Source of the DNA: a virus
Direction: 5' to 3' (one strand)
Length of the DNA stretch: 64,000 nucleotides
UHGV virus genome: UHGV-0370399
Part shown: positions 1-64,000 of the stretch, one piece after another
How the letters are laid out: the number at the start of each line of letters is the position of its first letter
Numbering within the stretch: position 1 is the first letter of the stretch
Made by a program: the position numbers and the translations under genes
The notes under the pieces: model-generated
The model's input: only the letters and a program-made list of their open reading frames with translations
Database searches by the model: none
Told to the model about the DNA's origin: nothing

Positions 1-254
1 ACCCAACGGCAGACCCTACAGCAAATAAGGTTACTCAGCCAGTGGCTATTTATTTTTCTGAACCGGATAATGGCTTAATTGCCTCAGAAGATACAGTTAA
101 TATTACTGTTCCAGCTTCTGCAACGGTCTCACACTATAGCTTGTGGGATGCTAACGATAAATGCGTGGCAACTGGTGCTCTTAGCAAACCTCAATTCTTC
201 GCTGAAGAAGGTATCTATGTTATCTCTTCAGTCTCTGTAGATTTAAACAAATAG
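1..254 (+). CDS. 3' end of an upstream structural gene (partial; possibly portal protein by position)
   Basis: Frame is open from the window edge to TAG at 252-254; lies immediately upstream of the protease/scaffold gene. Confidence 0.4.
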   Translation, partial: PTADPTANKVTQPVAIYFSEPDNGLIASEDTVNITVPASATVSHYSLWDANDKCVATGALSKPQFFAEEGIYVISSVSVDLNK

Positions 255-265
255 GGTGAGTAAAA

Positions 266-1612
266 ATGAGTTCGAATATCTTCAGACTTGCTGATAGATT
301 ATTCAACCAACCTTTACTAGCCACTGAATCATTAGCTCACTCAGCAGCAACTTATGTGAATAACAGATTGCTGGGTGATGTCCAAGCAGCAGTAAACTTT
401 GATAAACCCAAAGGTGAAGCAAGAAGTCTTTTAAAAGTGAAAGATGACATTGCTATTATCCCTATTATGGGTGGTTTAACCCATCGTATGACATTCATTG
501 ATGCAATGTGTACAGGTGGATTAAGCTCTTATGAAGGTTTGCGTAGAGGCTTTGACGAAGCTTTAGCAGATGAGTCAATCAAGACTATTGTTCTGCACAT
601 CGATTCTGGTGGTGGTGAAGCTTCAGGTTGCTTTGAATTAGCACGTCACATTATGGCTTCAAGAGGCCAAAAGAAAATTATTGCTTATGTAGATGAGTTC
701 GCTTGTTCCGCTGCATACGCTCTTGCATCTTCTGCTGAAGAAATTATTGCATCACCAGATGCAGATGTTGGTTCTATCGGTGTAATCATGGTTCATCAGG
801 AATTAACTAAGGCATTTGAAAAGAATGGCGTAACAATTAACGTCATCAAAGCTGGTGAGTTTAAAGGTATGGGTTCACCATTCCAAGCACTCTCAGAAGA
901 AAGCAAAGAAAGACTTCAAAAGAGAATTAATGATACCTACGCAACCTTTACAGGTTTTGTAGCTGAATCTCGTAATCTCTCTGAAGAAGCTGTAAAGAAT
1001 ACTGAGGCGAATGTTTATTCTGCTCAGGAAGCTCTTGAACTTGGTTTAATTAACTCAATCATGTCTCAAGATGATTTCTTAAATTACTTACAAGGTTCTG
1101 AAGAGGCTCCTGTAAGTTTAAACGTTAACAATTCAGGTGAAGAAATGACTGAACAAGAAAAGCAAGAACTAGAAGCTTTGCGTCTTCAGGTTGCTCAAAT
1201 GAAAGCTAAAGAACAGGAAGCTGCTTTGTCAGATTTGACTAATAAGATTTCTGCTTCTGCTGAAGCTTTTGGATTTGATGCAAAAGAAGCTGCAACGACT
1301 ATTTTAGGTGCTGGTCTTGATAACCCTCTGAGTGTTCTGTTTATGAATGCTATGGAAGGTGCTAACCAGAAACTTAATGAAACTATCGCGTCCCATGCTT
1401 CTGCAATGGAAGAAAAAGAATCAGAAATTACCAAGCTGAAAGAAACTGCTGGTGCTGTTCTTGAACATTCTAATGCTATGGAAGAAATGGGTAATGACGG
1501 CGAAGCTGATTTGGTTGAAGAAGAAAAAGAACCAGCTAAGAATGCTTCCGAAGACACCGCTGAACAACGCAAACTGGCTCTCCAGAATGCTCTAAAATCT
1601 CTTATCAAATAA
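266..1612 (+). CDS. prohead protease / scaffold fusion (S49/ClpP-like serine peptidase N-terminus, acidic coiled-coil C-terminus)
   Basis: ATG with SD agggtgag; motifs HIDSGGGEASGC and ACSAAYALASS resemble the S49 peptidase core; C-terminal half is E/K/A-rich and helical like scaffold domains. Confidence 0.8.
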   Translation: MSSNIFRLADRLFNQPLLATESLAHSAATYVNNRLLGDVQAAVNFDKPKGEARSLLKVKDDIAIIPIMGGLTHRMTFIDAMCTGGLSSYEGLRRGFDEALADESIKTIVLHIDSGGGEASGCFELARHIMASRGQKKIIAYVDEFACSAAYALASSAEEIIASPDADVGSIGVIMVHQELTKAFEKNGVTINVIKAGEFKGMGSPFQALSEESKERLQKRINDTYATFTGFVAESRNLSEEAVKNTEANVYSAQEALELGLINSIMSQDDFLNYLQGSEEAPVSLNVNNSGEEMTEQEKQELEALRLQVAQMKAKEQEAALSDLTNKISASAEAFGFDAKEAATTILGAGLDNPLSVLFMNAMEGANQKLNETIASHASAMEEKESEITKLKETAGAVLEHSNAMEEMGNDGEADLVEEEKEPAKNASEDTAEQRKLALQNALKSLIK

Positions 1613-1623
1613 GGAACACAATA

Positions 1624-2001
1624 ATGGCATATCAAGGTTTTACTAAGTTAGGTAACAGAGAACCTCTGAATGATATCATTCTTTGGGAACAGATTACCCC
1701 AACAGGCCACTCTCGTAAAGAGTACACTCCACAGGCATCTACAGAGTATCGTGTAGGTGAAGTTCTGAAAGCAGATGGTACTAAGGTACAAGCTGGAGAA
1801 GAAGCCCAAGCAGACTCTGTATGTATCGTTAATTTCTACGCAGACCTGCAACTGTCTTATCATGGTCAGTTGAAAGTAGTAGGTATCCACCGTGATGCAG
1901 AACTGAAAGACCTGCTAACTCTTGAATCAAGAGTTGATGCTACTAAAGTCAAGAAAGCTCTGGCTGCTAAAGGTATTGATTTCGTACCAACTGGCCTGTA
2001 A
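1624..2001 (+). CDS. putative head decoration or accessory capsid protein
   Basis: 125 aa ORF between protease/scaffold and major capsid genes; call is by position only. Confidence 0.35.
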   Translation: MAYQGFTKLGNREPLNDIILWEQITPTGHSRKEYTPQASTEYRVGEVLKADGTKVQAGEEAQADSVCIVNFYADLQLSYHGQLKVVGIHRDAELKDLLTLESRVDATKVKKALAAKGIDFVPTGL

Positions 2002-2034
2002 TAACAATAATAAGACATTCTGGAGAATTTTACA

Positions 2035-3141
2035 ATGTTGACTAATTCTGAAAAAAGCAGATTTTTCCTTGCTGACCTGACTGGTGAAGTCCAGTCTATC
2101 CCAAATACTTATGGGTATATTTCCAACTTAGGTCTGTTCCGTTCAGCACCAATCACCCAAACTACTTTCCTTATGGACTTGACTGATTGGGATGTTAGCT
2201 TGCTTGATGCGGTAGACCGTGATAGCCGTAAAGCAGAGACTAGCGCACCTGAGCGTGTTCGTCAAATCAGCTTCCCAATGATGTACTTCAAAGAAGTTGA
2301 AAGCATCACTCCTGATGAAATTCAGGGTGTACGTCAGCCAGGCACTGCAAACGAACTGACTACTGAAGCTGTAGTACGTGCTAAGAAGCTGATGAAGATT
2401 CGTACCAAGTTCGATATTACTCGTGAGTTCCTGTTTATGCAAGCTCTGAAGGGTAAAGTTGTTGATGCTCGTGGTACTCTGTACGCTGACCTGTACAAGC
2501 AGTTCGACGTTGAGAAGAAGACTATTTACTTCGACCTTGACAATCCTAATGCTGATATCGACGCTTCTATTGAAGAACTGCGTATGCACATGGAAGATGA
2601 AGCTAAGACTGGCACTGTAATCAACGGTGAAGAGATTCACGTAGTTGTTGACCGTGTATTCTTCAGCAAACTGGTTAAGCATCCTAAGATTCGTGACGCT
2701 TATCTTGCACAGCAGACTCCACTGGCTTGGCAACAGATTACTGGTTCTCTGAGAACTGGTGGTGCTGACGGCGTTCAGGCTCATATGAATACTTTCTACT
2801 ACGGTGGTGTTAAGTTTGTCCAGTACAACGGTAAGTTCAAAGACAAGCGTGGTAAGGTTCACACTCTGGTTAGCATTGACAGCGTAGCAGACACTGTTGG
2901 TGTTGGTCATGCTTTCCCTAACGTAGCTATGCTGGGTGAAGCTAACAACATCTTCGAAGTTGCATATGGTCCATGTCCTAAGATGGGTTACGCAAATACA
3001 CTTGGTCAGGAACTGTACGTATTCGAATACGAAAAAGACCGTGACGAAGGTATTGACTTCGAAGCTCACTCTTACATGCTGCCATACTGTACTCGTCCTC
3101 AGTTGCTGGTAGATGTTCGCGCTGACGCTAAAGGCGAATGA
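2035..3141 (+). CDS. major capsid protein
   Basis: 368 aa ORF with SD ggag directly after protease/scaffold and decoration-like genes; size and order typical of HK97-fold capsid proteins. Confidence 0.7.
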   Translation: MLTNSEKSRFFLADLTGEVQSIPNTYGYISNLGLFRSAPITQTTFLMDLTDWDVSLLDAVDRDSRKAETSAPERVRQISFPMMYFKEVESITPDEIQGVRQPGTANELTTEAVVRAKKLMKIRTKFDITREFLFMQALKGKVVDARGTLYADLYKQFDVEKKTIYFDLDNPNADIDASIEELRMHMEDEAKTGTVINGEEIHVVVDRVFFSKLVKHPKIRDAYLAQQTPLAWQQITGSLRTGGADGVQAHMNTFYYGGVKFVQYNGKFKDKRGKVHTLVSIDSVADTVGVGHAFPNVAMLGEANNIFEVAYGPCPKMGYANTLGQELYVFEYEKDRDEGIDFEAHSYMLPYCTRPQLLVDVRADAKGE

Positions 3142-3162
3142 TATTCTTAAGGAGGGTTATGA

Positions 3163-3612
3163 ATGTGTTATACAGGCGACCCAGCCAATAACCCTCTTGA
3201 TAGAGTAAGAATCCTCTGCACAGACACCAATAATGATGAAATTCTTATTGAACAGTCTGTGCTAGAGTGGTTCTATCTAGAATCTGGAAAGGATGAAAAG
3301 AAAGCAGCCATCAAAGCTCTTAAATATTTACTCTTTCAAGTAGCCAAGATGGGAGATGAGAAGGTTGGTGGTGTTTATTTACGTAATTCTTCCAGATTCA
3401 AATCTCTGAAAGCTGTTTATGACGACCTTGTTAAAAGCTCTGTTTCAGGACTACCCTATGCAGGTGGTATTAATCAGTGTGATATTGACATGCGTCGTCA
3501 GAATCCTTGCTCTGTCAAGAAATACACAGAATATGGTGATGCTGCCAGATACGAAGGCAGAGATTACTGCAACCGTGTTAATGGCGTATTTATTATCGAG
3601 CGAGATGAATAA
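3163..3612 (+). CDS. hypothetical head completion / head-tail joining protein
   Basis: ATG 3163 with SD aggaggg; position between capsid and tail genes. Confidence 0.3.
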   Translation: MCYTGDPANNPLDRVRILCTDTNNDEILIEQSVLEWFYLESGKDEKKAAIKALKYLLFQVAKMGDEKVGGVYLRNSSRFKSLKAVYDDLVKSSVSGLPYAGGINQCDIDMRRQNPCSVKKYTEYGDAARYEGRDYCNRVNGVFIIERDE

Positions 3613-4094
3613 TGGTTAAAAGGGTTATTCACCCCGCGAGAGCAAAATTAGTCGGGGCTATGAAGAACTTGCAAACGGCTAATGCTCAAGTTGGGTATTT
3701 TCAAGAACAAGGTCAACATAGCTCTGGTTTTTCTTATCCTGCTTTAATGTATTTACAAGAAGTTATTGGGGTTCCTTCAGCTTCTGGTAAAGTATATCGT
3801 AGGTTGTTTGAAATCACTATGATGCTAAACAAACAGACCTTGTTAGAGCAGACTAAGAAGAATCTATATAAGCAACTTAGCAGTCTCAACACAGACCCTT
3901 CAAATACCTTAGAAGCATTTGCAAAGAATGCTCAAAAGGCAATTAAAAGAGGTTTTGGTAATTCTGCTATCCTCCCTCCTAACGCACCTTCCACAGTCAA
4001 GAAAAAAGGCTTTAACGCACCTCTTGTTGAGACAGGTGACTTAAGAGATAACCTTGCTTATAAAATTTCTACTAAGAAGGGTATTAAAAAATGA
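3612..4094 (+). CDS. hypothetical head-tail connector protein
   Basis: ATG overlaps the upstream stop (translational coupling); structural module position. Confidence 0.3.
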   Translation: MVKRVIHPARAKLVGAMKNLQTANAQVGYFQEQGQHSSGFSYPALMYLQEVIGVPSASGKVYRRLFEITMMLNKQTLLEQTKKNLYKQLSSLNTDPSNTLEAFAKNAQKAIKRGFGNSAILPPNAPSTVKKKGFNAPLVETGDLRDNLAYKISTKKGIKK

Positions 4095-4492
4095 GACTCT
4101 TAAACAGACACAGCTTTGTAGTAAAGCGTAAAGTCTCTGAAGATGGTTATTATAATGCTGATGGTGATTGGGTAGCTTCACAAGATATTGTAGAGGTTAA
4201 CTGTAAAGGTAATATTCAGCCATATATCAAAGGTTCTGTAAAGAATGGTACACAGATTGCTTTACCGGAAGGTATTAGGCTTACCGATACAAGAATCCTG
4301 TATACCACATATAAACTTAGAACTTCAGATGATGTAGAGTGGAATGAGTCTGATATTGTTATGATTGATGGTCATGAGTATGAAGTATTTATGACTATGG
4401 ATTGGTCACAGCAATTAGCCCATACGTCCCATTATGAATATATCATTATTAGAAGGGATAAAATGAATGCAGTTAGAAACAGCAGAACTTGA
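4091..4492 (+). CDS. hypothetical tail completion protein
   Basis: ATGA overlap with upstream gene; structural module position. Confidence 0.3.
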   Translation: MRLLNRHSFVVKRKVSEDGYYNADGDWVASQDIVEVNCKGNIQPYIKGSVKNGTQIALPEGIRLTDTRILYTTYKLRTSDDVEWNESDIVMIDGHEYEVFMTMDWSQQLAHTSHYEYIIIRRDKMNAVRNSRT

Positions 4493-5066
4493 AAAAGGTC
4501 TAGTTAGAACCTTAGTGGATGTTATTGGTCACAGACTAGCTCGTGATAAAAATAATAGACCAAATGTAATTAGAGCTTACCCTTCTGATAACTCAAATGA
4601 CAAAGGTTTAAAACCTGACCAGCCATTTATTACCGTATATTGTCAAGATGCTGCAACACCTTATGGTTGGGTTCTTGATAAGTTTGTTGAGGATGATGTA
4701 GTTTGCTACAGAATTGCTTTTCAGATTCCAGTATTAATTACGGTGAATGGTAAAGGTGCTCACAGTATTATGCTTGAGCTTAAACAACGATTAGAGATGA
4801 GTTCAGTCAGGGATTTAATTCTTGAAGAGACAGGAGCTACAGTACTAGACACTGGAGCCATCCCAAATGACTACACTTATCTCAATACAGATTTCGAAAA
4901 TTCTGCGCCTCTTGTTGTAACTCTTGTAAAAAATTCAGTCCTGAAAGATGAACGTGGAAGTATTATTGAGCGTGTCATTGTTGATGGTGAGTTGGTTTAT
5001 GAAGAAGGACAAGAGCCACCAGAATATACTATCCATCTAGATGTAGACTCCAAAGGGGTAAAATAA
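4467..5066 (+). CDS. hypothetical tail completion / sheath terminator protein
   Basis: ATG 4467 with SD aggga; lies directly before the sheath-like gene. Confidence 0.3.
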   Translation: MQLETAELEKGLVRTLVDVIGHRLARDKNNRPNVIRAYPSDNSNDKGLKPDQPFITVYCQDAATPYGWVLDKFVEDDVVCYRIAFQIPVLITVNGKGAHSIMLELKQRLEMSSVRDLILEETGATVLDTGAIPNDYTYLNTDFENSAPLVVTLVKNSVLKDERGSIIERVIVDGELVYEEGQEPPEYTIHLDVDSKGVK

Positions 5067-6419
5067 ATGTGGAATCCAATTGTTAATGTAGATATTACAT
5101 TGAACACCGCAGGAACTACAAGAGAAGGTTTTGGTTTGCCACTATTCTTAGCTTCAACAGATAACTTTGAAGAAAGAGTCCGTGGTTACACTTCCTTAAC
5201 TGAAGTTGCTGAAGATTTCGATGAAAACTCTGCTGCATATAAGGCTGCTAAACAACTTTGGAGTCAGACTCCTAAAGTAACTCAGCTTTATATTGGTAGA
5301 CGTGCTATGCAGTACACTGTATCAATTCCTAATGCCGTTGCTGAAAGTACAGACTACTCAATTACTGTAGCTGCTGGCGGTGGAATTTCTCAACCATATC
5401 AGTATACAGCGCAAGCTGAAGACACTGCTGAAAACGTGTTGCAACAGTTTAAAACACAGATTGAAGCTGACCCAACAATCAAAGATAAGGTTTCTGTGAA
5501 CGTAACTGGTAGCAATGGCTCTGCCACAATGATTATTACCAAAGCTGGTGATAATGACTTTGTGAAAGTAACAACTACAGCACAGACTGTGTATATTGCA
5601 AGTACAACTGCCGATACAGCATCAACTGCTCTGGCAGCTATCGAAGCTTACTCTACTGACTGGTATTTCATTGCAGCAGAAGACAGAACTCAACAGTTTG
5701 TCTTAGCAATGGCTTCTGAGATTCAGGCTCGCAAGAAAATCTTCTTTACAGCTAACTCCGATGTAACAGCCCTGCAAGGTACAGAATTAGCCAGTGCAAA
5801 TGATGTTCCAGCACAGCTTGCTAAGAGTATGTACACTCGTACAGTTTGCTTGTGGCATCACGCAGCAGCAGAAGACTACCCAGAGATGGCATACATTGCT
5901 TATGGTGCTCCATATGATGCAGGTTCAATTGCTTGGGGTAATGCTCAGCTAACTGGTGTAGCAGCTTCTCTACAACCATCTAATCAGAGACCTCTGACAA
6001 GTATTCAGAAGTCTGCTTTAGATGTACGTCACTGTAACTTTATTGACCTTGATGGTGGTGTTCCAGTGGTTCGTAGAGGGATTACTTCTGGTGGGGAATG
6101 GATTGATATCGTCCGTGGCGTTGACTGGTTAGAATCAGACCTGAAAACTTCTCTGAGAGACTTGCTAATTAACCAGAAGGGTGGTAAGATTACTTATGAT
6201 GATACTGGTATTACCCGTATTCGTCAAGTCATTGAAACCTCTCTACAAAGAGCAGTCAACAGAAACTTCCTGTCATCTTACACAGTTAATGTTCCTAAAG
6301 CCTCTCAAGTTGCTTTGGCAGACAAGAAAGCTCGTATCCTGAAAGATGTTACCTTCGCAGGTATCTTAGCAGGGGCTATCTTGGATGTTGACTTGAAAGG
6401 TACAGTGGCTTACGAATAA
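5067..6419 (+). CDS. putative tail sheath protein
   Basis: 450 aa ORF immediately upstream of a 148 aa tube-like gene, chaperone pair and tape measure gene, the canonical contractile-tail order. Confidence 0.5.
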   Translation: MWNPIVNVDITLNTAGTTREGFGLPLFLASTDNFEERVRGYTSLTEVAEDFDENSAAYKAAKQLWSQTPKVTQLYIGRRAMQYTVSIPNAVAESTDYSITVAAGGGISQPYQYTAQAEDTAENVLQQFKTQIEADPTIKDKVSVNVTGSNGSATMIITKAGDNDFVKVTTTAQTVYIASTTADTASTALAAIEAYSTDWYFIAAEDRTQQFVLAMASEIQARKKIFFTANSDVTALQGTELASANDVPAQLAKSMYTRTVCLWHHAAAEDYPEMAYIAYGAPYDAGSIAWGNAQLTGVAASLQPSNQRPLTSIQKSALDVRHCNFIDLDGGVPVVRRGITSGGEWIDIVRGVDWLESDLKTSLRDLLINQKGGKITYDDTGITRIRQVIETSLQRAVNRNFLSSYTVNVPKASQVALADKKARILKDVTFAGILAGAILDVDLKGTVAYE

Positions 6420-6434
6420 TAGAGGTAAATTGGA

Positions 6435-6881
6435 ATGGCTATGTATCAGCAATATTCCCCTAAAGACGTTGTATGTAGCTGGAATGGTATTGCCATTGAA
6501 GGCTTTGCCCCAGATTCATTCTTGCGTCTACAGAGAACATCACCGCTTGTGACACCAGTTGTTGGTGCAGGTGGTCAAGTTGCTCTGACAAGAAATGCAG
6601 ACAAGACAGGTACTATTGAGATTGAGTTAATGCAGACTTCTCTCTCTAACCAGATGCTTTCTGCAATTCAAGCTAAACAAGACAATATGGAACTTGAAGA
6701 AGATATCTCTTCTAACTTCGTAATCTACGACCCATCAGGCTCTGTTCTGGCAACTGGTATTAATGCTTGGTTGCAGGAATTACCACAGATTGAACTTGGT
6801 CGTGACCAGAACTCTAAAACTTGGATTTTTGGTTGTGAGAAGCTAGACTACACTTCTACAATTCCAGCGTCAAGTGTTTAA
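6435..6881 (+). CDS. putative tail tube protein
   Basis: 148 aa ORF after the sheath-like gene; followed by a strong intrinsic terminator. Confidence 0.5.
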   Translation: MAMYQQYSPKDVVCSWNGIAIEGFAPDSFLRLQRTSPLVTPVVGAGGQVALTRNADKTGTIEIELMQTSLSNQMLSAIQAKQDNMELEEDISSNFVIYDPSGSVLATGINAWLQELPQIELGRDQNSKTWIFGCEKLDYTSTIPASSV

Positions 6882-6893
6882 TAAATCCTATAA

Positions 6894-6925
6894 GGGGGAG
6901 ACTTTAAAAGGTCTTCCCCTTTTTT
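6894..6925 (+). terminator. intrinsic terminator after the tail tube gene
   Basis: GGGGGAGAC ... GTCTTCCCC stem (one G-U) with 8 nt loop, followed by TTTTTT. Confidence 0.8.
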
Positions 6926-6954
6926 GTTTCTTTTAAAAGTATTAAGGAATCACA

Positions 6955-7353
6955 ATGAAAACAGAATCTAGAGTAATTAATGGTAAGAAAGTAAATATCG
7001 TTCTGCTTGGGGCAAGAGATGGTATTAAGATGTCTATGAAGTTGGGTAAAATTGTTGTTCCAACTTTTGCACAGATGCTGTCAAGTCTGACTGACAAGGG
7101 TAAGAAAGAAGCTCCAATGGTTCCATTTAAAGAACTTGTTGAAGCTTGTTTTGACAGAATTGAAGAAATTAACCTTGAAGAAATGGCTACCCTGTTATTT
7201 CAAGGAGCAACTGTTGATGACTTCCCACTTAATATTGATACATACTTCCAAGCAAACTATGGTGAATTTATTGATTACTTAGCATTTGCGCTGGAGGCAA
7301 ACTTCGGAAGTTTTTTCGAAGCAAGCATTTTCAAAAGCCTAACTTCTCAGTAA
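6955..7353 (+). CDS. tail assembly chaperone (upstream frame)
   Basis: 132 aa acidic ORF directly upstream of the tape measure gene; SD aaggaa. Confidence 0.5.
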   Translation: MKTESRVINGKKVNIVLLGARDGIKMSMKLGKIVVPTFAQMLSSLTDKGKKEAPMVPFKELVEACFDRIEEINLEEMATLLFQGATVDDFPLNIDTYFQANYGEFIDYLAFALEANFGSFFEASIFKSLTSQ

Positions 7354-7594
7354 ACATGGGTAACACTCTACAGACACCACTGACTGATGCTGCTGTAGAG
7401 GCAACCTATGAAGAAGCAGACGAGATGAAATTTGTGCTTGCTATTTATGGTATGGAAGGGTGTAAAGAAACACTTGACCAACTCTTTGCTATGACATTCT
7501 CTGATTTATTATCATTGAGACAATTTCTTGAAATTCAGAGGTCGTATAAAGAGGAAATTGCTTACAACGAACTTAGAAGAGCAGGAAAAATGTA

Positions 7595-7595
<1 letters not shown>
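7275..7595 (+). CDS. tail assembly chaperone -1 frame extension (expressed as fusion by programmed frameshift)
   Basis: The -1 frame is open from 7275 to 7595 and overlaps the 3' end of 6955-7353; slippery heptamer T TTT TTC at 7311-7317 in the zero frame; the ATG at 7356 has no SD. Confidence 0.45.
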
Positions 7596-15611
<8,016 letters not shown>

Positions 15612-15613
15612 TA

Positions 15614-16801
15614 ATGGCGGTAGGTGAAATTCAAATTAGTGCCTTGCCTCAAGCAGCCTTACCAATTGACCTTAGTGATATCTTCCATCTTAAGCAGGGT
15701 ATTGAGGATAAGAGATGTACTCTTGAGCAATTACTTGCTCCACACTCAAGCCTAAGAAATAACCCTCATGGTGTTACTAAAACACAAATTGGTTTAGATA
15801 ACGTTATCAATGCTCTTCAGTTAGTTGCTGCAAATAACTTATCAGACGTTACTAATGTAGCTCAGGCAAGAGCAAATCTACAGATTATGTCTTCAGAAGA
15901 GGTTAATAATCTTGTTCAACAGCATATTCAGGACAAGAGCAACCCACATAATACAACTAAGGTACAGGTAGGATTGAGTAATGTTCAGAACTGGACAACA
16001 TCTAACCTTTATAACGAAGATGCAGATAAGTATGCTACAGCAAGAGCAGTAAATAACTTGTACAAGGCTGTTCAGGCTTCCTATCCAGTAGGTACTATCC
16101 ATCTTTCCATGAACTCTGCAAACCCTTCTACATATTTAATTTGTGGAGGAACTTGGGAGTTAGTTTCAAAAGGTAGAGCATTGGTTGGTTATGACTCTGA
16201 TACAAGACCAACAGGCTCTGTATTTGGTGCTTCAACTGTCACTTTGTCAGTTAATAACATGCCACAACACTCACACTCTGTGTCTCTTAGTGGTGGTGGT
16301 CACACCCATAATGCAACGGTGTCAATTTCAGCTTTTGATTATGGAACTAAGACTACCAACTCTTTTGACTATGGAACAAAGACCACTAACACGACTGGTA
16401 ACCACAACCATGTGGGCAGTGGGTCAACAAATGCGGCTGGTGCTCACAACCATAGATTGACCTATGAAGCAGGTGGTGGTTTATCGGAAAGACCTGCAAT
16501 GGTTTGGTCTACAAGGAATGACCAATCATGGTACTCAGCAGATGCTGTCTGTGAAGTCGCTGGTTCACACACTCACTCTTTCAGTGTTACCACTAACACG
16601 ACTGGTAACCACAGCCACACGGTTGGTATTGGTGCTCACAGCCACACGGTTGGTATTGGTTCACATACACACAATGGTACTGTAACAGTTTCTTCTTCTG
16701 AGCATACGCATAGCGGGAACACTAACAGTATTGGTGGTGGACAAGCTTTTAACATTGAGCAGCCATCCTTCGTACTGTATGTATGGCAGAGAACAGCTTA
16801 A
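15614..16801 (+). CDS. tail fibre protein with His-x-His repeat tip
   Basis: C-terminal 200 aa carry eight H-x-H motifs (SHTHSFS, GNHNHVG, GAHSHTV ...) and end VLYVWQRTA, paralogous to the C-terminus of the next gene. Confidence 0.7.
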   Translation: MAVGEIQISALPQAALPIDLSDIFHLKQGIEDKRCTLEQLLAPHSSLRNNPHGVTKTQIGLDNVINALQLVAANNLSDVTNVAQARANLQIMSSEEVNNLVQQHIQDKSNPHNTTKVQVGLSNVQNWTTSNLYNEDADKYATARAVNNLYKAVQASYPVGTIHLSMNSANPSTYLICGGTWELVSKGRALVGYDSDTRPTGSVFGASTVTLSVNNMPQHSHSVSLSGGGHTHNATVSISAFDYGTKTTNSFDYGTKTTNTTGNHNHVGSGSTNAAGAHNHRLTYEAGGGLSERPAMVWSTRNDQSWYSADAVCEVAGSHTHSFSVTTNTTGNHSHTVGIGAHSHTVGIGSHTHNGTVTVSSSEHTHSGNTNSIGGGQAFNIEQPSFVLYVWQRTA

Positions 16802-16811
16802 TTTCTTTACA

Positions 16812-16831
16812 GGGGCTTGATAGCCCCTTTT
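16812..16831 (+). terminator. intrinsic terminator between the two fibre genes
   Basis: GGGGC ttgata GCCCC followed by TTTT; preceded by TTTACA as in the B-type cassette modules. Confidence 0.6.
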
Positions 16832-16847
16832 AAGAGGAAAATTTATA

Positions 16848-19235
16848 ATGGCAGATTACAAGTTGAGTGAATTAAACTCAATCAATACAATCCGTTCAGA
16901 TGACCTTCTTCATGTCAGAGTTAAAAAGAGACCTGAAATGCTGGGTGATGAAGACCGTCGAATGACCTATCAAGACTTCTTAGCATCTTTTAAACTTGAA
17001 AGGTTTGTTCAGATTGCTGGTAGCACTATGACGGGTGACTTAGGAATTGTTAAGTTACTTTATGGTGGTAAGGTAGTATTTAACCCAACAGGCTCTTCTG
17101 AGATTACTATTGGGGATGTTTTAAAGACTTTTAAAATCAACGCAAACGGCCTTAGATTAACTATTGCAGATGCTTCAAGGTCGGCAACTGTTTATCATAC
17201 TCTGAATAAGCCAAGCCCTAATGAGCTTGGGATGAGAACTAATGAAGAGAATGATGCAAGATATGCAAGGTTGGCTGTAAATAACACCTTTAGAGGCACT
17301 CAAGCTATTCTCTCTGACAATGAAGCTCTTATTGCTAAGAATATTACACAAGGGATGCCACTCTATATTCGTGGTCAAGATGCAGATGGTACTAACAGGT
17401 GGTATCTAGGTAATGATAACAAGGGTACAGACAATCTTGTTTTAAAAAACGTTAAATCTGGTGCATATGTAGCTATTTTAGCTAACCTAATCTCCGTGAA
17501 CAAATCAATCCAAATCACTGGGCAAGTTCAACCTTCTGATTGGACTAACTTAGATGCTAGGTATTTTACTCAGACAGCAGCTAATCAGAGGTTTGCACAG
17601 TTAGCTGGTAATAATACCTTTAGAGGCGTGAATACATTTAATCAAATCCTATCAATTAAGACGAATAGTGCAGCCTTAAGGTTAAAAAACACTGTAGCTA
17701 ATGGTGCACTGTACATTAAAGCCGAAGCTAATGATGGCTCTGGTAAGTGGTATGTAGGTAATGGTGATAATACACCTGCTGTATTAATCCACAACTATAC
17801 GTATGGTTCTAATCTTAGACTCGACAATGGTTATGTTGAGGTTAATAAGCAACTTAAAGTCGTTGGTCAAGTTCAACCTTCTGATTGGACTAACATTGAC
17901 TCTAGATATATTCCGGCAGGAACTTTGAGTAATCTTGCCAAGCTGAGTGATGCAAACACTTTCAGGTCTACACAGGTTATCAATCTGAATGGCTCATTGT
18001 TACAGCTAAAGAACACTACACAAGACAGAGAGCTTTACTTTGCTGGCCATAATGCTGATGGTGTTAGAAGGTGGTACATCGGTAATGGGGAACCATCCAA
18101 CCCAACAAGATTTACTATCCGCAACGACAGAACTGCAACTACGCTTTATATGCAAGACGATTTCTTGTTGGATAAAACTGTCAGAATTACTGGTCAAGTT
18201 CAACCTTCAGATTTCTCTAACTTAGATGCTAGATATTTCTTAAAAACAAAACTGTTAAACCAATCTTTAATGACAAGGACAGCTAATAGACTGGATGACC
18301 CATCATCATTCAACAAAGATTGTTCAGGGTTTGTAAGAAACAACGCTATTGAGCAGGGTCTGAAAGATTTAGCCATCCATGTAGCACATTCTGCTGGTAT
18401 TGCTCATGCCAGAGGTATTGCTTTTACATATGGGTCTAAAGGTCTTGATGTCTTCACATACGCTTATGGGTCAGATGGAGCATATGTTGGAGAGGCACAG
18501 TTGTATTCAACGGCATTTAAACCAACCCCTTCAGGTATTGGTGCATATACTAAAGCTGAAACTGACCAGAAGATTGCACAGGCAGTAAGTGACTCTACAG
18601 ACCTTAATAAAATCTATCCAGTAGGTATTGTGACATGGTTTAACAGCAATGTTGACCCTAATACAGCACTTCCTGGTCTAACTTGGACGTACCTGAACAA
18701 TGGTGTTGGTAGAACTATCAGAATTGCAGCAGCAAACGGTTCAGATGTTGCTACAACTGGTGGTTCAGATTCTGTAACGTTATCTGTTGGCAACTTACCA
18801 TCACACACCCATAGTTTCTCTGCTACCACTTCATCTTTTGATTATGGTACGAAGAACACTAATAGCACTGGTGGTCATACTCACTCTGTAAGTGGCACAA
18901 CAAGTGCTGCTGGTAAACACGCTCACCACTTAGGTCTGCTATTGGTTAATGGTGGTGATGCTCAGTACGGTTATACAACTGTTAGCAATAACAAGACGAG
19001 AACTCTTGACTGGCTTGACAGAACTGATAACAAGTTCCCTAACACTAACACAACTGGTAACCATACACACACATGGTCTGGTACTACAAGTAACACTGGT
19101 GCTCACACCCACTCTGTAGGTATTGGTGCTCACACCCATACAGTTAGGGGTAACACTGGTGGTACAGGTTCTGGTTCAGCATTTAGTGTCACTAACCAGT
19201 TCTACAAGTTGATGGCTTGGGTGAGAACTGCTTAA
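16848..19235 (+). CDS. long tail fibre protein with triplicated internal repeat and His-x-His tip
   Basis: 795 aa; three repeats of about 110 aa each ending [16 protein letters not shown]; C-terminal H-x-H motifs; ends KLMAWVRTA. Confidence 0.75.
17521..18238 (+). repeat. three direct repeats inside the long fibre gene (period about 330-345 nt)
   Basis: ggtcaagttcaaccttctgattggactaac recurs at 17521, 17865 and 18192. Confidence 0.8.
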
Positions 19236-19242
19236 TTCCTTG

Positions 19243-19271
19243 TTGACTGATTGTTAAGATGGTGTTAATAT
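19243..19271 (+). promoter_or_regulatory. sigma70-like promoter upstream of the post-fibre membrane protein genes
   Basis: TTGACT, 17 bp spacer, TAATAT. Confidence 0.5.
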
Positions 19272-19314
19272 TCTTTATGGGTATTCTCACCATCTTGGCT
19301 GATGAGGTGATTAA

Positions 19315-19512
19315 ATGCCTACAATCCTAGCAATTCTTCTAAAAAATCTAGGTAGCTTCTTCTGGAAACTCATTTTATCCCTTCTAAGTGAATACATGAT
19401 TGAGAAAGTGTTCTTTAGGCTTGCAAGATACCTTGCGAGTAAAACAGACACACCTATTGATGATGAGTTCGTAGATAACTTAGAAAAAGCTTTTAAGGGG
19501 GAGAATAAATGA
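19315..19512 (+). CDS. small hydrophobic protein (possible holin-like membrane protein)
   Basis: 65 aa with hydrophobic N-terminal segment; SD gaggtga. Confidence 0.3.
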   Translation: MPTILAILLKNLGSFFWKLILSLLSEYMIEKVFFRLARYLASKTDTPIDDEFVDNLEKAFKGENK

Positions 19513-19880
19513 AGTGGCTAGAGGAAGCTTTTAAAAATAATATTGGTGCAATTGTAGTTGGTATTTTTAGTGTTATTGGGATGTTTACCACGATGCAAGT
19601 TTCAAGTGGTAAACAAGAAGTGTCTGTCACAACAAAGTTACAGCAGCTAGATAATTATTCCAAAAGTAACTATTCAGCTATTCGTGATTTACAGTCTGAC
19701 ATGAGACTGATTCAGCTAGGGATGGAGAACCAGAAAGTTCAGTTAGAGAATGTTAAGGGTGAAAACGCAAAACTTACCAAAACTCTTGATAAATTCTCTG
19801 ACAGTGTGAATAATCTGGCTCAATCAGTATCAGCCCTCCAAGCTATTACTGAAAAGAACACAAAGAATACTGAAAAATAA
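19509..19880 (+). CDS. membrane-anchored coiled-coil protein
   Basis: N-terminal transmembrane segment GAIVVGIFSVIGMF then helical Q/K/E-rich domain; SD aggggg. Confidence 0.35.
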   Translation: MKWLEEAFKNNIGAIVVGIFSVIGMFTTMQVSSGKQEVSVTTKLQQLDNYSKSNYSAIRDLQSDMRLIQLGMENQKVQLENVKGENAKLTKTLDKFSDSVNNLAQSVSALQAITEKNTKNTEK

Positions 19881-19886
19881 AGTTTA

Positions 19887-19913
19887 AGGCTCCTTTTTAC
19901 GGGAGCCTTTTTT
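19887..19913. terminator. bidirectional intrinsic terminator between convergent operons
   Basis: AGGCTCC ... GGAGCCT perfect stem flanked by an A-run and a T-run, between 19509-19880 (+) and thymidylate synthase (-). Confidence 0.8.
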
Positions 19914-19917
19914 GTTT

Positions 19918-20817
19918 TTACTTGCCTACTGACAGAGGTGCTTCAATCTTTCCTGCATGTTGGTAGTTGTTAATGCCACCAATAAAATCACTTGCAGTAA
20001 GATGTTTCAGGTCACTTAAAGTATTAAGTGGTAGACCAATCTCAAAAGTTGGTGCATGGAACTCTTCATTGTTCAGTAGTTCATAAACCTGTTTCATGTG
20101 GTTCTGATAAATCTGAGTATCTCCAAAGACACCTATCAAGTACCGTGGAGTGTATCCAGTCATCTTACAAAGAACTTCCAGAATAAAACCATAAGATGCA
20201 ATATTAAACGGGAGTCCTAAAAAGGTGTCTACTGAACGCTGATACCATTGTAAGTCAACTTCACCCTCGTTAGTGATATAAATCTGAAACAGAACATGAC
20301 AAGGTGCTAAAGCCATTGAGTTTGCTGCAATATCTGCTGCATTCCAAGCATTAACAAGCATGTAACGGTCTGTGATATCACCCTTCATCTTCGTTACTAA
20401 GGTCTCTAGTTGGTCTACAACACAGCCATTATGACCTTCAAAGTTTCTCCACTGAACCCCATAGATTCTTCCACCTGCATCCTCTAACCAATCTTGTTCA
20501 GAAGAATAATTAGAGCTTAACCAGCGTTTAAAATCATCTGACCAGATAGTCCAGCGTTCTCCGTCATTTTCACCCCAAGTACGGTAACGAAGTTCACCAA
20601 GCTTATTCTCGCCATTCAGGAACCATAAAGCTTCCCCAATAACTTGCCGTGTAAACACCTGTTTAGATGTTAAGAGCGGGAAACCAGTTCGCATATCAAA
20701 ACGAAACTGAGGTGGAGCAAATGCAGATATAACATCTCCAGTTCGTGTAGTACGCAGTTCACCAACGGATAAAACATGGTTCAGGATATTTTTGTAACTT
20801 GTATCTGCTTGTGACAT
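19918..20817 (-). CDS. thyA: thymidylate synthase
   Basis: Active-site signature LAPCHVLFQIYI and FLGLPFNIASYGF match the ThyA family. Confidence 0.9.
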   Translation of the reverse strand: MSQADTSYKNILNHVLSVGELRTTRTGDVISAFAPPQFRFDMRTGFPLLTSKQVFTRQVIGEALWFLNGENKLGELRYRTWGENDGERWTIWSDDFKRWLSSNYSSEQDWLEDAGGRIYGVQWRNFEGHNGCVVDQLETLVTKMKGDITDRYMLVNAWNAADIAANSMALAPCHVLFQIYITNEGEVDLQWYQRSVDTFLGLPFNIASYGFILEVLCKMTGYTPRYLIGVFGDTQIYQNHMKQVYELLNNEEFHAPTFEIGLPLNTLSDLKHLTASDFIGGINNYQHAGKIEAPLSVGK

Positions 20818-20818
20818 A

Positions 20819-21364
20819 TCAAAAGTGTCCTTTCACTTGTGGAACATAAATTTCAAAAGTTGCTTTACCATCCTCTGATGGTTTTGACTGTACCTTTGTA
20901 AATACACGGTTATCATACAGCTTCTCAAAGAAGTTTTCAAAAGGTAAATGCACAGTGGCCTCTTCAGTAACTTTATGGAAAACTGTATGGAAAACTACAC
21001 CAGCATACGGTAAAGCATTGACAAGGACACCTGCACCACCAATTACAAAGACATCTTCATCAATAGAGCTATCAAGATAGTTCAAAAATGCTCCAAATGA
21101 CTCTTTACTGGCTTTAGCATACATTACATCATCTTTGCCAAAGTCTATACCTAAGTATGGTACAGAATTTGTTAAGATGAGGTTTGCACGTTCTGGTAGA
21201 GGTTTACTACCCAGAGTCTTAAAAGTCTCATTACCCATGACTACTAAGTTATTTTTAGTGAGTCTCTTAAACTCTTGCATGTCCTGTTTATGTCGAGGCC
21301 ACGGCATACCAGTTGGAGTACCAAACTCCCCATTTTCACCACTTGCAAAGATTAATTTAATCAT
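20819..21364 (-). CDS. folA: dihydrofolate reductase
   Basis: MIKLIFA..G.PW.., LVVMG..TF..L motifs typical of DHFR; adjacent to thymidylate synthase. Confidence 0.85.
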   Translation of the reverse strand: MIKLIFASGENGEFGTPTGMPWPRHKQDMQEFKRLTKNNLVVMGNETFKTLGSKPLPERANLILTNSVPYLGIDFGKDDVMYAKASKESFGAFLNYLDSSIDEDVFVIGGAGVLVNALPYAGVVFHTVFHKVTEEATVHLPFENFFEKLYDNRVFTKVQSKPSEDGKATFEIYVPQVKGHF

Positions 21365-21621
21365 TTTGTAAATCCTTTCTTAATGAACCAGTTGATAACA
21401 TTCTTCACAGCTTTATTGCTATGGTAGATTAAGTGTGGTGTAGGTTGGTATGAACCATAAGCCCAGAAAGCAATGATTTCATTACATCCTGTACACCTTG
21501 TACTCTCTTCAGCAATATGACCGTTGACTATTTCACTTACCTCGCCTTGTAAGTCTGTACACCCACAATGTGGACATCGGATAGGTGTTCCATCAGACTC
21601 ATAGCAGTGTTCAATTTTCAT
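21361..21621 (-). CDS. small zinc-ribbon protein
   Basis: 86 aa with CPHCGC and CTGCNE Cys pairs; ATGA overlap with DHFR. Confidence 0.4.
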   Translation of the reverse strand: MKIEHCYESDGTPIRCPHCGCTDLQGEVSEIVNGHIAEESTRCTGCNEIIAFWAYGSYQPTPHLIYHSNKAVKNVINWFIKKGFTK

Positions 21622-22137
21622 CTATTTAACCTCAAAAACTGGCTCAAGAACCAATATAAAGTCTACACAGTCATCTTCTTCATCCAGAATACCATCAAAG
21701 TTCTTAGGAACGAAGTCGAAGAGGCTCATCACAAAGCAGTCAGAAGTGACCTTGATAGTTCCTCCCATGTTCTCTACAGTTAACACTGTACGACTTTCTT
21801 TTACCTCCCTCAGAAGATTACCCACAAAGTCATCTAAGAAGTACTTCATCAGTGACTTAAAACCTTTAGGATAATCTGTACCAGAGTATGTTTCAATCTG
21901 AGGCACAAGCTTAACATTTATACTAGTCTTTGTTAAGAACGTGTTAGAGAACATACTATCAGGTAACTTACAAACACTCTTTCCAGTACCTTCATGTTCA
22001 ATCTCAACAAAACCAGCTTCGTCGCCACATGTAACTATTTTAAAAGATGCTTCATTCTCATACTGTGAAGCCATAAACTTTTTAAGCATCTCTTTAAGGA
22101 AATCTGCATGAGCATCTTGTAAGTAGATATCAATCAT
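21622..22137 (-). CDS. hypothetical protein
   Basis: 171 aa ATG-initiated ORF in the leftward operon. Confidence 0.4.
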   Translation of the reverse strand: MIDIYLQDAHADFLKEMLKKFMASQYENEASFKIVTCGDEAGFVEIEHEGTGKSVCKLPDSMFSNTFLTKTSINVKLVPQIETYSGTDYPKGFKSLMKYFLDDFVGNLLREVKESRTVLTVENMGGTIKVTSDCFVMSLFDFVPKNFDGILDEEDDCVDFILVLEPVFEVK

Positions 22138-22150
22138 AGTTAATCACCTA

Positions 22151-22510
22151 TTATGGGAACAAACACTTAATGTCATCGTTTTTGAAAACGAAACTTGTGT
22201 AGTTATGACCATCAACATCCAACCAAACAGCCTGAACATCTACACCATCAAGATTCTGGTAAAGCTCTTTGATGAAGTGGTCTTTCACAATCTGGCTACT
22301 AGTGGTTTCCAGCTTGATGTTTGAGATTGCTGAACCTACAGCCATATAGCCCATGACACGTTTCTTCTCAGTATGCTTAATCTTACCATCTTTGTAAGCC
22401 ATAATGAGATTGGAAAGAATCTTTACACCATAATACTTTTCAAGGTGAGTAGGTACACCATAAAAGCCTAATGCGAAGTTTTCAGAGTGGATAATGTTTT
22501 CACGTTTCAT
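22151..22510 (-). CDS. hypothetical protein
   Basis: 119 aa ATG-initiated ORF in the leftward operon. Confidence 0.4.
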   Translation of the reverse strand: MKRENIIHSENFALGFYGVPTHLEKYYGVKILSNLIMAYKDGKIKHTEKKRVMGYMAVGSAISNIKLETTSSQIVKDHFIKELYQNLDGVDVQAVWLDVDGHNYTSFVFKNDDIKCLFP

Positions 22511-22511
22511 A

Positions 22512-22811
22512 TTAGTCTGCCAACCTTAAATTGAAATTAACACCAAATTTTTCACATACTTCCAACATATACTCAAGGGAAACATTACCAGTGAGGTGGA
22601 TTATGTTGGATACACGAGCCTGAGAGATACCACAAATTTTAGCAACTTGCTCTTGAGAAAGACCTCTGGATTTAATCTCTCTCTTAAAACGATGTGCAAC
22701 GAAGTCTCTCATTTCGTCTACATCCATTGGACAAATATAACTCTCCATTTCAGCCTCTCTATCAGCCTCCCAATCATCTTGTGGGGCATAAGGGTCAAAA
22801 ACCTCATTCAT
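22512..22811 (-). CDS. helix-turn-helix (XRE/Cro-type) DNA-binding protein
   Basis: GLSQEQVAKICGISQARVSNI is a classic HTH; ORF-track start is TTG, moved to ATG at 22811 which overlaps the upstream stop (ATGAATGA). Confidence 0.55.
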   Translation of the reverse strand: MNEVFDPYAPQDDWEADREAEMESYICPMDVDEMRDFVAHRFKREIKSRGLSQEQVAKICGISQARVSNIIHLTGNVSLEYMLEVCEKFGVNFNLRLAD

Positions 22812-23016
22812 CTTTCTTCTTCCGTTTGCGTGAAGTGTCAATCAATGAATCTATGTTTGTAGCCCTAACCTTTTCACGTTCATCATTAAGATAATCATCA
22901 AGAGCCTTTTCAATCTGTGAATCATCTTGACAGATAACTGTAAAGACTGTAAATCCGTCTGTATCGTCAATTATCTTACCATAACCGCTTCTGGGATGTA
23001 ACTTTTTAAGAGCCAT
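22804..23016 (-). CDS. small acidic protein translationally coupled to the HTH gene
   Basis: 70 aa, acidic core, basic tail; stop lies inside the HTH start region. Confidence 0.4.
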   Translation of the reverse strand: MALKKLHPRSGYGKIIDDTDGFTVFTVICQDDSQIEKALDDYLNDEREKVRATNIDSLIDTSRKRKKKDE

Positions 23017-23017
23017 A

Positions 23018-23401
23018 TCAAATACCTGTGCAGCTTCTGTTTTCTAAGAAATACTCCACACCATACATAGCTTTTTGCATCAAATCTTCTTTAAACTGGA
23101 TACGGTGGTTGAGCATCGCCTGTACATCAATATCGTCATGGTGTTTCTCTTTAATGTTTGCAGATTGCAGGAAATACTCTGCAAGAACACGATACTGGTA
23201 GTCAGTCACCTTATCAGTCATCTCTGTCAAAGACTCTTCAGAGATGGGTTTCAGTAGCTCACCATTAGCTAGAGCAACACCTTTTACAATCTGGCAAGTA
23301 TCTTCTGGAACACCTGACAAGTCCACATTTGGGAGTTCTGTTGCATTGACTGGTAAATTCATTGCCATAACCATTGCAGCAGCTAATAAAATCTTTTTCA
23401 T
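23018..23401 (-). CDS. secreted or periplasmic protein with signal peptide
   Basis: MKKILLAAAMVMAMNLPVNA signal-like N-terminus; SD gagg; first gene after the large noncoding region. Confidence 0.45.
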   Translation of the reverse strand: MKKILLAAAMVMAMNLPVNATELPNVDLSGVPEDTCQIVKGVALANGELLKPISEESLTEMTDKVTDYQYRVLAEYFLQSANIKEKHHDDIDVQAMLNHRIQFKEDLMQKAMYGVEYFLENRSCTGI

Positions 23402-23518
23402 AATGACCTCAAAGTTATATTAAATTTTGTATTACATTGAGTATAAAAATAAGCTATAACACCTGACTTGTCAACAGATTTTATAGCTTATTTGGCAGAT
23501 TTTTTATAAGGCTACTGC

Positions 23519-23734
23519 CATCCTTCCATACCAAACCTCACCTGACCTCGCCTAACCCTACCTTACCCCACCATACAGCACCTTATTAAAACACCCTGTT
23601 TAAAGACCTTTTAAAAAGGTAAGTCTCATTTTAATGTAGCTGAGACTAACTACCCATACCGAACCTCACCGCACCATACTACACCTGACACCACCTTACA
23701 CCACCGCACCATACCTGACCGAGCTACACATCAC
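23519..23734. repeat. two G-free CA-rich repeat blocks flanking a hairpin
   Basis: Blocks about 23519-23583 and 23651-23734 share ccataccRaacctcacc, caccatac and acctgac motifs; inverted repeat GTCTCA/TGAGAC at 23623-23646 between them. Confidence 0.7.
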
Positions 23735-24009
23735 TTAAAAACCCTTTTCAAAGACTCTTAAGTGATGCTGGTGAGTACCCGTTGGTTTATGCTGCTCAGC
23801 ATACTCACCAAATTTTCTATGTCAACAACTTTCTAATAAAGTTTTATGAAGATTTTGCTTAACAACCCGCCTCACATGCCTGTGCTCTTTCTTAATAAAG
23901 AGTGACCTCTTCTTGATAGAGCGCCTATTCTTGTAAGTATTACTAGGATACTTATCATGAACCGGACAACAGCTACCCGGATTGGTAAACTTGATAATCT
24001 CTCTTTTCA

Positions 24010-25110
24010 CTATTCATAATCCCTAATAACTAACCCGACAGGGAACTGTAAAGAACCCTTACGAGTCATCTTCTGAAACTGAACCGTTAAAGGCTTCCCG
24101 ATAAACTCTTCAGGATGTTCAGCAAGATACTGTTTCTTCTCGTGTGTAGTCTTCCATGAGACATCTACAAAGACGTTAGGAAGCGTCTCTACAACGAACT
24201 TACCATGACCACGTTTATCGGTCTTGACACCAGTAACTTTAAACTCTTCAGTGTGCATCTTCTTGTGCTTAATCAAGAAGTATGAACGGTGACTACACTC
24301 GTAGAAAGATTCTTCAGAGATTGAACGGTACATTGCACCTTCAAACTTAGCTTCAACCCACTTATCATGGGCTTCATCAAACTCTTCCCAAGAATTTACA
24401 CGGATAGTCTGTACAGGAACAACTCTACAGGTATCCCCAAGCTCAACAATTGGTGAATTATCAATAACTTCACGACGCTCAGGCCAAGTTTTTGAATTGT
24501 CGCAGATATCATACCAGTAGAATTTAAGAAGGTGACGGTCTGGATTGTCAGCATTCTTAATCATAGATACAATATCTTCTAAGTCCCAACCATGAGCATA
24601 AATCTCTCCATCAAAGTCTTCCACTTGCGGATGTAATTTAAGCAACAAAAGCAAATCTGGGATTAGTTCTGTTGGAACGTTGTAAACAGTATTCTCACGA
24701 GAATAGGCTGTGAAACTAACTGAATCAGCATCTCTTGAAATCCTACAACGTACACCATCAAGTTTTGGTTGAGCATCAGCAGGGAACTTCAGATACTTTG
24801 CATGGCTAACCTTTGCAGCATCATGAGCAAGCTGTACACCTACCTTCTCAGTATTCTGTGCAGATTCTTTTGTATAAGCATAACCTTTACGGTCAACTTG
24901 CTTTTTATACTTAGCAGCAACTTCAAAGAGAGCTTGCTGTTCAGCGTTACGCTCATTCTTTTTACCGATGTTCTTAGGCTCTGCTGTATACTCTTCAAAC
25001 ATCATCTTGCCATTCTCTTTACCGTAGGTTGTAATAACTTTGTCACCTACAGCAACACATGACCAGACGTTAAAAGAGCCGTCTTTATTTTGTTTGTACA
25101 GAATTGTCAT
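24010..25110 (-). CDS. ATP-dependent DNA ligase
   Basis: Adenylation motif KLDGVRC (KxDG) and size about 366 aa typical of phage ATP ligases. Confidence 0.85.
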   Translation of the reverse strand: MTILYKQNKDGSFNVWSCVAVGDKVITTYGKENGKMMFEEYTAEPKNIGKKNERNAEQQALFEVAAKYKKQVDRKGYAYTKESAQNTEKVGVQLAHDAAKVSHAKYLKFPADAQPKLDGVRCRISRDADSVSFTAYSRENTVYNVPTELIPDLLLLLKLHPQVEDFDGEIYAHGWDLEDIVSMIKNADNPDRHLLKFYWYDICDNSKTWPERREVIDNSPIVELGDTCRVVPVQTIRVNSWEEFDEAHDKWVEAKFEGAMYRSISEESFYECSHRSYFLIKHKKMHTEEFKVTGVKTDKRGHGKFVVETLPNVFVDVSWKTTHEKKQYLAEHPEEFIGKPLTVQFQKMTRKGSLQFPVGLVIRDYE

Positions 25111-25313
25111 TTTCTCTTACCACCAATCTCTACGTCGATAACTTGAACATCGCCAGCAACATCAAACTTATGTATGATGCTTTCCACAGTATAAGTCCAA
25201 CCATCAATGCGAACCATCTCACCTTCTCGTGGAACTATTGGATTACGTTGAGCTACAGTTGTAGTGGAGTGAACAACATCATAACGATAGATATAGTTTA
25301 CTAGGACTTCCAT
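25107..25313 (-). CDS. hypothetical protein
   Basis: ORF-track start 25412 is TTG; the ATG at 25313 has SD gagtgagg and avoids overlap with the lipoprotein gene; start is uncertain. Confidence 0.3.
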   Translation of the reverse strand: MEVLVNYIYRYDVVHSTTTVAQRNPIVPREGEMVRIDGWTYTVESIIHKFDVAGDVQVIDVEIGGKRK

Positions 25314-25323
25314 CGTGAAAACC

Positions 25324-25560
25324 TCACTCAATAACCGTAGTATGTGATTGTCCATTTTTGCCATAGCTGTAAGATGTTGTTGTTTGAGAGTTTGGACATC
25401 TGACAACAACAATATCTCTGCTTATAGCATCACCATGTAACTTGTATACTCTGCAATCTTGCATCTCTGGTGGGAGGCTATAAGAAGCATTTTTATCTTC
25501 ATAAGAAGGGTTGCAGCCAGATAGAAAAATAACACCAAGCGCAATTACCACTTTCCACAT
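25324..25560 (-). CDS. small lipoprotein
   Basis: MWKVVIALGVIFLSGC has a signal peptide with lipobox LSGC; SD aggag; ORF-track GTG start replaced by the ATG at 25560. Confidence 0.45.
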   Translation of the reverse strand: MWKVVIALGVIFLSGCNPSYEDKNASYSLPPEMQDCRVYKLHGDAISRDIVVVRCPNSQTTTSYSYGKNGQSHTTVIE

Positions 25561-25573
25561 AACACTACTCCTA

Positions 25574-25729
25574 TTACTGTTCACGATGTTCTACTTCTCT
25601 GTACGTTCGTCGATAGTATATAATAAGCTGTGCTAACTCGTTGCTTTTAACATCTGAACGTAGCAGTTGCCAATCAAAACCTTTACCGACTCTTCCATAT
25701 AAACTAAACAGTTTTACTTTGCGTTTCAT
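25574..25729 (-). CDS. hypothetical small basic protein
   Basis: ORF-track start is TTG; first in-frame ATG is at 25729. Confidence 0.25.
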   Translation of the reverse strand: MKRKVKLFSLYGRVGKGFDWQLLRSDVKSNELAQLIIYYRRTYREVEHREQ

Positions 25730-25745
25730 TTTGGTATACCAATAC

Positions 25746-25958
25746 TCAGAAGTCAATATTAATACGTTCGCCCTTAAGGACTCCAGTACGGTCTCTTGCA
25801 ATCTTGCCGTCAACAATAAGGATATGTGCAGCCCTTAAAGAGTCACTATTAAAAGCTTTTACGAACTTACTAGGCATCACTACAATGGGCATCTCCTGAA
25901 TCAACTCTGGAGTATAGCAATTGTCGTGAAGTTGCTGAATAACGTCTGCAAGTGTCAT
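25746..25958 (-). CDS. hypothetical protein
   Basis: ORF-track start is TTG; ATG at 25958 has SD ggaga. Confidence 0.3.
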   Translation of the reverse strand: MTLADVIQQLHDNCYTPELIQEMPIVVMPSKFVKAFNSDSLRAAHILIVDGKIARDRTGVLKGERINIDF

Positions 25959-26164
25959 TTTTGATGTCTCCAATACTCAATGTCAATAAGTTCTTGTGCA
26001 ATGCTTTTAAGGTTACCTTTCAAGAAAACCTTCTCAGAACCTGAAAGAGATGAATTGTCAATTAACCTGTTCATTCTCTCAAACAACTTCTGCTTACGAT
26101 TTTTGATAGTCTCCTTTGAAGCACCTTTCATCATTGCTGCATGGGTTCTTCCACGATGGCTCAT
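25955..26164 (-). CDS. hypothetical small basic protein
   Basis: ATG with SD aggaggg; 69 aa, K/R-rich. Confidence 0.35.
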   Translation of the reverse strand: MSHRGRTHAAMMKGASKETIKNRKQKLFERMNRLIDNSSLSGSEKVFLKGNLKSIAQELIDIEYWRHQK

Positions 26165-26215
26165 AATCCCTCCTATACAAGATGTAGTATAAGGTACTCT
26201 TCCCTGAGCACCTTG

Positions 26216-26740
26216 TCAACTTAGTTTTGCAAACTCTCCGTGGAGTTTAATAGCAGCTTCACAGTAAGCTTTATGGGCTTCTTCTGGTGTGTCAAACATA
26301 CCAAGATGATAGTTTTTACCTTGTAAACGTATCATTGCTCGAAACCTTTTACTTATCTTCTGTACACCTTTTGGCAACCCAGATGGGGACTTTCTTGACC
26401 GATTGCAAGAGTTTTGTGAAGCTGTACAAACCCTTAAATTCAAGTACCTATTGTCCCAACCGTCCCCATTCTTATGGTCAACCTGTAAGTTTTTATCAGG
26501 CAGGTATCCATCCACATATAGTATTGCTAGACGGTTAGCTTGGTAGCCTTTACCATCAAGCAATAACTGAACAGACTTGTGACCATCTGTGTTTATCCTA
26601 TAATTTCCTGCCTTTTTACCTCCAAAACGAGAGTTGAAGTTCTTATTGCCTCGTGATACCGGCTCTCTAAACTTCCAAGTAAAGACCCCTGTTTCGGGGT
26701 CGTAGTCCAATAGCTCCTTAAGACGAATTTCTGTAATCAT
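26216..26740 (-). CDS. HNH homing endonuclease with AP2-type DNA-binding domain
   Basis: YDPETGVFTW, HKNGDGWDNRYLNLRVCTASQN (HNH) and GKNYHLGMFDTPEEA (AP2-like); paralogue of 36343-36843; sits immediately 3' of the DNA polymerase gene. Confidence 0.8.
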   Translation of the reverse strand: MITEIRLKELLDYDPETGVFTWKFREPVSRGNKNFNSRFGGKKAGNYRINTDGHKSVQLLLDGKGYQANRLAILYVDGYLPDKNLQVDHKNGDGWDNRYLNLRVCTASQNSCNRSRKSPSGLPKGVQKISKRFRAMIRLQGKNYHLGMFDTPEEAHKAYCEAAIKLHGEFAKLS

Positions 26741-26750
26741 TTCAACACCA

Positions 26751-29450
26751 TCAATGTACTTCCAACCAGCTCTTACCAACCTTACCTGTGCCAGTTACAA
26801 GCGTCTCACTCTTCAAACCTAAATTCTTAGATGCCTGACCATACATCCAGTCAGTTATGGCTTTCACTTCTTGAGTCATACTTTCTGGACATTCCCAACT
26901 GTTTTCATCGTGGTATGCCAGCAAAAGCCTAGCACCAATTGCTGGTTTTCGTCCATTTAATTTTGTCAACCCTTCTTCACATGCTCTTCTACAAGCAAGG
27001 TTAATTGCCTCATTTTGAATCTGAGCCTCCGAACCCATGAGCAAATAATTCAATAACTTATGTGGAGATTTACACCACAACCAAGCTCCAGCAACCTTTA
27101 CAAAACCCCCTTTAGAGATTGCAGCAGTCTTACCAAACACCTCTTCAAGTGCCTTTTTAGTTGCTTTGTAGTCAGCTTCCAAGTCATCTAACAGCTTCTT
27201 AATTTTAGGCAAACGGATAAAGTAAGTCTGTTTAGTCAGCGCACCTTCCTGAGTAGTTGCAGCCTTAATCGTCTTAGCAAACTTCTCATCACCTGCACCG
27301 AACAGCAGTGCATAGATACCATTCTTAGCTTTCTTACGGCCTTTGCTAATCTCATGAAGAAGATTCTCATCCTGAGTAGCTCGACAAGTCAAGATATCCT
27401 GCTCATCATTCAAGCTAAAGTAAATACTGTTCAATGTATGTGCATCAGTCCCTGAATAGACAACGTACAGGTCATTCTCAGAGTCATAGCGAAGGTACTT
27501 ATCAATCTCTGGGTTGAGGTACTCATCAAAATGTTTGCAGTAATAGCGTCCATCTTCTTGACGAATGAACTCAATTTCTTCTTTACCTTGCGTTACCGCT
27601 TTGGTGAAGTCTTTATCACCCATAAAGTTACAAAGAAGAACTAGCTGGGCTGAGTTCATATCTACAGAGACAACGTTAGTACCTTCCTCACAAATCCATA
27701 CTGCCCTCATTGGTTCTCCATAGACAGCAGCACCAGACGGTACGTTTACAATACCATACTGTGTCATACGTCCAGTTGAAGTACCAAACACCATTGCACC
27801 AGCACTAAGGCGACCATCAGGACGAATCTGGTTAAGCCAACCTTTTTCATCATCCTTTGAGTTCTCAATAGTTCTGCGTCGGTGCATCAAAGTATAGTAC
27901 TTAGCAATCTTCTGTCCAAGCTCACCTTCAATCGTATCATAAGATGATTCAGTAAGTTTTGGTGAAGTACGGATTAAGCAAGGTTCAAGCAAATCTGTGT
28001 ATTTCTTCACAGACCAGTTATGCTCGATGTACTGTACACCTTCATGTTCAACATAACTCAAACCACACCGCTCAACCATTTCCTGCCACTTAGGATGCTT
28101 TGTAATCATCTTTTTATTGTCTTTGAAACGACAAACTTTGACAGGGCGACCATCTGAGTCTTTCTTGTAATTCCAGTCATCTGGAACCCAACCAACTGAT
28201 TTCAAGTAGTCTTTAACAACTGCTACCTGAGTCATACGAGAAACTTCAAACTCAATTGGTGTATATGGCGCATCAATCAAACCTGTGTAGCGACTTGACT
28301 CAAGTTCAAAGTGGTTAACAACGTGGCTGTTATAGTACTTCACAGTTTTGACTGTTTTTACTGGTTTCCAGTCTTTGCATTTCTTACCAATCTTTGCGTT
28401 CAACTCATTGCAAATTGCACGAGCATCCTTCATTGCTACAAAACCCTCCTTGTACTCTTCACCAGTTACAGAGTTGGTTGGTGTATAGCAATTTCTCTTT
28501 TCAATGTTAAAAATCTTTGTAGTTGGCTTACCAAATGGTTTGATTTCATAAGTCTGCATCTCACCATTACGCACCTGCTGACGATACTTCGTCTTAGGGT
28601 ACTTGGTAATTCTTTTCAGTCCATCTGCATGACCAAATGCTTCAACATACTCATTCCAAGCTTTTGCAAACTCTTCTCCAGTGACTTTACCTTTGGTCTT
28701 AATAGTTGGAGGTAGATGCGGTTCAACTTCTGAAGCAAGCTCATTAGTCAACTTGTCAAGTTCCTTTACATGGAACTCCATAAGCTCTTTATCAGCTTTC
28801 CAGCCATTGATAGCTTGTTGACTCATCCAGAAAGATGTTTCTTTAGCTCGCATGTAGGTTTCATAAGTGTCTATGCCACACTTCTTAAGCTTGAGATATT
28901 CATTATCAAGTGCCCGTTTAGTTTTGGCGTTAATACGGATATCTTCTACAACACGAGTGAAGATTTCTGCATTCCACACACCCCAATGTTCAATCTCTGG
29001 TTTACGAACACCAACACGAGCACCCCATGCAGCCAAACCATGAGCACCTTTATAGCCCTTTGGAGTTGGTCTATCCATCCACTGAACACGAGACTGGATA
29101 AGAGAATCCTGAAAGAAATTACTCCACGGTTTACACTTTGGATTATCAAAGTTCCATAAATCAGGTGCAATGTGATTGAAAACCCACCAGTCATAACCGA
29201 GACCATTATGGATGCAAAGACGTTTTGCCTTTAACGCAAACTCAATGCCTTCACGTAAGCCACCCTTAATGTACTTGGTATACTTGTGACCGAGGATAGG
29301 CTCATCTGTAAAGACCCATACAGGCGGCTCTTCATCGTCAGATTTATAGTCTGCGAAAGCCATTACGTGCACTTTAGTGAACTCAAGGAGTAAACCATCA
29401 GTTTCTGTATCACCAACTAAATGTAAGTTTTTAAAATCTACGTTTTCCAT
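26751..29450 (-). CDS. family A DNA polymerase with 3'-5' exonuclease domain
   Basis: Exo motif VGDTETDGL near the N-terminus; polymerase motifs DMNSAQL, K..YG and YHDE; start placed at the ATG with SD gagggag (ORF-track start is 10 codons upstream). Confidence 0.9.
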   Translation of the reverse strand: MENVDFKNLHLVGDTETDGLLLEFTKVHVMAFADYKSDDEEPPVWVFTDEPILGHKYTKYIKGGLREGIEFALKAKRLCIHNGLGYDWWVFNHIAPDLWNFDNPKCKPWSNFFQDSLIQSRVQWMDRPTPKGYKGAHGLAAWGARVGVRKPEIEHWGVWNAEIFTRVVEDIRINAKTKRALDNEYLKLKKCGIDTYETYMRAKETSFWMSQQAINGWKADKELMEFHVKELDKLTNELASEVEPHLPPTIKTKGKVTGEEFAKAWNEYVEAFGHADGLKRITKYPKTKYRQQVRNGEMQTYEIKPFGKPTTKIFNIEKRNCYTPTNSVTGEEYKEGFVAMKDARAICNELNAKIGKKCKDWKPVKTVKTVKYYNSHVVNHFELESSRYTGLIDAPYTPIEFEVSRMTQVAVVKDYLKSVGWVPDDWNYKKDSDGRPVKVCRFKDNKKMITKHPKWQEMVERCGLSYVEHEGVQYIEHNWSVKKYTDLLEPCLIRTSPKLTESSYDTIEGELGQKIAKYYTLMHRRRTIENSKDDEKGWLNQIRPDGRLSAGAMVFGTSTGRMTQYGIVNVPSGAAVYGEPMRAVWICEEGTNVVSVDMNSAQLVLLCNFMGDKDFTKAVTQGKEEIEFIRQEDGRYYCKHFDEYLNPEIDKYLRYDSENDLYVVYSGTDAHTLNSIYFSLNDEQDILTCRATQDENLLHEISKGRKKAKNGIYALLFGAGDEKFAKTIKAATTQEGALTKQTYFIRLPKIKKLLDDLEADYKATKKALEEVFGKTAAISKGGFVKVAGAWLWCKSPHKLLNYLLMGSEAQIQNEAINLACRRACEEGLTKLNGRKPAIGARLLLAYHDENSWECPESMTQEVKAITDWMYGQASKNLGLKSETLVTGTGKVGKSWLEVH

Positions 29451-29511
29451 TTTTACTCCCTCTAAAATCATTAACCTCATACATTACTGCAAAAAATTAT
29501 AAAAAGCAAGT

Positions 29512-29540
29512 TGACAATGCACTTGACAAGGTGTTAATCT
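29512..29540 (+). promoter_or_regulatory. sigma70-like promoter in the divergent control region
   Basis: TTGACA, 17 bp spacer, TAATCT; a second TTGACA lies 12 bp downstream. Confidence 0.4.
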
Positions 29541-29645
29541 TTGCGAAGTGGGTTTTTACTTAAAAGGTTACTTAACAGTTTAACTATACAGATACTTTAA
29601 AACTCTTAAAAGATTATTTAATAGCTTTTAAAAAGCTTTAAAGTA

Positions 29646-29664
29646 TAACGTATAGAATACGTTA
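29646..29664. promoter_or_regulatory. perfect 8-3-8 palindrome, operator-like
   Basis: TAACGTAT aga ATACGTTA centred on a TAGAAT -10-like hexamer, 45 bp upstream of the ATG at 29708. Confidence 0.5.
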
Positions 29665-29707
29665 AGATAAAAGATTAAAACTTAATAGTTACTTAAAAGA
29701 GGCTTAC

Positions 29708-30130
29708 ATGCAGAAAATGTTTGTTCACCCAGACATAGCTGACTTTGTTAGAGCTTTGCAGAAGTTGGAAGAACTTGACATTGCTGCTCAACGGGAATAT
29801 GCTCACCATCACAGGAGAATGGTTGATATACAACATGAAATAGAGTTGTCTGAAAACTATGAAGATGACTTAAAATGCTCTGTATTTGAGCATATGAAAG
29901 ATGTTGCTACAGCTAGACGTAAAGCTAAAGACACAGTTGCTTTACTAGATTCTCTTAAAAAGAGGTTGCAAAGTGGTACAGACTTGTGTAATCTAGCGTC
30001 ACTGATTAACGATGTTGAAACTTCTTGGGATAGGCACTATTATCCACGTTCTGAAAAGACACTTGACTTTTCTTCATCAGAAAACTTAAAATGTTCTAGA
30101 AAGAAACTTAACCAACTGAGAGAGAAATAA
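29708..30130 (+). CDS. hypothetical early protein
   Basis: 140 aa ATG-initiated ORF, first gene of the rightward block. Confidence 0.4.
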   Translation: MQKMFVHPDIADFVRALQKLEELDIAAQREYAHHHRRMVDIQHEIELSENYEDDLKCSVFEHMKDVATARRKAKDTVALLDSLKKRLQSGTDLCNLASLINDVETSWDRHYYPRSEKTLDFSSSENLKCSRKKLNQLREK

Positions 30131-30131
30131 T

Positions 30132-30932
30132 ATGAATATCAATGTAGAAAAGATGCTTGAAGAAAAAGGTATTAACGAAGCATTTTTAATCAATGCCGTA
30201 GAAAGCATGGCTATGATTCTTCGTGGGAACAACTACACAGAACAGTTTATGCCTGCAAGCTACAACTTGCCTGAAGACAAGTCTGATAACGGTGCTTTTG
30301 CAGAACAGGTCAACATGATGCTTTGTGACAAAAAACTTGCTTTAGCATCTATTGTTGTAGGTGTCGATGCTCTTGCAGAGTTCATTTTTTATGAGATGCA
30401 GAAAAATGACTATATTGCCATGACCTCTGAAGAAAAAGACTCACTACTGCTCTTAGATAATAATGAGCTAATTGACCTGTTAATTTCGTCAACGAGTGCT
30501 GTTATGGCTGCGCTTGAGAAGCGCATGGAAGAGAAACTTTCACGATATGAAAAACTTGATTGGGGCGTAGAAGAATTAAACCCACGAATCAAAGAGATTA
30601 TACAGCAAACTAAAGAGTCTTTGGAAGAAGCTGTTGAAAATGACTCTGTAGCTGATATAGAACCACTTCAGGTGAAAGTTACACTGATGATTCCAGCTAT
30701 CTCCACGATGATGAAAATCGTTGCACTAATCCAACTTTCACAGATGATGGGTGTGAGTATTGAGTTAATTGAGGAGATGACTGGTGGCGTTAGTATGCAA
30801 GCAATCAATGATGTTTTGGTGAACATTGGTGCTTCAATCATTGAAGAGAAACTACGCATTAACTTCGGTGATGATTTTGTGAAGCAAATCTCAGCTATGG
30901 CTGAAAAAGAGTCTGCTGAGCAACTGCACTAA
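30132..30932 (+). CDS. hypothetical acidic protein
   Basis: 266 aa, coupled to the upstream ORF, followed by a terminator. Confidence 0.4.
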   Translation: MNINVEKMLEEKGINEAFLINAVESMAMILRGNNYTEQFMPASYNLPEDKSDNGAFAEQVNMMLCDKKLALASIVVGVDALAEFIFYEMQKNDYIAMTSEEKDSLLLLDNNELIDLLISSTSAVMAALEKRMEEKLSRYEKLDWGVEELNPRIKEIIQQTKESLEEAVENDSVADIEPLQVKVTLMIPAISTMMKIVALIQLSQMMGVSIELIEEMTGGVSMQAINDVLVNIGASIIEEKLRINFGDDFVKQISAMAEKESAEQLH

Positions 30933-30950
30933 GTCTTTATAAATCTTACA

Positions 30951-30974
30951 AGCCTCCTTAGTTGGGGGCTTTTT
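30951..30974 (+). terminator. intrinsic terminator
   Basis: AGCCTCC ttagtt GGGGGCT (one G-U) followed by TTTT. Confidence 0.6.
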
Positions 30975-30993
30975 AGTAATTAAGGGAGATAAA

Positions 30994-31737
30994 ATGAGTA
31001 ATATTATCGCATTTACTGGAAAGGCACGTTCTGGAAAAGACACCTCATGTTCTATTGTGAAGAACATCTTAGAGGATGAGTATGGCTACAATGTTGCTGT
31101 AATGGCCTTTGCAGACAACCTTAAACTATCTGCATCAAAGATATTTGACTTGACTTGGAATGACCTGTACGGTGAAACTAAAGAGACTCCACAGGTTTTT
31201 GACTTATCATACTCTGAACTGATGTTTAAAGTTACGGAAGCTATGGAGTTCACCTTCAGAGATGAACGTTACCATATGGACTTCAAGCTTATGTCAGAGT
31301 TAACCGGACGATTAATCATGGAGCTTAAGAAGGTTGCTAAACCGACTCTATTGACACGTCTGGGGTTTAGTAAAAAGTATAAATTCTCATCAAGACAAAT
31401 TCAACAGATTTGGGGTACTGAAGTTGTCCGTAAAGTAATGGGCGACAAGTTCTGGTCTAAAGACCTTGAAAAAAGAATGGTTAGATTCCATGAAATGTGC
31501 TCACTTAGAAATCAATATGGTTTTGTCTTAATCAGTGATTTAAGATTTGACTCTGAAGCTGAATGGCTGAGTAGATTTGCACACCAAACTATTGAAGTAA
31601 AAAGAGACAATGTGGACAAAGTTTCATCACATGTTTCAGAAAATGGGATTTCTACAAAATATGAGCGTGACATTATTCATAATAATGGTACTCTTGCAGA
31701 CCTTGAGAACAAGCTAAGAGCCATCATTAAAGTTTAA
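30994..31737 (+). CDS. deoxynucleoside monophosphate kinase-like P-loop kinase
   Basis: N-terminal FTGKARSGKDT P-loop and overall layout recalled as similar to T4 gene 1 dNMP kinase; SD aagggag. Confidence 0.6.
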   Translation: MSNIIAFTGKARSGKDTSCSIVKNILEDEYGYNVAVMAFADNLKLSASKIFDLTWNDLYGETKETPQVFDLSYSELMFKVTEAMEFTFRDERYHMDFKLMSELTGRLIMELKKVAKPTLLTRLGFSKKYKFSSRQIQQIWGTEVVRKVMGDKFWSKDLEKRMVRFHEMCSLRNQYGFVLISDLRFDSEAEWLSRFAHQTIEVKRDNVDKVSSHVSENGISTKYERDIIHNNGTLADLENKLRAIIKV

Positions 31738-31745
31738 AAGAGAGA

Positions 31746-31946
31746 ATGAAGATGAGAGTAAAAGACAATTTTAAAGTTATTGACCACCGTTTAGTGGAAC
31801 TCTCATCTCTTTCCAATGAGGTAATGATTGAACGTCTTAAGAGAGTTGAATCACGAAGGAAAGAGATTGCAGATGAAATTCATGAACTGGACAAGATTGA
31901 AAATGGATTGAAGGCAGAACTACAACGAAGAGGTGCTAATGTCTAA
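31746..31946 (+). CDS. hypothetical small coiled-coil protein
   Basis: 66 aa ORF overlapping the primase-helicase start. Confidence 0.3.
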   Translation: MKMRVKDNFKVIDHRLVELSSLSNEVMIERLKRVESRRKEIADEIHELDKIENGLKAELQRRGANV

Positions 31947-33924
31947 AGGTCGTAAATTGAAAGAGGCTGGTCAGTTTGTTGGTCATTGCGCATGTCCACG
32001 TTGTGGTTCATCAGATGCTGGTTCAATCTATCATCATGACGATGATTCTTATTCAATGACTTGCTTTAGTTGTAACAAAGGTTTCCCAGAGTGGGATTTT
32101 GATAAAGGACAAATCGTGAGCACTTATTCTACTGGTTCAGACAATAAAAACCGTACTTTCCGTGGAATGGATTTAGACGATGTGAAAGAAAACCTTGAAG
32201 CAATGGACTTAAAGGATAGGAAGATTCCTGCAAAAGTCCTTGAACGCTTAGGTATCAAGGTTGACATTGACAGTGACGGTGAAATTGATGCGCACTTCTA
32301 TCCAACTTACAAACGTAATGAAGATGGTAAGCTAGAACATGTTGGCTACCGTGTTCGTCACCGTTACCCAGAAGACCATCCAAAAGAGCACCTACGTGGT
32401 AAGTTAAAAGACTTTTCTGGTGGTGTTGGAGACATTAAAGGTGAACTAGCAATGTTCGGTTCATGGATTGCTCCAGAAGGTGGTAACCGTCTATTCATCT
32501 GGGAAGGTGAGATGGAATGTGCGACAGCAATCTATATGACTTCTCTTGCGATTAAGGACAAGTCTCGTCGTAAGAATTACTGTCACGTATCTGTTCCATC
32601 AGGTGCAAACATTAAGTCTATCAAAGACAACTATCAGTACATCACATCATTTGATGAGATTTACTTGTGCTTTGATAACGATGAAGCAGGTGCTAAAGCT
32701 ACCAAAGAGGCTGCTGGTATCCTACCTATTGAGAAGGTTCGCTTATTCCAGTATCCAGAAGGTGTAAAAGACCTTAACGAGTGGTGGACAAAGTTCTATA
32801 AAGAGAAAGATACAGTTCTGGAAGGATTTAAGCAGCGTATCTACAATGCACCTCGTTACTGTCCTGCTGGTATCAAGAACTTTGCAGACGGTTTTGAGGC
32901 AATGAAGAATCGTGGTCAGATTCCATTGATTCCTTTCCCAGAATCTTTCGGGGATTTGAACAGGCTGACTTATGGTGGTTACGGTTTAGGTGAGATTACA
33001 ACTCTGGCAGCACCATCTTCAGTGGGTAAATCTGCATACACTCGTGAAATGATTTATACTGCTTGGAAGGAAACCGATTACAATATTGGTGTAATTCCAG
33101 TTGAAGATACCTATGAAGAGTTGATGGAGATGCTCTGTGCAATTCACCTGAGCAAGCAGATTTCTGAGATTCCTTATGACGAACGTGATTGGGATGAATT
33201 GAAGGAAGCACACGCAGAACTATCTAAAGGTCGTCGTATCCACATCGTAGACCATCAAGGGGCAATTGACCAAGATAACTTGCTGGAGTTTGTTGACTAT
33301 CTTGTTAATAGTTTAGACTGTAAGATTATTATTCTTGACCCTATTACATTGGCCCTGTCACGTTCAGATACGGATGAAGAGGAAGTTTTATCTGAGCTAT
33401 TGCGTCGTTGCAAACGCTACCAGTACGCACAGGTGAACGTCTGTCACGTTCGTAAGAGTGCAGGTGGTCAGAAGGCTAACTCCGAAGGTGGAGATATCTC
33501 TGAAGAGGATATTAAAGGTTCTGGTGCGTATTTCCAGATTTCTATGAACAACATTCTGTTAATGCGTAACAAGGTTGACCCAGACCCTGTTAAGAAAAAC
33601 TTGACAAAAATCAAGTTAACTAAGTGTCGTCGTCATGGTAAGTCAACAGGTATTGCTGGTCATACTTGGTACAATCCAGATACAGGACGTCTTATCAAAG
33701 CTTCTGGATGTGGTGTTGATATTGATGGTGCAGCAGAAAATATTCGCCAGCAGTTTGGTATTGGTGAAGCTGAAGACCATTACGATGACTCTTTGCCACA
33801 TTATGAGGACGAAGTGTTTGACCGTGAGACTGGTGAAGTCTATACTGAAGAGCAGCGTCAAAGCTCAACGATTCCACCTGTATTAAGTGAGGATGCAGAT
33901 GACTGCCCGTTCGAAACTGAGTGA
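31939..33924 (+). CDS. DNA primase-helicase (zinc-finger primase plus DnaB-like helicase)
   Basis: N-terminal CACPRCG...CFSCN zinc ribbon; Walker A AAPSSVGKSAYT and Walker B IIILDP; start moved from GTG to the ATG at 31939. Confidence 0.9.
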   Translation: MSKGRKLKEAGQFVGHCACPRCGSSDAGSIYHHDDDSYSMTCFSCNKGFPEWDFDKGQIVSTYSTGSDNKNRTFRGMDLDDVKENLEAMDLKDRKIPAKVLERLGIKVDIDSDGEIDAHFYPTYKRNEDGKLEHVGYRVRHRYPEDHPKEHLRGKLKDFSGGVGDIKGELAMFGSWIAPEGGNRLFIWEGEMECATAIYMTSLAIKDKSRRKNYCHVSVPSGANIKSIKDNYQYITSFDEIYLCFDNDEAGAKATKEAAGILPIEKVRLFQYPEGVKDLNEWWTKFYKEKDTVLEGFKQRIYNAPRYCPAGIKNFADGFEAMKNRGQIPLIPFPESFGDLNRLTYGGYGLGEITTLAAPSSVGKSAYTREMIYTAWKETDYNIGVIPVEDTYEELMEMLCAIHLSKQISEIPYDERDWDELKEAHAELSKGRRIHIVDHQGAIDQDNLLEFVDYLVNSLDCKIIILDPITLALSRSDTDEEEVLSELLRRCKRYQYAQVNVCHVRKSAGGQKANSEGGDISEEDIKGSGAYFQISMNNILLMRNKVDPDPVKKNLTKIKLTKCRRHGKSTGIAGHTWYNPDTGRLIKASGCGVDIDGAAENIRQQFGIGEAEDHYDDSLPHYEDEVFDRETGEVYTEEQRQSSTIPPVLSEDADDCPFETE

Positions 33925-33994
33925 TAGCTATAAAAGAGAGGGGTTCACACCCTTCTTTGAAGAAAAAAGTTTAAATAAATTTCATGAAGAGTGT

Positions 33995-34023
33995 TTGACA
34001 AAGATTGATAGGTTCTATAGAAT
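33995..34023 (+). promoter_or_regulatory. near-consensus sigma70 promoter
   Basis: gtgTTTGACAaag, 17 bp spacer, TAGAAT. Confidence 0.55.
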
Positions 34024-34333
34024 GCTCCACATGAAATGCGATGGAGAAGTTGAAATAGAACAACAGTTCCATCAAAGTATGATTACAGTCATCATTACAC
34101 TGCCTCAGCATAATATTGGTTGGCTGTTTATAATGAAAGAAAATGTGTTTGAATATCAAGTATATCGGAGAATATCATGAAACACTCTAAAGCATTTGAA
34201 AAAGTTTTTGGGGATTCCTTAAAAGCCACTGCTGGAAAACCAGCAAAATACTATGAAGAAAAACGTGTAAGAACTGGAAAAACTGCACGTAAAGCAGCTT
34301 CTAAAGATAAGCACAACTTCCAGTAATTAGTAT

Positions 34334-34362
34334 TTGACAATAGAGTATCAACAAATTAGAAT
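34334..34362 (+). promoter_or_regulatory. near-consensus sigma70 promoter upstream of the SSB-like gene
   Basis: TTGACA, 17 bp spacer, TAGAAT, 36 bp before the ATG at 34399. Confidence 0.6.
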
Positions 34363-34398
34363 TGGTACTCTTCATAAATTGAGATAGAGGTTTAAATA

Positions 34399-35256
34399 AT
34401 GTCTAAAGTTGTTAAAATGAAAGCTCCGGTAGAGAAGTACAACGGTACTGAACGTCAAACTCTGCGTTACCTGCTGAAAGATGTCTGGTTTTATTACCTG
34501 AACACTTCACCACGTCCGGGTAAAGGTAAATCTATTGACAAGAAATTCCCAGGAAAAGATTGTAACTACAGCGTATCAATTCTGGCAGAAGACGGTAACA
34601 AACTCTTTAAAGAGTTTACTAAGTCTAAGAAGAACCCAGAAGGTTGGGATAAAGTTACTACTGAAGCAGTTGATGCAGATGACTTCGAAGAGAAGTTTGG
34701 TTGCAAACCACCTTTTGAAGCAGACACTTACTACATCTTGAAAGTAAGTCGTGCAGCAGCTTATAAAGATGGTGCTGTATGGACAGCTAAACAGTCATTC
34801 CCTGTTATGCTTATTGAAGAAGTAAATGGTAAGCGTGTAGCTGTTAAACAGCCGATGAAGAAAATTAAAGCTCAAGCATCTGATAAACACGAAGATGACA
34901 AGAACTATGATGTAATTCATCCAGATATTGCAGTTGGTAACGGTTCTTTTGGTAGTGTGATTCTTTCTACTCACTTCTACACTTTTGAGAACAATGTTCT
35001 GACAAAACCTATTCAGGAACAGTTTATCATTGATACTCTTGTACCTTACACTGGTGGTAACGGTGCTAATGGTGAACCTGAACTGGATGAAGATGAACTG
35101 GCTATGCTTGGTCTTGATGGTGTTGAAGATAACGGTGAAATCACTGAAGAAGACGCAACAGACCATAAATCTTCGAATGATTCTGATGATGGTGATGATG
35201 AAGACTTGCCAGACCCAGATGACGAAGAAGATGAAGACTTCGATACAGAAGACTAA
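34399..35256 (+). CDS. putative single-stranded DNA-binding protein
   Basis: 285 aa with very acidic C-terminal tail (DEDLPDPDDEEDEDFDTED), as in phage SSBs; located between the helicase and flap endonuclease genes. Confidence 0.5.
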   Translation: MSKVVKMKAPVEKYNGTERQTLRYLLKDVWFYYLNTSPRPGKGKSIDKKFPGKDCNYSVSILAEDGNKLFKEFTKSKKNPEGWDKVTTEAVDADDFEEKFGCKPPFEADTYYILKVSRAAAYKDGAVWTAKQSFPVMLIEEVNGKRVAVKQPMKKIKAQASDKHEDDKNYDVIHPDIAVGNGSFGSVILSTHFYTFENNVLTKPIQEQFIIDTLVPYTGGNGANGEPELDEDELAMLGLDGVEDNGEITEEDATDHKSSNDSDDGDDEDLPDPDDEEDEDFDTED

Positions 35257-35276
35257 TCTCTAAAAGTTACTTTAAA

Positions 35277-35304
35277 GCCCTGTACTTAGTATGGGGCTTT
35301 TTCA
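35277..35304 (+). terminator. putative intrinsic terminator
   Basis: AAGCCC ... GGGCTT stem with 13 nt loop followed by TTTT. Confidence 0.5.
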
Positions 35305-35318
35305 TATGGAGAGCCATA

Positions 35319-36365
35319 ATGGAGAAGTACACATTAACAAAACTTCCCGATTCAGTTACACATGTTTTTATTGACTCTGACAGTATTGCCTATAAAGGCG
35401 CTTGTGTAGTTGAGAAAGCAAAATATAAATATGTCAATAAACTCACAGCAGAAGAATCTGAATCATTTGATAATGCAAAAGATGCTGCAAGATGGTTAGC
35501 AGACCAGAGAATCCTTGTGGAAGAGCTTGGCCTGACATTTGATGAAGATGAATGGGAAAGACAGACTTGGAAAGAAGCTAAGAGTGAAAAAGAAGCTATC
35601 ATGGCTACTCAACAGGTGCTTCAGGAATGGCTTAAGATTGTTGGTAAAGAGAGAACTTGGGTAGGTTATTTAACAGAGAAAGGTGTGCATAAACATAAAG
35701 ACATTAAAGGTCTTGAGCACCAATATCAAGGTAACCGCAAAGATGCTGTCACACCAACACACTTAGTTGCTTGTCGTGAGTATCTTCTGTCAAGACCAGA
35801 GTTTAAATTGATTCTTGATGGATTTGAAGCTGACTCTATCGTTATCGCTAAAGCTGAAAAGATGGGAAAAAAGGCTGCCTTAATGAGTATTGATAAAGAC
35901 CTTCGCCAAGCTGAAGGTACTTACTGCATTGATATGACCTATGAAAAATCACCTTTAATTTTCATTGCTGATAACAACGTTGGTGAAATTTGGGATTGTC
36001 CAATAAAATCGACACCAAAAGCTAAGAAGACAGTTGGTGTAGGTTTTAAATTTCTTTGTTATCAAGCTGTGGCTGGTGATAATGCGGATAATTACTTTGG
36101 TTTAAAGGGTGTTGGCAAAGCTGCTGTGATGAAGGCTCTTGAAGGGAAAACAACTTACAAAGAGTGTCTTGATGCAATTTACGAGCTATATGCTAAGAAA
36201 GACTCCTACACTTATGTATCATGGGATGGTCAAACAATTACCAGAACACCTTTAGAATTAATGCAGCAACACTTTTTCTTAGCTTATCAGGAAAGAAATA
36301 AAAAAGACGATTTTACTTTTGATAAGTATGGGTGGACACCAAATGTTAACTCAACAAACTCTTAA
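35319..36365 (+). CDS. 5'-3' exonuclease / flap endonuclease
   Basis: N-terminal VFIDSDSIAY PIN-like motif and GDNADNYFGLKGVGKAA helix-3-turn-helix motif typical of the FEN / Pol I 5' exonuclease family. Confidence 0.85.
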   Translation: MEKYTLTKLPDSVTHVFIDSDSIAYKGACVVEKAKYKYVNKLTAEESESFDNAKDAARWLADQRILVEELGLTFDEDEWERQTWKEAKSEKEAIMATQQVLQEWLKIVGKERTWVGYLTEKGVHKHKDIKGLEHQYQGNRKDAVTPTHLVACREYLLSRPEFKLILDGFEADSIVIAKAEKMGKKAALMSIDKDLRQAEGTYCIDMTYEKSPLIFIADNNVGEIWDCPIKSTPKAKKTVGVGFKFLCYQAVAGDNADNYFGLKGVGKAAVMKALEGKTTYKECLDAIYELYAKKDSYTYVSWDGQTITRTPLELMQQHFFLAYQERNKKDDFTFDKYGWTPNVNSTNS

Positions 36366-36843
36366 AGAATACCTGCACTATGACCCCGAAACAGGGGTCT
36401 TTACTTGGTTAGTTGGTAGAAGAGGTAAGGCCAAAGCTGGCTCAGTAGCAGGTCTTAAACACCATAGTGGTTATATCTATATAAAACTCTTCGGAAAAAG
36501 ATATGCAGCACACAGACTGGCAGTCTTGTATATGAAAGGCTACCTCCCAAAATTTGTTGACCACAAGAATGGTATCAGGCACGACAACTGGTTCGACAAT
36601 TTGAGAGAGTGTAGCAGGTCAGACAACAACTGCAATGCAGTCAAAAGAAAAGATAATAAGTCTGGTGTGAAGGGTGTATATTACCACAAGCAAAGAGGTA
36701 GATGGGCTGCACAAGTCAAGCATAATAAAGTATGCTACCATCTAGGTTTATTTGACTCTATCACTGAGGCTGAATCAGTTGTCAAAAAGAAAAGAGAAGA
36801 ACTACATAAAGAGTTTTCAAATCACGGAGAAGCTTATGAATGA
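36343..36843 (+). CDS. HNH homing endonuclease with AP2-type domain
   Basis: YDPETGVFTW, HKNGIRHDNWFDNLRECSRSDN and GVKGVYYHK..GRWAAQV; ORF-track start is TTG, ATG at 36343 (or 36328) is more likely; overlaps the 3' end of the FEN gene. Confidence 0.8.
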   Translation: MLTQQTLKEYLHYDPETGVFTWLVGRRGKAKAGSVAGLKHHSGYIYIKLFGKRYAAHRLAVLYMKGYLPKFVDHKNGIRHDNWFDNLRECSRSDNNCNAVKRKDNKSGVKGVYYHKQRGRWAAQVKHNKVCYHLGLFDSITEAESVVKKKREELHKEFSNHGEAYE

Positions 36844-37337
36844 AGATTAAAGGATTTGGCAATTGCCCTACCTATGGTCATTGGGTGTCTTTATGTGGGG
36901 AAGTTGACCCCACTAAACATTTTGGCTTTGTCTATTTAGTGCACTGTAAGAAGACTGGACAATATTATATCGGAAAGAAACAGCTTAACAGTGTGACCAA
37001 AAGAAAAGTTGCTGGGAAGACTCGGAAGAAGGTAGTCACTAAGGAAAGTGATTGGATGACTTACGAAACCTCTTCTGAGTATATTAAAAAAGATATTGAG
37101 AGCTTTGGAAAAGAATTTTTTGACTTTTACATTATCCAAACCTACTACACAAAAGGTGGCCTAGTCTATGGTGAAGCAAACCTTCAACATAAATTCGATG
37201 TAATGACAAAAAGGATTGACTCTAAGCTCAGACTCTTCTACAATGCCAATATTGCAGCAATTAAGTTTATTACTAAAGAAACTTATGAAGATGCTGAAAA
37301 AAGAATCCATAAGGTAATGAAAGCAAATTGTGCTTGA
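36840..37337 (+). CDS. putative GIY-YIG endonuclease domain protein
   Basis: FGFVYLVHCKKTGQYYIGK resembles the GIY...YIG motif pair; ATGA overlap with the preceding HNH gene. Confidence 0.5.
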   Translation: MKIKGFGNCPTYGHWVSLCGEVDPTKHFGFVYLVHCKKTGQYYIGKKQLNSVTKRKVAGKTRKKVVTKESDWMTYETSSEYIKKDIESFGKEFFDFYIIQTYYTKGGLVYGEANLQHKFDVMTKRIDSKLRLFYNANIAAIKFITKETYEDAEKRIHKVMKANCA

Positions 37338-37358
37338 TAACTATTGAGAGAGAATAAA

Positions 37359-37589
37359 ATGTTTAACAAAAGCAAAGCTGTGAGTCATGTAGCAAAAGTT
37401 GACAGTAAGATTGAAGAACTTGAGCGCATTCTTGCAAATGCTAGAGAGTCAATAATTAAAGAAGTTGAAGCTGTTGAATCACAAATGCAGCATCTAATAC
37501 TTAAACGCCAAGAGCTACGTGAGCATCTGGAATATATTGAAACACGAGAGCTAAAGGTTAACAGATTTTTAAGGAGTCCAAATGTTTAA
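37359..37589 (+). CDS. hypothetical coiled-coil protein
   Basis: ORF-track start is TTG; ATG at 37359 has SD gagagag. Confidence 0.35.
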   Translation: MFNKSKAVSHVAKVDSKIEELERILANARESIIKEVEAVESQMQHLILKRQELREHLEYIETRELKVNRFLRSPNV

Positions 37590-38337
37590 CTCAAGAGAAG
37601 CAGTAAAAAACTGGAATCTTCGTTGTGGAAACACTCAAAAGCAACCTTACAGTGATGAGTATTGGGAATCTTTAAAATCCCAGTCTCTGTGTATGCTGGA
37701 AGAAGCAAAAGAGCTTGTAAAAGCAATTGAAGAGAAAGACCCCATTGAGACACTGGATGCTCAGGCAGATTTGCAATATGTTCTTGACGGTTTGATTTAC
37801 CTGTCACAACATGACCATAACGGTGCTATGAAAGCTGTTTGCCGTAATAATGACCTGAAGTACACAGATGACTATGAAGAAGCTTTAAAACGTCTTGCAG
37901 ATATTGAGAAGCGTACTGGTCAAGAGTGTATTATCAGAATGTCAGTAGTTGATGGTAAAGAGTGGTATGCCATTGTTCGTGCAGCAGATGGGAAGATTAT
38001 GAAGCAATCGAATCTCCCTAAAGTACAGCTTGGTGAATACATTGTAGAACTTGAAAGCCAAGAACTTTTTGTGGTAGTATCTGAGACATGCGTTATCTGC
38101 AAAGGTATTGTAGATAGTTTAAAGGATTTAGGTGTAGATGGTTTTGTAGAAGTTAATCCAATTACCTCTAAAGCAGATAAAGACTTCTGTAAAGAGAATG
38201 GACTATGGATTGCAGACATTATCTACTATGATGGTGAGCAGTTCCATGTAACCTCATACCCGAAACTGAATTATGATGCTAATAACCTGAAGTGCTGGTT
38301 AAAAGGGGTTGGTTATAATGGATTCACAGAACATTAA
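37582..38337 (+). CDS. hypothetical protein with MazG-like N-terminus and CxxC thioredoxin-like C-terminus
   Basis: EEAKELVKAIEEKD...DLQYVLDGL resembles the MazG pyrophosphohydrolase EExxE/D motifs; C-terminal VVVSETCVICKG; SD aaggag. Confidence 0.4.
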   Translation: MFNSREAVKNWNLRCGNTQKQPYSDEYWESLKSQSLCMLEEAKELVKAIEEKDPIETLDAQADLQYVLDGLIYLSQHDHNGAMKAVCRNNDLKYTDDYEEALKRLADIEKRTGQECIIRMSVVDGKEWYAIVRAADGKIMKQSNLPKVQLGEYIVELESQELFVVVSETCVICKGIVDSLKDLGVDGFVEVNPITSKADKDFCKENGLWIADIIYYDGEQFHVTSYPKLNYDANNLKCWLKGVGYNGFTEH

Positions 38338-38641
38338 TAAAGAGGGTGTGGCTCAGAAGAGCCACTTCTCAAACTACAATATTTCTATGACGGTGTTTAT
38401 GAATGACCCGTTACTAGAAAAATATGGTGAGACTCCAGATACACTTCTGGACAATGAACAAGTTTTAAAAGCAGTCCTGTACAAATACGGGATTGATATT
38501 GAGAAAGAATATTCCTTTGAAATCTGCCAACACAGGAATACTTTCGGTAAAGTTGTGATGGCTCCACTCTTTATGGGTGTAGAAAGGACTGACTATGGTT
38601 GGTTGTATCTAAAAAGAAACTTGGAGAAATACCGTGTCTAA
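38318..38641 (+). CDS. hypothetical protein
   Basis: ORF-track start is TTG; ATG at 38318 has SD aagggg. Confidence 0.3.
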   Translation: MDSQNINKEGVAQKSHFSNYNISMTVFMNDPLLEKYGETPDTLLDNEQVLKAVLYKYGIDIEKEYSFEICQHRNTFGKVVMAPLFMGVERTDYGWLYLKRNLEKYRV

Positions 38642-38972
38642 AGCAAAAAAGCTATCTTATGATGATATTGTCTCAGGTGCTAAGTTAGGCGTTGACAGCC
38701 TCGGACAAGATGTTAAGCACGGGGACACAGTTATGTACTGTGATGACCGAAGAGGTAGAAGTGCAATCTTGTTTGGAAGAATTGTTTGCAAGATGCGAGG
38801 CAATTACGTTGTTGCAGACATGGATGTGAACGTTACACAAAAACTTGAAACACTTATGGATGATAATACATCATCATGGTTCTCCCTGAATTGTATGCAC
38901 ACTTCTTCAGTCACAAAAGTAAGTGATAAGTTTTACGATATGTGGCAGAATGAGCAAATTTTCAAGATTTAA
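38634..38972 (+). CDS. hypothetical protein
   Basis: GTG start with SD ggag; followed by a strong terminator. Confidence 0.35.
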   Translation: MSKAKKLSYDDIVSGAKLGVDSLGQDVKHGDTVMYCDDRRGRSAILFGRIVCKMRGNYVVADMDVNVTQKLETLMDDNTSSWFSLNCMHTSSVTKVSDKFYDMWQNEQIFKI

Positions 38973-38977
38973 ACTAG

Positions 38978-39000
38978 GGAGCCTCTTCGGAGGCTCTTTT
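38978..39000 (+). terminator. intrinsic terminator with UUCG tetraloop
   Basis: GAGCCTC ttcg GAGGCTC followed by TTTT. Confidence 0.85.
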
Positions 39001-39018
39001 CATCTGTAGGATTCAAAA

Positions 39019-41253
39019 ATGATTAAGACAATTAAAAAATCAAACGGTACAGTAGTAAGCTTTGACCCAGAAAGACTGAATAAGTGGGCATCATGGGCAG
39101 ATAAACGTGGAATTATCTGGTCAGAAGTCACTATGGAAGCTATGAAACGTGTCTATGAGGGTTGCACTACAAAAGAGATGCACCAAGCCATGATTGATGT
39201 TTGTGTTGATAAACAAACTCAAGAGTACTCAGATATGGCTGGACGGCTACTTCTAGGAATTATCTACAAAGAAGCCTTTGGAGGCTTTACTAAGGTTCCT
39301 ACGCTGGTTACCTTCGTTAAAAATATGGAGAGAGCAGGACTTTGGGAGAAGATGGACTATTCCCAGGAAGAGCTTGAATACCTGCAAGGGTACATTGTGC
39401 ACTCAAAAGATATCTCTTATGGTTATGCAGTCCTGAAACAGTTCAGAGACAAGTATGGTATCCGTGATATTAAAACGGGAAGACTTTTTGAGTCACCACA
39501 GTTTATGTTTATGGGTATGGCTATGAAAGCCTTTGAGAAGCAACCAAAGCACCGTAGACTGCAAGATGTTATCAAGCTGTACACTTACCTATCTGACCTG
39601 AAGATTAACGCTCCTACGCCTTATTTAAACGGTTTGAGGGCAACTAAATCAGGTTATGCGTCATGCTGCTTGATTAAGGCAAACGATACTGCTGAATCAC
39701 TTGGTATTGCTGCAAAGGTTGCTTATGATATGACTACAAAGCAAGCTGGTATCGGTATGCTGATGGAGACTCGCACTATTGGTGATGGTATCCGTCAAAA
39801 CACTATCGAACACATGGGTAAACTGCCTTATTACAAGCTTGTACGTTCATCTGTAGAGGCAAACAAACAGAAGAGTCGTGGTGGTTCAGCTAATAACTTC
39901 TACACTGCTCTAGACCCGCAGATTGAAGATTTACTGCGTTTGAAGCACCCTACAACGGTTCCTTCTAAACGTATTAATGAGATGGACTACTCATTCGGCA
40001 CAAACGATTATTTCTGGCAGTGTGTTCAGTATGATACAGATTGGTTGCTATTCTCTTACAAAGATGCACCAAAACTCTATGACATGTTCTACACAGCATC
40101 TGCTGATGAGTTTGCTATGGCAGTTGGTCACGCAGTACATTCAGGAGTTAAGCACAGACGAGTCAAGGCTCGTGAAATTGCTAAGCTGTTTATTCAACAG
40201 CGTTATGCTACAGGTCGTGTGTATCCATTCTTCACTAACAACGCAAACACACATACACCATTTAAAGAACCATTGAAGATGTCAAATCTTTGTATGGAAA
40301 TTGTATTGCCAGTGTATGGTTTTGAGAAAGAGACAGACCTTTACAGAGACGATGCTGTGAAAGAGGATGGTGAGGTGGCTCTTTGCTTCCTAGCTAGTTT
40401 GGTTGCAGGGAGAATTTCAGAAGATGAATACGCTGACGTTGCTTATTATGCTCTTGCAATGGTTGACTCCGTTATTGACCTTATGGATTATCCGTATCCG
40501 TCGATGCGTAACCATGTTCAGAAGCGTCGTTCTGTTGGGATTGGCCTTACAAATGTGGCTCATTACCTTGCGAAGAACTACGTGAACTACTCTTCACGAG
40601 CAGGTAAAACGAAACTCCATGAACTGGCAGAGATGCACTCTTACTACTTACACGAAGCTTCTTTAAGACTTGCTAAAGAACGTGGTGTACCTGAGTATAT
40701 GCAGTTCACTAAGTACCCTGAAGGTTGGGTTCCTCCAAAGACAGCCAACAAGAAGATTGATGAGAAGCATGATGCAAAACTAAGATATGATTGGGATGAC
40801 TTAGCACAACGTATCAAAGAAAATGGTGGAATCCGAAACTCTGTATTAGAAGCTTACATGCCTAATGAGAGTTCTTCACTAGCAACTAATACGACAAACG
40901 GCTTGTACCCAATTCGTGACTTTATTTTAACTAAAAAGTCTGCAACTGGTAACGTGCTGTTTATTGTTCCAGATTATGAAGAGTTGAAGTATGTATATGA
41001 AATTGCTTGGGGTATTGACACCTTTGACCTGATTGATTGTTATGCAATTGTTCAAAAGTTCACTGGTCAAGCTATCTCTTCAGATTTCTATGTTGACTAC
41101 GCAAAAGCTAAGAAGGTATCATTGGCTCAAGCTTTGAAGTACATGATTTATGCCAACTCGGTAGGTATGAAAACCATGTACTACCTTAACAGTCGCATTG
41201 GTGTAGGTAAATCTGCACTGCAAGATGCTTATTGCGAGGGTTGTGGTGTTTAG
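39019..41253 (+). CDS. nrdA: ribonucleotide reductase class Ia large subunit
   Basis: N-terminal ATP-cone-like region, 744 aa, C-terminal Cys pair CEGCG; followed by the nrdB and nrdH genes. Confidence 0.9.
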   Translation: MIKTIKKSNGTVVSFDPERLNKWASWADKRGIIWSEVTMEAMKRVYEGCTTKEMHQAMIDVCVDKQTQEYSDMAGRLLLGIIYKEAFGGFTKVPTLVTFVKNMERAGLWEKMDYSQEELEYLQGYIVHSKDISYGYAVLKQFRDKYGIRDIKTGRLFESPQFMFMGMAMKAFEKQPKHRRLQDVIKLYTYLSDLKINAPTPYLNGLRATKSGYASCCLIKANDTAESLGIAAKVAYDMTTKQAGIGMLMETRTIGDGIRQNTIEHMGKLPYYKLVRSSVEANKQKSRGGSANNFYTALDPQIEDLLRLKHPTTVPSKRINEMDYSFGTNDYFWQCVQYDTDWLLFSYKDAPKLYDMFYTASADEFAMAVGHAVHSGVKHRRVKAREIAKLFIQQRYATGRVYPFFTNNANTHTPFKEPLKMSNLCMEIVLPVYGFEKETDLYRDDAVKEDGEVALCFLASLVAGRISEDEYADVAYYALAMVDSVIDLMDYPYPSMRNHVQKRRSVGIGLTNVAHYLAKNYVNYSSRAGKTKLHELAEMHSYYLHEASLRLAKERGVPEYMQFTKYPEGWVPPKTANKKIDEKHDAKLRYDWDDLAQRIKENGGIRNSVLEAYMPNESSSLATNTTNGLYPIRDFILTKKSATGNVLFIVPDYEELKYVYEIAWGIDTFDLIDCYAIVQKFTGQAISSDFYVDYAKAKKVSLAQALKYMIYANSVGMKTMYYLNSRIGVGKSALQDAYCEGCGV

Positions 41254-41308
41254 TTTTAACAATTATGAGGGTCGTAAAAGACCCTCTAAAAATAACTTTG
41301 GAGAGACC

Positions 41309-41566
41309 ATGAAAGATTTAATAGAAAAACATGAGCGACCTATATACTTGCTCCACAAGCCTCGGAAAACGATGTACTATGTGAGTAGCACAGACATGAT
41401 GATAAAACAAAATGATGACTCATGGGTTGCTGGTATCTCTTACATCTCTACAGCAGATGGTAAAATCTACGCAAGACCTTATGAGATGTTTAACAAAGAA
41501 AATTGGGAAGTTTTAGACAGAAAACAAGCCTTAGAAATGATAAAGAAAGGAGAAATCACGCTATGA
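41309..41566 (+). CDS. hypothetical small protein between nrdA and nrdB
   Basis: ATG at 41309 with SD ggagag; stop overlaps the nrdB ATG; preceded by perfect hairpin GAGGGTC/GACCCTC at 41267-41286. Confidence 0.35.
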   Translation: MKDLIEKHERPIYLLHKPRKTMYYVSSTDMMIKQNDDSWVAGISYISTADGKIYARPYEMFNKENWEVLDRKQALEMIKKGEITL

Positions 41567-42636
41567 TTAACCAGCACCCAATCTTTTTAGGTGGTGAGAG
41601 AAAAACTTTTGACTCACTTAATAAACACTACCCAAAAATCTTTGAACTTTATAAACAACAAAAAGCACAAGACTGGTCAGAAGATGAGTTTCCTTTTGAA
41701 CAATCACGTCTTGATTTTGAGAGTGTTCCAGCATCAATGTCAGGTGTAATGCTTGAGATTCTTAAGTGGCAATGGGAAGCAGACACTCAAGTTGCTAAGA
41801 GCTTGGCATTTGCCTTTGCACCTTTTATCTCTGATGACATTTATGCAACTGCAATTATGAAGCAGTCTGAGATTGAAAACCTACATGCTCTTACTTACTC
41901 AGAGATTGTAAGACAATGTATTAAAAACCCTGAAACAATCTTAGATGAGATTAACCAGAATGTTGCTGTGCAAGACCGATTAAAAACTGTGAATCGTGTT
42001 CTTGAAGAATTACTGGATGAAGGGATAAACTACCGACTGAGTTATGTCCGTGATTCACTTCTGGACAAAGACCCTTTACACTTCCATAAAGTGATTTTAA
42101 AAGGTCTATTTGCAGTGACTGCACTTGAAGGTATATCTTTTATGGCATCCTTTGCATGTACTTTTGCACTTGATGCTCAAGATAAATTTCAGGGTATTGC
42201 TCAAGCTGTCCAGAAAATTATGCTTGACGAAATCCTTCACACTAAAATTGATATTGAAGTTTTAAAAGAAACTTTAAGAGATGATGAGTGGCAGAAAGCT
42301 TTTCAACAAATTCTTCCAGAGATTAAAGTAATCTTAGATGAAGTAGTTGAAAGTGAAGAGAAATGGTCGTATTATATCTTCTCCGAAGGACGTGCTGTAG
42401 TTGGCTTAAATACAAAGCTTCTCCATGAGTGGGTTTACTATAATGCTGCCCCACTGTATGACATGTTTGGCATTCCCAGAGATTTTGTAGCTCCTAAAGA
42501 ACCACCTTTGAAGTACATGATTAAGAAGATGGAAATTGATAAAGAGCAGAATGCTAATCAGGAGCAACAGAACGGTGCGTACCTGTTGAATACTGTTGTA
42601 GATGATTTGAATAGTGGATTTTTAGAGGTTCCTTAA
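41563..42636 (+). CDS. nrdB: ribonucleotide reductase class Ia small subunit
   Basis: 357 aa directly after nrdA; start moved to the ATG at 41563 with SD aaggag. Confidence 0.9.
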   Translation: MINQHPIFLGGERKTFDSLNKHYPKIFELYKQQKAQDWSEDEFPFEQSRLDFESVPASMSGVMLEILKWQWEADTQVAKSLAFAFAPFISDDIYATAIMKQSEIENLHALTYSEIVRQCIKNPETILDEINQNVAVQDRLKTVNRVLEELLDEGINYRLSYVRDSLLDKDPLHFHKVILKGLFAVTALEGISFMASFACTFALDAQDKFQGIAQAVQKIMLDEILHTKIDIEVLKETLRDDEWQKAFQQILPEIKVILDEVVESEEKWSYYIFSEGRAVVGLNTKLLHEWVYYNAAPLYDMFGIPRDFVAPKEPPLKYMIKKMEIDKEQNANQEQQNGAYLLNTVVDDLNSGFLEVP

Positions 42637-42878
42637 TGACTTATGTAATTTACTCCAAAACTGGATGCCCTCAGTGTGAGACTGCAAAGAATTTTGCAAA
42701 AGCTCGTGGTATTGACCATGTTGTGAGAATGTTAGGGCAGGACTATGAACTATCAGACCTGATGGATATTGCACAGATGCCAGTTCGTCAGATGCCGTTC
42801 ATCATGAAAACTGATGGACAAAACCTAAAACCTGTTGGGACGCTACAGAATTTTATGGCAGAGGTGAATAATGCTTAA
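42636..42878 (+). CDS. nrdH: glutaredoxin-like protein (NrdH-type)
   Basis: 80 aa with CPQC active site near the N-terminus; ATGA-coupled to nrdB. Confidence 0.75.
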   Translation: MTYVIYSKTGCPQCETAKNFAKARGIDHVVRMLGQDYELSDLMDIAQMPVRQMPFIMKTDGQNLKPVGTLQNFMAEVNNA

Positions 42879-43077
42879 ACGCATTTGGGAAGGTTTGGTT
42901 GTCGATGCACCAGCTATTGTGATTGGTATGCTGATTGTTAACCTATTTACTGATTTTGAACAAGGTTCATTGTTTGGGGCCATGTTACTATGGGTTATCT
43001 TTGAAATATTAGAGATACAGCTAGGCATCACTGAAAAACTGAGAAAACTCGTTTCTAAGTTTTCTAAAAAGATTTAA
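42871..43077 (+). CDS. small two-helix membrane protein
   Basis: 68 aa with two hydrophobic segments; followed by a terminator. Confidence 0.3.
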   Translation: MLKRIWEGLVVDAPAIVIGMLIVNLFTDFEQGSLFGAMLLWVIFEILEIQLGITEKLRKLVSKFSKKI

Positions 43078-43084
43078 AATGAAA

Positions 43085-43106
43085 GGGTCTCTTCGGAGAC
43101 CTTTTT
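43085..43106 (+). terminator. intrinsic terminator with UUCG tetraloop
   Basis: GGTCTC ttcg GAGACC followed by TTTTT. Confidence 0.85.
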
Positions 43107-43125
43107 AGCATGTAAAGGGGCAATA

Positions 43126-45270
43126 ATGAACAAAGTACAGATTATTAAAAAGAATGGCTCACTTGAAGAACCTAATATCAAAAAAGTTTTAGCAGCAGTC
43201 ACAAAGTCAGCTAACAGAGTTGGTTATAAAGAGCTTCCACCAGATGTTACTCAAGCTCTTGAGTCAGCATTTATGAGGATTCTGGTAAAGTCCACTAAGC
43301 AGAATAATTTGCTAATTTCGGTAAATGATATTCACAGTATTGTTGAGGGTGCTTTGGCAGAAGTCAATCACGAGATTTATGAGTCTTACTCAACATATAG
43401 AAATTACCGTAAAGAGGTTGCTCAAAATTGGGATGAGCTTTACAAAAAGACTAGAGACACGCTCTTCTTAGGTGACCGTGAAAACGCTAACTTTGACAGC
43501 AGTTTAATTTCTACAAAAGGTTCAATTATTCGTGGTTACCTGACTAAAGAAATCTTTAAGCAGTACCATTTAACACCAGAGGAACTTGAAGCCATTGAAA
43601 AAGGGTTTATCTATATCCACGATTTAAGAGACCTGATTTTTGGCGGCATTAACTGTTGCTTGTTTGACATTGGTAAAGTACTGAAAGGTGGCTTTGAGAT
43701 GTCTGGCATCGAATACTGTGAACCGAAGTCTGTGCTGTCAGCCTTACAGGTTATTGGTGATGTAGTTCTTTCAGCAACTGCACAGCAATTTGGTGGATTT
43801 ACTTTAGCAGAGATTGATAAGGTGCTTGTACCGTATGCTAAAAAGTCTCTACGCTACCATGCTGAGAAAGCAGCATCTTACGGTATTCCTAAAGAACATT
43901 ACCACAATTATGTCATGGAGCAGCTACAGCTTGAATTAACTCAGGGTTTCCAGTCACTCGAAATGAAACTGAACACTGTACCTTGTAGCCGTGGTGATTT
44001 TGCATTTACAACTTTGACATTTGGATTACTTGACTCAGATATGTCTAATGAAGACAACCGACTGCAATACATGATTGCAAACACCATTCTTGATGTTCGC
44101 ATGAATGGACAAGGTAAGAGTAAGAAGCCTGTTGTATTCCCTAAACTGGTTTATATTCATGACCAGAAGAGACACGATGAGAATATCTGTCAAGGCCAAC
44201 TGTACAGCAAAGCTATTGAGTGTTGCTCTAAAGCGATGTATCCAGATTTCTTAAGTGTATCTGGTCATGGTGCTGTAGCAGAAGCTTTTGAGCGTTCTGG
44301 CAAGGTAATTTCACCGATGGGTTGCAGAGCTTTCTTATCCCCATATCTTAACGAGAATGGAGAAGAGTTCTACGTTGGTCGTGCTAATATTGGTGCTGTA
44401 TCTTTGAACTTACCAATGATTTACCAGTATTCTAAAGAGAATGGTTTAGATTTCTGGAAAGAGCTTGATAAGTACCTAGAAATGATTCGCAGCTTCCATA
44501 AGAAACGTTACGAAATGATTGCCAATATGCCAGCAAGTTCTAACCCTCTTGCATTCACACAAGGTGGTCTGTATAAAGGGACTAAGAAGCCTACTGACAA
44601 GGTTGGTTGGGATATTGTGAAGTCCTTCACAGCTTCTTTTGGGGTTACTGCTCTTGATGAGTTATCTGTTCTTGCTGAAGGTAAACGACTTCATGAAGTT
44701 GGAAGTTCCAGTTTTGCATACGATGTTCTGGCATACATTAACATGAAAACTGAAGAGTTTAAGAATGAAGATGGCTTCCTGTATGCAGTATATGGCACTC
44801 CAGCAGAGTCATTGTGTGGAACTCAGCTAAAACAGTTCAGAGATATGTTTGGTGTTATTAAAGGCGTTTCTGACAAGGAATACTTTACAAACAGTTTCCA
44901 TATGAATGTTGCAGCAAACATCTCACCATTTGAGAAGCAGGACTTAGAAGAGCCATTCTTCCATATCTGTAGAGGTGGCAGAATCCAGTATGTAAGGGTA
45001 GCTAACCCAGAAAACTTACCAGCACTTAAAAGTTGTATTACCAGAGGGATGTTGAAGGGTTTTTATCAGGGGCTTAACTTTGACTTAGCAATCTGTGAAC
45101 ATTGTGGTAACAGACCAAAGGCTGATGTTGAAGAATGTGAGGTTTGTCATTCACATGATATCTCTGTGATTAACAGGGTGTGCGGATATCTGGGATGGAC
45201 TAAGATTAAAGGTGAATCCCGAATGAACGATGCAAAAATCGCTGAGATTCGTGATAGAATATCTATGTAA
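43126..45270 (+). CDS. nrdD: anaerobic ribonucleoside-triphosphate reductase (class III)
   Basis: C-terminal glycyl-radical motif NRVCGYLG preceded by Cys cluster CEHCG...CEVCH; 714 aa. Confidence 0.9.
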   Translation: MNKVQIIKKNGSLEEPNIKKVLAAVTKSANRVGYKELPPDVTQALESAFMRILVKSTKQNNLLISVNDIHSIVEGALAEVNHEIYESYSTYRNYRKEVAQNWDELYKKTRDTLFLGDRENANFDSSLISTKGSIIRGYLTKEIFKQYHLTPEELEAIEKGFIYIHDLRDLIFGGINCCLFDIGKVLKGGFEMSGIEYCEPKSVLSALQVIGDVVLSATAQQFGGFTLAEIDKVLVPYAKKSLRYHAEKAASYGIPKEHYHNYVMEQLQLELTQGFQSLEMKLNTVPCSRGDFAFTTLTFGLLDSDMSNEDNRLQYMIANTILDVRMNGQGKSKKPVVFPKLVYIHDQKRHDENICQGQLYSKAIECCSKAMYPDFLSVSGHGAVAEAFERSGKVISPMGCRAFLSPYLNENGEEFYVGRANIGAVSLNLPMIYQYSKENGLDFWKELDKYLEMIRSFHKKRYEMIANMPASSNPLAFTQGGLYKGTKKPTDKVGWDIVKSFTASFGVTALDELSVLAEGKRLHEVGSSSFAYDVLAYINMKTEEFKNEDGFLYAVYGTPAESLCGTQLKQFRDMFGVIKGVSDKEYFTNSFHMNVAANISPFEKQDLEEPFFHICRGGRIQYVRVANPENLPALKSCITRGMLKGFYQGLNFDLAICEHCGNRPKADVEECEVCHSHDISVINRVCGYLGWTKIKGESRMNDAKIAEIRDRISM

Positions 45271-45280
45271 AACTTGACAA

Positions 45281-45318
45281 GGTGATGTAGGTCTTGATAG
45301 GCTTACATCACCTTTTTT
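45281..45318 (+). terminator. intrinsic terminator after nrdD
   Basis: GGTGATGT ... ACATCACC stem followed by TTTTTT. Confidence 0.7.
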
Positions 45319-45424
45319 ATTGGATGTTAGATATGGCAGAGAGTATTATTGGATTGTTCATAGGTTCTGTCTTACTAGGGTTCTTTTTAGGACTCTCTTA
45401 TTGTGAATTGAAAGGTAAGTTAAA

Positions 45425-45625
45425 ATGTTTAAGATATCAAAAGCGTTGATATACATACTCCATATTCTAGTCTTCTTCTTTGGGGTTAGCGTTATGGTAT
45501 GGGGCTTTTCAGACCCACAATGGGGTTTCTCATATCATGGTCAGATGGATTTATGGTCATGCTTCAAACCATTTTTAGGGTTAGCTATAGCATTCAGTGC
45601 ATTACCAACTAAGGTGAAATTATGA
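45425..45625 (+). CDS. small membrane protein
   Basis: 66 aa with hydrophobic segment ALIYILHILVFFFGVSVMVWGF. Confidence 0.3.
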   Translation: MFKISKALIYILHILVFFFGVSVMVWGFSDPQWGFSYHGQMDLWSCFKPFLGLAIAFSALPTKVKL

Positions 45626-46017
45626 TTAAGTTGAGCCAAAAACAGTTAGAGTGGATTAAAGATTACGCCTCAGAGTGTGGCTCTTGCGAAAAGAATCACG
45701 TAAGATACTCAACATTCCACACGACCTTCACATTGTATATTGGCGACAATGTTCTAAGTGATTCTGTAGAAGATGGCGTAGCATTGCCTAACGAATTGCT
45801 TGACAAATTAGCTGTAGTCACTGGAACTTGGTCTGAAGAAGACGGTCATGAACTATCTAATGATATTGTCTTCTACAGTCTTGAAAACATTATGAATCCA
45901 GAGTACATTATGCTAATGACTTGTGCACAAGACTGTGTGCCATTACAAAGCTTCATTAAAGAGCACTGCGAAGAGTTTATTACTAAACAGGTTCCCTGTC
46001 AGGTGGTGTTTGAATGA
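45622..46017 (+). CDS. hypothetical Cys-rich protein
   Basis: 131 aa, coupled ATGA overlap. Confidence 0.35.
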   Translation: MIKLSQKQLEWIKDYASECGSCEKNHVRYSTFHTTFTLYIGDNVLSDSVEDGVALPNELLDKLAVVTGTWSEEDGHELSNDIVFYSLENIMNPEYIMLMTCAQDCVPLQSFIKEHCEEFITKQVPCQVVFE

Positions 46018-46313
46018 GTAAAACAATTCGAAGAAAAGGTTTAAAGAACGTTCATGGACTCTATGAGTGGAGAAATGAGGTACGTAACAGAGAAAATGCT
46101 TCAGATGTCTACTTCCATTCTGATATGATGTCCAGAAAAGGTGGCTCTTACGACTTCACAAGCCAGCCTTGTAGAGAGATTAAGAAGGCCACTAAACGTC
46201 TTACAAGAACACAAATAAGGCAGCTTTCTAAGACATCCTTCTTAGATGAAGACTTTGATATTGATAGCAAGTCTCCAAAGAAAGCCGCTAAGAACACTTA
46301 TATGTATTGGTGA
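46014..46313 (+). CDS. hypothetical basic protein
   Basis: 99 aa, coupled ATGA overlap. Confidence 0.35.
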   Translation: MSKTIRRKGLKNVHGLYEWRNEVRNRENASDVYFHSDMMSRKGGSYDFTSQPCREIKKATKRLTRTQIRQLSKTSFLDEDFDIDSKSPKKAAKNTYMYW

Positions 46314-46322
46314 GGTAACTAG

Positions 46323-46808
46323 ATGAATTACATGGAGATTAGGCCATTTGACACAGCTAATGGTGAAGGGGTTCGTGTAAGCCTCTTCGTAGCTGGTTGT
46401 AAGCATCACTGTGAAGGCTGCTTTAACAGGGAGTCTTGGAAGTTTAATGCTGGTAAAGTATTTACTTATGCAAACCTCTACGGCATCATTAAGCTAATGG
46501 ATGATGAGGCCATCAGTGGGTTGTCAATACTTGGTGGGGAGCCTCTGGATGATAGAAACATTCAAGAGGTCACCAACATATGCAAGCGTATTAAAACTGT
46601 TTATCCAGAAAAGTCTATATGGCTTTGGACAGGTTTTCAACTGCACGAAAAAATCCACTTAGATGTGATGAAATATGTTGACGTGGTGATTGATGGTAAG
46701 TATGATTCATCTAAACCAACAGTTAAACCATATCGTGGTTCTGATAACCAAAACCTCTGGAGAAAAGAGTATGGGTGGCAAGGTGATTGCCAATGGCGAG
46801 CAGAATGA
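46323..46808 (+). CDS. nrdG: anaerobic ribonucleotide reductase activating protein (radical SAM)
   Basis: CKHHCEGC is a CxxxCxxC radical-SAM cluster motif; size 161 aa; same block as nrdD. Confidence 0.85.
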   Translation: MNYMEIRPFDTANGEGVRVSLFVAGCKHHCEGCFNRESWKFNAGKVFTYANLYGIIKLMDDEAISGLSILGGEPLDDRNIQEVTNICKRIKTVYPEKSIWLWTGFQLHEKIHLDVMKYVDVVIDGKYDSSKPTVKPYRGSDNQNLWRKEYGWQGDCQWRAE

Positions 46809-47046
46809 TTATTCTGGTAAGTGGACTTATGACATCAACAAGTTAGATGCCTGGATGATTTATACGAGAGAAAAATTTGGTGCACGTTCATTATGTGCTC
46901 TTGCAACGATGGTGAAGAACGTTACCTTTGAAATTCATGAATCAGATAAGTTTGGAGACTTCTACAGGATTCAAAACATCAGAGAAGGTATAACTCCAAT
47001 CGGTATCACTGAAGAAGAACTTCATAAGTTCTGTATTAAACTTTAA
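46771..47046 (+). CDS. hypothetical protein
   Basis: ORF-track start is TTG inside nrdG; ATG at 46771 has SD ggagaaaagag. Confidence 0.3.
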   Translation: MGGKVIANGEQNDYSGKWTYDINKLDAWMIYTREKFGARSLCALATMVKNVTFEIHESDKFGDFYRIQNIREGITPIGITEEELHKFCIKL

Positions 47047-47060
47047 TGAGAGAGACTAAA

Positions 47061-47327
47061 ATGGGAATTTTAGGCAATATTAAAGCTGGCTTTTTGAAGG
47101 CACTGGCAAAAGCAGCAGCAATCATTTCTATGACTGGGAAGCAGGTTGGTGTAGATGCTTCAGCAATTGCACAGGTTCTTGCAAGCCAAATTGAACAGCA
47201 GCCTTACATCCACGTTGGACGTGGTAAAGGTGGTAAAAAACAAGCACATCGACCAACTGGTGCAGCAGCAATTAAACGTGCAGCTAAGAAAGCTCGTAAC
47301 CGTAAACGTAATAAGAAGGCTAAATAA
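47061..47327 (+). CDS. small highly basic protein
   Basis: C-terminus KRAAKKARNRKRNKKAK; ATG at 47061 has SD gagagag (the upstream ATG at 47046 has none). Confidence 0.35.
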   Translation: MGILGNIKAGFLKALAKAAAIISMTGKQVGVDASAIAQVLASQIEQQPYIHVGRGKGGKKQAHRPTGAAAIKRAAKKARNRKRNKKAK

Positions 47328-47329
47328 TC

Positions 47330-47641
47330 ATGAGCAAAGTTTATAACACTCGTAAGATTCAGATTGCAGTTCTGTGTCAGTTTATGGTTGAGCAACATAA
47401 CGCACATTATTGTGGTACGGGATTTCTAACCTTTGGTGGCGAACACATCCCATTTAAGAAAGCTGTGAAGATGTACAACGAATCTCTTGATGGTAGTAAA
47501 GAGCTAGAACAGCTTAAACTAACTTACAATAAGAAAGACAAGAAGATTGTATGTCTAAACCACTCTATTAAACCTACAAATTACATTATAAGCAACATTG
47601 GCGAAGAAGGCTTCCTCAAAGTGTTGAAAATCTCACAGTAA
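47330..47641 (+). CDS. hypothetical protein
   Basis: 103 aa followed by a terminator. Confidence 0.35.
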   Translation: MSKVYNTRKIQIAVLCQFMVEQHNAHYCGTGFLTFGGEHIPFKKAVKMYNESLDGSKELEQLKLTYNKKDKKIVCLNHSIKPTNYIISNIGEEGFLKVLKISQ

Positions 47642-47654
47642 TATTATATGATTA

Positions 47655-47678
47655 GGGAACTGTAAAGGTTCCCTTTTT
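47655..47678 (+). terminator. intrinsic terminator
   Basis: GGGAAC tgtaaag GTTCCC followed by TTTTT. Confidence 0.8.
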
Positions 47679-47692
47679 ATTTTGGAGATAAC

Positions 47693-48208
47693 ATGTATCT
47701 GTCAAACCTGAAACGTTCGGCTGCAATGTCAGTTCTAAGACTCAGCTTTGAGGAACGTCAAGAATTTATAGACTCCCACAAATATGACCCTTCAAATTCT
47801 AATCACATGGTTCTTTGGAATCGTGATAACTTCCGTGAAAGAGCACTTGTCCGTTATTACCCACACTACACAATAGATAACCTGTATGAATGGTGTGTTG
47901 TGAAGAACACCATTGCAACACTGAACAATCTTTGCAGGTATACGGGTAAGCAAACATTTACACTAGGCCACCACAAACCTGTTACAAAAGGTGGTGAACA
48001 TCACTGTGCGAACTGGTTTATCCAAACTAAAGCTGATAACCAGAAGCAAGGAGATAGCCTCCTAAGTATCCCTAAGATGACCTATGAAGAGCAAGAGAAA
48101 TATATCAAAAATAATATGCCAGATGTGCTTGACAACAACTATACAGATTTGGCAATATCTCTCCTGTTGAAGTTCGAGACAGTTTATAGGGCAACTTATA
48201 ATGGCTAA
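47693..48208 (+). CDS. hypothetical protein with HNH-like nuclease motif
   Basis: LGHHKPVTKGGEHHCANWFIQTKADNQKQGD resembles the HH...GG...N...N core of HNH nucleases; SD ggaga. Confidence 0.4.
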   Translation: MYLSNLKRSAAMSVLRLSFEERQEFIDSHKYDPSNSNHMVLWNRDNFRERALVRYYPHYTIDNLYEWCVVKNTIATLNNLCRYTGKQTFTLGHHKPVTKGGEHHCANWFIQTKADNQKQGDSLLSIPKMTYEEQEKYIKNNMPDVLDNNYTDLAISLLLKFETVYRATYNG

Positions 48209-48479
48209 AGAAAAGTGGGAGATTTTACCATTAGTCAGTGAAGGAGGTAATGGTTGTGAAATGTACATGATACGTGGTCATGTTCCAGAGCCAATTGCAC
48301 TTGAGATGGTAAACAACTTTACAGATGGTTCTTACAAAGACTTAGGCGAACCAACTGTCAAGCAACAATGGGTTAAACCTGTACCAGACAGCACAGGTAA
48401 CTGTAGTGTACTTTATCACGTTGTAGACCCTGCAAAATGCAAATCTGCAATGGCAGTAACAAACGTAACTTTTGATTGA
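48201..48479 (+). CDS. hypothetical protein
   Basis: 92 aa ATG-initiated ORF. Confidence 0.35.
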   Translation: MAKEKWEILPLVSEGGNGCEMYMIRGHVPEPIALEMVNNFTDGSYKDLGEPTVKQQWVKPVPDSTGNCSVLYHVVDPAKCKSAMAVTNVTFD

Positions 48480-48490
48480 GAGAGAAAACT

Positions 48491-48826
48491 ATGAAAATCA
48501 AAGAGATGAACATCAACATTGTCTTAGAAGAACGTTGGGAGAACATCAAGAAGCCTGAAGATGGCCATAAGTTTCTTAACAAAATTTTAGTAGCAGCTAA
48601 AGAAGAACTAACTGGCAAGGTCGCAGCAGCAATTACAATAAAGGTCTGTGTAAAAGGTCTTCCAGATAATCACCAATTTGCACTTGACGAGTTTAAAGAA
48701 AGCTTCTACAATCCAAACAAACAGATGCTTGAAAGTAACTTTGCAGTGTCTACAAGTATCGTCCATGACAGAAGCTTTATCCTTTACAAGAATATGAGAG
48801 GTGAGTCATGCAAGCATATTGGATAG
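48491..48826 (+). CDS. hypothetical protein
   Basis: ORF-track start is TTG; ATG at 48491 has SD gagagag. Confidence 0.35.
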   Translation: MKIKEMNINIVLEERWENIKKPEDGHKFLNKILVAAKEELTGKVAAAITIKVCVKGLPDNHQFALDEFKESFYNPNKQMLESNFAVSTSIVHDRSFILYKNMRGESCKHIG

Positions 48827-48984
48827 AAATTTTACTGTCACTTGGTAGTGTAGCAGTATTTGTCTACCTCCTTTGTAAGTACTTTGCAGAGCACAAAAAA
48901 TGTGACTACTGTAATGGAGAGGGGTACATAAGGGCAGGTTGTTGCCCTATGTGTGGTGGTTCTGGTAAAATGTTTAATAAGTAA
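48808..48984 (+). CDS. small membrane-anchored DnaJ-type zinc-finger protein (absent from the ORF track)
   Basis: 58 aa: hydrophobic helix then CDYCNGEGY and CPMCGGSG (two CxxCxGxG motifs); SD gaggtga. Confidence 0.4.
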   Translation: MQAYWIEILLSLGSVAVFVYLLCKYFAEHKKCDYCNGEGYIRAGCCPMCGGSGKMFNK

Positions 48985-49012
48985 TTTAACAGTAAACTAA
49001 GAGGAAAGTATT

Positions 49013-51379
49013 ATGCGCATGGTAAACGACCACGCAGAAGTGATTAAGAGTTCAACTTCTTTAGAGACGTCTCAAGCACAGATTACAATGACACCTGAAA
49101 TGTTCAGCCTTTTGAGTTCCGGTGTATACACATTTAAAGAAAGGGCAGTGATTCGTGAACTGTCATGTAACGCAGTAGATGCTCAAAAAGAAGCTGGAAA
49201 AGAGAACATCCCGTTCCATGTGCATTTACCTACTCGATTTGAGCCTTACTTTGAAGTCCGTGACTTTGGAACTGGTTTAACCCATGACAAAGTAATGAGT
49301 TTGTATCTGAACTATGGGGCTTCTACGAAGAATGACTCTAATGACTACATTGGTGCAATGGGTATCGGCTCAAAGTCACCGTTTGCGATTGCTCAGTCAT
49401 TCACAGTGTCTAGCTATGTTGATGGTGTTGTTAATAAGTACTCTGTTTACCTTGAGAATGGTATTCCTCAAGTAACTAAGCTTACTACTAACCAAACAAA
49501 TGAACCTAATGGTTTAGCTGTACGTGTGGCAGTTGCTGACCACCGTATTTCAAAGTTCTTTGAAGAGGCTGGTAATGTATACTCATACTTTGCTGTAAAA
49601 CCAGAGAGTAATGTGGAGTATAATGATATATTAGCAGATATGGATGTGATTGCTCGTGAAGAAGGTGTCTATGATGCCATGACTCATAAGCATAGCTGGC
49701 GTTCAAGCAGCAATAGAACAGAGTTTAACGTGGTTATGGGTAATATTGCCTACCCAGTTAATATGGAGGTATTACTTGGTGATGATTTCTTCAAAGTATT
49801 ACCAGAATTTTTCCGCAGGAGCATAGACCTTGTAAACATCTACATGCCTATTGGTTCAGTTGCTTTTGCAGCTTCTCGTGAAGCATTGCAGATGAATGAC
49901 ACGACAAAAAATGTTATCATCGAGGCTACTAAAAAGATAACTGAAGCAATTACAAAGGATGTTATCAAGAAAGTTAATAGTCAACCTACACTCATGGATG
50001 CTGCACAGGCTTATGCTGAGTTACGCTTGAACTCACGAGAGATGTTTAATGTTGTGTGTCCAAAGCTAGAGTGGGGAGGTGTTAAGCTTGATTCTCTGGA
50101 AGAAGAATTACTAAACATTCGTTGTGGAATTATCTACGCAGAGGACGGCTCAGTCATCTATGAACGTGACGGCAAAGGTAATATTAAGGTTGACAGTAAA
50201 GGAAACAACATTCCTAAAGTGGACTACCTATACAATCCAGTTGCTTATGTTAAGTTCAACTCTTTAGAGAGTAAGATTCGTGCAACAGCACTTTCCTACA
50301 CTCAAGAGGCGAGCATGTTCAATATCTTTGGTGCAATGCGTAAAAGCCAAATTGAACAGTTTTTGTTCGTGATTAATGACCGTCGCAATAAAAACGGTAC
50401 TGAAAAGACTGTAGGCCGCAATCAGATTCTGCGTGATGCATGTCGAGACTACGCCAGTGAGTCAAGTCTGTTTCACAGATATAATGGTATTGTGTTTGTA
50501 TTCTCGACTGAAAAAGAGTTAGACGACCTAATCAATCTACACAAACTTGATAAAAGCTTGTTAAAGATTGTGAAGATGTCTGATAAGGAACATTACTATC
50601 AGCGTAAAGAAGCTGTAAGGGGTGTTGTAAAACTCTGGAAAGCTGTTCCAGCAGAAGGTGTAGCTTCCTATAAAGAGGTTTCAGAGGACTTCGATACAAT
50701 TGAAGAACCTCAGCTTTACATTAAGGCAGTTGGTGATACAGTTGATGGCGAATGTTTTTGCTCATCTCCAGAAGATGTAGCCAAGTCAGTTGCTAATGTT
50801 ACAGGGAAGACAGTCTATGTTTTCCGAAAAGCAAATTGGAAAAAGATACCAGAAGACTGGATTGAAGTAGATGAGAAGCTCTTGAACGACAGCTTAACTG
50901 ATGTTCACTGGATTAATCATAACAGGTATATGACACGTATCTATATGAATGGTGTTCTTGACCTTACAAGCAGTTGGATTATCGCCAGAAACTTTACATT
51001 CAATAACAGGAAGATTTCTCGTGGTTATTGCTATTCACGAGATACTAACAAAACTATCTTCCTAGAAGGCAATGAAGATGCTGTAGAGGCAATGTTCGGT
51101 AAAATCCAATACGTTGCTGCACCATTTGCATACACTTATACTGTTAGTGTATTGAAAACTTTGAAAGACTGTCTTGACAATGATACAAAGCTTTACAAGA
51201 AAATTAAGAAAGCTGGTGACCGCATGGTCATTAAGGTGACAAACTACCTTTCAAAAAGAAAACAAGAAAACTTCTTGCTTTCTCATTTAGATTGGAATAA
51301 AGTGTCACCTATCGAAGTGAGTAAGTTCTTAGGCTTTGATGTGAAGTGTGTTCCAGAAGGGACTACAATTTACGATTAA
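49013..51379 (+). CDS. rIIA: rIIA-like protein with GHKL-type ATPase N-terminus
   Basis: ELSCNAVDA (ExxxNxxD), RDFGTGL (DxGxG) and GAMGIGSKS (GxxGxG) are Bergerat-fold ATPase motifs; 788 aa followed by an rIIB-like gene. Confidence 0.65.
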   Translation: MRMVNDHAEVIKSSTSLETSQAQITMTPEMFSLLSSGVYTFKERAVIRELSCNAVDAQKEAGKENIPFHVHLPTRFEPYFEVRDFGTGLTHDKVMSLYLNYGASTKNDSNDYIGAMGIGSKSPFAIAQSFTVSSYVDGVVNKYSVYLENGIPQVTKLTTNQTNEPNGLAVRVAVADHRISKFFEEAGNVYSYFAVKPESNVEYNDILADMDVIAREEGVYDAMTHKHSWRSSSNRTEFNVVMGNIAYPVNMEVLLGDDFFKVLPEFFRRSIDLVNIYMPIGSVAFAASREALQMNDTTKNVIIEATKKITEAITKDVIKKVNSQPTLMDAAQAYAELRLNSREMFNVVCPKLEWGGVKLDSLEEELLNIRCGIIYAEDGSVIYERDGKGNIKVDSKGNNIPKVDYLYNPVAYVKFNSLESKIRATALSYTQEASMFNIFGAMRKSQIEQFLFVINDRRNKNGTEKTVGRNQILRDACRDYASESSLFHRYNGIVFVFSTEKELDDLINLHKLDKSLLKIVKMSDKEHYYQRKEAVRGVVKLWKAVPAEGVASYKEVSEDFDTIEEPQLYIKAVGDTVDGECFCSSPEDVAKSVANVTGKTVYVFRKANWKKIPEDWIEVDEKLLNDSLTDVHWINHNRYMTRIYMNGVLDLTSSWIIARNFTFNNRKISRGYCYSRDTNKTIFLEGNEDAVEAMFGKIQYVAAPFAYTYTVSVLKTLKDCLDNDTKLYKKIKKAGDRMVIKVTNYLSKRKQENFLLSHLDWNKVSPIEVSKFLGFDVKCVPEGTTIYD

Positions 51380-51384
51380 AGTGT

Positions 51385-51414
51385 TTGACAAGGGGCTTCA
51401 AAACCCCTTAGAAT
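51385..51414 (+). promoter_or_regulatory. sigma70-like promoter with hairpin in the spacer
   Basis: TTGACA, spacer aaGGGGcttcaaaaCCCCtt, TAGAAT. Confidence 0.5.
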
Positions 51415-51458
51415 AGCATCACAAAATGATTTATTAACTAACAAGAGAGAGTAATAAG

Positions 51459-52568
51459 ATGACTACCAAAACTAAAGCACAGATTGACGCAGAAATTTAC
51501 AAACTGGTTAAAGAAGGTAAGTTGACTAAAACAGCTATTGCACAGAAATTTAATACTTCAACCCGTTCAGTCGGTCGTGCTGTAGAGCGTCATGAAGCAA
51601 CCTTAAAAGGGAATAAGAAGGCAACTTCTACACCAGCTACGAAGACTTTGAAGCAAGTTGCTAAGACCTTTAAAAAGAAAGCTGACAAACCAGTTGAAAA
51701 GGTTGTTAAAGATGCTGTACAGAAAGCTCCGGTAAATAAACTGCATGAAGCTATGCAGAAAGATGACAAGATTGAGTACATGATTACTGGTGACTCTGTA
51801 ATTATGACTTATGGTTCAGAATCTGAAATTGTTGAGTCTACTCATCCGAACTATCAAGAGATTGTAGTTCATGTTGTGAAAGGTGAGTTCAAAAAAGCCT
51901 TTGAATTGATGAACATTCGTAAGTCTATCGAAAACTTCACTCAGGGCGCTATCACAATCAAAGGTGACAAGTTATTCTACGGTGCTGTTGAGATGCGTTC
52001 TACTCTGGTTGACCGTATTCTTCACATGATGAAGACTGGAGATAAAGGTTTCGAACGCCTTGTGATGTTCTTCGAAAAACTGATGGAAAACCCATCTAAA
52101 GACTCTGTAGAGCAACTTTGGGGCTTCGTATCTCACCTTGATGTTGAAATTGATGAAGAAGGCTACATCATTGGTTGGAAGAAAGTATCTACTCGTGAAG
52201 GCAAGCTGGTTGACTCCCACACCTACAGAGTACCTAATGATTTGGGTAACATTGTAGAAATGCCACGTTGGATGGTTGATAATAACCGTAACGTGACTTG
52301 CTCTCAAGGTCTTCATGTTGGTGCTTGGGATTATGTTCGTTGCTTCTCAGGTGATACAATTCTGAAGGTTCGTGTCCATCCACGAGACGTTGTATCCGTA
52401 CCAACTGATTACAACGATATGAAGATGCGCTCGTCTCGTTATGAAGTTGCAGCAATCGTTGATAATCAACGTAAAGTACTGAAAGCATGGGATGGCAAGA
52501 CTGAAGCTTTGCATGTCATCGTTGGCACTGCTGGGGAACTTATCTCTCAGCGTAAACGTGAAATCTAA
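51459..52568 (+). CDS. rIIB: rIIB-like protein
   Basis: 369 aa directly after the rIIA-like gene; N-terminal HTH-like segment laid out as in T4 rIIB. Confidence 0.6.
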   Translation: MTTKTKAQIDAEIYKLVKEGKLTKTAIAQKFNTSTRSVGRAVERHEATLKGNKKATSTPATKTLKQVAKTFKKKADKPVEKVVKDAVQKAPVNKLHEAMQKDDKIEYMITGDSVIMTYGSESEIVESTHPNYQEIVVHVVKGEFKKAFELMNIRKSIENFTQGAITIKGDKLFYGAVEMRSTLVDRILHMMKTGDKGFERLVMFFEKLMENPSKDSVEQLWGFVSHLDVEIDEEGYIIGWKKVSTREGKLVDSHTYRVPNDLGNIVEMPRWMVDNNRNVTCSQGLHVGAWDYVRCFSGDTILKVRVHPRDVVSVPTDYNDMKMRSSRYEVAAIVDNQRKVLKAWDGKTEALHVIVGTAGELISQRKREI

Positions 52569-52584
52569 TAAGTAATTTCTTAAA

Positions 52585-52607
52585 AGGCTGCTTCGGCGGC
52601 CTTTTTT
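52585..52607 (+). terminator. intrinsic terminator with UUCG tetraloop
   Basis: GGCTGC ttcg GCGGCC (one G-U) followed by TTTTTT. Confidence 0.75.
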
Positions 52608-52609
52608 AT

Positions 52610-52637
52610 TTGTATTTTGTGCAGAGTGCTGTATAAT
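52610..52637 (+). promoter_or_regulatory. sigma70-like promoter
   Basis: TTGTAT, 16 bp spacer, consensus TATAAT, 31 bp upstream of the ATG at 52669. Confidence 0.5.
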
Positions 52638-52668
52638 TGTTTTCACGATAAACTAAACAGGAGAACCA

Positions 52669-53217
52669 ATGAAGAAATTGATTCTAGGTTTGTGCTTAAT
52701 GTTTACAGCACACTTATCTTATGCAGTTGACTGCCCAGAGCTATCAATTAGCCAAAAAGTAAACATGTTAAAAGCTTACCAGTATGGTGAGAATAACATG
52801 GGTAAAGGTTGGGGTATCACTCTAGCTGCTATAGCCTTACAAGAGTCAGAGTTAGGTCTGAAGGTAGAGAATAAAAAGACCCATGACTATGGTATCTTCC
52901 AGAATCACTTGAAGACTGTTGTAAAGCGTAACAAAATTAGTCCTAATGTGGCTAAAAAGAAACTCTTAAAAGACTTTGACTATGCTGCGAAGGAAACTCA
53001 CAAAGAGCTTGAGTTTTGGACAAAGGTGCATGGTCAGCCAAAGTCAAAGAAGACTTTACAAAAAGTTTTAGCATCATATAATGCTGGGTATTCGTACAGA
53101 ATCCCTAAAGCTAAGAAATATTCTCAAGATGTCTATAACAACATGAAAGTTATTGCTCAATGTGAATTTGCAACAAACATTTCTAAGGTAAACCATGAAA
53201 AAATTAAAAAAGTCTGA
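52669..53217 (+). CDS. signal-peptide lytic transglycosylase (SLT domain), endolysin candidate
   Basis: N-terminal MKKLILGLCLMFTAHLSYA signal; catalytic-region motifs QESE, YGIFQ and AYNAGY match the SLT family. Confidence 0.55.
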   Translation: MKKLILGLCLMFTAHLSYAVDCPELSISQKVNMLKAYQYGENNMGKGWGITLAAIALQESELGLKVENKKTHDYGIFQNHLKTVVKRNKISPNVAKKKLLKDFDYAAKETHKELEFWTKVHGQPKSKKTLQKVLASYNAGYSYRIPKAKKYSQDVYNNMKVIAQCEFATNISKVNHEKIKKV

Positions 53218-53890
53218 TGAAGTACTGTGTCATGCTTACGACTTACATCCTCATGAGTTAGGTCTTGATTCCTGTGTATGGACTCCAGAACAGTGTAGGG
53301 ATTTTGAAGACACTGCAAGAGAAGTTGTATGTTCACTCGAAGAGTTCCACACATCAGAACCAATTGTGAATGTTGTAGATAAAGAGACTGGACAAACTAT
53401 AGGTGTAAGTCGTGATAGCTTAGTCATAGTCAATAAAGACCTTGTAGAAAAAGGGAATCTCATCTTAGCAGATATTGATGGTGTTCTTACAAATTTTAAT
53501 CACGAAGATTGTTCAACGGAATTGACTGACGGTTCATTCTCGCAGTACACTAATCTTCTTGACTCTGTAAGAGCAAAACCAACGTATGTTTTCAATATCA
53601 TTGATGCAATTGCTAATCATGCTGCTGTTGGACTCTTGACAGCGAGAGGTGAATCTCAGAGAATACCTACTGAGATGTTTTTAAGGCATAACACAGAGCA
53701 TGACTACATGCTTTTTATGCGTGGTTTTGGGACTAACTCTATAAGCGCAGAAAGTTTGAAAGTGAGGATGATTCAGTCTTGCATTCTGCCTTACTTTAAT
53801 ATAGTATGTTTTATAGAAGACACAGAGAAGAATGTGCAGAAGGTGAACAGAATCCTTCCACACATTAAAACCATGTTAGTTAAACATTGA
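53195..53890 (+). CDS. HAD-superfamily phosphatase-like protein (5'(3')-deoxyribonucleotidase-like)
   Basis: DIDGVLTNF matches HAD motif I as in NT5C-type nucleotidases; LLTARGE and FIEDTEKN fit motifs II and IV. Confidence 0.45.
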   Translation: MKKLKKSDEVLCHAYDLHPHELGLDSCVWTPEQCRDFEDTAREVVCSLEEFHTSEPIVNVVDKETGQTIGVSRDSLVIVNKDLVEKGNLILADIDGVLTNFNHEDCSTELTDGSFSQYTNLLDSVRAKPTYVFNIIDAIANHAAVGLLTARGESQRIPTEMFLRHNTEHDYMLFMRGFGTNSISAESLKVRMIQSCILPYFNIVCFIEDTEKNVQKVNRILPHIKTMLVKH

Positions 53891-53900
53891 GAGAAAACTT

Positions 53901-54365
53901 ATGAACAATATCATTACGGTAGCACTGGACGATACGGTAAACAAATCTGCAATAGTTCGTAAAATGATTCAAGGTAACTTTGAAGGTAAAATTTTTCGTG
54001 CTGTTAATGTAAAAGCTGATGGCAGCATTCGTGAATATCGTGCATTATTGAATGTTAAAAAACACGTAAAAGGTGCTGGTTCAACGACTGCACACAAAGA
54101 AAACCTGATGACTATCTATGATATGGGTAAGGCTTCAGAGTTAGGTGCTGAAGGTATCGTTAAAGAAGGTGCTCCGTATCGCTCTTTCAATCTGGAAACT
54201 ACTCTTATGCTTTCCTTTACAAGTGGTTCTAAAACAATCACTTATCTCTTTACTGATGCTGCAACGGTATCTGCTATTAAGGATAGCACTGTCAAAGCTG
54301 GCGTAGTTGCTGCTGCAAAAGCTTCTTCGATGGCTGCGAATATCCTTGCTAAAGTCCTCGGTTAA
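53901..54365 (+). CDS. hypothetical protein
   Basis: 154 aa; SD gagag; followed by a strong terminator. Confidence 0.4.
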   Translation: MNNIITVALDDTVNKSAIVRKMIQGNFEGKIFRAVNVKADGSIREYRALLNVKKHVKGAGSTTAHKENLMTIYDMGKASELGAEGIVKEGAPYRSFNLETTLMLSFTSGSKTITYLFTDAATVSAIKDSTVKAGVVAAAKASSMAANILAKVLG

Positions 54366-54376
54366 GGTTAAGATAC

Positions 54377-54398
54377 AGGCTCCTTCGGGAGCCTTTTT
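54377..54398 (+). terminator. intrinsic terminator with UUCG tetraloop
   Basis: AGGCTCC ttcg GGAGCCT followed by TTTT. Confidence 0.85.
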
Positions 54399-54417
54399 CA
54401 TTTTAGGAGATTGTTAA

Positions 54418-54765
54418 ATGACATTTAAAGAGTTCTGTCAAGCTACTTTCATAATTGTTTTCTTAGTTGGTGCAGGTGTCTGGGGAGGATACTCTTACAG
54501 AGACTATCAAGTTGCTGAAACTGAGCTAAATAATGAGAAACTAATAAGTGTTGCTAAAGATGCTTATCAGGAAGGTTTAGCCACACTCAGCACCAATTAC
54601 AAAAATGATTTGAAAGATGTGCTTGCTAAGAATAAGCATACAAAAGAGGTACTAACATATGAAAAAACTAAGCCAGAGTTTTATAATGTTTGTGTTACTG
54701 ATAACTATGTCAGGGTGTTCAACGAACAAAGTGAGCAGTACATTCAAAAACTCCCAAGTAAGTGA
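54418..54765 (+). CDS. putative i-spanin (Rz-like)
   Basis: N-terminal transmembrane helix FIIVFLVGAGVWGG then helical periplasmic domain; SD aggaga; the lipoprotein gene is overlapped in its 3' end. Confidence 0.45.
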   Translation: MTFKEFCQATFIIVFLVGAGVWGGYSYRDYQVAETELNNEKLISVAKDAYQEGLATLSTNYKNDLKDVLAKNKHTKEVLTYEKTKPEFYNVCVTDNYVRVFNEQSEQYIQKLPSK

Positions 54766-54928
54766 GAGTGATAAGTACACCCAAGAAGAATCACGGTATA
54801 TCATCAAAGGCAACACAGGCAGCGATGTAGCAGCAGCCCTTGAGTTCTATCGTGACGGCTTTTACCAGTGCACAATCAAAGCTAACAACCTTATTGACAT
54901 GATTTTATTAGGGAATAAGCAGCAATGA
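54659..54928 (+). CDS. putative o-spanin (Rz1-like lipoprotein) in overlapped architecture
   Basis: MKKLSQSFIMFVLLITMSGC has a signal peptide with lipobox-like MSGC; starts in the +1 frame inside 54418-54765. Confidence 0.45.
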   Translation: MKKLSQSFIMFVLLITMSGCSTNKVSSTFKNSQVSESDKYTQEESRYIIKGNTGSDVAAALEFYRDGFYQCTIKANNLIDMILLGNKQQ

Positions 54929-55194
54929 CAGAGAATCAAGATACTTTTTACGTAGAAGGGTACTTACTGTTACCACGACCAAAAGAGACTTATATGCGAA
55001 TTGATTTCTCACCAACCATTATGGATAATGTGATGTGCCATATCTTTATGCAAGGTGTCACAGCACAGCTTAAACATGTTGGTAAAGAGTGCAAAATAAA
55101 GGTTGACACTCATCCAGAAATCAAAGAGAATCACTACACATGGTTCTTACCAGATTCTAAAGAAATCTTAGCAGTTCTTAAAACGAGGAAGTAA
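54925..55194 (+). CDS. hypothetical protein
   Basis: 89 aa, ATGA-coupled. Confidence 0.35.
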   Translation: MTENQDTFYVEGYLLLPRPKETYMRIDFSPTIMDNVMCHIFMQGVTAQLKHVGKECKIKVDTHPEIKENHYTWFLPDSKEILAVLKTRK

Positions 55195-55196
55195 CT

Positions 55197-55518
55197 ATGC
55201 AGATTAATGGAAGAGACTTTGTAGCCGTTTACTATGAGAAAGGTAAAGAAGTTGGCGTAGCATAAGTATCTTATGGCAATGGTAAGTGGCTATATGGAAC
55301 AATCGCAGTAGTAGGAACAAGAAGTGATACAAAAACCTTTAAAGATTGTGTTGACCTTCTTGAAGAATCCATCCAGAATCATTGGTGTCTGATATGGATG
55401 ACTGACAACGAAGTGATAGAACGTTTCAAAAAGGTTGATATCAACATTGACAGTATTGAGCATGTTGATTTATATGAACTAACCGAAAAGGTAAGCTATG
55501 AAAGCTCTAGAGGTAATT
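55197..55518 (+). pseudogene. ORF interrupted by an in-frame TAA at codon 23 (possible nonsense pseudogene or readthrough gene)
   Basis: ATG at 55197 with SD gaggaag; TAA at 55263-55265; the same frame then stays open for 84 codons to TGA at about 55516 with no ATG/GTG/TTG until 55398. Confidence 0.3.
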
Positions 55519-55725
55519 GATAAAGACACTGGAGAAGTTACATCAGCATGTGTTTTCGTTAGTAACGACACAGTGATACCATTTTACAATCTCGATAGTT
55601 TTAGTTTTACAGGGATAACTCCAGAAGAATACTTTGAAGACCTTACCTTTGCCAGAATTTCTATAGATACATTCTATAAATGCTTCTATGATGAAGGTAA
55701 AGAATTACGAGAAACTGAACTATAA
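55498..55725 (+). CDS. hypothetical acidic protein
   Basis: 75 aa, ATG-initiated. Confidence 0.35.
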   Translation: MKALEVIDKDTGEVTSACVFVSNDTVIPFYNLDSFSFTGITPEEYFEDLTFARISIDTFYKCFYDEGKELRETEL

Positions 55726-55737
55726 GGTGTATATGAT

Positions 55738-55938
55738 ATGGCTGACTTCTGCAAAGACTGTTCTATCGAAATGTTCGGACGTGATACAGGTGACTTAAAA
55801 GGTCTTATCACTGAAGATGACTTTAAAGCTGGTTATGCAATGCCAGTAATCTGTGAAGGTTGTGGATGTATCTGGGTAGACCACGAAGGGCAACGTGTAA
55901 AGCCTTCAGAAGATAAAGAATCTTGGGAGAGATGTTAA
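55738..55938 (+). CDS. small zinc-ribbon protein
   Basis: CKDCS ... CEGCGC Cys pairs; SD aaggtg. Confidence 0.4.
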   Translation: MADFCKDCSIEMFGRDTGDLKGLITEDDFKAGYAMPVICEGCGCIWVDHEGQRVKPSEDKESWERC

Positions 55939-56724
55939 ATGGGTATTGTAAAAATCATCAATGGCGATATCTTTGCTGCATTTGATAAAGGTAAGTTTGA
56001 CATCATTGGTCATGGTTGTAACTGCATGAACCTAATGGGTGCAGGTATCGCTGACAAGATTTCTAAACTTTACCCAAAAGCATATGAGACCGATACAGAA
56101 GTTTATCTCTATGCAGGTGGTATAGGTCATAAACCCTGTGAGAATTTACTAGGTAATTTCTCTGTAGCACGCTTAAAACAAGGTCGTATAGCTAACCTTT
56201 ACACTCAGCTTAAGACTGGTAAAGATGCCCGATACAGTGCTTTAGAGTCATCTTTGAAGCAACTTAACAGATACTGTGAAGTTAATCAGTTGAAGAAAGT
56301 TGGTTTACCTATGATTGGTGCAGGTATCGGTGGACTTGACCCTCAAGCCGTCACAGTTATCATCAATCAGGTGATGAAGAGTGTAGATGTTTATCTATAT
56401 GTCTATGAAGGAGAGATGTACCACAAGTTACTCTCAGGTTGGAAGAACTACTGTGAACCAGAATACTTTGCAGGTGTAGCAGTGTTCACAGATAACGCAG
56501 TTACCCTCTTCAGACGAAGAAAAGGTAAGATACATCAAAGTAACCCTCCGGTTGAAAAGATGTCTCTGAGTAACGCTCTAGTTACCCACCTGTCGAAGAG
56601 CAATCACAGGATTGCAGTAACATTTGGCAGTGATGCAGATACTTATATCTATGCAAGAACTGATGAGGATATCGAGACAGTTTTCTCTTCACCAGAAGTT
56701 ACCTTCTTAGACGCAAAGAACTAA
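55939..56724 (+). CDS. macro-domain (ADP-ribose binding/processing) protein
   Basis: GDIF...DIIGHGCNCMNLMGAGIA and VGLPMIGAGIGGL parallel the macro-domain VNAAN..L.GGGV and glycine-rich loops. Confidence 0.6.
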   Translation: MGIVKIINGDIFAAFDKGKFDIIGHGCNCMNLMGAGIADKISKLYPKAYETDTEVYLYAGGIGHKPCENLLGNFSVARLKQGRIANLYTQLKTGKDARYSALESSLKQLNRYCEVNQLKKVGLPMIGAGIGGLDPQAVTVIINQVMKSVDVYLYVYEGEMYHKLLSGWKNYCEPEYFAGVAVFTDNAVTLFRRRKGKIHQSNPPVEKMSLSNALVTHLSKSNHRIAVTFGSDADTYIYARTDEDIETVFSSPEVTFLDAKN

Positions 56725-56791
56725 GAAACTCTGTAGGATATTCACAATAGCCTAAGCCTTTCTTATCTGGTAAATTTTTCAGGTAAGGAGG

Positions 56792-56975
56792 GCTTTTTCA
56801 TTTCAGAATTGTGCAGGTAGAGTTCTGTAGAGAAATCTGTAGAGAGAATTTTGAACTCCAAAGAGAAAATTCATTTTCAAACTGTGCAGATAATCTCCAA
56901 AGAGCTTTTTCATTTTCAAAACGTGCAGACCACACTCAGGTCGGGCAAGAAAAATCATTTTAGGATTGTGCAGGT
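56792..56975. repeat. four iteron-like copies of a 20 nt motif
   Basis: tcattt(t)cA(g/a)AAtTGTGCAG at about 56799, 56871, 56911 and 56956; tandem tctgtagaga x2 at 56821-56848. Confidence 0.7.
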
Positions 56976-57000
56976 AGGTTTTTATAGAGAGCCAGACCAA

Positions 57001-57031
57001 ACCCTCTCCCCCTCTTACTCCCCCTCTCCCC
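57001..57031. repeat. polypyrimidine C/T mirror-repeat tract
   Basis: accctctccccctcttactccccctctcccc, pure pyrimidine on the + strand. Confidence 0.7.
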
Positions 57032-57153
57032 AAAAGTCAAGAGAAAAATTTGTAGCGGATTGAAAAATAATTCTTGATTTGTGTTCTGTTTTGTGGTAGT
57101 CGTGTGCGCCCGTTTCATTACAGTTTTGCCAAAAATATTTTTAAAATTTTTTC

Positions 57154-57245
57154 TTGACTCTTTGAACGTGGTTATCTAGTATTTGCATCAACGGGGAGGG
57201 AATGACCTTCCCCACTAAATAAAGTCCTAAACTGGAGATTCAAAA
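57154..57245 (+). promoter_or_regulatory. cassette module A1: promoter, 5' stem-loop and RBS
   Basis: TTGACT-17-TAGTAT, then caacGGGGAGGGaatgaCCTTCCCCactaaataaagtcctaaactGGAGattcaaaaATG. Confidence 0.65.
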
Positions 57246-57629
57246 ATGGCATATCGTGCACCTAAATTCATCAACAAAGACAACTTTCGCAACGCACTGG
57301 AGAAGTCACTTGATGAGAATTTTAAAGGGAATAAAATTGTTGTTCACGCATTCAATTTTAAGTATGATATCAACGGGAATAAAATCAACCACTACACGGC
57401 AACTATGATAGATGGTACGCTTTCAAGCGAAAAAACTATTCTCAATGCACTTGCTGGACGTGGGAAAAACCTGATAAGATGCGATAAGAGACGTTATCAG
57501 GGCGGCGCATATGGTTATGATGATGCTGTCTATCATCTTGAAAATATGGGCTATTCAGTAGAAAAAGTTGGAGCGTCGCAAATCATCGGTAGTGATGGTT
57601 ATGTAACAATCCTCAAAATTAACAAATAA
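57246..57629 (+). CDS. cassette gene 1, hypothetical protein
   Basis: 127 aa; preceded by module A1; last codons (LKINK) lie inside the next module. Confidence 0.5.
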   Translation: MAYRAPKFINKDNFRNALEKSLDENFKGNKIVVHAFNFKYDINGNKINHYTATMIDGTLSSEKTILNALAGRGKNLIRCDKRRYQGGAYGYDDAVYHLENMGYSVEKVGASQIIGSDGYVTILKINK

Positions 57630-57715
57630 AGTACTTTACAAGGGGCTTATAGTTCGATAAAGTAAGCCCCAGATAAAGAGCTTTACCACTAAATCCTAAA
57701 TTGGAGAACTTAAAA
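57630..57715 (+). promoter_or_regulatory. cassette module B1: hairpin overlapping promoter, plus RBS
   Basis: aagtacTTTACA then GGGGCTTA-13 nt-TAAGCCCC hairpin (57642-57670) containing TAAAGT, then agataaagagctttaccactaaatcctaaattGGAGaacttaaaaATG. Confidence 0.6.
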
Positions 57716-58009
57716 ATGGCTATTATCAAAAACGTTGTAATTACCGCAAAGACTCGTGATGACGCTCGTATCATGGCTAAAAAGTTATGCGGGAAAGTGG
57801 TTGACAACGGAAAACAATCTGCTGTAAGGTGGGGCGTGAAGGTTGATAAACAGTTGAAGTTAAAAAATTCACCGATAAACCTTTTTACATGTGTAAACAC
57901 TATCGGGAAGACAAATGTATACACGAAAAAGGCATATATTAGACGCGTAGCATTAACATCCCCCATTCGCACAATGAGAAGTTATGCAAAGCTGAAAATT
58001 AACAAATAA
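57716..58009 (+). CDS. cassette gene 2, hypothetical basic protein
   Basis: ORF-track start is the TTG inside the module; ATG at 57716 follows the conserved GGAG; ends KLKINK. Confidence 0.5.
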   Translation: MAIIKNVVITAKTRDDARIMAKKLCGKVVDNGKQSAVRWGVKVDKQLKLKNSPINLFTCVNTIGKTNVYTKKAYIRRVALTSPIRTMRSYAKLKINK

Positions 58010-58094
58010 AGTACTTTACATGGGGTTTAAAAGTTGATATCTTAAGCCCCAGATAAAGAGCTTTACCACTCAATCCTAAACTGGAGATTCAAAA
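58010..58094 (+). promoter_or_regulatory. cassette module B2
   Basis: TTTACA, hairpin GGGGTTTAA ... TTAAGCCCC (58022-58050), conserved RBS segment. Confidence 0.6.
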
Positions 58095-58607
58095 ATGAAA
58101 ACTGTAGACGCTACCTTTGAAGTTGTAAAAGAAAAATTCACCATTATCTATGAAGCTGTTAATTGCTTTGAAGCAAGTCATAATCTTGACAATTGGAAGT
58201 TTACAGATGACCATCAAGGCGGTGTAACTGTTAAAAATCCTAACTGCCAGCATAATGAATTTAAATATGCAATCCCTTTACATTACAGCCTTAAACAGCT
58301 TTCTAGTGACTATGCAAAACAAGGCCGGGAAAATCCATCAAAAGAGGCTTACGCAAGCTTACAGAAAGAACTAGAAAGAGATTTAGAGGCGTCAGAGTAT
58401 AACCTTGCCGCGAAAGTTGTGGATGCAAACGGTAGCACGGTTTTAGAAAGTTTTTATCTTGGTTATGCTTTCGATTGGTGCTATCGTGACGGCGATGATT
58501 TAGAAGATAGACTAAAAGAAGAGGTGAACAACGCAGACGCAGAATCTGAAGTATTAGAACGTTTGGAATCGTTGAAAGACTCAGTGATGAATATCTTTAA
58601 GAACTAA
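58095..58607 (+). CDS. cassette gene 3, hypothetical acidic protein
   Basis: 170 aa after module B2. Confidence 0.5.
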   Translation: MKTVDATFEVVKEKFTIIYEAVNCFEASHNLDNWKFTDDHQGGVTVKNPNCQHNEFKYAIPLHYSLKQLSSDYAKQGRENPSKEAYASLQKELERDLEASEYNLAAKVVDANGSTVLESFYLGYAFDWCYRDGDDLEDRLKEEVNNADAESEVLERLESLKDSVMNIFKN

Positions 58608-58699
58608 ATAGATTTCTTTACACGGGGTTATCAAGCTGGTATGATAGCCCCAGATAAAGAGATTTATCAAATAAAGCCCTTAAACTAGGAGATTCTAAA
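58608..58699 (+). promoter_or_regulatory. cassette module B3
   Basis: TTTACA-17-TATGAT with hairpin GGGGTTATCA ... TGATAGCCCC (58624-58651); stem sequence covaries relative to B1. Confidence 0.6.
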
Positions 58700-58996
58700 A
58701 TGAAATTATCAAATCAAGTGCGTGAAAATCTAAGCAAATTACTCAACAAAATTGATTTCATTGAAACATCAAGGAATAGTCATGATGTTATGGAATGGTT
58801 ACACGGCAAAATAAAAGGTCGTCGTGTAGTGATTTGCTTATGGAATAGTTGTAGGGAATATAAAAAACCTGTATTGCAAGTCAATATTTATGATGATACT
58901 TTTAAAAGTCCTGTAAAGTCTAAAAGCGATTTATTAGAATCCTATGAGATAACTGTAAATGGCAAAGTATCACGTAAAGAGAAAACACCATGTTAA
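58700..58996 (+). CDS. cassette gene 4, hypothetical protein
   Basis: 98 aa after module B3. Confidence 0.45.
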   Translation: MKLSNQVRENLSKLLNKIDFIETSRNSHDVMEWLHGKIKGRRVVICLWNSCREYKKPVLQVNIYDDTFKSPVKSKSDLLESYEITVNGKVSRKEKTPC

Positions 58997-59322
58997 TGAT
59001 GGGTATCACTGCAATCATTGCCATTATAGCACTTTACAAGGCTTATAGCGCATATACTTTGGCAAGTAAGGCAATCACGCAACAGGTTAACAATAATCTC
59101 GTGATGAGCTTTCTAGAGCGTTTAAGTGATGAGCAAATAAAACGGTTAGAAATGAGCTTCAGATTCCAATCAAAAACTTATCAAATCAGCGACATTTTCA
59201 AAGATGATTTCCAGTTAGTCGATGATTATAACTCTCTGATAAATGCTTTAAATATCAGTGATTTAAAAGATTATCATGCTGTAATTGTTCAAGAATTGAG
59301 CAAACGAAAACAAAACTGTTGA
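58990..59322 (+). CDS. cassette gene 5, membrane-anchored hypothetical protein
   Basis: N-terminal hydrophobic helix; coupled to gene 4 with no module between; stop TGA lies inside the next TTGACA. Confidence 0.45.
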   Translation: MLMMGITAIIAIIALYKAYSAYTLASKAITQQVNNNLVMSFLERLSDEQIKRLEMSFRFQSKTYQISDIFKDDFQLVDDYNSLINALNISDLKDYHAVIVQELSKRKQNC

Positions 59323-59413
59323 CACTGATTTCTAGATAGATTAAATTACTAATCAACGGGGAGGGAATGACCTTCCCCACTAAATAAAGTCCTTAAACTA
59401 GGAGATTCAAAAA
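59319..59413 (+). promoter_or_regulatory. cassette module A2
   Basis: TTGACA-17-TAAATT then the conserved stem-loop leader and GGAG. Confidence 0.65.
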
Positions 59414-59686
59414 ATGTATACTACTAACAACGGTCGCACCTTAAATGTCACCTTGCGTCACTATGTAGACGGTGTGATGTGCTTTGAAGATTTACGGGCT
59501 GAGCAACACATCTTAAATTGGCAAGTTGCAGGACTCCAAAAAACTGCTACCGGATACGGTAAAAAGATTCCAACTAGCTGGAAAGTATACTACGAAGGCC
59601 GTTTGCGTAGAATTTATCAAGATGTACACAGCAATAGCGCAACAAGTTACATCATGGTAAAAGGTAAAAAGCTGCATTTAGTATAA
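59414..59686 (+). CDS. cassette gene 6, hypothetical protein
   Basis: 90 aa after module A2. Confidence 0.45.
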   Translation: MYTTNNGRTLNVTLRHYVDGVMCFEDLRAEQHILNWQVAGLQKTATGYGKKIPTSWKVYYEGRLRRIYQDVHSNSATSYIMVKGKKLHLV

Positions 59687-59772
59687 AGTACTTTACAAGG
59701 GGCTTATAGTTCGATAAAGTAAGCCCCAGATAAAGAGCTTTACCACTCAATCCTAAATTGGAGAACTTAAAA
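59687..59772 (+). promoter_or_regulatory. cassette module B4 (near-identical to B1)
   Basis: About 86 bp direct repeat of 57630-57715, hairpin 59699-59727. Confidence 0.6.
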
Positions 59773-60177
59773 ATGGCTATTAATAACCGTGAATTATCAA
59801 CCTTAAAAGCACGTTTGACCGTTAATCGAATCAACATTATGACATCATCAGCGCCTGATGAGACATTGCACAACATTATCGGAAAGATTCAAAGCGTTAT
59901 TTTAGACGTTGAAAACGTAAAAAATTCATTGGCTGACGTTGCAGCAGGTATCACGCTAGACGGTGCGCAATATGAAATGTCCGACATGTTAGGCAAATCT
60001 AAGGTAATGAATAAAGAGTTAGATTTGAAAATGTTCCGATTTGCTGTTAAAGTGTGGCTATCTGTCGAGTATGATGCTAACTTTGCAATCGCTGACTTTT
60101 TCGCCACTTGGTTGCAGCGTAATTTGACTAATCATGACTTCCGTAATATCTGTGATGCAATTTATGCAGAACTTTAA
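59773..60177 (+). CDS. cassette gene 7, hypothetical protein
   Basis: ATG at 59773 (ORF-track start is the TTG inside the module); N-terminus MAI as in genes 2 and 9. Confidence 0.45.
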   Translation: MAINNRELSTLKARLTVNRINIMTSSAPDETLHNIIGKIQSVILDVENVKNSLADVAAGITLDGAQYEMSDMLGKSKVMNKELDLKMFRFAVKVWLSVEYDANFAIADFFATWLQRNLTNHDFRNICDAIYAEL

Positions 60178-60186
60178 AAAATTTTG

Positions 60187-60278
60187 TTGACACTGATTTT
60201 TAGATAGGTTAAATTACACATCAACGGGGAGGGAATGACCTTCCCCACTAAATAAAGTCCTAAACTGGAGATTCTAAA
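60187..60278 (+). promoter_or_regulatory. cassette module A3
   Basis: TTGACA-17-TAAATT then the conserved stem-loop leader. Confidence 0.65.
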
Positions 60279-60527
60279 ATGATGAATTTTTTAAATATCC
60301 CTGATACTTGCCGACTGTTGACGCAACCAGAAAATTTAGGCAAACCTTTCCTGTACCATATGCCAGACAATACACCAAAAACATATAGCTACACGGTTAA
60401 CCGCTTTACGGGTTACGCTGCAAAAAACGGTTACAAGGTTACTACTCAAAAAGTAACACTATTTACAAATATCGAAGAGCTTCCAACAATCGCTGTAAAA
60501 CTAATATTTACGAAGAAGACGCAATAA
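60279..60527 (+). CDS. cassette gene 8, hypothetical protein
   Basis: 82 aa after module A3. Confidence 0.45.
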   Translation: MMNFLNIPDTCRLLTQPENLGKPFLYHMPDNTPKTYSYTVNRFTGYAAKNGYKVTTQKVTLFTNIEELPTIAVKLIFTKKTQ

Positions 60528-60613
60528 AGTACTTTACAGGGGGCTTGGAAGTTGATATCTTAAGCCCCAGATAAAGAGCTTTACCACTAAATCCTAAACT
60601 GGAGAACTTAAAA
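60528..60613 (+). promoter_or_regulatory. cassette module B5
   Basis: TTTACA, hairpin 60540-60568, conserved RBS segment. Confidence 0.6.
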
Positions 60614-60817
60614 ATGGCTATTATCAACGGCTTACACATTGAAACAACTCACATCAAAGATATTAAAGTTGGTGATGTAGTCCTTTCCCACGGCGTAGAG
60701 AAAACTGTCACTGCAAAGGATATTAAAGAGGATTCTTTCATGGGTAGGACTCTTTTCGGTGATTCTTATTGCTTAGGTTACCTTGCAGTTTTAAAAGTTG
60801 TCAAAAATAACAAATAA
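60614..60817 (+). CDS. cassette gene 9, hypothetical small protein
   Basis: 67 aa; starts MAII; ends KNNK inside the next module. Confidence 0.45.
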   Translation: MAIINGLHIETTHIKDIKVGDVVLSHGVEKTVTAKDIKEDSFMGRTLFGDSYCLGYLAVLKVVKNNK

Positions 60818-60902
60818 AGTACTTTACAAGGGGCTTAAAAGTTGATATCTTAAGCCCCAGATAAAGAGCTTTACCACTAAATCCTAAACTGGAGATTCAA
60901 AA
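60818..60902 (+). promoter_or_regulatory. cassette module B6
   Basis: TTTACA, perfect 9 bp hairpin GGGGCTTAA ... TTAAGCCCC (60830-60858). Confidence 0.6.
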
Positions 60903-61445
60903 ATGAAATGTTTTCACGGTACTACTCAAGAAAATTTCCTCAACCTGATTAATAACGGTGATAAACCATCAGGCGCATGGAATTGTTCGGATATGGACGG
61001 CAATTTTTACGTGTATCCAGAAAATAAAATCTATGGCGACGATGAGGAAGAAATAATCTCTGAAGGTATCCAGCAAGCTCTTGGCAATGCCACTATAACG
61101 GCAGCTTTTCAGATGAAAACTCAAAATATTGTTATCTTGGAACTTGATATTCCAGAGGATGAGTTGAATGATGATTATTCTTGTGATAATATGTCGAGCG
61201 TGGCAAGTTTTACAGAGTATTTTGATATAAGCTGGATTAAAAAGGTTTACATCACTGAATTTAATGCCATGTTTTCACCTTTTTGTCTTCCTTCATTGGA
61301 TAACCCAAATTTAAATTATCTTGATGAGTCTCTGGAGCTTCTTGCTAAAAGTGTTCAACAGTCGGACAGTATTCAGGTTTTTTGTGACATCATGGATACA
61401 CTAACAGGAAACATCACAGAAGAAGATTTAAAGAGCTTTTTCTAA
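60903..61445 (+). CDS. cassette gene 10, hypothetical acidic protein
   Basis: 180 aa after module B6; followed by a terminator. Confidence 0.45.
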   Translation: MKCFHGTTQENFLNLINNGDKPSGAWNCSDMDGNFYVYPENKIYGDDEEEIISEGIQQALGNATITAAFQMKTQNIVILELDIPEDELNDDYSCDNMSSVASFTEYFDISWIKKVYITEFNAMFSPFCLPSLDNPNLNYLDESLELLAKSVQQSDSIQVFCDIMDTLTGNITEEDLKSFF

Positions 61446-61477
61446 AAACCTATGCAATCACCTTATAAACACTAATC

Positions 61478-61497
61478 AGCCCCTCACAGGGGCTTTT
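61478..61497 (+). terminator. intrinsic terminator
   Basis: AGCCCCT cac AGGGGCT followed by TTT; same element as 63577-63598. Confidence 0.6.
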
Positions 61498-61511
61498 AGG
61501 GGGCTTAAATC

Positions 61512-61745
61512 ATGCTAACAACCATTTATCTCATCCTCTCAATTTGTAATGGCCATTCATGTGATTTTAAAGGGCTTGAGGAGTTCACAGGAAGTAAAGA
61601 AAATGCTATTCAAGTTTGCCAGATAGCAAGGCAAGACTACCCCGCAAGTGATGATATTCAGTGTTACTTTAAGACAGAAGATGACGACGGAATCTATTTC
61701 GATAGTGTTGATGGTCAGTATGAAATTATCATTGAAAAAGACTAG
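61512..61745 (+). CDS. cassette gene 11, small protein with hydrophobic N-terminus
   Basis: 77 aa; SD aggggg; stop TAG forms the first bases of the next -35 hexamer. Confidence 0.4.
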   Translation: MLTTIYLILSICNGHSCDFKGLEEFTGSKENAIQVCQIARQDYPASDDIQCYFKTEDDDGIYFDSVDGQYEIIIEKD

Positions 61746-61835
61746 ACAAGCCTGATAAAAATCTGTAAATTGTCAATCAACGGGGAGGGAATGACCTTCC
61801 CCACTAAATAAAGTCCTAAACTGGAGAATCTAAAA
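61743..61835 (+). promoter_or_regulatory. cassette module A4
   Basis: TAGACA-17-TAAATT then the conserved stem-loop leader. Confidence 0.6.
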
Positions 61836-62177
61836 ATGGCTTATGTAACCGTAATTACCGATAAAGCTGGCGCATCTTGGTCAACTCAGGTCAGTGATAA
61901 GATGTCACCTATGCAGTGCCTAAAATACTTTGAACAGTGGAATAAAGGCGAGGACACAAGCCCCTTTCAAGTGATGCAGATTATCCATGTAGACAATGAA
62001 GGGAATAAAACGACACTGAATAGTGAGTACTATGCAAGCCGTTTTGAAACGAGAAGTAAAACAATGAAACTTTTACGTGAATCCGGTTATGCCCATATCG
62101 CCGCGTTAATCTGGGATGACCTGCTAAAAAGTCAGCGTATCAGCTATGTAAAGCCTGAAAAAATATTCATCAGTTAA
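61836..62177 (+). CDS. cassette gene 12, hypothetical protein
   Basis: 113 aa after module A4. Confidence 0.45.
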   Translation: MAYVTVITDKAGASWSTQVSDKMSPMQCLKYFEQWNKGEDTSPFQVMQIIHVDNEGNKTTLNSEYYASRFETRSKTMKLLRESGYAHIAALIWDDLLKSQRISYVKPEKIFIS

Positions 62178-62209
62178 TCAATAACTTATAAAAAACTTTT
62201 AAAAAAGTG

Positions 62210-62238
62210 TTGACAATACCCATTGACATTGGTAACTT
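62210..62238 (+). promoter_or_regulatory. orphan sigma70-like promoter
   Basis: TTGACA-17-TAACTT with a second TTGACA inside the spacer; no ORF before the next module. Confidence 0.45.
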
Positions 62239-62307
62239 TGTTCGAGGGGGTTTATCTAAAAGGGATTCACTTAAAAGATTTCTTTATAGATAAGCTTAAA
62301 AAATTGC

Positions 62308-62429
62308 TTGCAATCAGATATCAAAACAAGTAAATTACTAATCAATGGGGAGGGAATGAACTTCCCCACTAAACAAAGCCCTTAAACTAGGAGATTCTAA
62401 AATTCAACTACATCCGTTCAATTCATGTC
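62308..62429 (+). promoter_or_regulatory. cassette module A5 (degenerate; start codon displaced)
   Basis: TTGCAA-17-TAAATT with stem-loop variant GGGGAGGGaatgaaCTTCCCC; the usual ATG position reads aaaattc and the gene ATG is 30 nt further. Confidence 0.5.
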
Positions 62430-62915
62430 ATGTCAAAGCCTGTTAAAGATACCTATGAATTCCGTTGTAATGGGGTACACTTTGCAACCATCACTAAGTC
62501 AGAAAACGGGGCTTATTATGTACATCGTCGTAATGTTGCAACCGTTGTAGTCTCTCACTTTATGCAAGCTGTAGCGGAATTATTACCGTTATTCTTAGAG
62601 ATTTACTTAGATGAGTGTAAAAACGTTCACAACCACGTTAAAAACCTTTTAAACGGTTATAAAATGGCTTATGAACGTTCTATTAAGTCACTGAATAAGT
62701 TTTACAATGCACCTGCAAATACTGTTTCAATGGCTTATGATGTAAACGGTGAGTTAGTTAGCCTCTTCGAAGTGGAAGGAATTAAGCTGTATAATTTACG
62801 TCCTAGCGGTTACTCTAAGACTCTTGGTGAAGGTTTATCCTTTAATATCAAGAACTTAGAAAAAACTTTAAAAGACATTGAAAAAGATATTGACGAGACA
62901 CTTAAAAGTCTGTAA
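62430..62915 (+). CDS. cassette gene 13, hypothetical protein
   Basis: 161 aa; ATG far from the module SD; stop TAA lies inside the next -10 hexamer. Confidence 0.4.
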   Translation: MSKPVKDTYEFRCNGVHFATITKSENGAYYVHRRNVATVVVSHFMQAVAELLPLFLEIYLDECKNVHNHVKNLLNGYKMAYERSIKSLNKFYNAPANTVSMAYDVNGELVSLFEVEGIKLYNLRPSGYSKTLGEGLSFNIKNLEKTLKDIEKDIDETLKSL

Positions 62916-62981
62916 ATTGTCAATCAACGGGGAGGGAATGACCTTCCCCACTAAGTAAAGTCCTAAACTGGAGTTATCAAG
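62890..62981 (+). promoter_or_regulatory. cassette module A6
   Basis: TTGACG-17-TAAATT then the conserved stem-loop leader. Confidence 0.6.
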
Positions 62982-63245
62982 ATGGAAAACGTAGAATTAA
63001 CCACACTTTTACAAATTGCAACCGACAAAGAAAACGTAGCTTTATTTCACCGCATCGAAAGTGATTTGTTCAATGGTGAAATCATCAAAGAGTCTTACGA
63101 GGTTGTTGGATTCAAAGATGGTAAAACATTTGGATTCTTTGACCTCGAAAAAGGCAACGCTGTTACAAAATATGATGTTTTATCTTGTGAGATTCTTACA
63201 AAATACAATGAAAAAAGGCTTGCAACATACGCCAATATGCAGTAA
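62982..63245 (+). CDS. cassette gene 14, hypothetical protein
   Basis: 87 aa; stop TAA coincides with the -10 TAAATT of the next module. Confidence 0.45.
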   Translation: MENVELTTLLQIATDKENVALFHRIESDLFNGEIIKESYEVVGFKDGKTFGFFDLEKGNAVTKYDVLSCEILTKYNEKRLATYANMQ

Positions 63246-63311
63246 ATTACTAATCAACGGGAGGCGATAACCTCCCCACTAAATAAAACCCTTAAACTAG
63301 GAGATTCAAAA
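63220..63311 (+). promoter_or_regulatory. cassette module A7 (stem-loop with compensatory changes)
   Basis: TTGCAA-17-TAAATT; leader hairpin GGGAGG cgataa CCTCCC replaces GGGGAGGG aatga CCTTCCCC while keeping base-pairing. Confidence 0.6.
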
Positions 63312-63725
63312 ATGGCAACTATCCGCGCTACTGTTAACGAGTTCGGTTTTTCCTCTCTGGATGTTAAATTTGACATTGCAGGCACTGATAACGCCTTTGA
63401 AATGGTGAAAGGTCTTATCAGTCAGACCATCAAAGACTATAATCCTTCTGATGAGTTCTGGAAAGAAACAAAACAGGAAGTTCTCAAAGAGGGTTATTCT
63501 TATCACTATTGGGGTGAAAAAATTGTCTCTCTGTACTACGACAAAGAAGGCACTATAGCCTCAGATACCTTTATACAGCCCCTCATAGGGGCTTTTTTAC
63601 GTCTATCCAATCCTTATACAATCCCTTTCCCTCACCTTTCCAGAATCTTATCAGACCTTAAAAGCAATAACTCTATAGTCTACTCTATAACCTCTTATCA
63701 AATCAACTTAAATAAAAGCCAATAA
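63312..63725 (+). CDS. cassette gene 15, hypothetical protein (3' end uncertain)
   Basis: 137 aa ORF after module A7; a terminator-like hairpin lies inside it about 130 nt before the stop. Confidence 0.4.
   Translation: MATIRATVNEFGFSSLDVKFDIAGTDNAFEMVKGLISQTIKDYNPSDEFWKETKQEVLKEGYSYHYWGEKIVSLYYDKEGTIASDTFIQPLIGAFLRLSNPYTIPFPHLSRILSDLKSNNSIVYSITSYQINLNKSQ
63577..63598 (+). terminator. terminator-like hairpin embedded in the last cassette ORF
   Basis: AGCCCCT cat AGGGGCT followed by TTTTT. Confidence 0.5.
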
Positions 63726-63943
63726 CCCCAGAAAGGGGATGGCCCATTTAAACGCTCTATAAAGCTCTATAACAGCCTTATCAACCTAACTTAAGGGATT
63801 GCATTAACCTATCTTAAAAAGCTCTTTACAGGGCTTTATAGAGGCTTAAAAGAATCTTATAAGGGTGTAAGCTTATAGGCTGGTTAGTATCTTGTGAATG
63901 GTTAAACAACCCCCTTGCTAGTCACTAAAAAGCATGTTATAGG

Positions 63944-64000
63944 GGCTATAAAGTTACTTCAAAGTTACGTAAAAAAGGCTATAAAGTTACTTCAAAGTTA
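63944..64000. repeat. tandem 33 bp repeat truncated by the window edge
   Basis: ggctataaagttacttcaaagtta at 63944 and 63977 separated by cgtaaaaaa; CTATAAAG-like motifs also at 63764-63784 and 63834-63845. Confidence 0.7.

What the first reader, a model, noticed from the sequence alone, without database searches (positions are those of the whole stretch)
7275..7595. Programmed -1 frameshift site in the tail assembly chaperone gene
Seen in sequence: ORF 6955-7353 ends 242 nt before the tape measure gene, and the -1 frame is open from 7275 to 7595, overlapping the last 79 nt of the upstream ORF. Within the overlap the zero-frame sequence GGA AGT TTT TTC GAA contains the slippery heptamer T TTT TTC (7311-7317). 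The ATG at 7356 used by the ORF track has no Shine-Dalgarno sequence. Established knowledge: tailed phages almost universally make a long and a short chaperone from two overlapping ORFs upstream of the tape measure gene by -1 frameshifting. Inference: the 79 aa ORF is the frameshift extension, not an independent gene.
Basis: partly seen in the sequence, partly recalled or inferred. Interest (0 to 1): 0.45.

Follow-up and report, generated by a model that had tools for sequence, protein, structure and literature searches.

The report
Tail chaperone frameshift in Felix O1-like phage
This is the standard "slip back one base" signal that long-tailed phages use to make a rare long form of their tail assembly chaperone; it is very probably real here, but ordinary and already predicted for this phage family.

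Summary
The window is a Felix O1-like myophage (Felixounavirus, 98.8% identical to phage ECML-1). ORF 6955-7353 is a Pfam Phage_TAC_15 tail assembly chaperone. The -1 frame is open over 7275-7595. T_TTT_TTC lies in the correct phase at 7311-7317. The predicted fusion is 213 aa, and the tape measure gene starts at 7595.

In this genome alone the heptamer is not statistically remarkable (P about 0.1-0.2). Comparison settles it:
- All 97 related loci, in 19 clusters below 50% identity and from 35 to 65% GC, keep T_TTT_TT[C/T] in phase, with a -1 extension of 78-126 codons.
- In most lineages the -1 ORF has no start codon for 37-67 codons.
- Suppression of synonymous change begins exactly at the heptamer.

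No downstream RNA structure is conserved. An SD-like GGAGG lies 13 nt upstream, and its Glu codon GAG is enriched across lineages (P = 0.003).

This is prior art. Phage Moogle is annotated with the frameshift (2015), and a 2025 paper reports the same motif in 231 Andersonviridae, the family that includes Felixounavirus. No experimental proof was found. Most Felixounavirus records, including RefSeq Felix O1, still annotate two separate genes.

The parts
6955..7353 (+). Short tail assembly chaperone (TAC-N, gpG-like), 132 aa, the zero-frame product
   Evidence: ORF list. Pfam PF21822 Phage_TAC_15, E = 1.7e-19, 71 bits against a cut-off of 22. PHROG 1613 tail assembly chaperone, E = 2.9e-48.
7293..7297 (+). 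SD-like GGAGG, 13 nt upstream of the heptamer. Candidate 5' stimulator of the frameshift (inferred).
   Evidence: Sequence. GAGG or GGAGG occurs at the same spacing in most lineages. The Glu codon is GAG in 14 of 19 clusters against 7.9 expected, P = 0.003. Sharma et al. 2014 treat SD-like motifs 6-17 nt upstream as stimulatory.
7311..7317 (+). Slippery heptamer T_TTT_TTC (X_XXY_YYZ); both tRNA-Phe can re-pair in the -1 frame
   Evidence: Phase verified. Conserved in all 97 related loci and 19 clusters. UUUUUUC gave 0.12%, 0.89% and 7.6% frameshifting in E. coli with no stimulator, the IS911 stimulators and the IS3 pseudoknot (PMC4066793 supplement).
7275..7353 (+). 79-nt overlap in which both the zero frame and the -1 frame are open
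7317..7595 (+). -1 frame extension (T part): 92 codons plus TAA at 7593-7595. The fusion 6955..7317 + 7317..7595 is 213 aa.
   Evidence: Translation. PHROG 4963 tail assembly chaperone, E = 2.8e-55. Conserved at 26-81% identity across Ounavirinae and neighbouring lineages.
7356..7358 (+). ATG used by gene callers for the '79-aa ORF'. No SD, lineage-specific, probably not the main route to the T part.
   Evidence: No SD. Absent in Kolesnikvirus, L040 and most distant lineages. ATA in L015.
7595..9823 (+). Tape measure protein gene (742 aa). Its ATG overlaps the stop of the T part (TAATG).
   Evidence: Pfam PF20155 TMP_3, E = 2e-17. PHROG 4036. Sequence.
5067..6881 (+). Context: tail sheath gene (5067-6419) and tail tube gene (6435-6881), upstream of the chaperone
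   Evidence: PHROG 205 tail sheath, E = 1.6e-123. Pfam KPP10_Orf10 and PHROG 280 for the tube.

Best explanation

Most ribosomes translate 6955-7353 and release the 132-aa chaperone. A small fraction slips back one base while the two tRNA-Phe occupy UUU (P site) and UUC (A site) of U_UUU_UUC at 7311-7317. Both re-pair with UUU. Reading then continues in the -1 frame from C7317 (CGA = Arg) to TAA at 7593-7595. The product is a 213-aa protein with the sequence ...GSFF-RSKHFQKP..., in which the chaperone domain carries a C-terminal T part.

By analogy with lambda gpG and gpGT, the abundant short form coats the tape measure protein. The rare long form additionally recruits the tail tube protein, and the fixed ratio between them is set by the frameshift rate.

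Shown here: the sequence anatomy, the gene identities, and very deep conservation of the site, its phase and the -1 ORF.

Inferred: that slippage really occurs; that its rate is about 1% or less (my own estimate from the reporter values for this heptamer, 0.12% alone and 0.89% with moderate stimulators); that the GGAGG 13 nt upstream stimulates it; and the roles of the two proteins.
For: - Anatomy is exact.
- The upstream ORF is a Pfam Phage_TAC_15 chaperone and the downstream gene is a tape measure.
- The heptamer, its phase and the -1 ORF are conserved in Suspvirus, Mooglevirus, Kolesnikvirus, Yersinia phage P778, Pectobacterium phage Arno162 and the Vequintavirinae CR3 and Av-05.
- The same holds in 50 more distant IMG/VR loci. 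Of these, 46 have TTTTTTC and 4 have TTTTTTT. The preceding codon is AGT, TCT or TGT, always ending in T. The -1 extension is 78-125 codons in these 50 loci.
- These relatives fall into 19 clusters below 50% identity, spanning 35-65% GC. P(all TTT at the first Phe codon) = 2e-8.
- A blastn search against distant Erwinia phages aligns only window positions 7300-7340, at 92.7% identity.
- The same-codon fraction among identical residues rises from 0.44-0.49 just upstream to 0.87-0.93 at and after the heptamer.
- No start codon is available in the -1 ORF in most lineages, and L015 has ATA at the Felixounavirus ATG.
- U_UU.C is the second most shift-prone tetramer in E. coli, and UUUUUUC gave 0.12%, 0.89% and 7.6% without stimulator, with the IS911 stimulators and with the IS3 pseudoknot (PMC4066793).
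- Moogle carries a joined CDS 'with translational frameshift'.
- PMC12846349 reports the same motif in 231 Andersonviridae, the family that holds Felixounavirus.
Against: - No protein-level evidence was found, and no experiment on this site turned up in the literature searches.
- The heptamer alone is weak in E. coli reporters, 0.12% against a background near 0.05%.
- No downstream stimulatory structure is present in the window or conserved among Ounavirinae.
- Within this genome alone the heptamer is not significant.
- In Felixounavirus an ATG lies 2 nt after the stop of the upstream ORF, so coupled reinitiation could also yield a free T peptide.
- The distant loci were collected with a pattern that required ...[SC]FF. 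Relatives that lost the FF motif were therefore not sampled.
Confidence: 0.9

Rival explanations
1. The 79-aa ORF is an independent gene. It would be translated from ATG 7356 by termination-reinitiation, coupled to the upstream chaperone ORF whose stop lies 2 nt away. On this reading the heptamer is simply the codons for a conserved Phe-Phe.
For: ATG 7356 is present in 33 of the 39 loci of the Felixounavirus/Suspvirus/Mooglevirus cluster. Five Moogle-type loci have an ATG at codon 19-20 instead, and L015 has lost it. It sits 2 nt after TAA 7351-7353. Nearly all Felixounavirus records, including RefSeq Felix O1, annotate two separate CDS. Phe-Phe is invariant at protein level.
Against: There is no SD. 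In Kolesnikvirus, L040 and most distant lineages no ATG, GTG or TTG exists upstream of the conserved T part, yet the T part is conserved and stays linked stop-free to the heptamer. L015 has ATA. Protein conservation of Phe-Phe does not explain why three wobble positions are fixed in 19 clusters with very different codon usage. It also does not explain why synonymous suppression begins at the heptamer, 45 nt before the ATG. phiEa104 annotators could call only a 37-aa fragment.
Confidence: 0.05
2. The long form arises by transcriptional slippage. RNA polymerase would add one extra U in the T6 run, possibly helped by the small hairpin at 7291-7307 just upstream. Normal translation of that mRNA would then give the same 213-aa protein.
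For: The product would be identical in sequence to the frameshift product. The scan flags 7291-7307 plus the T-run as terminator-like. Phage CL1 (T7 in its DNA) and four distant loci in three clusters (TTTTTTT) show that run length varies.
Against: Productive bacterial transcriptional slippage is described for runs of about 9 A or T (PMC5009743); this run has 6. Z is C in 16 of 19 clusters, which keeps the run short. The upstream hairpin is not conserved across lineages, mean z = -0.56. The conserved upstream feature is an SD-like GAGG, which acts on ribosomes.
Confidence: 0.04
3. Chance: the heptamer and the open -1 frame are coincidental and no long form is made.
For: Single-genome statistics are weak, at 0.19 and 0.12.
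Against: Conservation across 97 loci and 19 clusters, a conserved T part and the synonymous-site signature.
Confidence: 0.01

Closest known systems
Phage lambda gpG/gpGT programmed -1 frameshift (Levin, Hendrix & Casjens 1993; Xu, Hendrix & Duda 2004; summarised in PMC5009743)
   Same: Two overlapping ORFs lie between the major tail gene and the tape measure gene, with the downstream ORF in the -1 frame. [quoted passage not shown] The expected result is a low-level fusion. No downstream structure is evident.
   Different: The heptamer is U_UUU_UUC (tRNA-Phe) rather than G_GGA_AAG (tRNA-Lys). The phage has a contractile tail. The chaperone belongs to a different Pfam family (Phage_TAC_15). An SD-like GGAGG lies 13 nt upstream. 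The efficiency has not been measured.
[quoted passage not shown]
   Same: It is the homologous gene pair (70% fusion identity) with the same TTTTTTC heptamer in the same phase and the same flanking sequence. It is annotated as a joined CDS.
   Different: It belongs to a different genus. The upstream ORF is 3 codons longer, and the nearest -1 frame ATG lies at a different position.
-1 PRF predicted for the TAC locus of Vandenendeviridae (Pakpunavirus phage Adele) and Andersonviridae (PMC12846349, 2025)
   Same: It makes the same claim for the family that contains Felixounavirus: an invariant GTTTTT motif near the 3' end of TAC-N and an uninterrupted -1 frame.
   Different: That work is also purely computational. 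The section read does not name the phased heptamer or mention an SD-like element. It did not cover the metagenomic lineages or the Vequintavirinae loci examined here.
E. coli dnaX and IS911 -1 frameshift cassettes
   Same: A heptamer preceded by an SD-like stimulator within the 6-17 nt range.
   Different: Those cassettes also use a downstream hairpin or three-way junction and reach far higher efficiency. No such structure was found here.

Membership tests
Lambda G/GT-type tail assembly chaperone with programmed -1 frameshift | Gene pair located between the major tail (tube) gene and the tape measure gene | tested here: met
   Order is sheath 5067-6419, tube 6435-6881, chaperone 6955-7353, -1 ORF to 7595, tape measure 7595-9823.
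Lambda G/GT-type tail assembly chaperone with programmed -1 frameshift | Second ORF in the -1 frame, overlapping the 3' end of the first | tested here: met
   79-nt overlap, 7275-7353.
Lambda G/GT-type tail assembly chaperone with programmed -1 frameshift | Correctly phased slippery sequence within the overlap | tested here: met
   T_TTT_TTC at 7311-7317; it is the only in-phase heptamer in the ORF.
Lambda G/GT-type tail assembly chaperone with programmed -1 frameshift | Slippery site and frame relation conserved among diverged relatives | tested here: met
   97 loci in 19 clusters below 50% identity all have T_TTT_TT[C/T] with a -1 extension of 78-126 codons. Phage CL1 has T7, which places the same ORF in frame.
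Lambda G/GT-type tail assembly chaperone with programmed -1 frameshift | Downstream ORF lacks its own translation start signals | tested here: met
   No SD before ATG 7356. No start codon at all in the corresponding region of most lineages. Reinitiation at ATG 7356 in Felixounavirus itself is not excluded.
Lambda G/GT-type tail assembly chaperone with programmed -1 frameshift | Fusion protein made at a low, fixed ratio to the short protein | not testable with these tools
   Needs mass spectrometry, western blot or a reporter assay. No published data were found.
Lambda G/GT-type tail assembly chaperone with programmed -1 frameshift | Short form binds the tape measure; T part binds the tail tube protein | not testable with these tools
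   Inferred from lambda (PMC5009743).
Pfam PF21822 Phage_TAC_15 | Score above the family's gathering cut-off | tested here: met
   71 bits against a cut-off of 22, E = 1.7e-19, residues 9-124. All 92 database homologues carry PF21822.
SD-stimulated -1 frameshift cassette (dnaX / IS911 type) | SD-like sequence 6-17 nt upstream of the heptamer | tested here: met
   GGAGG at 7293-7297 with a 13-nt spacer. GAG is enriched at that codon, 14 of 19 clusters, P = 0.003. Its function is untested.
SD-stimulated -1 frameshift cassette (dnaX / IS911 type) | Stable downstream hairpin or pseudoknot 5-9 nt after the heptamer | tested here: not met
   Minimum free energy -2.3 to -3.4 kcal/mol with z > 0 for the first 43-63 nt. 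RNAalifold predicts 0 pairs. Window z = +0.31.
Programmed transcriptional slippage | Homopolymer run of about 9 or more A or T | tested here: not met
   The run is T6. The threshold is taken from PMC5009743.

The most novel reading that the evidence does not exclude
The U6C heptamer together with a GAGG/GGAGG fixed 13 nt upstream would be a self-sufficient frameshift cassette that needs no RNA structure. It would be shared by a very broad set of myophage Phage_TAC_15 chaperones: Andersonviridae, Vequintavirinae and many uncultured lineages from 35 to 65% GC. The SD-like element, rather than any downstream fold, would set the short:long ratio. Alternatively, the T-run would work partly through RNA polymerase slippage. 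Neither detail appears in the prior work I could read.
Probability: 0.25. Interest if true: 0.35.

Novelty: already known. Interest (0 to 1): 0.18.

Why it matters
The main value is for annotation. RefSeq Felix O1 and nearly all of the roughly 250 Felixounavirus records list two separate 'tail assembly chaperone' or 'hypothetical' genes instead of a short product plus a joined 213-aa product. In Kolesnikvirus the T part is left unannotated or truncated.

The site is also a clean, deeply conserved natural example of a U_UUU_UUC shift site in enterobacterial phages, with a candidate SD-like stimulator and no downstream structure. That makes it a convenient test case for how low-efficiency frameshifts are tuned. 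It does not change what is understood about tail assembly.

Tried and rejected
- **Downstream stimulatory hairpin or pseudoknot.** Folding of 7318-7360, 7318-7380 and 7318-7420, and of the equivalent segments in five relatives, found nothing better than shuffles near the site. RNAalifold on 10 Ounavirinae lineages predicted 0 pairs. A hairpin at about 7355-7411 (-24.5 kcal/mol, z = -1.6) lies 38 nt downstream, too far to act, and is not supported by the alignment.
- **Upstream hairpin plus T-run as a pause or terminator.** The scan flags it, but it is not conserved.
- **Other shift sites in the overlap.** There are none in phase.
- **Homology of the T part with the T parts of deep lineages.** hhalign gives 12% and 6.5% probability, so this is not demonstrated.
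- **Solved structures.** No relative was found for the fusion protein; the best hit has E = 0.61.
- **Database search for annotated fused proteins.** All 92 hits are short forms of 124-136 aa.
- **Experimental evidence in the literature.** Searches found none. Christie 2002 (P2) and Vladimirov 2022 (T4-like) are not in the paper library.
- **Structure prediction of the T part.** Not run, because it would not bear on the frameshift question.

Full report
**What the window is.** A megablast search with 5000-10000 finds 298 phage records. The best is Escherichia phage ECML-1 at 98.8% identity, and nearly all hits are Felixounavirus. The window is therefore a Felix O1-like myophage. The genus now sits in Ounavirinae, family Andersonviridae.

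**Checking the observation.** Reading 6800-7800 and translating all frames confirms every detail.
- ORF 6955-7353 is 132 aa and ends at TAA 7351-7353.
- The -1 frame has TGA at 7272-7274 and is open from 7275 to TAA at 7593-7595. The overlap is 79 nt.
- The zero-frame codons GGA AGT TTT TTC GAA start at 7306. T_TTT_TTC at 7311-7317 is therefore a correctly phased X_XXY_YYZ heptamer.
- The fusion is 121 + 92 = 213 aa.
- The tape measure ORF starts at 7595, and its ATG overlaps the -1 ORF stop (TAATG).
- No GGAG, GAGG or AGGA precedes ATG 7356.

**Gene identities.**

| Coordinates | Assignment | Evidence |
|---|---|---|
| 5067-6419 | Tail sheath | PHROG 205 |
| 6435-6881 | Tail tube | Pfam KPP10_Orf10, PHROG 280 |
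| 6955-7353 | Tail assembly chaperone | Pfam PF21822 Phage_TAC_15, E = 1.7e-19, 71 bits vs cut-off 22; PHROG 1613 |
| 7356-7595 | Tail assembly chaperone | PHROG 4963 |
| 7595-9823 | Tape measure | PF20155, PHROG 4036 |

The layout is the canonical one.

**Chance within one genome.** The heptamer is not impressive by itself. Codon shuffling puts some in-phase heptamer in the last 82 nt in 19% of trials. Resampling synonymous codons for the actual protein gives TTTTTTC in 12% of trials. The case rests on comparison.

**Comparison, close relatives.**
- The same heptamer, phase and -1 ORF occur in Suspvirus, Mooglevirus, Kolesnikvirus (phiEa21-4), Yersinia phage P778 and Pectobacterium phage Arno162.
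- They also occur in the Vequintavirinae CR3 and Av-05, whose chaperones are only 27% identical to this one.
- A sensitive blastn search against the Erwinia phages aligns only window positions 7300-7340, at 92.7% identity. The rest of the gene has diverged beyond DNA detection.

**Comparison, distant relatives.**
- A scan of IMG/VR with a chaperone alignment returned 80 loci. The pattern used was [LV]ExN[FY][GSK][SC]FF. Phe-Phe is therefore present by ascertainment, but the codons are free.
- Among the 50 loci outside the close group, 46 have TTTTTTC and 4 have TTTTTTT. The preceding Ser or Cys codon is AGT, TCT or TGT, always ending in T. The -1 frame runs on for 78-125 codons, while the +1 frame is usually short.
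- All 97 loci fall into 19 clusters at 50% identity, with GC from 0.35 to 0.65.
- By local codon usage, the probability that all 19 use TTT at the first Phe codon is 2e-8.

**Can the T part start on its own?**
- In the window the nearest start is ATG 7356, which is codon 15 after the heptamer and has no SD.
- In Kolesnikvirus the first ATG, GTG or TTG in the -1 ORF is at codon 57 of 96. In L040 it is at codon 39. In most deep lineages it is at codons 37-67.
- Annotators of phiEa21-4 left the region blank, and those of phiEa104 called only a 37-aa fragment.
- One near-identical Felixounavirus contig, L015, has ATA instead of the ATG.
- The T part itself is conserved at 26-81% identity across eight lineages.

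The T part therefore depends on ribosomes arriving from the upstream ORF. Because ATG 7356 lies 2 nt after the stop of that ORF, some extra reinitiation in Felixounavirus cannot be excluded.

**Where dual coding starts.** I built a codon alignment of the chaperone gene from eight Ounavirinae and neighbouring lineages. The fraction of identical codons among identical residues is 0.3-0.6 over most of the gene, rising to about 0.7 near 7250-7270. It is 0.44-0.49 just upstream of the heptamer (7285-7294), even though protein identity there is 0.78-0.85. It jumps to 0.87-0.93 in windows centred on 7312-7321. That is the signature expected if the second frame is read from the heptamer onwards.

**Mechanism and stimulators.**
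- In E. coli, U_UU.C is the second most shift-prone tetramer. UUUUUUC gives 0.12% without a stimulator, 0.89% with the IS911 stimulators and 7.6% with the IS3 pseudoknot (PMC4066793).
- I found no downstream structure in the window or conserved among Ounavirinae. Several distant lineages do have stable downstream folds, with z below -2.4.
- Upstream, GGAGG at 7293-7297 lies 13 nt before the heptamer, inside the 6-17 nt range used for SD-like stimulators. GAGG or GGAGG at this exact spacing recurs in most lineages.
- The Glu codon concerned is GAG in 14 of 19 clusters against 7.9 expected, P = 0.003, treating clusters as independent. This suggests a dnaX/IS911-like 5' stimulator but does not prove one.
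- A small hairpin at 7291-7307 before the T-run is flagged as terminator-like but is not conserved.

**Rivals.**
- Independent initiation or reinitiation as the only route is contradicted by the lineages that lack a start codon, by L015, by the fixed wobble positions and by the onset of synonymous suppression 45 nt before the ATG.
- Transcriptional slippage would give the same protein. However, productive bacterial cases use runs of about 9 (PMC5009743), the run here is T6, and selection keeps a C after it in 16 of 19 clusters.
- Chance is excluded by the comparative data.

**What is already known.**
- Low-level G-T frameshifting is described as widely conserved in long-tailed dsDNA phages (PMC5009743).
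- A 2025 paper argues for -1 PRF in the TAC locus of Vandenendeviridae. It reports the same invariant GTTTTT motif near the 3' end of TAC-N in 231 Andersonviridae (PMC12846349).
- Felix O1 RefSeq and the other Felixounavirus records I opened still list two separate CDS.
- All 92 database homologues are short forms.
- I found no experimental test.

**Verdict.** The feature is an ordinary, already predicted member of a known class. The modest additions from this work are:
- how deep the U6C conservation goes;
- the start-codon and synonymous-site evidence;
- the candidate SD-like stimulator;
- the absence of a downstream structure.

Noticed in passing
window 6892-6921 (+ T-run to about 6931): A strong intrinsic-terminator-like hairpin (13 pairs, 6 G-C) followed by TTTTTGTTT lies between the tail tube gene and the chaperone gene. 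It could lower transcription of the chaperone and tape measure genes relative to the sheath and tube genes. Some related records annotate a terminator in this region.
   Followed up: partly
window 7593-7597: The stop of the -1 ORF (TAA 7593-7595) overlaps the tape measure start (ATG 7595-7597) as TAATG. An AGGA lies 8 nt upstream of that ATG.
   Followed up: no
L007 (Escherichia phage CL1, OK040806.1), locus 601-1242: This Felixounavirus record has T7 instead of T6 at the slip site. The chaperone and the T part therefore form one in-frame 213-aa ORF, identical in junction to the predicted frameshift product. It is either a homopolymer sequencing error or a mutant that makes only the long form.
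   Followed up: partly
L015 (IMGVR_UViG_3300045988_004167), about locus 1902-1904: A Felixounavirus contig whose chaperone protein is 100% identical to the window's has ATA where the window has ATG 7356. The supposed start of the 79-aa ORF is gone while the frame stays open.
   Followed up: partly
window 7882-7888, 35867-35873, 53206-53212: In-phase A_AAA_AAG heptamers, the most shift-prone motif in E. coli, occur in the tape measure gene and in two other long ORFs. The -1 frame ends after 7, 8 and 3 codons, so any slippage would only truncate the product. Conservation was not checked.
   Followed up: no
window 7291-7307: A weak hairpin, CTGGAG/CTTCGG, lies directly before the T-run and is flagged terminator-like by the scan. 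It overlaps the SD-like GGAGG. It is not conserved in other lineages.
   Followed up: yes
window 7355-7411: A predicted hairpin (-24.5 kcal/mol for 7318-7420, z = -1.6) pairs the ATG 7356 region (CAUGGGU) with ACCUAUG. It might mask that start codon. RNAalifold does not support it across lineages.
   Followed up: partly
GU169904.1 (Staphylococcus phage SA1), 74360-75000: A record labelled as a Staphylococcus phage holds DNA 97% identical to this Felix O1-like chaperone locus. This suggests a chimeric or contaminated assembly.
   Followed up: no
P0086 (Buttiauxella noackiae, contig of 1.88 Mb): A 126-aa Phage_TAC_15 homologue, 46% identical, sits on a chromosome-sized bacterial contig. A relative of this tail module may therefore exist as a prophage or tailocin.
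   Followed up: no
L061, L070, L075, L073, L069, L067 (5-64 nt after their heptamers): Several distant lineages have significantly stable downstream RNA folds (z from -2.4 to -4.6), unlike the Felix O1 group. The family may use different stimulators in different branches.
   Followed up: partly

Follow-up and report, generated by a model that had tools for sequence, protein, structure and literature searches.

The window analysed here is a 64,000-nucleotide segment of a Felixounavirus genome with about 97% identity to phage NRG857CP1. Two tail-fibre genes follow one another on its plus strand, on which all features listed below also lie. Tail-fibre gene 1 (15614..16801; 395 aa; stop codon TAA at 16799-16801), taken from the open reading frame list, encodes a product with a Pfam Gp10_C match, and orthologue annotations name it "tail fiber protein". 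Tail-fibre gene 2 (16848..19235; 795 aa; ATG at 16848) matched Pfam gp37_trimer with E=1.4e-57.

The space between the two genes holds a hairpin, AGGGGCT-tgat-AGCCCCT (16811..16828), with a 7-bp stem and a 4-nt loop. Its folding energy was -12.3 kcal/mol alone, and folding in context gave z=-3.15. The hairpin is located 9 nt 3' of the tail-fibre-1 stop codon and 3 nt 5' of the Shine-Dalgarno (SD) sequence of tail-fibre gene 2, and TTTAAGAGGAAA lies directly 3' of it. A short U tract, UUUU including the last stem base, leads into the SD AAGAGGA (16832-16838), the two together covering 16829..16838. On the 5' side, a -35-like hexamer read from the sequence, TTTACA (16806..16811), adjoins the stem. 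An earlier note had placed this element at 16805-16831; the sequence is present, but TTTACA begins at 16806, one base to the right. Nothing in the 64-kb window matched an Rfam covariance model at gathering score.

Conservation of the hairpin was concentrated in its stem, which persisted in all relatives examined. Among 20 distinct relatives the stem was 98.6% paired, with three G-C pairs constant across relatives and almost no compensatory change, and the loop was hypervariable (at least 11 variants). The stem was retained in 26 IMG/VR loci, in three Mooglevirus genomes and in one Yersinia phage whose tail-fibre N-terminus is merely 29.5% identical. TTTACA was present in all Felixounavirus loci examined; at the same place, Suspvirus-type loci read ATTACA and Mooglevirus reads TTTATAA.

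Two ideas about the junction itself were discarded. A fused fibre made by stop-codon read-through or frameshift was rejected, as the tail-fibre-1 frame meets a TGA just inside tail-fibre gene 2. The hairpin was also considered as a recombination junction for the exchange of tail-fibre modules. Felix O1-type loci show a sharp identity step at the fibre junction, from 67% to 96-97%. Since the hairpin falls on the divergent side of this step and the high-identity block begins at the tail-fibre-2 ATG, the recombination-junction idea was unsupported.

Terminator features of the tail-fibre site

With moderate confidence, we read the tail-fibre element as a Rho-independent terminator that is weak and leaky (an attenuator), that also serves as a 3'-end protective hairpin, and that belongs to a loose family of G-first hairpins. 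The element (16806-16831) would be transcribed within the late tail-fibre message, where the hairpin would partly terminate transcripts and shield the 3' end of the upstream message. Both activities are predicted from the sequence.

The site resembles intrinsic terminators, including t76 of Felix O1, in its stable GC-rich 7-bp stem, its 4-nt loop, its position after a stop codon and the U residues that follow. Whichard et al. 2010 (PMC3185647, Table 2) list t76, gggggctgtacagccctcttt, as a predicted terminator; it separates genes 76 and 77 and occupies the position orthologous to the hairpin of the window. A terminator is also annotated at the tail-fibre junction in KhF2 and Moogle. Unlike that of intrinsic terminators, the U tract is short, at 4 U, and Mooglevirus-type relatives lack it. 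In the window the tract, UUUUAAGAGG, had a TransTermHP-style tail score of -4.08, at the bottom of the genome's terminator range of -4.1 to -5.8, and the site escaped a simple terminator scan with a threshold of at least 5 T in 8. In the Mooglevirus-type relatives (CCCCTATAAAGAGG and CCCCTAGAAAGAGG) the tail scores were -2.7 and -2.3; with the U tract gone there, the conserved function may differ from termination.

Genes 76 and 77 of Felix O1 both peaked late by RT-PCR, and gp77, encoded 3' of the hairpin, was the top-scoring virion protein of that phage. Because the downstream gene is co-expressed late and its product is abundant in virions, termination would be at best partial. A literature search on Felixounavirus transcriptomics and on 3'-end or 5'-end mapping returned nothing usable.

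Two other roles have been weighed for the same nucleotides. TTTACA adjoins the hairpin just as it does in the type-B early cassettes described below and is kept in all Felixounavirus loci, which would suit a working promoter of tail-fibre gene 2 in type-B style, with TTTACA as its -35 box. Such a promoter is nevertheless extremely improbable, and it was rejected for want of a -10 box and of a scan call: the hexamers at N16-18 are TTTTAA, TTTAAG and TTAAGA, none of which has the essential A at position 2 together with T at position 6, and the sigma70 promoter scan was silent at 16806. Moreover, the -10 position is unconserved in Felix O1-type loci (CTTTCT) and in Mooglevirus, and a late structural gene preceded by an early sigma70 promoter is at odds with the late timing of genes 76 and 77. 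TTTACA at 16806 is probably a vestige or a piece of the common cassette motif. It is also unlikely that the hairpin belongs to an extended structure that hides the tail-fibre-2 SD until ribosomes ending at the tail-fibre-1 stop codon open its lower stem, coupling the translation of the two genes. The required lower stem, UUUCUU (16802-16807) with AAGAGG (16832-16837), does lie within the minimum-free-energy fold (-16.5 versus -12.3 kcal/mol), the stop codon immediately adjoins its 5' strand, and Felix O1-type loci allow the equivalent pairing UCUUUUA/UAGAGGA. However, the cells of the lower helix were 82% paired across relatives, compared to 73-78% when the whole structure was slid by +1 to +3 columns, and the pairing is therefore unspecific because the slid controls pair about as well. 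Its pairs are weak (A-U and G.U), and it is poor in Mooglevirus. A T4-type late promoter was rejected as well, the late-promoter motif being inconsistent between Mooglevirus (TATAAAGA) and Felixounavirus (TTTTAAGA). On ~175-kb T4-like contigs, the search pattern on the reverse strand is a hairpin plus TATAAATA.

Promoter hairpins and C-first terminators elsewhere in the window

The site at 51385-51414 is, judged by its sequence, a genuine sigma70-type promoter with a hairpin in its spacer, exactly as the earlier note had described it: TTGACA (51385-51390), an 18-nt spacer and TAGAAT (51409-51414), with a consensus match of 11/12, located 5' of rIIB. It was the best promoter match in the region from 44 to 64 kb, and the orthologous site is already annotated as a promoter in the ASO1B GenBank record. 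The genes at the site were identified with PHROGs as rIIB (E=9e-89) and rIIA (E=1e-186). The spacer hairpin, AAGGGG-cttcaaaa-CCCCTT (51390..51409 by reading of the sequence), is weak in the window (-8 kcal/mol, one C.A mismatch); in relatives it is a perfect GGGGCT..AGCCCC in 17 of 19 loci. Over the 19 loci the -35 box, the -10 box and the stem were invariant or almost so. Like the tail-fibre copy, the rIIB copy is single and has a fixed position between conserved genes. By eye, 20 of 25 bases in its upstream half are common to the type-B cassettes.

The window contains six type-B copies, compared to 4 to 10 in relatives, and one relative (L050) carries a 430-bp tandem duplication. Copy 1 (57627..57685) has TTTACA at 57635-57640 and the -10 box TAAAGT at 57658-57663; its upper stem is formed by GGGGCTTA/TAAGCCCC and its lower stem by TAAAGTACTTTA/TAAAGAGCTTTA. 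Copy 2 (58007..58065) has the -10 box TATCTT. Copy 3 (58609..58666) has TGnTATGAT, folds at -22.2 kcal/mol (z=-5.3), and shows compensatory stems, GGGGTTATC/GATAGCCCC and TAGATTTCTTTA/TAAAGAGATTTA. Copies 4, 5 and 6 lie at 59684..59742, 60525..60583 and 60815..60873. Of 118 copies, 111 have a TAnnnT hexamer at N17, and the stem covaries. At two stem positions U.G wobbles were abundant, in 23 of 49 and in 65 of 71 distinct copies, which favours a sense-strand RNA helix over a DNA-binding palindrome. The U-tail scores of the type-B and rIIB copies were -1.7 and -3.0. U tails this poor set both kinds of copy apart from canonical terminators.

The sites at 61478 and 63577 belong to another class. 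The first, AGCCCCT-cac-AGGGGCT with UUUU (61478..61498), is orthologously conserved and had a tail score of -4.10; the second, AGCCCCT-cat-AGGGGCT with UUUUUU (63577..63599), stands at the end of the early array, scored -5.14, and corresponds to t23 of Felix O1. By their sequence features both are ordinary canonical C-first terminators, distinct from the cassette element. They had been put forward as reduced forms of that element at 61478-61497 and 63577-63598. The sequences do exist, but the arm order is reversed, TTTACA is absent and proper T runs follow. Inversion cannot swap the order of the arms. A G-first site just 5' of the terminator at 63577 is intact in the closest relative.

A loose hairpin family and its resemblance to PeSLs

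The pattern TTTACAN{0,1}GGGGCT was found five times in the window against 0.01 expected matches. Because four of the five matches are copies of the repeated cassette, the tail-fibre site counts in effect as a single independent second occurrence (p ~0.01). Of 19 independent hairpins in intergenic DNA, 5 adjoin TTKAC (p=1.7e-4). The motif search bore out the earlier claim of an element recurring at several loci in part, in that TTTACA(N)GGGGCT is non-random and -35-like hexamers adjoin hairpins beyond chance. In relatives, prs-like and NAMPT-like genes flank another unit of the tail-fibre kind, CTTTATA-GGGGCTT..AGCCCC-ATTTTGAGAG; a window site at 47654 was tried as its orthologue and rejected, since alignment showed a different locus. 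When the 45-nt tail-fibre element was aligned to the window by Smith-Waterman, the cassettes ranked first, with scores of 26-30 that lie within the shuffled-query maxima (median 25, max 32). As these scores do not exceed the shuffles, the common descent of the tail-fibre and cassette copies is unproven.

These data suggest that G-first GGGGCT..AGCCCC hairpins make up a loose family in Felixounavirus. Its full members would be PeSL-type modules that combine a promoter with a stem-loop: at rIIB the 17-18-nt spacer encloses the hairpin, and in type-B the hairpin extends over both the spacer and the -10 box. The tail-fibre copy would have kept the -35-like hexamer and the stem and would be missing the -10 box. 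The further proposal of the earlier note, that a single hairpin family acts throughout as combined terminator and promoter-proximal element, was borne out in part: G-run/C-run hairpins do stand beside -35-like hexamers, but they fall into several functional classes.

In T4-type phages, Arbiol et al. 2010 (PMC2839356) and Comeau et al. 2014 (PMC4122927) described PeSLs (promoter-early stem-loops), composite promoter/terminator cassettes. The DNA upstream of PeSLs is AT-rich, their polyG/polyC stem-loops lie between the -35 and -10 boxes or over the -10 box, and their 3' ends carry an SD and an ATG. Type-B and rIIB resemble them in a strong sigma70-like promoter with AT-rich DNA upstream, in a G-run-then-C-run stem-loop between -35 and -10 or overlapping -10, and in the SD and ATG at the 3' end. 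Both have the -35/-10 pair 16-18 nt apart, which the tail-fibre site does not; there the stem adjoins a -35-like hexamer. Type-B additionally borders small ORFs of a variable early region, its copy number differs among relatives, and it is the only one of the three kinds of copy that forms hyperplastic repeats. However, the phage belongs to the Ounavirinae and is not T4-like, its elements have no sequence homology to published PeSLs, and type-B has an additional 12-position lower stem that extends the hairpin to ~60 nt. The tail-fibre copy differs further in lacking a -10 box, in being single and in its place within a conserved late operon. The likeness of type-B and rIIB lies in sequence layout, whereas promoter and terminator activity and mini-circles are known for the published PeSLs. 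A literature search found no paper tying PeSLs to Felix O1.

In phage T7, RNase III processing hairpins lie between early genes. The predicted type-B RNA, a helix of ~20 bp with a 3x3 internal loop between early cistrons, is similar to these sites. In contrast, the tail-fibre and rIIB hairpins (6-8 bp) are far too short, and the promoter embedded in type-B has no known counterpart at the T7 sites.

Three broader accounts of the shared hairpin were weighed beside the terminator reading. It is possible, though we hold it only tentatively, that Ounavirinae have a PeSL-like system of their own, independent of the T4-like one, in which recombination spreads G-first GGGGCU..AGCCCC hairpins both as full type-B elements and as stripped-down, RNA-only derivatives. 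Full type-B would then be a sigma70 early promoter inside a ~60-nt sense-strand RNA hairpin whose lower stem spans 12 positions and whose upper stem has 8-9 bp, with a 3x3 internal loop between the two. Transcripts running on from cassettes further upstream would be processed (RNase III-like) or stabilised at this hairpin, and the embedded promoter would start a new transcript just 3' of the helix; the tail-fibre, rIIB, prs/NAMPT and pre-63577 sites would be derivatives with an RNA function alone. We doubt somewhat more that the likeness to the cassettes is a coincidence, in which case the tail-fibre hairpin would be just another GC-rich terminator of an AT-rich phage, with a meaningless TTTACA. 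The alignment scores within the shuffles and the loss of TTTACA outside Felixounavirus fit this account, and so does the ease with which G-run/C-run stems form stable hairpins in 39% GC DNA, polyG/polyC tracts having been remarked on by the PeSL authors too. It agrees poorly with the 12-mer test (0.01 matches expected), with -35-like hexamers standing beside hairpins well above chance (p=1.7e-4), with the 11-mer ATTTCTTTACA that the tail-fibre site has in common with the cassette copy at 58609-58666, and with CTTTATA-GGGGCTT at a second locus in relatives.

The remaining account, that all hairpins form one functional terminator/promoter-proximal family whose GGGGC/GCCCC stem is read by a dedicated phage or host RNA- or DNA-binding factor, is very unlikely. 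In its favour, the stem hardly changes from genus to genus although the loops do, several loci reuse identical 6-7-mer arms, and the motif is strongly enriched. Against such a factor, the sites differ in arm order, in loop length (3 to 13 nt), in flanks and in tails, many terminators of the same genome have unrelated stems (e.g., GGCTCC and GGTCTC), the frequent U.G wobbles fit an RNA helix and not a DNA palindrome, and the authors of the Felix O1 study found no genes for modifying RNA polymerase. The variable half-site spacing of 3 to 13 nt also argues against a dimeric DNA-binding protein, and the T.G asymmetries are C.A mismatches on the other strand. The recognition by a phage- or host-encoded factor suggested earlier is thus dispensable, as host RNA polymerase, with sigma70 promoter features, and RNA folding suffice to explain the conservation. 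The near absence of compensatory change in the tail-fibre stem leaves room for sequence-specific recognition, which may occur.

The tail-fibre site is therefore an ordinary, previously predicted hairpin rather than a new regulatory system. In itself it changes little, as a terminator between tail-fibre genes that was predicted before and is probably leaky. Phage engineers who swap tail-fibre modules may nonetheless find the intergenic elements worth preserving. The 57-bp and 39-bp "direct repeats" reported in Felix O1, so far unexplained, can be annotated on a rational basis from the analysis, which also pinpoints likely early promoters that published annotations have mostly overlooked. The wider pattern is of modest value: a PeSL architecture of the T4 type would also occur in an unrelated myovirus lineage, one that is widely used in the biocontrol of Salmonella and E. 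coli.

The tail-fibre junction hairpin

A 3.7-kb query around the tail-fibre junction matched 238 phage records, almost all of them Felixounavirus (Ounavirinae), and the closest record was NRG857CP1 with 96.7% identity. Both flanking genes (15614-16801 and 16848-19235) were assigned as tail-fibre genes by orthologue annotation and by Pfam matches, Gp10_C for gene 1 and gp37_trimer for gene 2. The TAA stop of gene 1 (16799-16801) is followed by TTTC, TTTACA (16806-16811), the hairpin AGGGGCT-tgat-AGCCCCT (16811-16828), TTT, the ribosome-binding sequence (SD) AAGAGGA (16832-16838) and the ATG at 16848. Folding gave -12.3 kcal/mol for the hairpin alone and -16.5 kcal/mol (z=-3.15) with a weak lower stem.

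The G-run/C-run hairpin was present at this junction without exception in 26 IMG/VR loci, three Mooglevirus genomes and a distant Yersinia phage. Across 20 distinct sequences the stem was 98.6% paired, with hardly any covariation and three invariant G-C pairs, and the loop took at least 11 forms. Because the stem was kept while the flanking coding DNA diverged considerably, we infer that it is under purifying selection. The U tract was not conserved. Set against -4.1 to -5.8 for clear terminators of the same genome, its TransTermHP-style tail score was -4.08 in the window, where it reads UUUUAAGAGG; Felix O1-type loci have UCUUUCUAGAGG and score -3.5, and Mooglevirus-type loci have UAUAAAGAGG (-2.7) or UAGAAAGAGG (-2.3). 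No sigma70 -10 box was found at N16-18 from TTTACA, a promoter scan made no call there, and outside the genus TTTACA is replaced by ATTACA or TTTATAA.

The hairpin corresponds to t76, a predicted Rho-independent terminator of Felix O1 (Whichard et al. 2010, PMC3185647), and a terminator is annotated at this junction in the KhF2 and Moogle records. In Felix O1, genes 76 and 77 belong to one late class by RT-PCR, and mass spectrometry ranks gp77, encoded 3' of the hairpin, first among the virion proteins, so any termination here can only be partial. The site is probably this previously predicted terminator in leaky form. Judged from its sequence, it is best filed as a putative weak intrinsic terminator/attenuator having its hairpin and 5' flank in common with the cassette family.

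A sharp mosaic boundary was observed at the start of tail-fibre gene 2 (16698-16997) against four loci of other phages (L007, L014, L015 and L017). In Felix O1-type relatives, identity was 67-68% over the last 150 nt before the tail-fibre-2 ATG and 96-97% over the first 150 nt after it, with a renewed drop from about 17300; the hairpin belongs with the diverged sequence. At 63825-63850, CTCTTTACAGGGCTTTATAGAGGCTT resembles the tail-fibre element in degenerate form.

Early cassettes and the rIIB promoter

What the earlier note called a cassette array consists of two repeated 5' modules of the early region. In type A, TTGACA-N17-TAAATT precedes a 5'-UTR hairpin, GGGGAGGG-aatga-CCTTCCCC (-13.7 kcal/mol); the module occurs at 57143-57231, 59308-59396, 60176-60264, 61732-61820, 62297-62385, 62879-62967 and about 63215-63313. 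A conserved leader, ACTAAATAAAGTCCTAAACTGGAGATTC, separates its hairpin from the ATG, and the ASO1B record labels this hairpin a 'terminator' despite its position downstream of a promoter. Type B reads AAATAAAGTAC-TTTACA-N17-TAnnnT, with GGGGCTTA..TAAGCCCC across the spacer and -10 box, in six copies (57627-57685, 58007-58065, 58609-58666, 59684-59742, 60525-60583 and 60815-60873). Both repeats are on record for Felix O1, type B as '57 bp' and type A as '39 bp' direct repeats, in each case left uninterpreted (Whichard et al. 2010, PMC3185647).

The window and 26 related loci together yielded 118 type-B copies, of which 111 had TAnnnT 17 nt after TTTACA. The element is a quasi-palindrome of about 60 nt, in which a CAA/AGA internal loop separates a 12-position lower stem from an upper stem of 8-9 bp. 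The upper stem covaries at positions 7-9 (T-A vs A-T, A-T vs T-A) and at position 5 (C-G vs U.G). The lower stem, TAAAGTACTTTA/TAAAGAGCTTTA, was also found by folding; 71 distinct copies retain it, and they show both a switch from G-C to U-A and a U.G wobble that is almost constant. Read on the minus strand, or formed as a DNA cruciform, the plus-strand wobbles would turn into C.A mismatches, so the structure under selection is a sense-strand RNA. The sigma70 promoter TTTACA-N17-TAnnnT is embedded in this extended hairpin. With transcription predicted to start immediately 3' of the upper stem, the RNA structure would form only in read-through transcripts. A canonical terminator was ruled out for type B by its tail score of -1.7. 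The shape recalls T7 RNase III sites; that the roughly 60-nt hairpin, with the promoter inside it, is processed as RNA seems a rather unlikely reading.

In L050, a locus of another phage, type-B elements bound a 430-bp unit that is present as a tandem duplication (7009-7786; type-B at 7009/7439 and 7356/7786), as would be expected if cassettes recombine with one another. Non-coding stretches with short direct repeats were also seen at 56798-56990 and 63940-64000, namely three units of about 35 nt (CTCCAAAGAG..TTTTCAAACTGTGCAGA) and two copies of GGCTATAAAGTTACTTCAAAGTTA.

Between rIIA (ORF 49013-51379, PHROGs E=1e-186) and rIIB (ORF 51459-52568, E=9e-89), the promoter TTGACA-N18-TAGAAT at 51385-51414 holds AAGGGG-cttcaaaa-CCCCTT in its spacer. 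It was the best sigma70 match within 44-64 kb (11/12 positions), and its orthologue is already annotated in the ASO1B record. Across 19 loci the -35, the -10 and the GGGGCT..AGCCCC stem were invariant or nearly so, with a variable loop and a spacer of 17 or 18 nt; in the window and in one relative the stem contains a C.A mismatch. Read by eye, its upstream half TAAAGTGTTTGACAAGGGGCTT equals type-B TAAAGTACTTTACAAGGGGCTT at 20 of 25 positions. The proposal that rIIB has a type-B-like promoter with a short-loop hairpin was thus borne out.

Motif recurrence and the C-first terminators

All four sequences cited by the earlier note are present in the window. TTTACAN{0,1}GGGGCT matched five times against 0.01 expected; four matches are non-independent type-B copies, and the tail-fibre site is therefore a single independent recurrence of the 12-mer (p about 0.01). 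TTKAC lay directly 5' of 5 of 19 independent intergenic hairpin loci (binomial p=1.7e-4, background intergenic density 0.0058 per nt): the tail-fibre site, 26191 (-), 45279, rIIB and the type-B family, counted once. TTKACAAGG occurred 11 times (1.8 expected). In local alignment of the whole tail-fibre junction against the window, cassette copies ranked top, but their scores of 26-30 were not above those of shuffled queries (median 25, maximum 32). By these sequence comparisons the shared 5' flank is real as a pattern, with common descent of the tail-fibre copy unproven.

An 11-mer, TTGACAAGGTG, occurs three times, always intergenic: directly 5' of hairpin 26191-26214 (at 26211, -), directly 5' of the 16-bp terminator hairpin 45279-45314 (at 45274, +), and in the divergent-promoter gap 29481-29707 (at 29523, +). 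A long imperfect hairpin occupies 23728-23768 (-), in an intergenic gap within the block of leftward genes; its stem has 19 positions (-17.5 kcal/mol), and no T run accompanies it.

The supposed reduced forms at 61478 (AGCCCCT-cac-AGGGGCT, tail score -4.1) and 63577 (AGCCCCT-cat-AGGGGCT, -5.1) did not prove to be such. Both have the C-rich arm first, an order that inversion of a G-first hairpin cannot yield, lack TTTACA, end in a T run and are orthologously conserved; they are ordinary intrinsic terminators, and the 63577 orthologue is Felix O1 terminator t23, also predicted (Whichard et al. 2010, PMC3185647). As a general trend in this genome, G-first hairpins have weak tails and C-first hairpins (..GGGGCUUUUU) strong ones. 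A 137-aa ORF (63312-63725) runs through the conserved hairpin 63577-63593 into non-coding-looking DNA; probably its 3' end is over-extended or its stop codon was lost in this phage.

Related elements in other phages

In the closest relative, the 18.4 kb past window position 64000 held no further TTKAYA+GGGG site (3.7 kb before position 1 excluded). Additional G-first hairpins do occur there, one of them orthologous to terminator t38 of Felix O1. Between prs-like and NAMPT-like genes, relatives have a second unit resembling the tail-fibre one, CTTTATA-GGGGCTT..AGCCCC-ATTTTGAGAGAG; these genes are absent from the window, where the NAMPT-like gene start has no match. At L033:53-2221 and equivalent loci of many relatives, such a unit lies between a ribose-phosphate-pyrophosphokinase-like ORF and a 593-aa NAMPT-like ORF, putative identities taken from translations. 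When 2.9 million viral contigs were searched with TTTAYAGGGGCTN{3,5}AGCCCC, 41 stretches were returned, 31 of them Ounavirinae contigs at the tail-fibre and prs/NAMPT loci. Four T4-like contigs of about 175 kb (L073, L074, L081 and L097) also carry the pattern. On the other strand they show GGGGCT..AGCCCC, immediately TATAAATA (T4 late-promoter consensus), then SD and ATG, a terminator-then-late-promoter arrangement with the same stem.

The earlier note had also suggested a dedicated recognition factor. Variable half-site spacing and RNA-type wobbles argue against a DNA-binding protein, and no dedicated factor is needed for the hairpin family. Overall, what the note observed holds in part and its reading is borne out in part: rIIB has a hairpin in a type-B-like promoter, the tail-fibre site lacks a -10 box, and 61478 and 63577 are plain terminators.

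In the promoter-early stem-loops (PeSLs) of T4-type phages, a sigma70 promoter preceded by AT-rich DNA is combined with a G-run/C-run stem-loop that lies between -35 and -10 or overlaps -10, with SD and ATG at the 3' end; the unit is repeated around small ORFs of a variable early region (Arbiol et al. 2010, PMC2839356; Comeau et al. 2014, PMC4122927). Their promoter and terminator activities were demonstrated experimentally (PMC2839356). A literature search found no paper linking PeSLs to Felix O1. The tail-fibre copy differs in having neither promoter nor repetition. Type B and rIIB share the PeSL architecture in a different phage subfamily, and the broader pattern is probably one of PeSL-like composite elements in Ounavirinae.

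What the first reader, a model, noticed from the sequence alone, without database searches (positions are those of the whole stretch)
15614..19235. Two tail-fibre genes share a His-x-His repeat tip; the longer one contains a triplicated module
Seen in sequence: both fibre proteins end with a Gly/Thr/Ser-rich domain carrying six to eight H-x-H triplets (SHTHSFS, GNH(N/T)H, GAH(S/T)HTV) and a shared terminal W-x-RTA, and they share DNA segments such as tcttttgattatgg. The long fibre also has three repeats of about 110 aa, each ending (I/V)TGQVQPSD(W/F)(T/S)N(L/I)D(A/S)RY (DNA repeats at 17521, 17865, 18192). Established knowledge: H-x-H arrays coordinate metal ions in the receptor-binding tip of T4 gp37. 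Inference: the two fibres have exchanged or duplicated a metal-binding receptor-recognition tip, and the triplicated shaft is a hotspot for length variation.
Basis: partly seen in the sequence, partly recalled or inferred. Interest (0 to 1): 0.5.

Follow-up and report, generated by a model that had tools for sequence, protein, structure and literature searches.

The report
Felixounavirus tail fibres with T4-like tips
These are the short and long tail-fibre genes of a Felix O1-like coliphage. Both end in the iron-binding, T4 gp37-type receptor tip already described for this genus, so the finding is real but ordinary; the one addition is that the long fibre's three shaft repeats are swapped between phages as same-sized cassettes.

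Summary
ORF 15614-16801 (395 aa, 9 HxH) and ORF 16848-19235 (795 aa, 6 HxH) are the short (STF) and long (LTF) tail fibres of a Felixounavirus. Both C-termini are homologous to the solved T4 gp37 tip (2XGF; E 2.6e-26 and 4.2e-20). The order is collar, descending needle strand with HxH, variable head, ascending needle strand with HxH, and a C-terminus (W-x-RTA, like T4 VRLA) that runs back to the collar. The Bas63 cryo-EM paper (PMC12609058, 2025) already describes exactly this for the genus.

The two tips are 34.5% identical, no closer to each other than to T4 gp37 (36-37%). Each has nearer relatives in unrelated prophage fibres, up to 51% for the LTF tip. This is not a recent exchange or duplication.

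The three ~110-aa repeats (Pfam PF20744 x3) are not a length-variation hotspot. Of the 120 listed LTF homologues, 116 are 781-797 aa. None of 21 intact genus loci has an indel of 5 aa or more in the repeats. Each repeat instead exists as discrete alleles that reassort freely. One cassette sits at position 1 in some phages and position 3 in others (89.7% DNA identity over 281 nt).

The parts
15614..16801 (+). Short tail fibre (STF) gene, 395 aa; equivalent of Bas63 gp26
   Evidence: ORF. phrog_2097 tail fibre 1.2e-136. Annotated 'tail fiber' in CRP22, LMP25 and VpaE1. Gene order and the sizes of the upstream wedge proteins (489 and 285 aa) match Bas63.
15614..16075 (+). STF N-terminal baseplate-binding region and short shaft (aa 1-154), with two NPHxxTKxQxGLxNV motifs at aa 50 and aa 110
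   Evidence: Highly conserved among 48 homologues. Motifs found. The role is inferred from Bas63.
16076..16258 (+). STF collar domain (aa ~155-215)
   Evidence: Pfam Gp10_C 1.9e-18. Aligns to the collar of T4 gp37 2XGF and to the T4 gp10 C-domain. Foldseek to gp10 2FKK: prob 0.90, rmsd 4.3 A.
16259..16453 (+). STF needle, descending strand: HxH at aa 219, 230, 264, 278, and duplicated FDYGTKTTN units
16454..16561 (+). STF head domain (aa ~281-316), the hypervariable distal tip and presumed receptor contact
   Evidence: Identity to homologues drops to 0.33-0.34 and indels cluster here. VpaE1 DNA identity is 48-51% here against >90% in the flanks. pLDDT <50. Corresponds to the T4 head segment in the alignment.
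16562..16717 (+). STF needle, ascending strand: HxH at aa 319, 333, 342, 351, 364, including 27-nt tandem GIGxHxHTV units
   Evidence: (family D4).
16718..16801 (+). STF C-terminal return segment ending LYVWQRTA, plus stop codon
   Evidence: (V/L)Y(V/I)W-x-R-x-x is conserved in nearly all STF homologues. W391 and R393 are invariant. Aligns to T4 ...YIVRLA.
16848..19235 (+). Long tail fibre (LTF) gene, 795 aa; equivalent of Bas63 gp27
   Evidence: ORF. phrog_4277 matches end to end. Of the 120 listed homologues, 116 are 781-797 aa.
16848..17234 (+). LTF N-terminal baseplate-binding region (aa 1-129)
   Evidence: 93-100% conserved. The role is inferred from Bas63.
17235..17564 (+). Shaft repeat R1 (aa 130-239); allele class A
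   Evidence: Pfam PF20744. Repeat HMM 6.7e-58. Allele classes.
17565..17909 (+). Shaft repeat R2 (aa 240-354); allele class B
   Evidence: Weak match to T7 gp17 4A0T/4A0U.
17910..18236 (+). Shaft repeat R3 (aa 355-463); allele class D
18237..18608 (+). Connector between R3 and the collar (aa 464-587); carries the +63 aa length polymorphism seen in long-class LTFs
   Evidence: Indels mapped to aa 481-549 in L019, L023, L025-L027 and L032. Weak Pfam gp37_C match.
18609..18797 (+). LTF collar domain (aa ~588-650)
   Evidence: Pfam Gp10_C 5e-4. Aligned with the S and T4 collars.
18798..18929 (+). LTF needle, descending strand: HxH at aa 653, 677, 691 (HAHH)
18930..19055 (+). LTF head domain (aa ~695-736)
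   Evidence: 10-35 aa deletions in relatives. VpaE1 DNA identity is 35-57% here.
19056..19235 (+). LTF needle ascending strand (HxH at aa 739, 753, 762) and C-terminal return ending MAWVRTA, plus stop codon

Best explanation
The region encodes the two receptor-binding fibres of a Felixounavirus (Felix O1-like myophage of E. coli). Each is presumably a homotrimer.

Its N-terminus docks on the baseplate. Its C-terminal ~210-240 residues form a T4 gp37-type tip. That tip starts with a collar and continues into a six-stranded needle, two strands per chain. Each HxH of a chain meets the same HxH of the other two chains, so that six His residues coordinate one Fe(II) on the fibre axis. By this reading the short fibre would hold up to 9 sites and the long fibre 6. 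A small head domain sits at the far end where the chain turns back, and that head is the part that varies and presumably contacts the LPS receptor. The C-terminus (W-x-RTA) returns to the collar.

The HxH array is therefore a structural rivet that sets needle length and rigidity. It is not the recognition surface.

The two tips are old, independently evolving members of a very widespread, horizontally mobile tip module. They are not products of a recent exchange between the two genes.

The long fibre's shaft contains three ~110-aa PF20744 modules of fixed number. Their variable cores behave as interchangeable cassettes, bounded by conserved junctions (...GQVQPSDxxNxDxRY plus a linker).

Shown here: homology, motif alignment, the variation maps and the cassette exchange. 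Inferred from T4 and Bas63: trimer state, iron binding, and which domain touches the receptor.
For: Identity of the locus:
- Megablast gives 96.6% identity to Felixounavirus NRG857CP1, with 238 Felixounavirus-type records hit.
- The IMG/VR contig in L006 is 100% identical.

Tip homology:
- phmmer against PDB finds the T4 gp37 tip 2XGF at E 2.6e-26 (S aa 146-367) and 4.2e-20 (L aa 641-774).
- T4 HxH 883, 915, 929, 966, 980, 989, 998 align to S 230, 264, 278, 319, 333, 342, 351. S 219 and S 364 are extra, collar-proximal sites.
- T4 883-989 align to L 653, 677, 691, 739, 753, 762; L has no equivalent of T4 998.
- Key His residues are invariant or >=90% conserved across 64 STF relatives and 50 LTF relatives.
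- All 120 listed LTF homologues have exactly 6 HxH.

Head as the variable element.

Published structure: the cryo-EM and AF3 study of Bas63 describes STF gp26 and LTF gp27 with collar, HxH needle, head and fold-back.

Spread of the module: 836 50%-identity clusters match the L tip at E<=1e-3. The match usually lies at the C-terminus of the matched protein, and those proteins range from under 100 to 1226 aa.

Shaft repeats:
- PF20744 x3, E 1.4e-57.
- 17 allele combinations among 119 LTFs.
- The same cassette occupies R1 in one phage and R3 in another: 89.7% identity over 281 nt, E 3e-107.
- Mosaic DNA identity blocks are bounded by the repeat junctions.
Against: - No direct evidence here for trimerisation or metal content. 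AF2 could only be run on monomers and gave poor models (STF pLDDT 65.5, pTM 0.30; LTF pLDDT 46.4), so His side-chain geometry could not be judged.
- Foldseek with those models did not recover 2XGF.
- No homologue of the T4 gp38 chaperone was found in the 64-kb window, so assembly may differ from T4.
- Which fibre binds which LPS structure is unknown.
Confidence: 0.9

Rival explanations
1. One reading: the two fibre genes of this phage recently exchanged or duplicated their tip (gene conversion between neighbouring genes), so the tips are each other's closest relatives.
For: The tips are clearly homologous (E 9e-23). They share short DNA words of up to 16 nt, rare in codon shuffles, and identical motifs. 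Identical codons at identical residues are slightly above expectation, 50 against 38.
Against: - 34.5% aa and 54% nt identity, no closer than either tip is to T4 gp37.
- The L tip is 46-51% identical over its full length to prophage fibre tips from other genera. The STF family ranks only about 125th among L-tip relatives.
- The two tips differ in the number of needle units (9 and 6 HxH) and in their head domains.
Confidence: 0.04
2. The triplicated shaft is a slippage or unequal-crossover hotspot that changes fibre length by gain or loss of whole ~110-aa repeats.
For: Three tandem repeats with 65-70 nt conserved junctions (74-80% identity) could in principle support unequal recombination. Ectopic exchange between positions does occur.
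Against: - 116 of the 120 listed homologues are 781-797 aa.
- None of 21 intact genus LTFs has an indel of 5 aa or more within aa 130-463.
- The long class (812-849 aa) differs in aa 480-550, not in repeat number.
- The Bas63 paper reports no variable repeat number in the genus.
Confidence: 0.04
3. The resemblance of the two tips, and of both to T4 gp37, is compositional convergence of Gly/Thr/Ser/His-rich low-complexity sequence rather than homology.
For: The tips are strongly biased in composition and internally repetitive.
Against: - The alignment also covers the non-repetitive collar (YPVG...TW...).
- It preserves the order and spacing of all motifs and of the C-terminal W/V-R-x-A end.
- E-values were obtained with composition adjustment and with HMMER bias correction.
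Confidence: 0.01
4. The HxH arrays serve mainly a non-structural role, such as iron delivery or receptor mimicry ('Ferrojan horse' idea) or direct receptor contact, rather than holding the needle together.
For: The number of HxH motifs varies between relatives: STF 6-11, LTF 4, 6 or 7. The literature discusses iron in tail fibres in this light (PMC11705849, listed).
Against: In T4 the His side chains are buried on the fibre axis (as reported). HxH positions are the most conserved residues, while the head is the variable part. The receptor class for this genus is LPS.
Confidence: 0.05

Closest known systems
Bas63 (Escherichia phage JohannRWettstein) STF gp26 and LTF gp27, cryo-EM, Sci Adv 2025 (PMC12609058)
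   Same: Same genus, gene order and protein sizes (wedge proteins of 489 and 285 aa, then STF, then LTF). Both fibres have a gp37-like collar, HxH needle and head tip. The LTF has 6 HxH plus an extra His next to the third motif. The LTF shaft is built of repeated beta-rich modules whose sequence, not number, varies in the genus.
   Different: This phage's STF has 9 HxH, against 7 reported for Bas63. The extra His is arranged HAHH (691, 693, 694) rather than HHxH (692, 693, 695). The paper counts five beta-helix domains, whereas only three are recognisable as sequence repeats here. The paper does not describe discrete reassorting cassettes or the R1/R3 position swap.
T4 gp37 receptor-binding tip (PDB 2XGF, Bartual et al. 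2010)
   Same: Collar, six-stranded needle with axial Fe sites made by HxH, head at the fold-back, C-terminus returning to the collar. Identity is 36-37%, at E 1e-20 to 1e-26.
   Different: Here the tip sits on short one-gene fibres (395 and 795 aa) rather than on a four-protein, 1026-aa distal half-fibre. It has 9 or 6 sites instead of 7, and different head sequences. No gp38 homologue was found nearby. The receptor class is LPS rather than OmpC/LPS.
T4 gp10 / gp12 C-terminal 'collar' domains (Pfam PF21939 Gp10_C, PF07484 Collar)
   Same: The STF collar matches Gp10_C at 1.9e-18 and T4 gp10 structures at E 2.6e-5 to 2.3e-4. Foldseek gives prob 0.90-0.96.
   Different: gp10 lacks the long HxH needle. 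Only the collar is shared.
Pfam PF20744 (gp37_trimer) modules; T7 gp17 C-terminal region (4A0T/4A0U); T4 gp34 rod (4UXG/5NXH)
   Same: Three PF20744 hits cover the repeats. R2 matches T7 gp17 by sequence (E 0.0024) and locally by fold (prob 1.0, rmsd 1.7 A over 61 columns, 31% identity). The Bas63 authors liken the shaft to the T4 gp34 rod.
   Different: The gp34 match here is weak (E 0.01, prob 0.3, from a low-confidence model). T4 gp37 itself does not hit PF20744 at E<=0.01.
Collar + Phage_fiber (PF03335) tips of lambdoid and P2-like prophage side tail fibres
   Same: The same tip module is found at the C-terminus of many enterobacterial prophage fibres. S tip identity is 38-43% over long alignments and up to about 50% over the needle segment; L tip identity is 46-51% over the full tip.
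   Different: Different shafts and baseplate attachment.

Membership tests
T4 gp37-type receptor-binding tip | Sequence homology to the solved tip (2XGF) spanning collar and needle | tested here: met
   phmmer E 2.6e-26 (S aa 146-367) and 4.2e-20 (L aa 641-774).
T4 gp37-type receptor-binding tip | HxH motifs on both the descending and ascending needle strands, in register with the T4 Fe ligands | tested here: met
   All 7 T4 motifs align to HxH in S, which has 2 extra. Six of 7 align in L. The His residues are conserved in the families.
T4 gp37-type receptor-binding tip | Variable head domain inserted between the two needle strands (fold-back point) | tested here: met
   A hypervariable, indel-rich segment at S aa 271-320 and L aa ~695-736.
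T4 gp37-type receptor-binding tip | Homotrimer with axial octahedral Fe(II) sites; His side chains pointing to the three-fold axis | tested here: inconclusive
   Only monomer AF2 was possible. pLDDT was 65.5 and 46.4, with needle and head poorly modelled, and Foldseek did not recover 2XGF. Metal content is not testable with these tools.
T4 gp37-type receptor-binding tip | Dedicated gp38-type assembly chaperone encoded next to the fibre gene | tested here: not met
   phmmer of T4 gp38 against all six-frame ORFs of the window: best E 0.2. The downstream ORFs match only families of unknown function. This feature belongs to T4 assembly rather than to the fold, and a remote or unrelated chaperone is not excluded.
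Felixounavirus STF/LTF pair (Bas63 gp26/gp27) | Gene order wedge 2 (489 aa), wedge 1 (285 aa), small LTF-platform protein, STF, LTF, with end-to-end homology to the genus fibres | tested here: met
   ORF sizes of 489, 285, 100, 395 and 795 aa. phrog_2097 and phrog_4277. Synteny with CRP22, LMP25 and VpaE1. Sizes as quoted in the paper.
Pfam PF20744 gp37_trimer repeat | Score above the Pfam gathering threshold | tested here: met
   192.2 bits against a cut-off of 21.7, in three stretches.
T4 gp34 rod-like beta-helix repeat | Fold similarity to 4UXG/5NXH | tested here: inconclusive
   Foldseek E 0.01, prob 0.3, TM 0.1-0.15, from a low-confidence monomer model. Pfam Gp34_trimer was not hit.

The most novel reading that the evidence does not exclude
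The three PF20744 shaft modules of the long fibre form a cassette system. Each position carries one of several discrete alleles that are under 55% identical to each other. The alleles reassort almost freely between otherwise near-identical phages. A cassette can also move between repeat positions by ectopic recombination through the conserved ~65-70-nt junctions. If these surface-exposed cores bind something, such as host glycans or the phage's own sheath in the retracted state, they would be a second, unrecognised determinant of host range or fibre deployment, besides the head domains.
Probability: 0.3. Interest if true: 0.5.

Novelty: already known. Interest (0 to 1): 0.27.

Why it matters
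The main finding matters little in itself. Two gp37-like HxH tips and a repeated shaft in Felixounavirus fibres were published with a cryo-EM structure in 2025, and the HxH iron needle has been textbook since 2010.

It has practical use for annotation and phage engineering. The receptor-contacting part is the short head segment in the middle of the tip sequence (nt 16454-16561 and 18930-19055), not the C-terminal end or the HxH array.

The incremental point worth recording concerns the genus-wide 'unexpected' variability of the LTF shaft. It is organised as same-length cassettes that reassort and even change position. That gives a concrete and testable handle on why closely related Felix O1-like phages differ in host range.

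Tried and rejected
- AF2 monomer models of both fibres were too poor to judge His geometry. Foldseek against the PDB gave no hit at E<=1e-3. The tool cannot model trimers or metals.
- A search for further sequence copies of the shaft repeat, using an HMM built from the three units, found only the three copies and none in the STF. The 'five domains' of the Bas63 paper could not be confirmed at sequence level.
- A search for a T4 gp38-like chaperone in the window found nothing. Pfam and PHROGs on the two small downstream ORFs gave only families of unknown function.
- The primary T4 gp37 structure paper (PMC2996694) is not held. T4 domain facts are taken from the Bas63 paper and from PMC6563267. 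The exact T4 domain boundaries rest on my memory.
- Recent gene conversion between the two tips was considered and rejected.
- Repeat copy-number variation was considered and rejected.
- The IMG/VR loci held no example of the class-F cassette at position 3, so DNA for that test had to be fetched by protein look-up.
Full report
**What is there**

The window comes from a Felixounavirus, a Felix O1-like E. coli myophage. The 3.6-kb region is 96.6% identical to Felixounavirus NRG857CP1 and hits 238 related phage records. An IMG/VR contig is 100% identical (L006).

The + strand carries, in order, ORFs of 489, 285, 100, 395 and 795 aa. The first two are baseplate wedge proteins (Baseplate_J, DUF2612). 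Their sizes equal those quoted for Bas63 wedge 2 and wedge 1. The 395-aa ORF (15614-16801, 'S') therefore corresponds to the Bas63 short tail fibre gp26. The 795-aa ORF (16848-19235, 'L') corresponds to the long tail fibre gp27. Relatives annotate both simply as 'tail fiber'.

**Check of the observation**

- S has 9 HxH triplets and L has 6. Residue shuffles give 1.4 and 0.5 on average and never reach the observed numbers in 5000 trials.
- All quoted motifs and the terminal W-x-RTA are present in both proteins.
- The tips are 42-44% Gly+Thr+Ser.
- The word tcttttgattatgg is exact only in L (18834). S has two one-mismatch copies.
- The three ~110-aa repeats are L aa 130-239, 240-354 and 355-463, at 36-40% identity to each other, each ending in the quoted motif. 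The DNA repeat family lies at 17497, 17842 and 18169.

**What the tips are**

phmmer against all PDB sequences finds the T4 gp37 receptor-binding tip (2XGF) as the top hit for both proteins. The E-values are 2.6e-26 (S aa 146-367) and 4.2e-20 (L aa 641-774). S also matches the T4 gp10 C-terminal domain (Pfam Gp10_C 1.9e-18).

T4 gp37 has seven HxH in its tip: 883, 915, 929 | 966, 980, 989, 998.

| T4 gp37 HxH | S equivalent | L equivalent |
|---|---|---|
| (none) | 219 (extra, collar-proximal) | (none) |
| 883 | 230 | 653 |
| 915 | 264 | 677 |
| 929 | 278 | 691 |
| 966 | 319 | 739 |
| 980 | 333 | 753 |
| 989 | 342 | 762 |
| 998 | 351 | (none) |
| (none) | 364 (extra, collar-proximal) | (none) |

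L also carries one FDYGTK unit instead of two.

The segment between the third or fourth and the next HxH aligns to the T4 head region (S ~281-316, L ~695-736). The C-termini (VWQRTA, AWVRTA) align to T4 YIVRLA.

[quoted passage not shown] In T4 the di-histidines coordinate Fe along the needle, and the head contacts the receptor. The HxH array is thus the structural core of the needle. The recognition surface is the head, which lies in the middle of the tip sequence, and the conserved C-terminus lies back at the collar.

**Where the variation lies**

Short fibre (STF):
- Among 48 STF homologues, identity to S is 0.87-0.96 in the N-terminal 75 aa and the collar.
- It falls to 0.33-0.34 at aa 286-315, where indels cluster.
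- Against phage VpaE1, DNA identity is 48-51% in 16414-16613 but >90% in the flanks. The same holds for the L head, 35-57% at 18914-19113.
- Across Ounavirinae the STF has 6-11 HxH and lengths of 354-453 aa. Within the genus loci it has 7 or 9 HxH.

Long fibre (LTF):
- It has 6 HxH in all 120 listed homologues, and 4, 6 or 7 in more distant genus members.

Needle length and head size therefore vary between relatives, while the His ligands themselves are invariant or nearly so.

**Did the two genes exchange tips?**

Over the tips the identities are S-L 34.5%, S-T4 35.8% and L-T4 37.1%.

Over aligned codons the DNA identity is 54%. Identical codons at identical residues number 50 of 88, against 38 expected from codon usage.

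The L tip is 46-51% identical over its full 206 aa to the C-termini of unrelated proteins: Mixta 'phage baseplate protein', Klebsiella prophage tail fibre, Erwinia plasmid phage tail protein. To the STF family it is only 34-39% identical. The best non-family matches of the S tip (38-43%) also exceed its matches to the LTF family (33-37%).

In a search of 1.84 billion representatives, the L tip has 836 relatives at E<=1e-3 and 230 at E<=1e-10. The match usually lies at the C-terminus of the matched protein, and those proteins range from under 100 to 1226 aa. The STF family appears only around rank 125.

The tips are two old members of a widely shared, mobile module. A recent intragenomic exchange or duplication is not supported.

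**The triplicated shaft**

Pfam PF20744 (gp37_trimer) matches three times (E 1.4e-57). An HMM built from the three units finds no further copy.

Repeat number does not vary:
- 116 of the 120 listed homologues are 781-797 aa.
- The alignment of 119 shows no appreciable gaps in aa 130-463.
- None of 21 intact genus LTFs has an indel of 5 aa or more there.
- The long class (812-849 aa) differs in aa 480-550, and the other length changes are head deletions.
- The Bas63 authors reached the same conclusion, namely sequence variation and not repeat number.

What does happen is replacement of same-length blocks. Against four relatives the DNA identity profile is a mosaic. Single repeats drop to 30-60% identity while the junctions and the rest of the gene stay at 85-100%, and a different repeat is affected in each relative.

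Clustering all repeat units from 119 LTFs gives discrete allele classes that are less than 55% identical to each other:

| Position | Allele classes |
|---|---|
| R1 | A, F, G, J |
| R2 | B, E, H, K |
| R3 | C, D, F, I |

They occur in 17 combinations. The window's gene is A-B-D.

Class F is found at R1 in 23 proteins and at R3 in 8. At DNA level, nt 442-722 of the LTF gene of phage LF82P2 (R1) match nt 1111-1391 of a metagenomic LTF gene (R3) with 89.7% identity over 281 nt, E 3e-107. By contrast, repeats within any one gene share only the ~65-70-nt junction. The repeats are therefore cassette sites with occasional ectopic relocation. I did not find this described in the papers I read.

**Structure predictions**

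Only monomers could be modelled.
- STF: pLDDT 65.5, pTM 0.30, head below 50. Foldseek recovered only the gp10-like collar (prob 0.90-0.96).
- LTF: pLDDT 46.4, with the three repeats at 65-86 as beta-rich units. There was a local match to T7 gp17 (prob 1.0, rmsd 1.7 A over 61 columns) and a weak one to T4 gp34 (E 0.01).

The argument rests on sequence homology to 2XGF and on the published Bas63 work.

**Verdict**

The feature is real, well above chance, and correctly recognised as a gp37-like metal-binding tip. It is already described for this genus. The two evolutionary inferences, recent tip exchange and a shaft length hotspot, are not supported. The only increment is the cassette behaviour of the shaft repeats. 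Interest is low to moderate.

Noticed in passing
window 11938-12561 (+), aa 188-190: The 207-aa protein upstream of the wedge genes carries a single HTH near its C-terminus (...[10 protein letters not shown]). The position is the same as the H188/H190 di-histidine reported for the Bas63 puncturing-apex protein, a likely third iron site in the tail tip.
   Followed up: partly
window 15761-15805 and 15941-15985 (+): The short fibre's shaft contains two copies of NPHxxTKxQxGLxNV (aa 50-64 and 110-124). [quoted passage not shown]
   Followed up: no
window 16331-16374 and 16603-16671 (+): There are small tandem duplications inside the STF needle: FDYGTKTTN twice, and 27-nt GIGxHxHTV units. These are the units whose gain or loss would change the HxH number (7 or 9 in genus members).
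   Followed up: partly
window 19315-19880 (+): Two small conserved ORFs (65 and 123 aa) follow the LTF. The first matches phrog_402, and its counterpart in LF82P2 carries a PF26925 Phage_PM2_Gpl hit. The second is annotated 'holin' in CRP22 but matches only phrog_4038, of unknown function. No T4 gp38-like fibre chaperone was found anywhere in the window.
   Followed up: partly
L019, L023, L025, L026, L027, L032 (LTF aa ~480-550 equivalents): A second LTF length class (812-849 aa) has a different segment, about 63 aa longer, between repeat 3 and the collar. Some of these have only 4 HxH and large head deletions or insertions.
   Followed up: partly
L024 4755-7125 and L029 4750-7093: In two IMG/VR relatives the LTF reading frame is split into two ORFs. 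This may be a frameshift or an assembly error; it was not resolved.
   Followed up: no
window ~20000 and ~30000: GC skew changes sign at about 20 kb and again at about 30 kb. At the first boundary it coincides with the switch from + strand structural genes to - strand genes (thymidylate synthase 19918-20817, dihydrofolate reductase-like 20819-21364).
   Followed up: no

Follow-up and report, generated by a model that had tools for sequence, protein, structure and literature searches.

VIPR was described only in 2026, in two bioRxiv preprints (10.64898/2026.04.26.720920, 10.64898/2026.04.26.720927), as an RNA-guided DNA-recognition system serving phage-against-phage interference. Its components are Vipr, a minimal RAMP protein; Vap, an accessory protein; and the vrRNAs, in which 9–16 YNNGG repeats are followed by a conserved, invariable 3' tail of about 40 nt that folds as a pseudoknot in the SUSP1 clade. 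Each repeat is held by one Vipr protomer, with the GGY flipped out and the NN pairs presented; the NN pairs read double-stranded DNA, every third base being skipped, and transcription is thereby repressed. Only for SUSP1 was an RNA of this kind, about 100 nt in length, shown to co-purify with Vipr and to repress its target. An E. coli satellite with tape-measure and baseplate homology to the phage is targeted by 18 of the 20 SUSP1-clade guides that have identifiable natural targets, and the system has been proposed to predate CRISPR (10.64898/2026.04.26.720920, 10.64898/2026.04.26.720927). Satellites with vrRNAs of their own were reported in the first of the two preprints.

The DNA analysed here (64,000 nt; the whole stretch is called the window) belongs to a Felix O1-like phage (Felixounavirus). 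Its positions 23402–24009, a region of 608 nt, very probably hold two vrRNA genes of the SUSP1/Felixounavirus clade of type II VIPR, as judged from their repeat code, tails and target matches. The kind of element is already known; new is that in about half of the Felixounavirus genomes vipr is missing while vrRNA modules are retained, intact and on target. Such genes are recognisable by sequence alone, from the 5-nt phase, the pseudoknot tail and targets read with one base skipped (skip 1).

Setting of the locus and its repeat arrays

The 608-nt region matched 231 phage records, nearly all from Escherichia and Salmonella myophages of the Felix O1 type (Felixounavirus). It sits within the leftward block of replication genes, with an ATP-dependent DNA ligase gene on one flank (24010–25110, minus strand; Pfam DNA_ligase_A_M) and the gene of a 127-aa protein with a signal peptide on the other (23018–23401, minus). 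The original prediction had counted 600 bp here as noncoding, which was too much: the frame with a GTG start at 23822–24010 (minus, 62 codons) is, by homology and codon pattern, a real gene (phrog_5428, E=5e-29), and so the noncoding stretch comes to only about 420 nt (23402–23821). The GTG overlaps the stop codon of the ligase gene; the product is very basic and rich in Cys and His, with a CCPVH...H..H pattern; and an alignment of five distinct homologues varies in 1, 1 and 11 columns at codon positions 1, 2 and 3. This gene lies outside the RNA element. It was seen in some Felixounaviruses only; in others, the stretch from the ligase gene to the vrRNA promoter is of unrelated sequence.

Two blocks poor in G on the plus strand had been noticed, and their positions and composition were borne out (block A, 23519–23585, 3 G in 67 nt; block B, 23651–23734, 7 G in 84 nt). 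Absent from that description was their strict 5-nt periodicity, (CCNNR)n on the plus strand and (YNNGG)n on the minus strand; CC starts 11 of 12 consecutive in-phase pentamers, as compared with a maximum of 6 in 100 shuffles. The vrRNA-B array (23654–23733, minus) has 16 in-phase YNNGG units, of which the core of 12 (23664–23723) reads CTCGG TCAGG TATGG TGCGG TGGTG TAAGG in its first six units and TGGTG TCAGG TGTAG TATGG TGCGG TGAGG in its last six. Four units of array B are without GG (TGGTG twice, TGTAG twice); such units are also found in vipr-positive phages, and the vrRNA-B guide itself occurs in three vipr-positive phages (L005, L010, L013), there as the first upstream guide. The vrRNA-A array (23526–23585, minus) has 12 YNNGG units, TAAGG TGCTG TATGG TGGGG TAAGG TAGGG (units 1–6) and TTAGG CGAGG TCAGG TGAGG TTTGG TATGG (units 7–12). 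Stop codons interrupt the arrays in every frame, and no further array of the YNNGG kind was found elsewhere in the 64-kb window.

The unit logo was drawn from 59 unique arrays of relatives: Y stands at position 1 in 99%, G at position 4 in 85% and G at position 5 in 99%, the two N positions being free; array length has its mode at 12 units and ranges from 8 to 19. Across 20 distinct sequences the arrays keep their phase but are hypervariable in the number of units and at both N positions, between near-identical flanks. Both window arrays thereby show the make-up of a vrRNA, that is, 9–16 tandem YNNGG units with GGY conserved and NN hypervariable.

Promoter, leader hairpins and pseudoknot tails

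A promoter scan placed a sigma-70-type promoter, P_vr (23798–23825, minus; TTGACA-16 nt-TATGCT), upstream of the first vrRNA module; it is conserved at every related locus, whatever sequence stands upstream, and is presumably used as a promoter. The -10 box (23798–23803, minus) reads TATGCT in the window and TATACT in 22 other distinct related sequences; the change may weaken the promoter, and the altered box could be a first sign of decay. The three inverted repeats noted earlier, GTCTCA/TGAGAC, CATCACTTAA/TTAAGTGATG and TGGTGAGTA/TACTCACCA, are all present. The third of these is the outer part of the nested palindrome, whose inner 6-bp part, ATGCTG/CAGCAT, is specific to the window because of the A-to-G change in the -10 box. 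The outer part, a 9-bp inverted repeat TGGTGAGTA...TACTCACCA (23769–23810), surrounds both the -10 box and the probable start site, and could serve as an operator or form a 5' leader hairpin. A candidate binder of this repeat is an HTH_3 (Cro/C1-type) regulator, whose gene (22512–22841, minus) lies two genes downstream of the vrRNA locus.

A leader hairpin precedes each array; two leader types occur across loci, with different stems and similar loops. Type 2 (23729–23767, minus; CATCACTTAA - 19-nt loop with the conserved motif GAGTCTTnnAAnAGGGT - TTAAGTGATG) stands directly 5' of array B and has arms of 10 bp that are 100% complementary; type 1 (23580–23620, minus; ACCTTTTTAAAA - loop GGTCTTTAAACAGGGTG - TTTTAATAAGGT) stands 5' of array A, overlaps its first unit and has 12-nt arms that are 92% complementary. 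The leader-loop motif AGAGTCTTCTnnnGAGGGTT (window 23739–23757 and 23592–23608) was also seen at an array-free position just upstream of the vipr start codon (L017:1485–1560), and might act in the locus as a promoter or as a signal for processing.

The segment of 32–33 nt 3' of each array is always an H-type pseudoknot with an A-rich third loop. In the window, the vrRNA-B tail (23622–23653, minus) reads GTAG TT AGTCTCA G CTAC ATTAAAA TGAGACT, with S1 paired at 4/4 and S2 at 7/7 positions, and the GTCTCA/TGAGAC repeat is part of it; the vrRNA-A tail (23493–23525, minus) reads AAGG A TGGCAG TAG CCTT ATAAAAAAT CTGCCA and shows compensatory changes against the paralogous tail GTGG A TGGTAG TAG CCAC GTTAAAAAT CTACCA. 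The pseudoknot tail of a vrRNA is thus present in both, with S1 at 4/4 and S2 at 6–7/7 pairs. Four tail types, GTAG/CTAC with AGTCTCA/TGAGACT, GTAG/CTAC with TAATCGG/TCGATTA, GTGG/CCAC with TGGTAG/CTACCA and AAGG/CCTT with TGGCAG/CTGCCA, covary and differ by compensatory changes. Since wobbles in the stem cells appear on the minus strand as G.T (9) and never as A.C (0), the functional molecule should be the minus-strand RNA. Among the four candidates of the original prediction, the structured noncoding RNA alone was right in kind (guide RNAs with a pseudoknot tail), but its strand is minus instead of plus. A cmscan of 22000–26000 against Rfam 15, with E up to 5, returned three chance-level matches only, far below the gathering scores, and no bacterial or phage RNA family, preQ1-I pseudoknot riboswitches included, was among them.

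Downstream of the arrays, about 120 nt from the last array to the next start codon (23402–23525, minus) are near-invariant among 20 distinct sequences. This stretch contains a terminator-like 19-bp hairpin with a T-run (23446–23493, minus), and within this hairpin lies the -35 box of a promoter, TTGACA-17 nt-TATTTT; terminator and promoter overlap, and the promoter would serve the downstream gene of the 127-aa secreted protein.

Partner protein, related loci and satellite targets

IMG/VR contigs were scanned with (GGYNN)8GG, which gave at least 120 matching stretches on contigs of 30–72% GC. Among the 120 matches listed, 79 loci have a protein of about 200 aa and of one family within 2.5 kb of the array, always on the G-rich strand of the array and usually just upstream. 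The family profile (Felixounavirus member phrog_4652) matches PDB 36pp, "SUSP1 Vipr protein", at E=1.3e-76; no Pfam match was found for the Felixounavirus member, and the AlphaFold model of Vipr has a pLDDT of 94.8. The description obtained from sequence only (logo, length, pseudoknot tail, strand and protein linkage) is, point by point, that of the vrRNA of the preprints. In two unrelated IMG/VR contigs, L047 and L091 (minus strand), blocks of 9–14 GGYNN units were seen in direct succession with only a 2-nt 'CA' phase shift between them (L047 at about 11320–11570, reverse-complement coordinates); these are probably the staggered-array type of the preprint.

The same locus was compared in 23 related IMG/VR loci and two GenBank loci, where the number of arrays is 0–5 per locus. 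An ordinary gene at this position in relatives, with the repeats in its reading frame, had been named as refuting the prediction; many relatives do have genes here, vipr and vap, between the blocks, but the repeats never fall in a reading frame. In 15 of 26 related loci, vipr (phrog_4652) and the gene of a 146-aa protein (vap, phrog_5926) lie between two array clusters. The promoter and first leader are kept in 231 GenBank phage records (all at 80% coverage or more), and vipr was found in 118 GenBank Ounavirinae records. By organism name, promoter and leader against vipr count 75 versus 17 records for Salmonella and 115 versus 77 for Escherichia; vipr seems to have been lost far more often among Salmonella phages, and these may not encounter the E. 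coli satellite. In the vipr-positive phages, vap is followed by a GC-rich hairpin that has a UUCG tetraloop and a T-run (GGAGCCTCTTCGGAGGCTCCTTTTT) and runs into the leader of the next vrRNA, as seen at L017 about 2615–2650 and at L023:2760–2790.

The satellite was located through the baseplate gene that it has in common with the window phage. A search of 5426 complete E. coli genomes gave a chromosomal copy of this gene in 474 of them, at 70–94% identity; the copies lie in an island of about 11 kb that also encodes serine recombinases, an HNH endonuclease and a tape-measure protein. Among the nine variants searched for guide targets (L151–L159), integration was seen at no fewer than three sites (yciI-tonB, inside a DUF72 gene near yecD, and ymdF-wrbA); the satellite is often broken by IS elements, and some variants carry an N6-adenine methyltransferase. 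No Vipr and no arrays were found within the nine variants.

As a positive control, guides of sister phages match the first satellite at 83–92% of NN positions, and only under skip 1; under skip 0, 2 and 3 they remain at or below about 75%. For the window, vrRNA-A is complementary to the gene of a 128-aa hypothetical protein of the satellite and vrRNA-B to its tape-measure gene. Under skip 1, and in L156, the satellite of E. coli O121 201805972, vrRNA-A matches 22/24 positions at L156:6505–6540, within the 128-aa gene (which has a weak, sub-threshold HTH match), and vrRNA-B matches 27/32 at L156:9591–9638, with 24/24 over the central 12 units; in both targets the skipped base is codon position 3. 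Control skip rules reached at most 18/24 for vrRNA-A and 20/32 for vrRNA-B, and 200 permutations of unit order at most 19/24 and 24/32, respectively. Both guides thus have a natural target in the sense of an NN match under the 1-nt skip rule. Neither guide has a self-target in its own phage, and Felixounavirus guides set against a vipr-less Felixounavirus genome did no better under skip 1 than under the control rules.

Orphan guides and comparison with described systems

Neither vipr nor vap gave a match in the 64-kb window (tblastn, family HMM), and neither is present anywhere in the nearest complete genome, OZ035796.1 (84,421 bp; collinear with the window and mostly 95–97% identical to it), which has arrays at this locus only. 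The adjacent vipr and the vap that mark type II VIPR are thus missing from both sequences, so the two guides are orphans; as the defining vipr gene was tested for and is absent, the locus is not a complete VIPR system. The proposed course of events begins with transcription of the minus strand, which would start at the conserved promoter (23825–23798); each module would yield an RNA of roughly 100 nt, made of about 12 GGY-NN repeats followed by the pseudoknot tail. Following the 2026 preprints, Vipr (RAMP) protomers, one per repeat, would flip out GGY and present the NN pairs, which would read double-stranded DNA skipping each third base, and binding would repress transcription. The orphan guides would act only if Vipr were given in trans; otherwise they would be a recent, still intact remnant.

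Of the explanations for the orphan state, the one that fares best, towards which we lean without calling it probable, is that the arrays are non-functional relics: flanking vrRNA modules recombined with each other, the vipr-vap cassette was deleted, and both remaining guides are as yet undecayed. It agrees with the absence of vipr and vap from the window and the nearest genome, with the mutated -10 box of the window and with weak arrays in some vipr-less relatives (GG in 6/10 units in L003 and in 7/10 in L018). The modules stand in the order promoter, type-2 leader, array B, tail a, type-1 leader, array A, tail d, which fits a leader-to-leader deletion and is what we would expect from recombination between type-1 leaders flanking a vipr-vap cassette, by which the first module upstream would come to adjoin the last one downstream. 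The survey of relatives fits a relic less well: promoter and leader are kept in 231 GenBank records as against only 118 Ounavirinae records with vipr, and 5 of 12 orphan guides still match a satellite at 80% or more, although only nine satellite variants were searched. Conservation is also equal in modules anchored on their tails, an anchoring by which decayed arrays are kept in the comparison: GG is conserved at 0.80 in vipr-less modules (n=15) and at 0.81 in vipr-positive ones (n=48; p=0.72), and Y at 0.99 in both (n=15 and n=48). The lack of detectable decay across many vipr-less genomes is the sole result that misfits a simple relic.

Alternatively, and this we hold to be possible but rather unlikely, the orphan modules are not debris but maintained guides that work in trans: guide-only phages would use the Vipr of a co-infecting vipr-positive relative, onto which the guides, as presumably the vrRNAs of satellites, would be loaded to silence the satellite still, or would compete for it. 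The orphan modules are conserved and on target as well as the vipr-positive ones. Carriers of guides only are moreover suggested by E. coli itself, since a vrRNA-like segment of about 90 nt was found in 152 E. coli genomes without vipr (at least one copy lying inside the satellite), no vipr match was found in E. coli genomes, and satellites have vrRNAs of their own. Against this, a lytic phage encounters a foreign Vipr during co-infection only, and there is no sign of Felixounavirus guides targeting Felixounavirus genomes, skip 1 doing no better than the control rules there. If guides do work in trans, they would be a public good in phage-satellite conflicts that can be shared or cheated upon, or an RNA decoy against VIPR. 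Between these two explanations, a recent but intact remnant is somewhat more likely than maintained use in trans.

That the C-rich, G-poor blocks are Rho-utilisation sites of the plus strand, stopping antisense transcription, is very improbable. Composition alone fits, with 46–48% C and 4–8% G over 67–84 nt of the plus strand and hairpins following, but a rut site needs neither a strict 5-nt phase nor an invariant purine before CC; the wobble pairs, G.T on the minus strand only, favour that strand; the arrays accompany Vipr in unrelated phages of 30–72% GC; and the NN positions spell satellite genes under skip 1. Still less credible is a replication origin or packaging site composed of iterons and palindromes, which the largest intergenic gap of the replication-gene block, with its repeats and inverted repeats, had suggested: origin-type iterons are absent, hypervariable NN and covarying RNA stems being no iteron property; the GC-skew switches at about 20 and 30 kb track gene orientation and not this site; Felixounavirus genomes end in 581-bp direct terminal repeats, which lie at another locus (the repeat of Pr103Blw has no arrays, and the window does not contain its sequence); and in Kolesnikvirus relatives the ligase gene has no element of this kind beside it. 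The terminal repeat of Pr103Blw (L026:1–581) was seen to be packed with short CTTGTTAA(G/A)-like repeats.

Further candidates were rejected. Two-tetrad G-quadruplexes or an i-motif leave the invariant pyrimidine after GG and the exact 5-nt phase unexplained; a Shine-Dalgarno-like sponge does not agree with A or G at position 3 in only 49% of units, nor a CsrA sponge with an array motif that is GGY, not GGA. Pairing with tRNA 3' RCCA ends, mimicry of the RNase P GGU motif, an R-loop or switch-region-like origin, a primase-site cluster and Chi-like sites were unsupported, and "TTAAGAG" as a phage-wide promoter motif showed no enrichment.

A census centred on the protein overlooks many loci, 231 Felix O1-like GenBank genomes having the vrRNA promoter and leader and only 118 having vipr. 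Felix O1-like phages serve in typing and biocontrol of Salmonella and E. coli, and whether a strain carries a working anti-satellite system or guides only could affect its yield on satellite-bearing hosts.

The closest described system is the type II VIPR of SUSP1, which shares with the window the YNNGG code, about 12 units and the 3' pseudoknot tail; the position downstream of the DNA ligase gene in a phage of the same subfamily; and an E. coli satellite target with a shared baseplate gene, read under skip 1 in such a way that codon wobble bases are the ones skipped. Unlike SUSP1, which has vipr, vap1 and vrRNAs (PDB 36pp), the window phage is without vipr and vap and has two guide genes only. 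The preprints took the Vipr protein as the query for finding loci, and a phage locus without vipr, such as this one, is therefore outside their set; the words "orphan", "standalone" and "Felix" are absent from the VIPR preprint text. The vrRNA genes of E. coli satellites resemble the window in having guides without vipr in the same element; they differ in residing in a parasite, which meets the Vipr of its helper at every induction, whereas here the guide-only carrier is a lytic phage.

More distant likenesses are found outside VIPR. The TRAP sites of Bacillus trp leaders are (G/U)AG triplets with 2–3-nt spacers, repeated 9–12 times and bound by one subunit per repeat; TRAP is a closed ring that sequesters the RNA for attenuation, and the spacers carry no information. 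They resemble the vrRNA in the conserved triplet and the free 2-nt spacer, without homology, and this analogy led to the search for a partner protein; a binding site for a TRAP-like ring protein was itself rejected, the partner being a helical RAMP filament. In class 1 CRISPR, with crRNA on Cas7, RAMP protomers likewise polymerise along a guide RNA, bases are kept unpaired at regular intervals, every 6th nt in Cascade, and a conserved, structured handle caps the variable guide. Unlike class 1 CRISPR, VIPR has no spacer-repeat array, acquisition genes or PAM; in its guides, conserved and variable parts alternate with a period of 5 nt, and the target is read with gaps.
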